From NCBI GenBank assembly GCA_054661495.1, contig BAAFSQ010000007.1:60001-92000 (forward strand): a stretch of DNA of 32,000 bases. The letters are read 5' to 3'. A program made the position numbers and the translations under genes. Numbering within the stretch: position 1 is the stretch's first letter; each line of letters opens with the position of its first letter. The stretch is from Zygophlyctis sp. KS116. Its lineage: Eukaryota > Fungi > Chytridiomycota. A model generated the notes under the pieces. The model made no database searches. It was not told the origin of the DNA and saw nothing but the letters and a program-made list of their open reading frames with translations. Shown here piece by piece: positions 1 through 32,000 of the stretch.

Positions 1-1974
1 CATGAATTGATGATCTTTTCATATAAATCTTTAAAATTAAAAAAAAGAAAAAATACACATGTTAACTTTTGTTCGTAGCGATCGTATTTTTTCTTCTTCG
101 GCTATAACTTGTTGTCTTTTTGTTTGGTATAATGACAAATATTTTCTAAAAATATATGCCACGAGCCTCGAATTTCTCAATTCTAGAGCTTTTAATAGAA
201 GCTGACGCTCATTCTTGATTCGTGTTGCTCTTTCTGACCAAAATAGGAAACAAAATGTGAGATTCTCCTTTAAAAGTCTTCCTTCAAACGCTTGTACAGC
301 TTTCATAAAATTATTCTTTGCAAAAACATATTCTTTCCATGCCTTAAAATAAAGTTTTTTTTGCATAACGCCATATTTGAATTTAACGACTTCTTGAATA
401 ATATTTTTTCTGATTTTTTGTCGGTAAGTCTACTACTTAAACTTTTTTCTCTTACAAACTTCCATTTAGACAGAAATCCTCGGATTATACTTTTATAATT
501 CCTTGAATTCGCTAAATTTACTATTTCCCTCTTCCTTTGTACATTATAAACATTAATTTTCAATCCCTTTAGTACATTTTTAGCTAAAACTCTATTATAA
601 TTAATTGCAGCAGACTCCTGTTTTCAAAATGACAAAAAATACCATAAAATAATTATTTTCTAAAGACTTGAATAGATTTTCCTTAAATCCAGATAACCCC
701 TTTTGTTTCAGCTTATAACCGTAAAACTCATGCGCCTGTTCCATTTTTTTGCTTAATTCTAGTTTACTATTCCATATATTCCCCCACAAGTCCATATAAT
801 ACTCCAAGCTTTTTTTTCTAGAGTATCTCTGTGCTTTTAGAATCATTCTAGACTCTATTTTTGCTTTTTTCCATCCTTCTTTCCAAACAGTGAATAATTT
901 TTTTAAATTATATCTTTGAGAAAAATTTAGAGCCACATCTTGCCAGATTCTCTTTTCTTTGAGTGCAAAAGTCCTTTTTATCCACTTTTTATAATTTTTT
1001 TCTTTTAATTTTGTATTAAAATACAGAATTCCCAATCTACACTCTTCTTGTTCTCTTTGACCAACACGATTTACCCATTTTTGTTTCATTTGGATAAAAT
1101 AATGTTTTAATGTGTAAATTTCCCTTGATAAAACCACATATTTCTGAGTCAATACCTGCTTTTTAAGCCCAAGAACAAACTCTTGCATAATTTTTCTTGT
1201 TTTCAGTGTCTGAACAATTTCTAAAATTTCTTTTTCCTTTAATGATGAAGAATATTGAAGTCTCCAAAGTTTCCAGAGCCTATTTTTCGTATTTTTTTCA
1301 TTGGTCCATTCCGCCAATTCCACTAAATTTCTTTTAAATTCTTTAAAAGTCTTTTGAATTTTCCAAATTGAAAGAAATTTGGTGAAAATTTTTTCCTTAC
1401 TTAACTCCAACATTTTTTGAATTTTTAGATTTTTTTGAATTTGATGCGTATATTTGTTGTTCCATATGATAAACCTTGTCGACAGTAGGGAGATCTGATA
1501 TTTTTTAAGAGCATAAAATAAATTAGACTTTCGACAGAGATGAGTGCAGTACTCTAAATTCCATTTTTTGAATTTAGATTTCTGTATTTGACAAGAAATT
1601 TTTCTTGACTCTTGAAAGGCTCTTTGAAATTTATGAAAATAAGCTTTTAACAGTTTTGTTTGTAGGTCAAGTTTTAGATTTTGGTTATAAAGACGTAAAC
1701 CTTGCCATTTCCTTAGAGTCTTTGTTTTCAGAAATCTCTTTTCCTTTACAAGATTTTGATGTGCAAATGTAAATTTTAGAAAATTCCATTTTAAAATTTT
1801 CAACTTTGCGTAAACTTGAGCTCTAATCTCTAATTTCCAATTCCTCTTTGAGATATTTTTCCAAACTCTAAAAACCCCTACAAGAGCTTTCTTCTGTAAA
1901 GATTTTATGAATTTAATTTGCTTTATATACGCTTTCCACTGCTCTACAGACTGTCTTAACAGTTTTTTTGACAT
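1..1974 (-). CDS. SFI1: Sfi1-like centrin-binding repeat protein; partial, 3' end runs off the window
   Basis: Basic helical protein with recurring F/L-x-x-W repeats (TKFLSIWK, KKLFTVWK, YFKAWKEY, RGFLSKWK). ATG at 1974 in TTGAAAATG context. ORFs 601-1980, 303-563 and 37-366 join through a 25-nt intron (618-642) and a ~26-nt GTAAGA...TAG intron. Confidence 0.65.
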
Positions 1975-2209
1975 TTTCAAGATTGAACGCGGTTCAGCTC
2001 AAGGGTTTTACCATTCCCCTAACTCTGAATCATCAACCAAGAGCAACAACCAAGATGAACCAAGAGCATAAGTTATAATGAGATGGCATGAATTAATTTT
2101 TAGTTAAACATCAAGCTTGTAAAGATTAATTCTACTGCGTAATAACACTAGGTGATCAAATGACAAATTGGACGGTCGGCAGCCCTAAAATATTTTGTTT
2201 AAAGTAGAA

Positions 2210-3646
2210 ATGTCTTATTCTTACTCTACAGAGCCGCCGACAAATGGGAAAGTGATAGTAAAGACTACAGGAGGAGATCTAGAAGTAGAATTATGGGGAA
2301 AAGAAACTCCAAAAGCTGTACGAAACTTTTTACAATTGGCAATGGATAAGGAATATGATAATTCGCTTTTCTATAGACTGGTTCCTAAATTTCTCATGCA
2401 GGGAGGACCAATCAATAATGTATCAAGTTATGGAGAGGATTTTCAAGATGAATTTCATTCAAGACTTAAATTTAATCGAAGAGGATTGTTGGCATATGCA
2501 AATTCAGGTCCGGATTCTAATAAATCACACTTCTTTTTCACTCTAGGACCAACTCCGGCATTAAATGGCTCAAATACAATCTTTGGGAAAGTGGTCGGAG
2601 ATACTATTTATAATCTAGTTCAAATGGGTGAAGGAGAAGTAGATCAGGATGATGCACCACTAAATCCAATTAGGATTCTAGAAATTGATATTCTTGTAAA
2701 TCCTTTTGAAGATATGGTTTCAAAGTAATTTTTACAAATATTTACTGAATTTAGAGTACAGCCAGTTCTGGAAACAGTAGAGGAAAAGTTTGATAAGAAA
2801 AAATCAAGACTGGATGTCAAAAATGTACAGCTCTTGTCATTTGAAGAAGATGATAATCAATCTAATAATATTAAAATTAAAAGTAGTCATGATGTCTTGA
2901 AAACAGATGCTAGGCTTTCAAAAAGAACTCTTTCATCAGATTCGGAGTCTGAGTCTGGGGAATCTGGTCAAGAAGCTGGGTCAAATTTAAAGGAATCTAG
3001 GAAAAAGGTTAAAGAATTGCTTCCTTCAGAGAAAAGGTTGGAGTCTTTGAAAGATCAGGTTTCACAAATGAAGGCAGAACTTAGAGGAAAATTAAAACCA
3101 AAAGAAGAAAAACCTCAAAAGACTAAGAAACATATATCATTAGTGGATCAAATTAGGAATGATTACTTAAAGTCGGGTAAAGTAACGGTCGGAAAGAAAA
3201 GTAAAAAGAGTGATAAATCATTTCTTCAAATGGAAAACTTTAAATCAATTTTACATGAAAAAACTACTACATCCACTCTGAAAGAAAAAAAGTCTCATGA
3301 CAAGGAAGAAAAAGAATGTAAATTGCATCTGATAAAGAACTGTGCTAGCTGTGTTGATCGTTTTGGAATGGAAGATCAAGGTGATGATGACGATGAGGAT
3401 TGGATGAATACATCGCTTGTTTTTAAAAAGGAAGTTGGAGCAAATGTTTATCAACCGAAACCAGATGATTATACGGTGATTGATCCCAGAATGTAAGTTT
3501 TTGAATTATTAATCAGAAACAGTGATGTCACGAAAAAAGTTGATCTATTCGGAAAAAGTGCTCCTTCAGAAAAAAGGGCCTGGTCTGAGAAGGCGATCAA
3601 GACAAACAGAAAGGAAGTTCAGTCAAGTAGTTACTCAAAAAGGTAG
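2210..3646 (+). CDS. CWC27: Spliceosome-associated cyclophilin-type PPIase CWC27
   Basis: N-terminus EPPTNGKVIVKTTGGDLEVELWGKETPKAVRNFLQL, DEFHSRLKFNRRGL, TIFGKVVGDTIYN; charged tail with CKLHxxxxCxSC and VIDPR. Introns 2725-2754 (30 nt) and 3493-3516 (24 nt) restore the frame to TAG at 3644-3646. Confidence 0.93.
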
Positions 3647-3690
3647 AAGGAATAAATATTACATGTGTTGAAATAAAAATAGATAATATA

Positions 3691-6369
3691 TCATTCAAAG
3701 AGCCCAACGAGATCTTCCAAAGTCACTTGACTGCTTCCAGTCACAGCTCCTACCAAGGCCGATTTCTTTCTTTGTATTCCTAGGATCTTTTCCTCCACTG
3801 AGTCTTTTACTATGAACCGCTTGACAGTCACTGGTTTTGTCTGACCAAGCCGGTGCACTCTGTCAATCGCCCTAACTATTACTGAAACTTCACTCACTGA
3901 TTTTCAACGCTTTCATTCCACCAAGGATCTAGCAGAAATACATATGATGCCTCTGTAAGATTCAAACCGACTCCTAATAATATGAAATAATAAAATATTA
4001 CCAGTAGCACGTAAGCTAGCAATCAATATCCTAGCTTTGGGATCATGCTTGAATCTTTTGATAGCCTGATCACGCCTTGACTGACTCATACTACCATCAA
4101 GTCTTACAAATTCCAGTTTATGCGTGTTAAGTTCTGTTTCGACTATATCAAGCATACTTGTCCATTGTGAAAAGCAAATACATTTCGATTCATCATCCTG
4201 TGAAAACATAAAAGAAATATTCTCCATAAGAGAAGCCAACTTGGATGAGCGCTTAAAGTGGATAGATTTTAAATTGATTTTTGGAGCTTTCGAAGCCGAT
4301 TCAGTGTTAGAATCCTCAATCTCCAAATCGTTCTTGATGATTTGCAGAATTTGTGCTTCAGAAAACTCTTTTCGGCAAACGGGACATTCTCCAGGAATTC
4401 CCTTCTCTTGATTTTTTTGAAGAATATCTTCAACGCATATCTGGCAAAGTATATGCAGACATGCCGGCAAAAGAATACCATTAACACAATCTTCAAAGCA
4501 TACCTAAAATTAATTCGAAAATAAATACCGGACACTCTTTTTTATCAGCCTTTTCCAACTCTGAAACTAGATTAGAGGCAAAGTCGGATTGAGAATCACC
4601 ATAGTAGTTAAACAGTAAGTCTTTAATCTCTACTGTTCTTGCCATATCCAAAGAAGCTTGGGATGACTTAATCAGCATAGGATGGTCGCAGAGAAGACGA
4701 AGATATAATATTAACTGAAAGACTCGAGCATAATCTACCTTCCCGATAATTTTTAAGTTGTACAATTGTTCACGGGAATACTTTAGTTAATTAGAGTAAA
4801 TATCTTACTGTATTAATCGCAGAATATATTTTTCTCTCTTCCGCTGAAAAATCTAAAAATACAGTTTCAACATTTTTCGGTGGTAGCGTAACAATTGGGT
4901 TACCATTTTCATCATTCATATCCTTGGTTCGACGCAGTAAAATCTGCTCGAGTACTGAGTGTACTGCCTGCATAGCTTTTGGATCCTTTCGTTCAAAAGG
5001 CTCTGTTATAAATGCACGCCAAAAAGAAGCCTGACTCCAAGGGTGTATTCTTATAAAGTGAACAAGAGAAAATAAATCATCCAGCCTATTCACAATTGGT
5101 GTACCAGTTACAGCCCACCGATTAGTTGCAGAGAGTGAATAGCATGCCTTTGCCATCTTTGTTGATTTTTCCTTTATATATTGTGCTTCATCAAGCACCA
5201 CTCTATGCCATTGCACACTATAAAGAGGAGAGTTTGGATCAGAGAATTCACTACTTAATGTTCCATATGTAGTAAGACTATTCTATCAGCTAAAAATTAT
5301 ATACATGACTTCCGGACATCCCTTTGTACCCAGCTTATACTTTGAAGATCGCAAGTTTCCATAATAAATATCACAAGAAAGATCCTGAGCCTGAAAACAT
5401 TTTTCAATCTCACTTTTCCATTGGGATAAAACATTTAAAGGACAAACTATAAGAGTAGCTCTTGTTTTTGGTATATTTCCACCTGAATCATTTTCCGCAT
5501 CAAACCTATGACTATGAATTAATGAAAGCATCTCAATTGTTTTCCCAAGCCCCATATCATCAGCCAATATCCCTCCAAAACAATGATCTTCAACTGGCAT
5601 ATTATTCTGCAAAAGCCCTGAAAATGGATTAAAATACAAAAACGTGTCATGAAGAGAATACTCTAACCAAAGCGGTGATAAACACTCTCTTGAACCAACA
5701 GTAGTTTCTTTAGAAATCATAAATTCCAAAGCAACCTAAAATATTAGATCAAGAACAATAGAATACTTTTTGATAATCTCTCAACTCCACCTTCATCCCA
5801 GGATCAGGCTCTCTACCTTTTAATCCTGTAAATCTATTAGAATATAATCCTTGCTCCAGTAATTCCTGAGATACTAAATCCTGAATCACTTCTTCAGGAC
5901 ATTTAGCTCCATCTGAATGCAAAACTTTAAGTTCATTCACAAGTTTATCCGGCAATGATCCTCTAAGAGGAGTCAATCCCAACCTTGAAAACAATTGAAA
6001 AAGTGCAATTTTCCTTCCTTTTAGTAATTGATAGTCCATCCTCTTTAGAATATTTTCTGAAACCATTCCATTTTCTGTCAAGTAAATAGATAATGAAACC
6101 AAAATTTCATCTCCTATTCGAAGCGGCTCTTGCGCAAATAATAAATTACCAGATATTTTTACAATTTCTTGATCTAGTAAAATTGATAAAAAACTTGAAG
6201 ATTCAGCCTCTAATTTCCCTAACGTCTCCATCTTCATACTCAAAAACCGAATAATTGAGTTCTTGGTTGACGGTATCCTAGAAATAATCAAATCCGATCC
6301 TGAATCTAATTTCACAGAGCCCTTGATACAAGATAGTCCCTGCACGAGCACATCGCCTAAAAATATCAT
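3691..6369 (-). CDS. RAD5: DNA repair protein Rad5/HLTF (HIRAN + SNF2 helicase + RING)
   Basis: [75 protein letters not shown]. Introns 5736-5766, 5278-5304, 4781-4808, 4504-4528, 3974-4001 and 3872-3897 (25-31 nt) restore conserved motifs. Confidence 0.93.
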
Positions 6370-6488
6370 GATCTAGAATGATTGAGTTATAAGAAGATTA
6401 AAGTGATTGAAACCAAGAGTTAAATTAGTGTGAAAGTCAATGTCTAGGAGCAGCACTACAAAATCCCAAAAAACAAAAAATCATTAAT

Positions 6489-6983
6489 ATGCTACAACAT
6501 ACCTTTAGGATGATACCTTCAATAACAAGATCAACATATAGCCACATAGGACTATCAATGCTATCAAATAGTTTAAGGAATATGGCAACGCTGAATCAAG
6601 TGATTAGAGGATGTAGAATTCCTAGAATTAAAGAATCGGCTTCACCTGCTCTGGATGGATGTCCTCAGAGGAGAGGTGTGGTTTTAAAGATCTTTACTGT
6701 CAAGCCAAAAAAACCAAATTCTGCGCAGAGAAAGGTTGCAAGAGTCAAATTAACAACTGGAAAGGCAGTCAAGGCTTATATTGCCGGTGAGGGTCATAAT
6801 CTTCAGGAACATTCAGTTGTGTTGGTAAGAGGTGGTAGAGTTCCTGATTGTCCTGGTGTGTCTTATAAAATTGTGCGTGGGGCGCTGGACTGTCAAGGTG
6901 TTGCTGGAAGAATGCAGTCTAGATCTAAATATGGAACTAAAAAGCCAAAGGGAGATGAAAAGACTAAAGGAAAGAAAAAATGA
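6489..6983 (+). CDS. MRPS12: Nuclear-encoded mitochondrial ribosomal protein uS12m
   Basis: Bacterial-type S12 core ([32 protein letters not shown]) preceded by ~31 aa of Arg/Ser-rich presequence. Confidence 0.95.
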
Positions 6984-6997
6984 TTGCAAGCCTTTTT

Positions 6998-9539
6998 CTA
7001 GACTAAATAAATATATTCATCACGATTTGTTACGTCTCTTTCTATGTAGGCCTTGTCTAATAAGATATCAATACATTTTTTAATTAGAGAAACTGATGGA
7101 TAAAAGCGAGATTTTGATAATTCAATAGCTTCAGAGACTAACAGTGAGTGAACAAGTCGCTTTTTAGACTTCATGATTCGGACCAAGATGGCTTGCAAAT
7201 AAAGGCTTCGATCGTCATCTATAGATTTCTTTAGAGTTTCAGACTCTTGGGCATCTGATGATGAAGATGTTGCCATGGGTACTTTAATTTTGATTTTTTT
7301 ACTATATTTAGTAGAATGAAACTACCTAGTGAAATTAGCATTTATAGATATTAAGCAGTCTTTTCCTTGTCCAGTACGTACAAGAATATTTAAATCAATC
7401 AATGGCTTTAAATGACGCTCAAGTTCAGCAAAAGTCATACTTGTCTGGCTTGATAATGACTCAAAAGTTTGGGCTTCATAGTGATTAAATAGAGACAAGA
7501 TGCTAATTTGTTGAAGAGACATTTGTAATTCATATCTCTTATCATAACCATTCAATTTAACGTCAACTAGAGTAACTAAATTAAAAGTTACCTCGAGATA
7601 AAAAGTTTAGCCATGTTAATTTTCTGCCACTATGCTGCTTTGTATAAAATTTAGTAAATTCATCAATACTTTTCTCCAACTTACAATTAAATTTTTAGTA
7701 ATTACAACTGAAGGAAGATTGAATTGATTGGGAGAGTTGCTTGGAAAGGGCCATGAACCAGAAGTCAAGATCAATATGTTGAAATCTACTACCAGTAAAA
7801 TATGGTAAAAAAGATACATCCCAAAGACTGGAAGAGTTCATCACGCGCATATTCAGCAAATTGGCTGTTCATAGTACTACTTAGCTGGATATCTGTAACC
7901 ATTCTTTGCAGCTTGTTTGTATACTCTGCTCCACAAGCCTCCTAAAAGTCATTAATAAATGTTTACACGAAGTCTAGAAATCATAAATTGTTCCACATCA
8001 TCAGATATTGATGAAGAAAATACTAACCGCTTTGCCATAGAACGAGTATAGTGCTTTTGAAACACGTCCTTGTCATCCACGAATCTAAATAAAAGAATCA
8101 TATTTGAAAGCTTTTCTTCAAGTTCAGACTCTTCAATTTGAAGCTTTGGCATTTTTTTAAGTAATAAATCACTATATCTAGCTAGAATTTCTGCACTTGC
8201 AAGAGAAAGTCCAGGATAAGTACGATTAATAACAGTACGAAACGCCTTACATTAACCAAACAATCATTACCTTATCTATCGAAGCCGCGAAAAGAGGCTC
8301 ATTAGGAAACACTTGTGCCTTGAGACTCATCAACTCCTGATATAGACTATAAAGAATATTGACATAGTCTCGAGGATCCTAAAATTACCCAATCATCAAT
8401 ACCTTTTCAGTTTTTGTAAATTCTAATAATTTCCCCTCTCCAAGACCCGCACAATATTTCTCAAAGATTTCTAGCATGGGATCTATCCCCATATCAATCC
8501 TAACTAGCAACTCATACATTCTACTACAATCTAGTTTTAAATTATTTAAAAAACCTTGGAATAGATTCCCAACAATCATATTGTAAAATTCTGAATACAT
8601 TTTCTCCTTATAGTCTTGAATAAGCCTTGATTCCACTTGTTTCATGATTAATAAGACTGATTCTGAATCACAAATTTTGTTTAAGAAATCAGATTCACTC
8701 TGTAACCTATTTTTTGCCTTGAATTAATCATATTAACTTTACATAAACCATATAATCAGAAATATTAAGTAATTCCACCTTTATCTTTGCCTCATTTTCA
8801 TAAAATTCACTTGTTAGTTTAAGCATTGGATCTTGAAATAAACTCTTAAAGGTTTCAGACTGATTTAAAGAAAACTTGTCCACTTCCACTATAAATATAA
8901 AAGCGAAATTTAATTTACATAATGAATTAGAAATATCCCTTAAAACATCTAAATTTAACCCAGATTTTTCTCTTTCCAACTGTACATTTTCAAAAAAATC
9001 TCTAAATATGACTTGATTTTCTTCAAGAAATAAATTTTGTTTCCATATTTCCAATGCCAACTTTAAATTACTTTATAGTAATTACCTGATAAATATTCAT
9101 AAATTCCTGTCCGTCTGTTGGTTCGAATCTCCTTGGCTCGTGTTCGTCCTGATACGATGATAAATTGTATTTAGTCAATATCCTATTTAAATAATCACAA
9201 ACATAATTCATATGTCCAGCCGATTCCGAGTATTTTTTCCAATTCATTGAATAATTAACAGAAACTTGTTGCGAAGTTTGAATAGTCTGATATTTAGAAT
9301 ATTCAAATACCGAAAATATACTATTGACTCTATCCGTCAAGAACAGTTTCAACTTATCATATAATTCCACTGCAAAAGACTCTGGCGTACAAGTGCAAAT
9401 ATCAAACACAGACTGATAAAGAGTCGACGCAGAGACTTTTTCATTTCCAGTAAATAATAATAGCAATGAGGCTTCAAGACTAGCATACACTTGATTAAAA
9501 TCGAAATTCTAAAATATTAAAAATACAAGATACAGTCAT
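6998..9539 (-). CDS. Cullin (CUL2-like), multi-exon
   Basis: DKDVFQKHY..SMAKRL, CGAEYTNKLQRM, ILTSGSWP, neddylation motif LQAILVRIMK, IKKCIDILLDKAYIER. ATG at 9539, intron 9509-9533, and many further 24-30 nt introns. Confidence 0.9.
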
Positions 9540-9742
9540 TACAAAGTATTATTTTTTTAAGACGTTTTCCGATTAGATACAATCTTTCAATGATTCTGAT
9601 GGTTAAACTGTCCGAATCGTTGAATCTAGTACTGATCGAATATCGTGTATTTCAGCCATCAGCCATCAACCATGCCGCAATGCAGCCATGCATCATGAAA
9701 AAATAAATTGGGGATCGTCGATGAAAATATCATCAAGCGATT

Positions 9743-9779
9743 ATCTAAACATTGACTGATCATCTAAACATTGACTGAT
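9743..9779. repeat. Tandem 18-nt direct repeat in the cullin / ARM-SPRY divergent intergenic region
   Basis: atctaaacattgactgat at 9743-9760 and 9762-9779; cttgtccgatt also occurs twice at ~9797-9820. Confidence 0.85.
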
Positions 9780-9871
9780 TGTTGGTATTTCCCGAACTTG
9801 TCCGATTGACTTGTCCGATTATATTTGCGGTAATTATAAATGATAATGAGTCGCTAGATACAGTAAGGTTG

Positions 9872-12800
9872 ATGACCGGCTTGGATTGGAAGCCATTGAT
9901 TTCCGTTGGGTTTTTGTTTTGTATTGGTACATCAGTCTTTCTAAGAAGTATTAATGCTAAAATACATGTTGGCTCTGAATGTATTTTTCTATGGTTTAAT
10001 TGAATAGATTTGGCAATTTCTCAGATAATACAACTCTTAAAGTCTAACAAGATTCGTAAAAATAAGGCTCTATTGATTGAATCGTATTTTTAAAACATGT
10101 AAATACTAGTACGATGCGAGTATTGGTGGATAGATTACTTTCAGAAGAAAACTATCATATTTTGATTGATGGATTAGAGTCAAAAGATTTAGAATTGAAA
10201 TTTAAATGTGTAAATGGGATTTTAGAAGCTATAAAACTGGAAAATAATCGTGGATTTTTAGCAAATCAAGAGTTGATAGAGAAATTAACAAGAGGATTGG
10301 TCGAGGTAAAGGAGTTTTCCAGAGTAGAGAGTAAATATCTTCAGGCATTGTACTTTTTAGTATCTACAAATGGTATTTTTTATTGTCTAAAATTGTAAAG
10401 ACTTGAAAAATAAATGGATTGTAGATTATGGAATTCTAAATACTCTAAAAGGATTGATTGATTCTTCTAAAAGATTTAAAAATGATGATTCAAAATATTG
10501 GGCTATAAATTTATTATATCAGATAGCAGTGTGTAATGATTTACAAGATGAATTGGTTAAAATGGGATTTATAAAGGATTTATCAATTTTTACAAGAGAG
10601 TTTTATGGAAATACTGGGTATCAGAAAATGGGTCTTCATTCTGTTGTTATGTTGTTGGCTTCTGTTGAATTGAATCAAGTGAAATTGCATTTAAATGATT
10701 TAGAAAAGTTTAATTTCTCAAAAACAGTGGCTACAGCATTAAAACAAGATGATATTGAACTCTCTTGCTGGGCTGCGTTCTTGATGCGTAAGTTTATTTA
10801 GAAATTTAACCAAATTAGATGAATATTCTATAAGAGGTTTGAAAAAATTGGCTAAATTTAGACATGTTTAAAGACTCTTTTACAGAATGTAGAGGTATTT
10901 TAAAGTCAATAGGAAAACTGATTTCACATGATGATACATGTATTCCAAGAATAACTATTCGCTCTTTAAAACATTTGGCTCAAGATAATTTAGAATTCCA
11001 GAATTTGATTATTAAGAATGGTCTTTTATCACAAATTATCAAAAAATTGAAGCCGATTGATAAGTCTTTTGACACTCAGTATTGGTCTGTAGTATTCTTT
11101 CACACTTTACTGCTGAATGAAGGCTCTCATGCAGAATTTCTAGATTCCGAAGGGCTTCAAGGAATTATCAATATTGGACTGTGTGAATGTCCTAAAAATT
11201 TAAAGGTATTTTTGAGAATTAAACACTAGATTTATATTGCGGATGTTATTTTGTGTCTGGCTGTGAATGCTGATAATCTAGAGGCAGTACTGGACTCAGA
11301 TATACTTAGACTAATTCATTCATTCCTTAAAGAATCTGACCCAGAAATCGTTCATGCTGGACTTACTCTTTTATTAAATGTCATTTCCATATCAAGTAAT
11401 TTTTTGTTTTAAAGATGTAGATGATGTGATTGATTTGTTTACTCAGGAGTGTGGACTTCAGACCCTTTCTACTATGATTATTGAAAACGATGACTGTCAG
11501 GTGAAAAAAGTAATTGCAAAATGTTTTTTAGTTATTGCTAAGCGAAGACCGAATCATAAATATCAAATTCTATTATCTGCGTTTCTACCATCAATTCATC
11601 AATTAGTAAGGCTAACATCAACAACTGTTAATAATATACTTAATGGCTCGAAAATTCCTGCTAGAGAACTAGCTATTCGCAATTTTTATGCAGAAAGTGC
11701 CAAAAAATACTTTTTTGATTCTGGTTCGAAGACATGCGATCCTGACATATACAGTTATTTAAATGTTGTTTCAGTTTTTCTTGATAGCCCAGTATTCGAC
11801 AATGTCGGTCTTACAGAAAGCCGTATCAGCTTGGATAAGGTTCTTGGCGGTACGATTCAAGAATTATCTACGTATCTTTTAGACCTGATGGCGCTACCTC
11901 TGATTCAAAAAATTACTATGCATAAAAATCTCGAGAATATTGATGAAACGCCTGATTTCAATTTGATTGCTAATTATTGCCTTGGAATTATACCTTTCTT
12001 TTGCAAATATGGTTTGTTCTATTTCAAGTATTGATTTTATAGAATCATGCAGTACTACTTTTACAAAGGAGAAGATGGTTTTATTATTCCATGCGCTTTT
12101 CGCCAGTAATGACGCATTAATTTCAGACCAAATTATCTTATCGCTAGCCAAATGTGTCAAGAATGGATTCCCATTGTTTGAAGTTTTTACGCTACCGGTT
12201 GATTTCCTAAAACAACTGAATTTATATTGTACGGCTTCGTTATCTATAGAGGTTAAATTTTTTGGCAGATATCTAATTCATAAATTAGTATCTGTAATGC
12301 AGGACGAGAAGCCTAATGGTTTGACTTTTGAAACTGGTGGGCTTTTCGTTGGAAGTGAAAATATGCTGGTATTTTTTAGCAATTATACTGAATCGCTAGA
12401 GAAATTGTAGCTGGACCTTTGAGTCGATTTGCTTTAATATTCCTGTTTCATCACACGGTAAATTTATGTATGAGGTTACTGTTGAAACACTTGGAATTAT
12501 CCAAATAGGCTGGACCTCGGACATTTCTAATTTTGACCCAGAAAGGGGATTTGGAGTTGGAGATGATGACTTTTCCTTTTCAATTGATGGATATCGTGCA
12601 AAAAAATGGCATGCCGATTGCAGACAAGACGTAAGTTTTGTGAAGTAATATTTTAGAACTCATACGGGGAATATTTTCAAATTGGGGATATTATTAGTGC
12701 CATGATTGATTTAGATGAGGAAACCATTAGTTACTTGATCAATGGAAAACAGTTAGGGGTTGCATTCGAGAAATTCGAGTCAAATAAACTATGGTAAGTT

Positions 12801-13569
12801 ACACAGAAAATAAAATTAGGTTTCCAGCAATATCTTTGGCTTCTGATCAAGAATGTAAAGTATCTCTTGGGGGTGAAATCTACCCTTTGCGGTACGCATT
12901 TTGTTTTGATATATAGCTACCCTCAGCCTTCCTATTTTCCTATTTGTGACTTCCTCAGATACAATGATATTCATGACAACCTAGCTTTTGGAGAAGCAAT
13001 TTCCTCTCCTATTAAAGAATTTCTATCTGCCTCTTACATTAACCCAAATTCAGTTAATGAGCAATATTCTCTGGTGTTGCAATTACCTGAAAAAGATTCG
13101 ACTCTGACCAAAATACCACAGGCAGGAGTTATTGACTTTGAACATCAGAAATTGATAATGTGTGCTATTTTACCCCATGGAAAATACTCTATTTATTCTT
13201 GCAAATTCACAAAGTATCAAAAAATCCCTTGGGACGTAATTAATGATTCATTAAGATCCTCTCTTTCTAATATTGATAGAGTAAATTCTAATCTGGAGGA
13301 GGAGGATGCAGACAGGGCATCATATGCTCCATCTATTGTAATATCTCCATCATCTCCTTCAGCAGCAACAACTTTTGAACACGATGAATCTGATTTGTTG
13401 CGGCTAGAAATAATTCTCAAGGAAAAATCAATCATTCATTTTTGTATTAATGGCAAAGAAATTGGTAATTCTATTATTTCTAAAAATAGGTGATCCAATA
13501 TTTTCCAAAGAAAAAAGTAATTTGTTTCCAATTGTACGAGGAATCCAAGACTTTAGAGTAAACTTTTAA
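9872..13569 (+). CDS. Armadillo-repeat + SPRY domain protein (RSPRY1-like SPRY) with an N-terminal hydrophobic segment; multi-exon
   Basis: ARM-like helices (KYWAINLLYQIA, TQYWSVVFFH) followed by SPRY motifs RNCSWTFES, GKFMYEVTV..GIIQIGW, GVGDDDFSFSIDG, GDIISAMIDLDE..ISYLING. The last intron (13465-13489) leads to TAA at 13567-13569. Start codon uncertain. Confidence 0.72.
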
Positions 13570-14612
13570 TCTTTAGCTTTATAAGAATCAATAAATTTCT
13601 CTGTAAATTGAGACACACTAGAGAGTATAAAAAATGTAGGAATCCCATCTATAACAGTATAACTCGAGTGAGAAAGAACAGTTTTCAATGACATATTTCT
13701 ACTAACTTTCAAAAGCCTTGATTTCTCCTTTTCTGTACCTCTAGTTTCAAAATAAACTTGTAAATTTGAGACAGTATACTCGTTTTTAACATCCCAGAGA
13801 GGAAAATCCTGAAACATTATTCTTAAATGATCTATAAAACAGGTATTTTCATCAAAACTTGTGATAAAATCTGATTCCTGATATTCTGGATATAAAAATA
13901 AGACTGGCCAAAAAAGATAATCATCTTGAAATTTGACATGATATTCTGAATGAAAAGATGAAAGAATACTTGAACCATGAGATTTTGATTTACTATGCAA
14001 TTTAATTTTTCTAGATATGATTGCATCCATCAACTCCTTGTCTTGAACTTGTTTTTCCTCTTGTTTTAGTTTAATTTGTTGTAATTTCTCTAGTTTTTGA
14101 TCATGTAAATCCCTTAAATCCTTTAATTCCCTTTTAAAATCTGAATTTTCACAATCTACTTGTAGTGCAATTTCACACACTTGAATTGCATCCTCAATTT
14201 TTTCCAATGCAACTAGAGCTTTAATAGATCTATAAAAAGATTTTAGATTTTTATGATCCAGTTTAATACTTTCAGAGCAATCACCCAGTGCTTTACTATA
14301 ATTTTGTAATTTTATCTGAGCAGCAGCTCTGTTTGACAATAGAATAGATTTTAGTTTTGACTCTTTAATGGCTTGAATCCCTTGAGTGTAATAATTCAGT
14401 GCCTCCCGATAGTTTTTATTAGCCATGCATTCATTCCCCTGATTCTTGAAATTGAGAGCGACTTCTTCGTCGGTTCCATCGTACAAGAGACTTTGAAGAG
14501 CCAAAAGTGAAGGATCGTCTGCATTATCTTTGGGTGCTTCCGTCATAAATAGAGGAGTTGAAAAGAATTCATTAATCATTGCATCAGAGTCTTTAGCGGA
14601 TGGTCCAATCAT
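13566..14612 (-). CDS. CNS1: Hsp70/Hsp90 TPR co-chaperone Cns1/TTC4
   Basis: PLFMT, ALQSLLYDG..EVALNFKNQGNE, LLSNRAAA, C-terminal WPVLFLYPEYQESDFI. Confidence 0.92.
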   Translation of the reverse strand: MIGPSAKDSDAMINEFFSTPLFMTEAPKDNADDPSLLALQSLLYDGTDEEVALNFKNQGNECMANKNYREALNYYTQGIQAIKESKLKSILLSNRAAAQIKLQNYSKALGDCSESIKLDHKNLKSFYRSIKALVALEKIEDAIQVCEIALQVDCENSDFKRELKDLRDLHDQKLEKLQQIKLKQEEKQVQDKELMDAIISRKIKLHSKSKSHGSSILSSFHSEYHVKFQDDYLFWPVLFLYPEYQESDFITSFDENTCFIDHLRIMFQDFPLWDVKNEYTVSNLQVYFETRGTEKEKSRLLKVSRNMSLKTVLSHSSYTVIDGIPTFFILSSVSQFTEKFIDSYKAKD

Positions 14613-14814
14613 CTGTAAAATTTGAAGGAAATTTCGATGTCAATCGCTTGTCATTGGGTTGTTAATCATATTATCAGGCATAAGTGTTTCTAGGATTGGA
14701 TGCTGATGACTAGACCCAAATGATGAACTACTAGATCTTATCAATGCTCAGACTATCAAACCACTCGCTCATTATAAAATACAAACGCAAAAACATGAAT
14801 GAAATATATATGAC

Positions 14815-15375
14815 TTATGAAGATAAGATAAAAAAAGAACCGACAGGGATAATGTGAGCTCTAGCAGCAAATCTTGATGAAACTTTGGCGTATGCTTCAT
14901 TTACTGTGTCACTGCCAGATATATGTATATTTTTACTGCCAACATTCATTACAATCAAATCACCTGAACTTTCATCAATGCAGGGACCTCCAGAATCACC
15001 AGGATTAGCTCCAGCAGATCCCAAAATATGCCCAAGATTATTTATACGACAAGAGCAGAAGACTCCATTGGATACGGAGACATATGTCAACCTAATAGAG
15101 GTCTGTTAAAAGTGCCTGCAATGCTTTACTACATAAAGATGATTTAGTAAAGATATCTTTGCTTTTCGTAGCCTTTCTTCTTTTCTGTGGAGCCAAGCGA
15201 GATTTCCTGAAGCGGAATCCAGAAGCTTTACAAAATGAGAAGATGGCTCTTTTTCCTCCAAAGCCTTGAGCAGTCTTTTCTCAGCTTCTGAAACTTTCAA
15301 GGAAGCGTCCTTAACTTCCTCTTGCAGTGCAGCAAGATCTTGTTTAATTTGAATCAATTCTTGACTTTTTGACAT
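14815..15375 (-). CDS. Chimeric effector: coiled-coil header probably spliced to the C-terminal half of a trypsin-like protease (may be a pseudogene)
   Basis: ORFs 15106-15375 and 14815-15090 are in the same frame. The stop between them lies in an intron-like GTAAAG...TTAACAG (15103-15129, 27 nt). GDSGGP is present but the His and Asp segments are absent. Confidence 0.55.
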
Positions 15376-15553
15376 TTTAAGCTCAAGCCATCGACCTGAT
15401 CCCTCTGCTTTTGAGTCAATTCTATGGAAACTCTATTCTCCCTTACAGATCCTGATAAGATTTATCTGCATGTTGGTGCGCCGGATGTTTCCCTTCTACC
15501 GGTGGATCTCCGCCCCAATCAATCCATCGCTCATCCGCATATTCAGGGAAAAT
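15086..15553. repeat. ~468-bp direct repeat, copy 1 (coiled-coil header + 48-bp spacer + aminotransferase 5' fragment + 44-bp linker)
   Basis: Near-identical to 17406-17873 (offset 2320); the 15303-15509 part also matches 18763-18969. Confidence 0.93.
15424..15509 (+). pseudogene. 5' fragment (first ~29 codons) of the aminotransferase gene
   Basis: METLFSLTDPDKIYLHVGAPDVSLLPVDL is identical to the start of 18884-20113, then diverges after GGATCT. Confidence 0.88.
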
Positions 15554-15577
15554 TACGCTGGCAAATATATGTATTAC

Positions 15578-16474
15578 TTAGGGAGAAAAGAATTTTAAAC
15601 CGCCGACAGGGATAATGTGAGCTCTAGAGGCAAATCTTGATGAAGCTTTGTCATATGCCTCACTTACTGTGCCACTGCCAGATATATGTATATTTTTACT
15701 GCCAACATTCATTCCAATCAAATCACCTGAACTTTCATCAATGCAGGGACCTCCAGAATCACCAGGATTAGCTCCAGCAGATCCCAAAATCTGCCCAAGA
15801 TTATTTATACGACAAGAGTAGAAGACTCCATTGGATACGGAGACATATGATTCATTCTGTGATCTAGCAGAAAGACCTAATTGAATGTATTTTCGACCAT
15901 CTGCCGTTCCGCCAATTGGTGGTTCTTCCTCGCACAAATCTACTTCTGATTCTAATAAAATCCAGTTACCAGCAGCACTCATTCCACTGACTTTCACGTT
16001 GTATTCATTGGAAGATTCCATTGAGTGAATTTTCATATAGTCACCAACTTTTAGAGTACTATGAATGTCATGAGCAAAAGTAATCGCTCTTCTCTTTGAA
16101 ATAACAGTGACACATTCCCAGCTATCCGTCCTGAAAACAATCTTGCTGTATTTTTCAACTAGATAATCCCTTCGGCACTGATCAAAAGAACGCTTAGAAT
16201 CTTGACAAATTTCATCTTCTTCGGACTGATAGAATAATCCAATATCTACCATATCTTTTTCTTTCAGCAGTAAATCGTCAATTCTTTCAAGGCCTTTCAG
16301 GTTTGCAACAGCAGATTTACAAAGAGCGTCAAGGCCAACTATTGATTCCGTCCTCTCAATAGCCTCGGACAGTCTTTCTTCTGCTTGTGCAACCTTTGCC
16401 TTTGCATGGTTGATTTTCTTCTCTGATTCTACCAGAGCCGCAAAAACGTCCATTAAATCTTGCTTTTTTAACAT
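15578..16474 (-). CDS. Coiled-coil + trypsin-like serine protease effector (CRN-associated type), copy A, Asp->Asn at the likely catalytic Asp
   Basis: ITFAHD (His), GNWILL (Asp position), GANPGDSGGP (Ser); intronless, no signal peptide; ATG at 16474 in TTGAAAATG context. Confidence 0.8.
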   Translation of the reverse strand: MLKKQDLMDVFAALVESEKKINHAKAKVAQAEERLSEAIERTESIVGLDALCKSAVANLKGLERIDDLLLKEKDMVDIGLFYQSEEDEICQDSKRSFDQCRRDYLVEKYSKIVFRTDSWECVTVISKRRAITFAHDIHSTLKVGDYMKIHSMESSNEYNVKVSGMSAAGNWILLESEVDLCEEEPPIGGTADGRKYIQLGLSARSQNESYVSVSNGVFYSCRINNLGQILGSAGANPGDSGGPCIDESSGDLIGMNVGSKNIHISGSGTVSEAYDKASSRFASRAHIIPVGGLKFFSP

Positions 16475-16567
16475 TTTCAACCTAGCGACTCACCGAAACG
16501 AGAACCTTGGTGCCAACGCAATACCCAAAAACATAACAGTAAATCTCATTCCTATAAACTTTTGAAA

Positions 16568-17228
16568 ATGTCAATAATATCTGGAGGCTCGAAATCTCTC
16601 GCATGCTTAATTGTTGGTGCCACCGGTGGTCTTGGAAAGTGTTTGGTAAAAGAATGTTTAGATCGTGGAATATCAGTCTCTGTGCTGGTTAGAAATAAGG
16701 AGAAATTTATTACTGAATTCTCTAACATTGTTTGGCCAGGAGCAAATATATTTGTCGGTGATGCAGCTTCAGATGCTTCAGTCGTGAAGAAGGCATGTCA
16801 TGGAAAAGATATTGTATTATGTGGAATTGGTGCAGTAGAAGCCATTGCTCGAAATGTTGCAGAACAATCTCAAATTTCGGGTGTAAAGAAACTGATTCAT
16901 GTAGCAGGTGCAACTAATGTCATGGATGTGGATGGTGTAACTCCACTCTGGAAAAATTATGCAGACTCTTGGCCTCCAGCTGAAAGAGTTTTTATTGCCC
17001 ATGGAAAATGTATTGATGCAATTAAAGCAACTGGGATTAATCATGTTGTTTTTTGTCCAGCTCTCATGTCTAGTAGGGAAAAGAAATCATCTCCGGTTGC
17101 AGTGCCTAAAATAAACCGTGAAAGTGGGGGGTTTTGTTTCATATGAAGATGCAGCTCATATAATGGTTGATGCAGCTCAGAAATCTGACTGGGATGGGCA
17201 ACTGATTACTGCTGCGACTGCTGAATAG
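16568..17228 (+). pseudogene. NAD(P)H-binding Rossmann oxidoreductase (atypical SDR / flavin-reductase-like), frameshifted near the C-terminus
   Basis: IVGATGGLGK..V.VLVRN motif. Removing one G from the G6 run at 17126-17131 gives GFVSYEDAAHIMVDAA...TAE* ending at 17228. Confidence 0.75.
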
Positions 17229-17272
17229 AATAATAACCTCGTCGTCGTTGGAATTAATAAAAGTAGTTTTAT

Positions 17273-17695
17273 TCAGGCTCTATGAAAGTTAAGAGAGAGT
17301 ATAGTAGTGCATTTGCTGCTTAGATCTAACAATTCCCGTTTAAATAGCGTAGTTATGTTCTGATTGATCTTGTCGCCCGCCAATGGCGAATCTTCGTCGC
17401 CTGTCGTCAACCTAATAGAGGTCTGTTAAAAGTGCCTGCAATTCTTTACTACATAAAGATGATCTAGTAAAGATATCTTTGCTTTTCGTAGCCTTTCTTC
17501 TTTTCTGTGGAGCCAAGCGAGATTTCCTGAAGCGCAATCCAGTAGCTTTACAAAAGGAGAAGATGGCTCTTTTTCCTCCAAAGCCTGGAGAAGTCTTTTT
17601 TCAGCTTCTGAAGATTTCAAGGAAGCGTCCTTAATTTCCTCTTGCAATGCAGCAAGATCTTGTTTAATTTGAATCAATTCTTGACTTTTTGACAT
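17273..17695 (-). CDS. Stand-alone coiled-coil header protein (homologue of the protease N-terminus), probably two exons
   Basis: 89-aa ORF 17426-17695. A putative intron at 17423-17449 opens 49 further codons (TSIRLTTGDEDS...NFHRA*) ending at TGA 17275-17273, followed by AATAAA. Confidence 0.55.
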
Positions 17696-17873
17696 TTTAA
17701 GCTCAAGCCATCGACCTGATCCCTCTGCTTTTGAGTCAATTCTATGGAAACTCTATTCTACCTTACAGATCCTGAAAAGATTTATCTGCATGTTGGAGCG
17801 CCGGATGCTTCCCTTCTACCGGTGGATCTCCGCCCCAATCAATCCATCGCTCATCCGCATATTCAGGGAAAAT
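17406..17873. repeat. ~468-bp direct repeat, copy 2
   Basis: Matches 15086-15553 with scattered substitutions. Confidence 0.93.
17744..17829 (+). pseudogene. Second 5' fragment of the aminotransferase gene
   Basis: Matches 18884-18969 with 3 substitutions; same truncation point after GGATCT. Confidence 0.88.
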
Positions 17874-17908
17874 AATACAAACGCAAATATAAATGCAATA
17901 TATATGAC

Positions 17909-18835
17909 TTATGAAGATAAGAATATGAAACAGTTGACAGGGATAATGTGAGCTCTAGAGGCAAATCTTGATGAAGCTTTGTCATATGCTTCATTTACTG
18001 TGTCACTGCCAGAAATATGAATATTTTCACTGCCAACATTCATTCCAATCAATTCACCTGAAATTTCATCAATGCAAGGACCTCCAGAATCACCTGGATT
18101 AGCTCCAGCAGATCCCAAAACATGCCCAAATTTGTTTATACAGCTTGAACTAATGACTCCATTGGATACTGAGAAAGGTGATTCATTCTGGGATCTAGCT
18201 GAAAGACCAAATTGAATATAATGCTGACCATATGCTTGTCCCCCAATTTGTGGTTCTTTCTCGCACAAATCTACTTCTGATTCTAATAAAATCCAGTCAC
18301 CAGCAACATTCATTAGACTGACTTTCACATTGTATTCTTTAGGATATTCCATTGAGTAAATTTTCATATAGTCACCAACTTTTAGAGTGCTGTGAGTATC
18401 ATGAGCAAAAGTAATCGCTCTTCTCTTTGAAATAACAGTGACACATTCCCAGCTATCAGTCCTGAGAAGAATCTTTTTACATTCCTGAACAAAAACCTTC
18501 ATTTGGTGCAATTTGTAATATCCTTCAGCCTCTGGTACAATTTTCTGCTCTGATTTAGTGAGTATTTTTTCTTCTTCCTTTCTCTTCAGACTTTCTTCTA
18601 TTCTTGTCAGTTTTTCTTCTTTTCTTGACAGTTTTTCTTCTTTTCTGTGAAGTACTTTGAGATCTGCTGAAGCGCAATCCAGAAGCTTTTCATAAGGAGA
18701 AGATGGCTTATTTTCCAGTAAAGCTGCTGCCAACTGAGACTTCACTAGATTTCTCTCTTTGTAAGCGTCCTTAATTTCCTCTTGCAGTGCAGCAAGATCT
18801 TGTTTAATTTGAATCAATTCTTGACTTTTTGACAT
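17909..18835 (-). CDS. Coiled-coil + trypsin-like serine protease effector (CRN-associated type), copy B, intact triad
   Basis: ITFAHD, GDWILL, GANPGDSGGP; N-terminal heptads; intronless. Confidence 0.85.
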   Translation of the reverse strand: MSKSQELIQIKQDLAALQEEIKDAYKERNLVKSQLAAALLENKPSSPYEKLLDCASADLKVLHRKEEKLSRKEEKLTRIEESLKRKEEEKILTKSEQKIVPEAEGYYKLHQMKVFVQECKKILLRTDSWECVTVISKRRAITFAHDTHSTLKVGDYMKIYSMEYPKEYNVKVSLMNVAGDWILLESEVDLCEKEPQIGGQAYGQHYIQFGLSARSQNESPFSVSNGVISSSCINKFGHVLGSAGANPGDSGGPCIDEISGELIGMNVGSENIHISGSDTVNEAYDKASSRFASRAHIIPVNCFIFLSS

Positions 18836-18969
18836 TTTAAGCTCAAGCCATCGACCTGATCCCTCTGCTTTTGAGTCAATTCTATGGAAACTCTATTCTC
18901 CCTTACAGATCCTGATAAGATTTATCTGCATGTTGGAGCGCCGGATGTTTCCCTTCTACCGGTGGATCT
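18763..18969. repeat. 207-bp third copy of header 5' end + spacer + aminotransferase 5' end (intact locus)
   Basis: Matches 15303-15509 (2 mismatches seen) and 17623-17829 (4 mismatches seen). Confidence 0.92.
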
Positions 18970-20113
18970 TATTAGAAAGACGAATATAATGCAACAAGAT
19001 CTGGTTAGTAGTTTACAGTATGGACCATCACAAGGATCTGAAAGTGTCCGAGAAGAATTATCTCAATTTCTTTCCAGGGAATACAAGTCCCAGGTTGATA
19101 AAGATCATTTACTTGTAACTTCTGGAGCGTCGCAATCATTTTACAACATGATTCCTATTTTTACAAATTCCGAGACTGTCTTCATTATGGAAAATCCTAC
19201 ATATTTCTTGGCTTGGAAGATTTTGAATGATCATGGTATTAAGAATGATTCTATAATTGGGATCTCGAGTGATGGAAATGGATTGGATGTTGATGCTTTA
19301 GAAGCGTATCTTTTGTCTACTTTGGTTCCTTCAAAAGGTTCAGAAGAATCACTTGCCAGTAACTCCAAAAAGAAATTCAGATTTTTACTTTATCTCGTTC
19401 CCACTTTTGGTAATCCAACAGGAGCTTCTTTATCTATGGAAAGAAGGAAAAAATTAATAGACTTGGCAAGAACATATGATATTCTAGTGGTTTGTGATGA
19501 TGTTTACCATTTGATTTACTTTGAAAATCAGATGCCTCCAGATAGATTAGTTTCATTAGACTTAAATTCACTAAAAGAAGAAGAGGGAAACGTAATTTCA
19601 AACTGTTCATTTTCAAAATTATTTTCTCCTGGATTTAGACTTGGATGGATAGAAGCATCTCCTTTTTTGTTAAATCAGTTGAAAAATTCTGGAATTTTGA
19701 ATTCAGGCGGATGTTCAAATCATTTCTCATCGTTTTTGATTAAGCCTATTTTAAAATCAAGTGATTTATCAATTCATTTGCAAGGAATTAGAAAAGAATA
19801 TGAAAGTCGAAGAGATTTATTATTACAGGAATTCAAAAAACTTCCCAGTCAATTCACAGTCTCTAGCCCAAAAGGTGGATTTTTTATTTGGATTACAGAT
19901 ACTACAAAAACTTTAGATTCTAAAATTTTGTTGGAAAGCATTTCTAAAAGTGATGATGCAGATTATAAAGTCACATTCACGCCTGGAAATTCCTTTTCTG
20001 CTAATAATGCCCATGGCCATTGTATGAGAGTCTCTTTTGGAATGTATAGGGGTATCGAATTGATCACTGGAGCACAACGTCTAGTGAATATTTTGACGCA
20101 AACACTGAACTAG
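18884..20113 (+). CDS. Class I/II PLP-dependent aminotransferase (2-aminoadipate/aromatic aminotransferase-like)
   Basis: LQYGPSQG, TSGASQ, ENPTY, VPTFGNPTG, CDDVY, SFSKLFSPGFRLGW (PLP lysine), PKGGFFIW, MRVSF. Confidence 0.92.
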   Translation: METLFSLTDPDKIYLHVGAPDVSLLPVDLIRKTNIMQQDLVSSLQYGPSQGSESVREELSQFLSREYKSQVDKDHLLVTSGASQSFYNMIPIFTNSETVFIMENPTYFLAWKILNDHGIKNDSIIGISSDGNGLDVDALEAYLLSTLVPSKGSEESLASNSKKKFRFLLYLVPTFGNPTGASLSMERRKKLIDLARTYDILVVCDDVYHLIYFENQMPPDRLVSLDLNSLKEEEGNVISNCSFSKLFSPGFRLGWIEASPFLLNQLKNSGILNSGGCSNHFSSFLIKPILKSSDLSIHLQGIRKEYESRRDLLLQEFKKLPSQFTVSSPKGGFFIWITDTTKTLDSKILLESISKSDDADYKVTFTPGNSFSANNAHGHCMRVSFGMYRGIELITGAQRLVNILTQTLN

Positions 20114-20355
20114 CGTAAGTCAAATATTTTCAGCCCAGGAATAGAGTGTCTAGGACAACTTTCATTGTTAATGTCTTTGAGAATTCCTGGAATTTCCTTT
20201 TACGAGTTCAAATCCCAACTCTTTAAAATTGTTGTAAAATACAAATCTCTTGATTTTTTAAATTACTTTGAGTCCTTTGAGTTAAATGATTTAATCAATG
20301 TATTTTAAATACTAACCTTTAGGAACTATTGAATGAAATCTTTGAAAAGGATCTT
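19813..20355. repeat. 543-bp direct repeat, left copy
   Basis: No mismatch found by eye against 21756-22298 (offset 1943). Confidence 0.95.
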
Positions 20356-20481
20356 AGTAGTAGTAGTATAGATAGAGCACCGAATGATACCAGTTTTTTT
20401 GGGCAAGCTAGAATTAGTAAAAGATATTTATATGATATTTTCGTCCAGTATGATTCTTTTGATATTGGCGCAATTGAATGA
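20171..20481 (+). pseudogene. Truncated copy of the 22114-22607 gene fused in frame to foreign sequence
   Basis: Same exon 1, 23-nt intron and ELLNEIFEKDL, then SSSSIDRAPNDTSFFGQARISKRYLYDIFVQYDSFDIGAIE* (TGA 20479-20481). Confidence 0.6.
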
Positions 20482-20530
20482 TATTTTAATCATTGATTTC
20501 TCAATTAAATTTCAAGCAGTAAAATGTTTA

Positions 20531-21433
20531 TTACTTTTGAATCTTTAATTTCTTGCTGTAGATGGGATGCTTTGGACCAAAGCAGTTTCTGAGTTGAGTA
20601 AGGGAATCCTGAATCTTTTCGGCAGTCAAATCTTCCGTAGATGCCCTGGGAGAGACAGATTTGACAGCAGTCATAAACCAAGTGAGCCAGCGAAGAATTT
20701 CAGACAATGAAGAGCTTGAATTGTAAGTTCCGTCCTTTCCAAGTTTAAGGACTTCTTTATCAGAAGCATACACAACACCATCAGTGTCAATGGCAAAGAA
20801 GCGAAAGTCTATCCCATTTGTAAGAGCAGCAAACACAGGAGTCTTTTTTCCAGCAGCCAGACGTTTCTTGAGCAAGCAGCCGGCCTCAGCAAGAGTTTGG
20901 GCGACTGACTTGGCAGGCCATTCATATTTTGCTTCTACAACCAAAAGAAAAGAGTCCATATCATCAACAGATTTGTTTTTAGATGACCCAAACATATAGT
21001 CCACATCTCCAGTGTAGCCGAATCCAGTTCCTTCCCAATCATTCTTAACTTCACAGAATCCCAAAAGTTGCTCGTTTGATTCATTCAATAGAACTTCCGT
21101 AAGGATAGCATCAATCACAATTCTGCAAGCCTTCTCGTTGTCAAGTACCCACACGTTCTTGATTCTGCTGATGTTCTCGCACAAGAAATCGCTCGCAACT
21201 GGAGAAGGAAATGAAGTTGGAATGTGCAAAGAAGGAGCATCAATAGAGACATAGTCAATGTTCAAGTCTAGACCATCAGGTCTAACACAGTCATTGAGAG
21301 TAGCAGAGGAGAATGGTACAAAAGGCTTGGTGGAGCCAATGAGAGTCTTGAGAGCTTTCTTTTGTTTGTCTGTGAGCTGCTCTTTTTCTTCTTCTGTGAG
21401 TTGGTTGAGAGGCTTGTCGAATAGTTTGTTCAT
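20531..21433 (-). CDS. CRN-type restriction-endonuclease-fold (PD-(D/E)XK) effector
   Basis: NEKACRIVIDAIL, GDVDY (D), LVVEAK (ExK), AQTLAE, LTNGIDFRF match the CR-REase pattern; intronless and more GC-rich than the flanks. Confidence 0.8.
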   Translation of the reverse strand: MNKLFDKPLNQLTEEEKEQLTDKQKKALKTLIGSTKPFVPFSSATLNDCVRPDGLDLNIDYVSIDAPSLHIPTSFPSPVASDFLCENISRIKNVWVLDNEKACRIVIDAILTEVLLNESNEQLLGFCEVKNDWEGTGFGYTGDVDYMFGSSKNKSVDDMDSFLLVVEAKYEWPAKSVAQTLAEAGCLLKKRLAAGKKTPVFAALTNGIDFRFFAIDTDGVVYASDKEVLKLGKDGTYNSSSSLSEILRWLTWFMTAVKSVSPRASTEDLTAEKIQDSLTQLRNCFGPKHPIYSKKLKIQK

Positions 21434-21501
21434 TTCAGTTTAGGAAAGGAAGTTAATTTTCTCTTTACCCTTTCGAAAGTTGTATTTTCCACACCAAAAA
21501 A

Positions 21502-21755
21502 ATGATTTATGTTTTACTGCTACAAGAAAATAAGTTCTATGTTGGGATAAATATGGATGGTGGAATGTGAGAGGAGGCAATTGGTGCCAAGTTGATATAC
21601 TTCAGCAAAATCAACCTTCACCAAGCAAATCCAACCGAAACATTCGCAATGGATGTTCTAGATGTGTTAGAGGCTCTCATTCTGTTAAAGACTGTTTTGC
21701 AAGAACCAATGTTACATTTGACTCAGAATCAGATTCTTCTGAATCAGACCAAGGT
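21502..21755 (+). pseudogene. Internally deleted GIY-YIG endonuclease + CCHC zinc-knuckle gene
   Basis: ATG 21502 gives MIYVLLLQENKFYVG, then a frameshift at ~21546 into DKYGWWNVRGGNWC...CSRCVRGSHSVKDC (CX2CX4HX4C). Confidence 0.72.
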
Positions 21756-22298
21756 AGATTTATTATTACAGGAATTCAAAAAACTTCCCAGTCAATTCAC
21801 AGTCTCTAGCCCAAAAGGTGGATTTTTTATTTGGATTACAGATACTACAAAAACTTTAGATTCTAAAATTTTGTTGGAAAGCATTTCTAAAAGTGATGAT
21901 GCAGATTATAAAGTCACATTCACGCCTGGAAATTCCTTTTCTGCTAATAATGCCCATGGCCATTGTATGAGAGTCTCTTTTGGAATGTATAGGGGTATCG
22001 AATTGATCACTGGAGCACAACGTCTAGTGAATATTTTGACGCAAACACTGAACTAGCGTAAGTCAAATATTTTCAGCCCAGGAATAGAGTGTCTAGGACA
22101 ACTTTCATTGTTAATGTCTTTGAGAATTCCTGGAATTTCCTTTTACGAGTTCAAATCCCAACTCTTTAAAATTGTTGTAAAATACAAATCTCTTGATTTT
22201 TTAAATTACTTTGAGTCCTTTGAGTTAAATGATTTAATCAATGTATTTTAAATACTAACCTTTAGGAACTATTGAATGAAATCTTTGAAAAGGATCTT
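21756..22298. repeat. 543-bp direct repeat, right copy (includes the aminotransferase 3' fragment 21756-22056)
   Basis: DLLLQEFKKLPSQF...TQTLN* is identical to the aminotransferase C-terminus. Confidence 0.95.
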
Positions 22299-22607
22299 TA
22301 TTCAGGATCTGTCTCTTACACGTTCCCAAATCTTACGATTGAATTTGAAAGAATTCAAGAGTGTCTAGTTCTGACATTGGACAAATTAAATCAGTTAAAA
22401 AGACCATTGTCTATTGAAATTTATGAAAATAAAAAAGTAAAGCTTTCAGAAGATGAAAAGTCTGATATCATTAAAGGGATTGAAATGATAAATTCAGACT
22501 CTCAAAGAGCTAAAATCGTAATAAATCGTACATTTTTCAAGGAAATCTCATTTATGGAAAGTCTAGTATTATCTCTCAAGGATCTATTCAAAAAATTCAA
22601 AAAATAA
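22114..22607 (+). CDS. Hypothetical protein, two exons (~156 aa)
   Basis: ATG 22114, 43-codon exon, 23-nt intron 22243-22265 (GTATTTTAAATACTAACCTTTAG with canonical TACTAAC), in frame with ORF 22272-22607. Confidence 0.65.
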
Positions 22608-22621
22608 AAACTAGTTTTATT

Positions 22622-23182
22622 TTAATTTGCATGAACTGATGTACAAGGAAGTTTAACAGATTGAGCATGATATGATTGATCATTTGCCAGTAACTTTGAT
22701 TTAAATATTTCAACTTGATTTTCAATGATTCCCATCCAGTTAAAATACATTGATTCAGAGATCATCAAATCAAAATCAAGCCAAGAAAGAATTTTCCTTT
22801 CTTCCTTGTTCAATATATCAAGTGGTATTCCGGATACAGATTCCCATGATAAATTTGAAAAAGTAGAGTCACAAATCGCCTTCATTCCCAGCATTAGAGT
22901 AACAACTAATGTCTTTTTTTCTGATCCCATCAGTAACAATGATTTAGATTTCAACACATGAATGTAATATAATGATAACATGACAACGGAAAACAAAAGG
23001 TTTGAAGGTTTAAGGACTGAATGCACATAGTTCTCCAATCCAATTTTATCATTTGTATGTCCAAATTGCTTCATGATGTAATTTGCAACAAATCGGGAAA
23101 AGTTTTTAGTAAGAATGGATGGCCCGAGAGCAGTTTTGGACAATTGGATCCTAGAGCTCATGGATGACTGATGGTAATTCAT
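22622..23182 (-). CDS. Pcl/Pho80-family cyclin
   Basis: Cyclin-box pattern LSLYYIHVL...LMLGMKAICDSTFSNLSW..VSGI....LNKEERKILSWLDFDL. Confidence 0.8.
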   Translation of the reverse strand: MNYHQSSMSSRIQLSKTALGPSILTKNFSRFVANYIMKQFGHTNDKIGLENYVHSVLKPSNLLFSVVMLSLYYIHVLKSKSLLLMGSEKKTLVVTLMLGMKAICDSTFSNLSWESVSGIPLDILNKEERKILSWLDFDLMISESMYFNWMGIIENQVEIFKSKLLANDQSYHAQSVKLPCTSVHAN

Positions 23183-23464
23183 CCTTTTACAATTCAAAAA
23201 GTTTCAGGACGGCAGGAAAGGACGCCACAAATCATTTTGCAAATCAGAAACGACTGCTTTTACTGATTAAATGGGATTGCTCAATCGGTCCAAGCATAAG
23301 GCAAAAATTTTGTTGGAATTTACCAAAAAACGAAAATGTGTCTAAAGCAGCTTAGGATTCCCAGACTCTAAACGTGTTCCGACCGCCAGACTCTTGATTA
23401 CTACAAAGATTCAAAACGTAAAAGCAATTTCTTAATGATAAACACTACTTAAACCTAAAACGCA

Positions 23465-24460
23465 TTAGTCGTCTGAAAGAATAGCATAAATCATCCCAGC
23501 AATTCTCTTCAATGATTCAACAGTGACAACTTGTTTTACAAAGGTCAACGTATCAAAATCCCTTTCGATTTTATCATTCTGACTTTTCAAGAACATCCAT
23601 TCAATATAATTTGTGACTATACCATAAACAGTTTCTAACCGACCCAAATCAGAAGCCACTTCCATTCCTACTAAATTCTGAGCCATTCCTTGTTCCATAT
23701 CATCCTTCTTGGCTTCGACGATACAAAGTCTTTTATTTTTACGTTTGAGCATGAATTCGAAATGTCCATTGGCTTTGACATTGACACCCTTCAAATCTTC
23801 TTCAATAATTATTTGGATAGAGTCTTCTGGTCCAAATAAGTCAGAAACATAGACGAGAATGGGAGCAATAAAGTGCAAGCGTTGAGTTTTGTTACCAGTA
23901 GTGATTGAACTAAAACGTCTTGTGAGAGTGACAATATAATTGTGCAACAACTCAATAGTTTGTTGGGGAATTTCTTTGACAGTTTGAGAATAGTCATGAA
24001 TAATGTGTCCATATACAGTAGAAATATGACTCCAATTCAATGATGAATATGCTAAACTTTCCTTGAGATCCGTCTGATCACTGTTTTCATCAGCATCTAT
24101 TTCAGCCTGAATAATCAAGGGATTGAGTTCTTCCCATCTATTTCTTCTTTCTTCTGATGGATGTACAGTCTTTGGCTTTTTGACAACTGGGAGAGCATCA
24201 GCATATCTAATGAGCAGTGGGCTATCACCATCATTCTCAAATCCTGATTGCTCAAGTAGTTCGCTTATTTTGAGTCCTGGTCTTAGCTTGTCGCCATCAT
24301 ATCGATGGAGAGTCAACTTGCAGAGGGAAAACGAATCAAGTTCAGGGGCGAATTCCTTCTTGGTCTTTACAATCAAATCAGCCACATTTTTGCATCCAGT
24401 TGGGTCAACTTGGATAGGCTCATCCAAATACCGCACAAACAATGGTTCGAATTCTCTCAT
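23465..24460 (-). CDS. Crinkler (CRN) effector: ubiquitin-like header + PD-(D/E)XK nuclease domain
   Basis: Header VADL..KTKKEFAPELDSF....LTL...PLLI; C-terminus RLHFIAPIL, NGHFEF, CIVEAKKDDMEQGMAQ, VYGIVTNYIEW. ATG at 24460; the longer ORF start overlaps NAR1 on the opposite strand. Confidence 0.85.
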   Translation of the reverse strand: MREFEPLFVRYLDEPIQVDPTGCKNVADLIVKTKKEFAPELDSFSLCKLTLHRYDGDKLRPGLKISELLEQSGFENDGDSPLLIRYADALPVVKKPKTVHPSEERRNRWEELNPLIIQAEIDADENSDQTDLKESLAYSSLNWSHISTVYGHIIHDYSQTVKEIPQQTIELLHNYIVTLTRRFSSITTGNKTQRLHFIAPILVYVSDLFGPEDSIQIIIEEDLKGVNVKANGHFEFMLKRKNKRLCIVEAKKDDMEQGMAQNLVGMEVASDLGRLETVYGIVTNYIEWMFLKSQNDKIERDFDTLTFVKQVVTVESLKRIAGMIYAILSDD

Positions 24461-24524
24461 TTCCCAAGAGTAGTGCCACAAGCGTTTCGACCAAGGGGGC
24501 TGTAGCAACAAGGGTATTGGATAA

Positions 24525-25857
24525 ATGTTTAGCAATGCTGCAGTTAAAGCCGATCTTAATGATTTTATAACTCCCTCCCAAGACTGCATAATCCCAAAAA
24601 AGGTATCCAAATACTAGTAATCTGTAGGATGTTCAAATATCATTAAACGATTGCTTAGCTTGTTCGGGATGTATTACAACTGCAGAATCTGTTTTAATTA
24701 ATGAACAAAATATCCAAGAGTTTTATAAGTTGGATCAAGGGAAATTGATTGTCTCTGTCTCTGAGCAAGCAAGAGCTTCAGTTGGAGCTAAATACTCTAT
24801 GAATAACTCTGAAATTCAAAGAAAGTTGACATGGTTCTTTAAAAAACATTTGAAATGTCAAAGCGTCATTGATCTTTCTCTTGCAAGAGATGCAGTTCTA
24901 GTTGAAACAGCTACTGAATTCCTAACTAGGTTTAGGTCTGAAAAGTCACCCCTACTCAATAGTTCTTGTCCTGGATGGATTTGTTATGCAGAAAAAACGC
25001 ATCCAGCTTTGATTCCAAACATTTCTAAAGTTAAGTCACCCCAACAACTCATGGGCACATTGGTCAAAAGGCAAGGCGATGTTACTCATGTGACAATCAT
25101 GCCGTGCTATGACAAGAAGTTGGAGGCATCTCGAGATCAGTTTCAAGTAAATGGTGTTAGAGATGTGGATCTAGTATTAACTACAACTGAATTAGAAGAG
25201 TTGGTTGCTAAAGAAGGATTTCCAGGATTTTTGGGTTTAAAAGAAGATGATTTGGAAGGATTTTCTAAAGTGCATCCTTCTAATCCAAATATATTACTAG
25301 GTACTGATGGATCATCATCTGGAGGTTATTTATCATATATATTCATTATCGCTGCAAAAACATTATTTAATATTTCTATTTCTCACTCAGATATACTAAA
25401 TGGAAGTAATGGAGTTGAAATTATTCAAAAGTCTAGAAAGAATTCATCAGATTTTATTCAAATTAATCTAGTGGATCCTTCAAATCCGAATCTAAAGTTG
25501 TTAAGATTTGCAGCGGCATATGGATTTAAGAATATTCAAAATGTTGTACGGAAACTAAAAGGCTCAGAACAAAATTGGGATTATGTTGAAATCATGGCAT
25601 GTCCTTCTGGATGTATCAATGGTGGTGGACAGTTAAGAAATGAATCTTTTACTGGTAAAGACTGGATTTTAGCCTCTGAATCTGCCTATACCAGCACTCC
25701 CTCATTAGGAGTGACACCAACAGAATCAATCAAGCATAATTCCCTGTTTCAGATATTGCTGGCCTCTATTCCTGAACAGGAACGATCATTAATATTTTAC
25801 ACTACTTACAAAGCTGTCGAGAAAAAAATTAGCAATGCTTTAGGAGTCAAGTGGTAA
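24525..25857 (+). CDS. NAR1: Cytosolic Fe-S assembly factor Nar1/NARFL
   Basis: DLNDFITPSQDCI, intron 24603-24627 (25 nt), ISLNDCLACSGCITTAE, SSCPGWICYAEK, MPCYDKKLEA, EIMACPSGCINGGGQ, terminal KW. Confidence 0.94.
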
Positions 25858-25905
25858 CTCAACTGATGAATGATTATCGGTGACTTTTGACCCTTTAGAA
25901 ATATA

Positions 25906-27076
25906 ATGTGGGAATTAGTTTTTCTAGTAATGATTAGCCCGTTTTTGCAGTTCTTTTTAATCAAACTGAACAGTCCAAGAATTGTTTATTCCATTGTGCC
26001 GTTTTCATTTTGTTTCTTTGGGCCATTGTATTTTAGATACCCAACTACCCCAACATATGCAGCGGTAGTTTCCATTCTCTTATTCAGCTACCTCAGGATA
26101 TGTGATATTTCACTCTTACCAACGGCAATTGTTAGATCGTGGACGGTTTATGATTACTCTGAATATTTCATGACTTATTATACCAAAGAACAACGTAAAA
26201 AATTGGGAAAGAAATGTTATTCTAAATACTCTACTCCATTCTCTAAAAGAGATGCATCATATTATGGTAAAGTAGCATGGAAACTATTAGTACAATATAT
26301 TGCGCTTAATGTTTTGGTATGGTACACCAATGCATATCCGCCTCAGGATCAACCATTTTACACGATTGTATGGCCTTATAACTTGAGAATGATGGTTGAT
26401 AACTTTATTTTTGGATTGATTTGCTGTCTTTTGTTAAGCATCAGTAACTTTTTTATTCTTAATTACTAGATTATAATCTCGTCTTTCAACCACTAACTCA
26501 CTTTTTCCAAATACCTTTTGAACCAATTATGAATTCACCATTTTTATCTACTTCAATCAGAGATTTTTGGTCTAATAGATGGAATATGTCTATAAAATTA
26601 AATTTGCACAGAGTTGGGTTTGTACCAGTCGTGGAAGGCTTTAGATGGATATCTGGTATCAAGAATGTAGAAAAGTCTCCTTCATGGCATTCAATATTAG
26701 GAGCAATGAGTAAGGCCAATATATCTGATAGAACCTAGGTGCATTTGTTTTGTCTGGATTGGTACATGAATGGATGATGGTATGTCTTACCGAAGCGCCA
26801 AGTGCATATGAACAATTTATATTTTTCACAGTCCATGGACTCATCACGGTATGCCAAGTTCTAGTTGAAAAATCTGCAAAGAAGATTTTTGGATGGAATC
26901 CCGTTTCCAAGGTTCCGTCAGTTATTTGTATACCTACAACATGGATTATATTTTTGATGACATCTTCATTTTTTGCAGGACCGTGGATAAGAGGAGATAT
27001 TTTAAACAATGCACGTCTCTTAACGATTGACGAAGTGATTTTCACTCTTGAAAAATTAATTAAAGCTAGATCTTGA
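25906..27076 (+). CDS. Wax-synthase-type MBOAT acyltransferase, paralogue 1
   Basis: MNSPFLSTSIRDFWSNRWN, SGLVHE, FFTVHG; introns 26444-26469 and 26710-26738. Confidence 0.88.
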
Positions 27077-27227
27077 TCGTTTATTGAAAAAATGCCGTAT
27101 TAGAGCTTGATTTAAAAGGACCAATTGAACTTCATAATAGTATCTCTGGGCGATTGTAAATAAGTCCGAATCTTTCAATGCAGATCATCAGTTTACAAGA
27201 TTGTGAGTAGGAGTGCAATTTCTACTG

Positions 27228-28364
27228 ATGATAGAACTGGGGATACTAGTTCTCATCACCCCACTGTTACAATATGTGCTGATAAAGCTTCAAACTAGCA
27301 AAATAATCTATGGAGGAATCCCCTTTTGTTTATGTTTTTTTGGGCCATTCTATTACCGATATGGAGCAAGCTTTAGTTTTGCAACTTATTGCTGTTTTTT
27401 ATTGTTCAACTACCTCAGATTTCTTGACATATCTCTTCTGCCAAAGAATGATGTAAGATCATGGTCGATCTATGAATATTTTGAATATTTTCTATCCTAT
27501 TATACAAAGGCGCAACGGAAACAAATGGGAGAAGCAAATTTTGCACACGCAGTCCCATATTCGAAGCGCACTGCAGAATATTATGGCAAGGTGGCCTGGT
27601 CATTAATTGTTCAGTATTTCATTTTTAGTGGTTTGATCCGGTTTGAGCAATATTATCAACCCAATCGTGATCTACATTCAAACAGATTTCTTTGGCCAAC
27701 CGAATTTAAAAACATGGTTGACAATTTGATTTTTGGGTTAATTTTATGCCTGATCTTGAATATTGGTATAATTATTTCTTATTCTAAATACTAGACTATA
27801 ATCTCATCTTTCAACCACTAACTCACTTTTTACAAGTACCTTTTGAACCAATTATGAATTCACCATTTTTATCTACTTCAATCAGAGATTTTTGGTCTAA
27901 TCGATGGAATATGTCTGTAAAAATAAATTTGCATAGAATAGGATTTCTACCAGTCGTGGAAGGCTGCAGATGGATATCTGGAATCAAGCAAGGAGAAAAG
28001 GGTCCATACTGGCATGGGATTTTTGGAGCTATGGGTAGTTTTTTTTGTTTATGAAATAGGCGCTTTTTTTGTATCAGGATTAATTCATGAATGGGTTATT
28101 GCTTGTGCTTCTACTAGGCCCACAACTCTTGAACAATTGAATTTTTTCTTGATCCATGGATTAATAACGGTTTTGCAGGTTATTTTTGAAAAGATTATAA
28201 AAAAGGTATTGGGTCGGAACCCATTATCAAAGCTTCCAAACATCTTCTGTATCGCCATAACATGGGTATTGTTCTTGATGACTACATCATTCTTTGTCAA
28301 CCCATGGGTAAGGGAAGATATAATAAATCGAATCCGGATCCCTGCGATTCAGGAATTATTCTAA
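27228..28364 (+). CDS. Wax-synthase-type MBOAT acyltransferase, paralogue 2
   Basis: Same motifs; introns 27766-27794 and 28035-28059. Confidence 0.88.
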
Positions 28365-28449
28365 ATTACTATATAAAAGACTATTTTAAAGTATTTGCAA
28401 AGTCCGAATCTTTCAATGCTCAGTGTGAGTAGGCGTACAATTTCTACTG

Positions 28450-29556
28450 ATGATTGAACTGGGGATACTATTTCTCACCGCCCCATTGTTACAATATGTG
28501 CTGATCAAGCTTCAAAACAGCAAAATAATCTATGGAGGAATCCCCTTTTGTTTATGTTTTTTTGGGCCATTCTATTACGTTCAGACTGAAAATCCAAATT
28601 ATGTAAAATGGGTCGGTCTATTATTAGTGATTTACCTTCGAATGGCTGATATTTCGTTTTTGCCATTGACAGAAGTGCAATCATGGACTATTTCTGATTA
28701 TTATGGATATATATTTTCTTATCATACGACGGCGCAACGGGAACAAATGGAAAAGTCGAATTTCTCAAAGAACAGTGTCCCCTATGCTAAACTTGACTCA
28801 GATTACTATAAACAATTATCATGGAATTTACTGATTCAATATTCTTTACTAAATTTGTTTATGTGGTATGATCACCATTACCCTTCGAATCGCCATCTTA
28901 CGGTTAACCAGTTCCTAATGCCTATTGACTTTGAAGCCGTTTTTGATACGTTGCTATTTACAGCGAATGTGTTTTTAGTACTGAATATTAGTAAGATTTA
29001 CCAATTAATTTTAGATAATTACCTCACATTTATACCAATATCCCATTTCTTTCGGATCCCTTTTAAACCAAATATGGATTCCCCTTGGTTATCCACCTCT
29101 TTGAGAGATTTTTGGTCTCATCGATGGAATTTACCAATGAAATTAAATCTTTATAGAGTAGGATACTTGCCTACAGTTCAAGGATGTAGAGTAATTTCTG
29201 GAATCAATGAATTAGAAAAGACTCCAAAATCATTCAAAATGACTGGGATACTATTTTCATTTTTAGTCTCTGGAATAGTTCATGAATGGATGATGGCGTG
29301 TACCTCTCAAAAATCCACTTTTGAACAATTTAATTTCTTTCTTATTCATGGAATTTTAGCTTGTGGCGAACCTCTGGTCGATAGTTTTAGAGACTATAAA
29401 AACTCAAAGAATACGGTTCGTGTACTCATGACTTGGATCATATTTTTGATGACTAGCCCATTATTTATTAATCCGTGGAAACGAGAAGGGATCTTGGCAA
29501 GAATCAAACCGCCATTGATTATTGATCTTTTCATAAGAGGCTCATTGATTAGGTGA
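28450..29556 (+). CDS. Wax-synthase-type MBOAT acyltransferase, paralogue 3
   Basis: PWLSTSLRDFWSHRWN, SGIVHE; probable in-frame 24-nt intron at 28991-29014. Confidence 0.88.
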   Translation: MIELGILFLTAPLLQYVLIKLQNSKIIYGGIPFCLCFFGPFYYVQTENPNYVKWVGLLLVIYLRMADISFLPLTEVQSWTISDYYGYIFSYHTTAQREQMEKSNFSKNSVPYAKLDSDYYKQLSWNLLIQYSLLNLFMWYDHHYPSNRHLTVNQFLMPIDFEAVFDTLLFTANVFLVLNISKIYQLILDNYLTFIPISHFFRIPFKPNMDSPWLSTSLRDFWSHRWNLPMKLNLYRVGYLPTVQGCRVISGINELEKTPKSFKMTGILFSFLVSGIVHEWMMACTSQKSTFEQFNFFLIHGILACGEPLVDSFRDYKNSKNTVRVLMTWIIFLMTSPLFINPWKREGILARIKPPLIIDLFIRGSLIR

Positions 29557-29567
29557 GTGGTTGACTG

Positions 29568-30311
29568 ATGATTTTGTCTCGAAATTGGAATTGTTTCAAG
29601 GGATTTTCTCTAAAACTTGGATTTGGATTTGGAATTGGGCTTGGATCGGCATACTTTTTAAACAATATCAATTGTGACGCACCTGCCAAAATTCTACAAC
29701 AGGACACTGGAATTGAATTTGATGAAAAAATTCAAGATTTTAAAATTCTCGGAGTTGGAGTCCGTCAAGTCACTTTTATAAAGTTTAATGCATATGCTGC
29801 TGCCCTCTATCTTCAAACTAAAAGTCTAGAAAATCTTGGATCAAGATGGAAAGAGGAATATACACCTGATAAATTACTAAAGTCTCCAGAATCTACATTT
29901 TTTATCAATGATTTGTTGAAAAAAGGAAATTCTTTAAAATTAGTAATCAAAACTTGTAGAAATACTGATGGACCACATTTAAGAAATGGATTTTTGAAAA
30001 TGTTGAATTTACAGTATAAATCTTGTAATCTGAATAGTCAAGAAAAAGACGCAGTAGACAAAGATTTATTAATGTTGAAATCATCTTGGCCAGTCAAGGG
30101 AACATTTAAAAAAGGAGATACTGTCATTGTTACAAGAGATGTAGATGAATCCTTGTCTTTTGAATTTCCAGATAATCCAGAACTCTTTGGGTTTAAGATT
30201 AATAATTCAAGATTATCAAGATGGTTTTTCCAGAGTTATATAGGGGATTTTGGAATCTCAGAGTCTTTAAGGAAAAATGTGTCGGTTGGATTGCAGAAAT
30301 TATTTTACTAG
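29568..30311 (+). CDS. Mitochondrial chalcone-isomerase-fold protein (Aim18/Aim46-like)
   Basis: Presequence-like N-terminus, LGVGVRQVTFIKFNAYA..LY, RNTDGPHLRNGF, FFQSY...ISE.LR. Confidence 0.82.
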   Translation: MILSRNWNCFKGFSLKLGFGFGIGLGSAYFLNNINCDAPAKILQQDTGIEFDEKIQDFKILGVGVRQVTFIKFNAYAAALYLQTKSLENLGSRWKEEYTPDKLLKSPESTFFINDLLKKGNSLKLVIKTCRNTDGPHLRNGFLKMLNLQYKSCNLNSQEKDAVDKDLLMLKSSWPVKGTFKKGDTVIVTRDVDESLSFEFPDNPELFGFKINNSRLSRWFFQSYIGDFGISESLRKNVSVGLQKLFY

Positions 30312-30378
30312 AGTGGATTAAATTTAAATCAAATCGTATTATTTTACTAGAGTGGATTTATTTAAATCAAATCGTATT
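30299..30378. repeat. ~39-nt tandem duplication spanning the AIM18-like stop codon
   Basis: tattttactagagtggatt(aa/t)atttaaatcaaatcgtat at 30301-30339 and 30340-30377. Confidence 0.88.
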
Positions 30379-30459
30379 GAACAATGGAACAAGCCTGAGC
30401 CTACTCCAAGAGGTTAAAAACCTAAACAGCAAATTTTTCGTGCAACAAAAAAATATTTT

Positions 30460-32000
30460 ATGCCGCCAAGAACCAAGGAAGAAAGAGCAGCCGCCAGAGC
30501 TGAAAAGAGAAAAGGGAAATCTGAAAACTCACCGGCGAGTTCAGTAGAAAGTTTGGCAATTTCTAATTTAAAATTGGAGAATAATAGATCTTCAACTGGG
30601 GTTTTGACTTCTCAGAAAGATTCTAGGGATGTAAAGATTGAACTTTATTCATTATCATTTTATTCTCAGGTTCTTATCAATGAATCTACTATCGAATTAA
30701 ACTTTGGAAGAAGGTATGGTCTCTTGGGAGAAAATGGATCTGGAAAGTCTACTTTTTTAAATTCATTGGCTGCAAGGGAGGCTCCGATACCCGAGCACAT
30801 TGATATTTATTTGCTAAATTCAGAATATCCGCCTACTGAAATGTCTGCACTTCAAGCAGTCATTGATGATGCTGAAAAGGAATTGAAAAGATTGGAAAAA
30901 TTAATGGAAGACATGATGGTGGATGATCCTGAAAATCCTTTATTAGATGATATTTATGAAAGAATTGAAAATATGGATGCTTCAACTTTTGAGTCTAGAG
31001 CTGCATCTATTCTTCATGGGTTGGGATTTACTGATGATAGAATGAAGAATAAGACAAAGGATTTGTCTGGTGGTTGGAGAATGAGAGTTGCATTGGCTAG
31101 AGCACTCTTTGTAAAACCAACTATATTGCTTTTAGATGAACCTACTAATCATTTGGATTTGGGTGCTGTGGTTTGGCTTGAAGAGTATCTTGCAAAATAT
31201 GATAGAATATTATTGATTATTTCACACTCTCAAGATTTTTTGAATAGTGTTTGTACTAATATTGTGGAATTGAATCATAAAAAGGAATTGGTTTACTATA
31301 GTGGAAATTATGATTCTTTTTACAAGACTAAATCTGAAAATGAAGTTAATCAACAAAAAGCTTATGAAAAACAACAAGAAGAAATCGCTCATATTAAAAA
31401 GTTCATTGCTTCTTGTGGTACATATGCAAATTTGGTCAAACAGGCAAAGTCTCGTCAAAAGATTCTTGATAAGATGGAGGCTGATGGTCTAATTGAATCT
31501 GTTTTCAAGGCAAAATCTTTTGACTTTTCCTTTGAATCTGCTGGTCGATTGCCACCACCTGTCCTAGCATTTACCGAAATGTGCTTTTCTTATAATGGTG
31601 ATTTGAAGAATAATGCCATTTATAAGAATATCGAATTTGGAGTTGATACAGAGTCAAGAATTGCCCTTGTGGGTCCAAATGGTGCAGGAAAGTCTACGCT
31701 TTTGAAGCTCATGTCTGGGGAGTTGAGTCCTACTTCTGGCTCGATTTCTCGTCATTCGCATCTTAAATTGTGCAAATATAATCAGCATTCTGCTGATCAA
31801 TTGGATACGGATATATCAGCTGTTGATTATTTACGAAAAACATTTTCTGACTTACCTCAAGACATAACATTCTGGCGTCAACAAATAGGTCGTTTTGGAT
31901 TAACTGGAAATTCCCAACTCTGCCCGATTGCGCAATTGTCAGATGGTCAAAAATCTAGAATTGTATTCTGTGAACTCTCCTTGTCAAAACCAAATGTTTT
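30460..32000 (+). CDS. ABCF2: ABC-F family ATPase ABCF2/Arb1; partial, runs off the window
   Basis: MPPRTKEERAA..., GVLTS..DSRDVKI, ELNFGRRYGLLGENGSGKST, LSGGWRMRVALARALF, LLDEPTNHLD, second Walker A VGPNGAGKST, LSDGQKSR. Missing from the ORF track because it has no stop within the window. Confidence 0.94.
   Translation, partial: MPPRTKEERAAARAEKRKGKSENSPASSVESLAISNLKLENNRSSTGVLTSQKDSRDVKIELYSLSFYSQVLINESTIELNFGRRYGLLGENGSGKSTFLNSLAAREAPIPEHIDIYLLNSEYPPTEMSALQAVIDDAEKELKRLEKLMEDMMVDDPENPLLDDIYERIENMDASTFESRAASILHGLGFTDDRMKNKTKDLSGGWRMRVALARALFVKPTILLLDEPTNHLDLGAVVWLEEYLAKYDRILLIISHSQDFLNSVCTNIVELNHKKELVYYSGNYDSFYKTKSENEVNQQKAYEKQQEEIAHIKKFIASCGTYANLVKQAKSRQKILDKMEADGLIESVFKAKSFDFSFESAGRLPPPVLAFTEMCFSYNGDLKNNAIYKNIEFGVDTESRIALVGPNGAGKSTLLKLMSGELSPTSGSISRHSHLKLCKYNQHSADQLDTDISAVDYLRKTFSDLPQDITFWRQQIGRFGLTGNSQLCPIAQLSDGQKSRIVFCELSLSKPNV

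Follow-up and report, generated by a model that had tools for sequence, protein, structure and literature searches.

The window, that is, the whole 32,000-nucleotide stretch of DNA analysed, comes from a freshwater chytrid fungus and holds between two of its host genes a segment enclosed by two copies of the same 543-bp sequence. The features of the locus, in window coordinates, are the following:

18884..20113, plus strand: host aminotransferase, intact, 409 aa (PF00155, E 3e-31), whole on the left
19813..20355, no strand: left copy of the 543-bp target duplication, made up of the aminotransferase 3' end, the 57-bp spacer and the 5' stub of the next gene
20356-21755: insert, 1,400 bp between the two 543-bp copies
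20356..20401, minus strand: fixed terminus of the element, with an A-rich run, a 6-bp hairpin with three G-U pairs (20376-20391) and an (ACT)x4 tail (20356-20367)
20402..20530, minus strand: nuclease 3' untranslated region, alignable as DNA to copies in other organisms
20531..21433, minus strand: nuclease gene, intact and intronless, 300 aa with a predicted PD-(D/E)XK fold (D145, E167-A-K169, Q179, E183)
21502..21755, plus strand: remnant of a divergent GIY-YIG-like/zinc-knuckle gene (zf-CCHC_5, E 2.5e-4), cut at the insert's variable end
21756..22298, no strand: second, right-hand copy of this duplication, with 100% identity to the left one
22114..22607, plus strand: host hypothetical gene, intact on the right, 156 aa, with a predicted 23-nt intron (22243-22265)

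A preliminary description of this DNA had reported two apparently identical repeats that leave both host genes intact. This was confirmed, as the identity of the copies is exact, extension in either direction gains 0 bases, and each host gene has one complete copy, the aminotransferase on the left and its neighbour, after the 57-bp spacer, on the right. When the 12.7-Mb assembly was searched, the 543-mer was found at two locations only, both here, and a comparable downstream repeat was present at 0 of 184 control points. No homology was detected between the target and the ends of the insert. The aminotransferase protein is 42-46% identical to those of Gorgonomyces, Terramyces and Boothiomyces, and exact-protein look-ups for the window proteins gave no match. 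The sparing of both genes had been regarded as a means of harmless insertion. Both are indeed whole, but this need not be a designed property, since any duplication longer than the gene parts cut off spares genes, and selection filters the survivors.

An empty single-copy allele, which the preliminary description had suggested looking for in related strains, was found in L130, a scaffold from another sample. It carries a single repeat copy with both native junctions, the same 111-aa exon ORF of the hypothetical gene and no insert; between the two strains, the protein is 98% and the DNA about 95% identical. Therefore, the 1,400-bp segment was inserted, and its insertion produced a true, long target-site duplication (TSD), as had been proposed, and such duplications recur at other loci and in other species (see below). 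The junctions were followed in public run assemblies (contigs, not single reads), compared with positions 18975-21790 only, which include one repeat copy. The right junction (21755|21756) was found in runs X1-X3, in which the left flank breaks at 19813, as expected, and the left junction is bridged in a contig of X4 that reaches 31 nt beyond it on the shorter side. X1 may stem from the sample that yielded the DNA analysed here. A public-run contig continues beyond 21755 with different letters. An assembly artefact is hardly credible and is largely refuted: the copies are 100% identical and no single contig among the public run assemblies spans the locus in one piece, but each junction is found in independent runs, another strain has the empty site, and elsewhere the arrangement is seen with repeat copies that have diverged. 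As to the age of the event, thought to be very recent, the insert is absent from the strain that is about 5% diverged, but its left junction is present in the X4 strain, which is about 1.7% diverged.

A fixed terminus common to about 40 loci

The insert had been called unique, which does not hold: its first ~40 bases match many places in the genome, and its nuclease has three restriction endonuclease (REase) paralogs there. The left end of the insert is a precise terminus of ~35 nt that is common to about 40 loci and to other chytrids, and the right end of the insert falls at an arbitrary point within a gene. On the minus strand, the terminus runs from the A-rich stretch through the GGTATCATTCGGTGCT hairpin to a short spacer ending in (ACT)n. 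In this genome, a 20-mer pattern of the terminus gave 34 matches versus 0 with the control, and a covariance model gave 39 matches at E<0.001. The tail has 2, 3 or 4 units, exactly two in 31/34 ends. Past the tail, the flanks are unrelated among loci, with a target bias of ACRNN (n=34): A at -5 in 21/34, C at -4 in 23/34 (p 8e-11) and a purine at -3 in 31/34; T stands at -1 in 7/34 targets. In one case, two bases at ACRNN positions do not derive from the target. GGATCT was considered as a target and is not the consensus found at the motif loci.

The hairpin is kept at these loci, with 95% of cells paired, and it pairs on the sense strand only, via G-U. Since two-sided covariation is absent, the hairpin is plausible, not proven; it does not beat shuffles. 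An Rfam search gave no match, including none to the hammerhead. The full motif pattern is absent from viral contigs, in which the 20-mer had one chance match inside a viral gene, and the motif was not found in prokaryotic genomes. The preliminary description had missed this terminus. A defined end that is present in many copies and across species points to a mobile-element insertion with one fixed end.

Duplications of very different lengths accompany the terminus elsewhere. In this genome, a 113-bp duplication (94%) abuts the tail on C168, a 3,969-bp duplication (100%) surrounds a 1.43-kb insert with 2 extra nt on C129, and a 6-bp duplication encloses a double-ended inverted copy on C244. In another metagenome (L057), a 135-bp duplication lies at the tail, and 15 extra bases with a telomere-like repeat are found at the far junction. 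In Batrachochytrium dendrobatidis (Bd) JEL423 (L059), a 63-bp duplication at the tail is accompanied by tandem units and by an inverted fragment at the far end. Nuclease, 3' untranslated region and terminus are also found together in three metagenome organisms, in Globomyces and in Bd JEL423. At about 20 other loci with the motif, no duplication adjoined it within the 1.5-10 kb examined, many of these loci being cut by contig ends, and for two motif loci a second copy of the flank is absent from the assembly. The two closest nuclease paralogs, on C199 and C71, lack the terminus and are flanked by repeats of about 390 bp (89%) and 140 bp (95%) with the same polarity; the preliminary description had suggested looking for flanking repeats of 100-600 bp at other REase genes. 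No flanking duplication was found at the REase copies on C15, in Rozella, in Amoeboaphelidium, in L123 or in L129.

The tandem units in Bd bear on a further explanation, in which a circle of the insert plus 543 bp was integrated by homologous recombination, or remained extrachromosomal and was unrolled by the assembler. A short-read graph cannot separate a tandem layout from an empty site plus a circle, and the contig holding the repeat has a depth of about 1x, not 1.3x, in X1-X3, contig depth being an unreliable measure. The diverged repeat pairs (89%, 94%, 95% and 98%) are nevertheless chromosomal, and two novel junctions would be needed beforehand anyway, so that we regard a circle as very improbable.

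Copy-in break repair without a dedicated transposase, in which a broken target end would invade a donor, copy it and return upstream with the motif hitchhiking, could draw on the C199 and C71 paralogs and on a second duplication in the window, 303 bp at 14778/17874, all of which lack the terminal motif. The wide range of duplication lengths, from 6 bp to 4 kb, and the failure to find a partner enzyme fit it as well. Repair nevertheless leaves unexplained why the end is the same to the base at ~40 loci whose flanks are unrelated, why the targets are biased and why the terminus is conserved across species, and target and insert ends are without homology. Given the shared terminus, plain repair is an improbable route for the capped copies, and it may be the source of the duplications that lack the terminus.

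The nuclease gene and other cargo

The nuclease belongs to a family of stand-alone proteins of ~300 aa that are 58-85% identical among chytrids, Rozella and an aphelid; among the homologs, D145 is invariant and K169 nearly so. No match was obtained when the PDB was searched by the nuclease sequence, nor with Pfam, which also missed a CRN-like neighbour, and the nearest named family in the Atlas is HSDR_N. Its structure model (pLDDT 86.6) aligned with restriction nuclease domains, with Z scores of 12.0 for BpuSI and 10.7 for DrdV (type IIG) and 8.4 for HsdR (type I), and with two mitoribosomal chains of the same fold class (15.7 and 15.1). As modelled, the nuclease has the restriction-endonuclease core fold with D...(D/E)xK.

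Zhang et al. in 2016 reportedly described Crinkler (CRN) effectors with REase domains, and the preliminary description had classed the nuclease as a CRN-type PD-(D/E)XK effector. As in CRN effectors, a REase-fold domain is predicted here, and many other motif-capped cargoes resemble CRN modules. Unlike them, the nuclease and its homologs form a stand-alone family with neither a Crinkler N-terminal header nor a leader. The predicted fold thus stands, but the CRN type does not, and the label of effector is unsupported because no Crinkler header is present.

The neighbouring remnant had rightly been assigned to a GIY-YIG gene, given the zf-CCHC_5 match and the presence of the same gene beside the nuclease in L123. 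It has suffered an internal deletion and a frameshift near 21545. Only two copies of this gene were found in the genome, the longer paralog being on C560. Since L123 keeps both genes head to head, the remnant in the window is what truncation has left of the second gene of an older unit.

Judged by sequence resemblance, other motif-capped cargoes include Crinkler-like genes, aspartyl and trypsin-like proteases, HNH, NHL repeats and ATPases. Cargo next to the terminus was found in both orientations; sense cargoes are single ORFs, as are most of the antisense ones. The nuclease is probably a passenger; it might conceivably have a role in target cutting. It is 73-78% identical to the copies of Batrachochytrium, Boothiomyces and Globomyces. 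For the neighbouring aminotransferase, the identity to its counterparts in the nearest named chytrids is 42-45%, a difference that may point to transfer of the nuclease between species.

Proposed copying from the fixed end

Our best reading of these data is that a non-autonomous mobile unit with a single defined end was copied from that end and truncated at the other. That a one-ended element was inserted by staggered joining is, in our view, very likely. For the chemistry of insertion, target-primed reverse transcription is our tentative choice, at slightly less than even chances, and it is likelier than one-ended Helitron2 transfer. A transcript ending in the hairpin and (ACT)n would be bound in trans by a protein of a non-LTR or Penelope-type retroelement. 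The target plus strand, nicked after 20355, would then prime copying from the tail through the nuclease gene, which would stop at 21755. The new strand would join the other target strand 543 bp upstream, by a second nick or a template switch, and fill-in would write the target twice. Any gene adjoining the terminus would be carried, in either orientation.

The traits by which SINE-like, LINE-dependent non-LTR retroposons are recognised, namely a fixed 3' end with a tail, a truncated 5' end and a TSD of variable length, are all present. An RNA template is favoured by the varying number of units in the tail, the hairpin with its G-U pairs, the far-end inversions of the Bd and C244 copies, and the single telomere-like addition. 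The intronless nuclease gene was also counted as retro-like. Several points speak against reverse transcription: no RT element with this end was found among those examined (see below); the hairpin lacks two-sided covariation and does not beat shuffles; 31/34 ends have exactly two tail units, which is as precise as a DNA nick site; the long duplications on C199 and C71 occur without the terminus; and about 20 motif loci have no abutting duplication, with two flanks in single copy.

Strand transfer by an HUH transposase would give the same product with the same polarity. In such a one-ended rolling-circle transfer, of the Helitron2 or IS91 kind, the terminus would be nicked and its 5' end joined to the target nick after 20355; single-stranded DNA would be peeled off without meeting a terminator, and its free 3' end would prime 543 bp upstream, which would create the duplication. 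The precise end, the target bias and the cargo in both orientations agree with this route. On C643, a PIF1 helicase ORF, which extends into an HUH Rep domain on C1068, precedes the motif by about 440 nt, and C244 copies parts of this C643/C1068 composite. One-ended Helitron2 families of Chlamydomonas are 3'-intact and 5'-truncated; their TSDs measure 7-19 bp and can reach 443 bp (PMC3627910). Against it, the RepHel family has a terminus of its own, a hairpin ending in GCCTCTGCGCG about 230 nt before the motif, which is common to C643, C1013, C806 and an unrelated RepHel of another run; among these four, the motif was seen, adjoining the RepHel, on C643 only. Since the two termini differ, the RepHel may be cargo or nested, and it was downgraded as the driver. 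No TT target, no asymmetric inverted repeats (25-nt threshold) and no shared second terminus were seen, although one-ended copies of a Helitron2 or Helentron could lack the repeats. We consider HUH transfer rather unlikely.

No autonomous partner of the terminus was found in this genome. The motif is absent from the about 11 LINE 3' ends read, which consist of telomeric CCTAA, (AAGT)n or poly(A), many RT contigs being cut, and no RT match lies on the element side of a motif, with 150 of 184 candidates scored. LINEs of the RTE clade (~1,000 aa) end in telomeric or (AAGT)n repeats, RNase-H LINEs have poly(A) ends where read, and four weak RT matches belong to Gypsy or to LINE families already seen. 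Profile searches with GIY-YIG PF01541 and Rep PF23343 gave no match. As the RepHel has its own terminus and the LINE ends read lack the motif, no driver is assigned.

The terminus is a concrete, searchable cis signal for the multiplication of nuclease and Crinkler-like genes in gene-dense chytrid genomes, whose expansions have so far been tied to repeats by proximity only (PMC9926174), and it is present in the frog pathogen B. dendrobatidis among other chytrids. Besides sparing host genes, the element multiplies them, since every insertion doubles a stretch of host DNA that can reach 4 kb and include entire genes. The large number of copies, the empty site and the presence of the terminus in several species make the question of reverse transcription versus HUH transfer testable. 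In a search that covered part of the published literature, we found no report of the terminus, of such a breadth of cargo or of kilobase duplications in chytrids. A terminus that caps about 40 varied cargoes and is present in other chytrids points to a gene-carrying transposon family probably not described before. Going further, zoosporic fungi might share an autonomous element outside the known LINE clades and Helitrons, for which the ~35-nt terminus alone would let adjacent genes be copied with duplications of up to kilobases, and which would move between chytrid species and be a main engine of Crinkler-like expansion and host gene duplication; we put this forward as a conjecture, more likely wrong than right by a wide margin.

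Comparison with known systems

Long TSDs are rare but described, and one-ended insertion with long TSDs is known from algae and rotifers. The TSD of Rte-1 in Caenorhabditis elegans is about 200 bp. In Dualen LINEs the median is 900 bp, and in R9 of rotifers the TSD has 126 bp (PMC9977147). The insert resembles R9 and the Dualen-4b_cRei LINE of Chlamydomonas in the truncation of the copies, the duplications of hundreds of bases and the fixed 3' end. In contrast to these elements, which have their own RT and endonuclease, the terminus described here carries unrelated genes, with a duplication of up to 3,969 bp. Host genes can be moved in trans by Penelope termini (PMC3846280), and Penelope-like elements share with the present element a short terminal cis sequence that moves genes, inverted double-ended insertions and telomere-capped truncations. 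Their TSDs, unlike ours, are of 8-10 bp and their termini of about 200 bp (PMC3846280). Penelope-like elements combine a PLE-type RT with a GIY-YIG endonuclease and have a pseudo-LTR, often with a hammerhead; in this genome, the searches for such features gave neither a Pfam match (PF01541) nor a hammerhead (Rfam).

Helitron1 (HLE1) elements have a 5' TC, a 3' hairpin with CTRR, insertion in AT and no TSD (PMC11417382), which does not agree with an end in CTACT, an ACRNN target and a long TSD. The ToxB unit of Pyrenophora (bioRxiv 10.1101/2025.11.13.688278) likewise consists of multi-kb host duplications split by a short piece of a mobile element, but it is known from one locus, with a LINE-related junction and no cargo family, and its authors propose a Helitron-like unit. 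The CRe-1/2/3 Helitron2 (PMC3627910) and Replitron-1 (PMC10288648) elements share with the insert one intact and one variable end, variable TSDs (to 443 bp), a target bias and a passenger nuclease gene; why one-ended HUH elements produce long TSDs has been stated to be unknown (PMC10288648). Those elements insert after TTTT or RG and share their ends with a known RepHel or Rep, whereas the element described here has an ACRNN bias, a local RepHel with a different end and highly varied cargo.

Long duplications in the window and on contig C129

In the window, two 303-bp repeats (14778-15080 and 17874-18174) with 87% identity lie either side of a 2.8-kb segment, in which an extra trypsin-like gene, an NAD(P)-binding gene and aminotransferase 5' fragments were found. 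Comparison with the scaffold of the related strain L130 showed that this strain does not contain the 2.8-kb segment. In addition to the 543-bp duplication, the window carries the product of a second event of this kind, which is older and in which repeats are nested. The terminus motif, the fixed hairpin end followed by (ACT)n, was not seen at the 303-bp repeats or in the segment between them (14778-18174).

On contig C129 of the same genome, positions 14293-23660 hold a perfect 3,969-bp duplication with a motif-capped insert of 1.43 kb between the copies, and the duplicated stretch contains whole host genes.

Two other regions of the window were also compared with L130. The CRN-like gene at 23465-24610 is shorter and partly inverted in that strain. 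The three tandem MBOAT-like genes at 26080-29352, which have diverged to a DNA identity of 68-74%, are likewise found there.

Duplications and junctions at other copies of the nuclease

In Batrachochytrium dendrobatidis JEL423 (L059, 1142-7853), at least three tandem units of approximately 2 kb were found, each comprising the nuclease gene and the terminus and each followed by the same 63 bp; an inverted gene fragment is also present within this array. At the variable junction of the metagenome copy L057 (1960-1975), about 15 bases have been added, among them the telomere-like CTAACCCTAA. When the repeats flanking the nuclease paralog on contig C199 were compared (L002, 1051-1442 versus 2494-2881), the first ~180 bp were nearly identical and the remainder ~85% identical, and this uneven identity suggests conversion or a two-step origin.

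A nuclease homolog with 54% identity, P0103, is annotated in the assembly of the liverwort Calypogeia fissa, reflecting either contamination or transfer.

LINE and Helitron-like families

Many LINEs of ~1,000 aa (L062-L068) have CCTAA telomere-like repeats as insertion sites and also adjoin subtelomeric tandem repeats. A LINE-like family with ORFs of 1,300-1,700 aa (L096, L098, L100, L102, L114 and L115) shows RNase-H-like regions and poly(A) ends. The Helitron-like Rep-helicase (RepHel) family, represented by L069 and L093 (contigs C643 and C1068), L087, L088 and L122, has a conserved terminal hairpin that ends in GCCTCTGCGCG. One relative has a protease-like ORF downstream, and a homolog carries DUF6570, the marker of HLE2.
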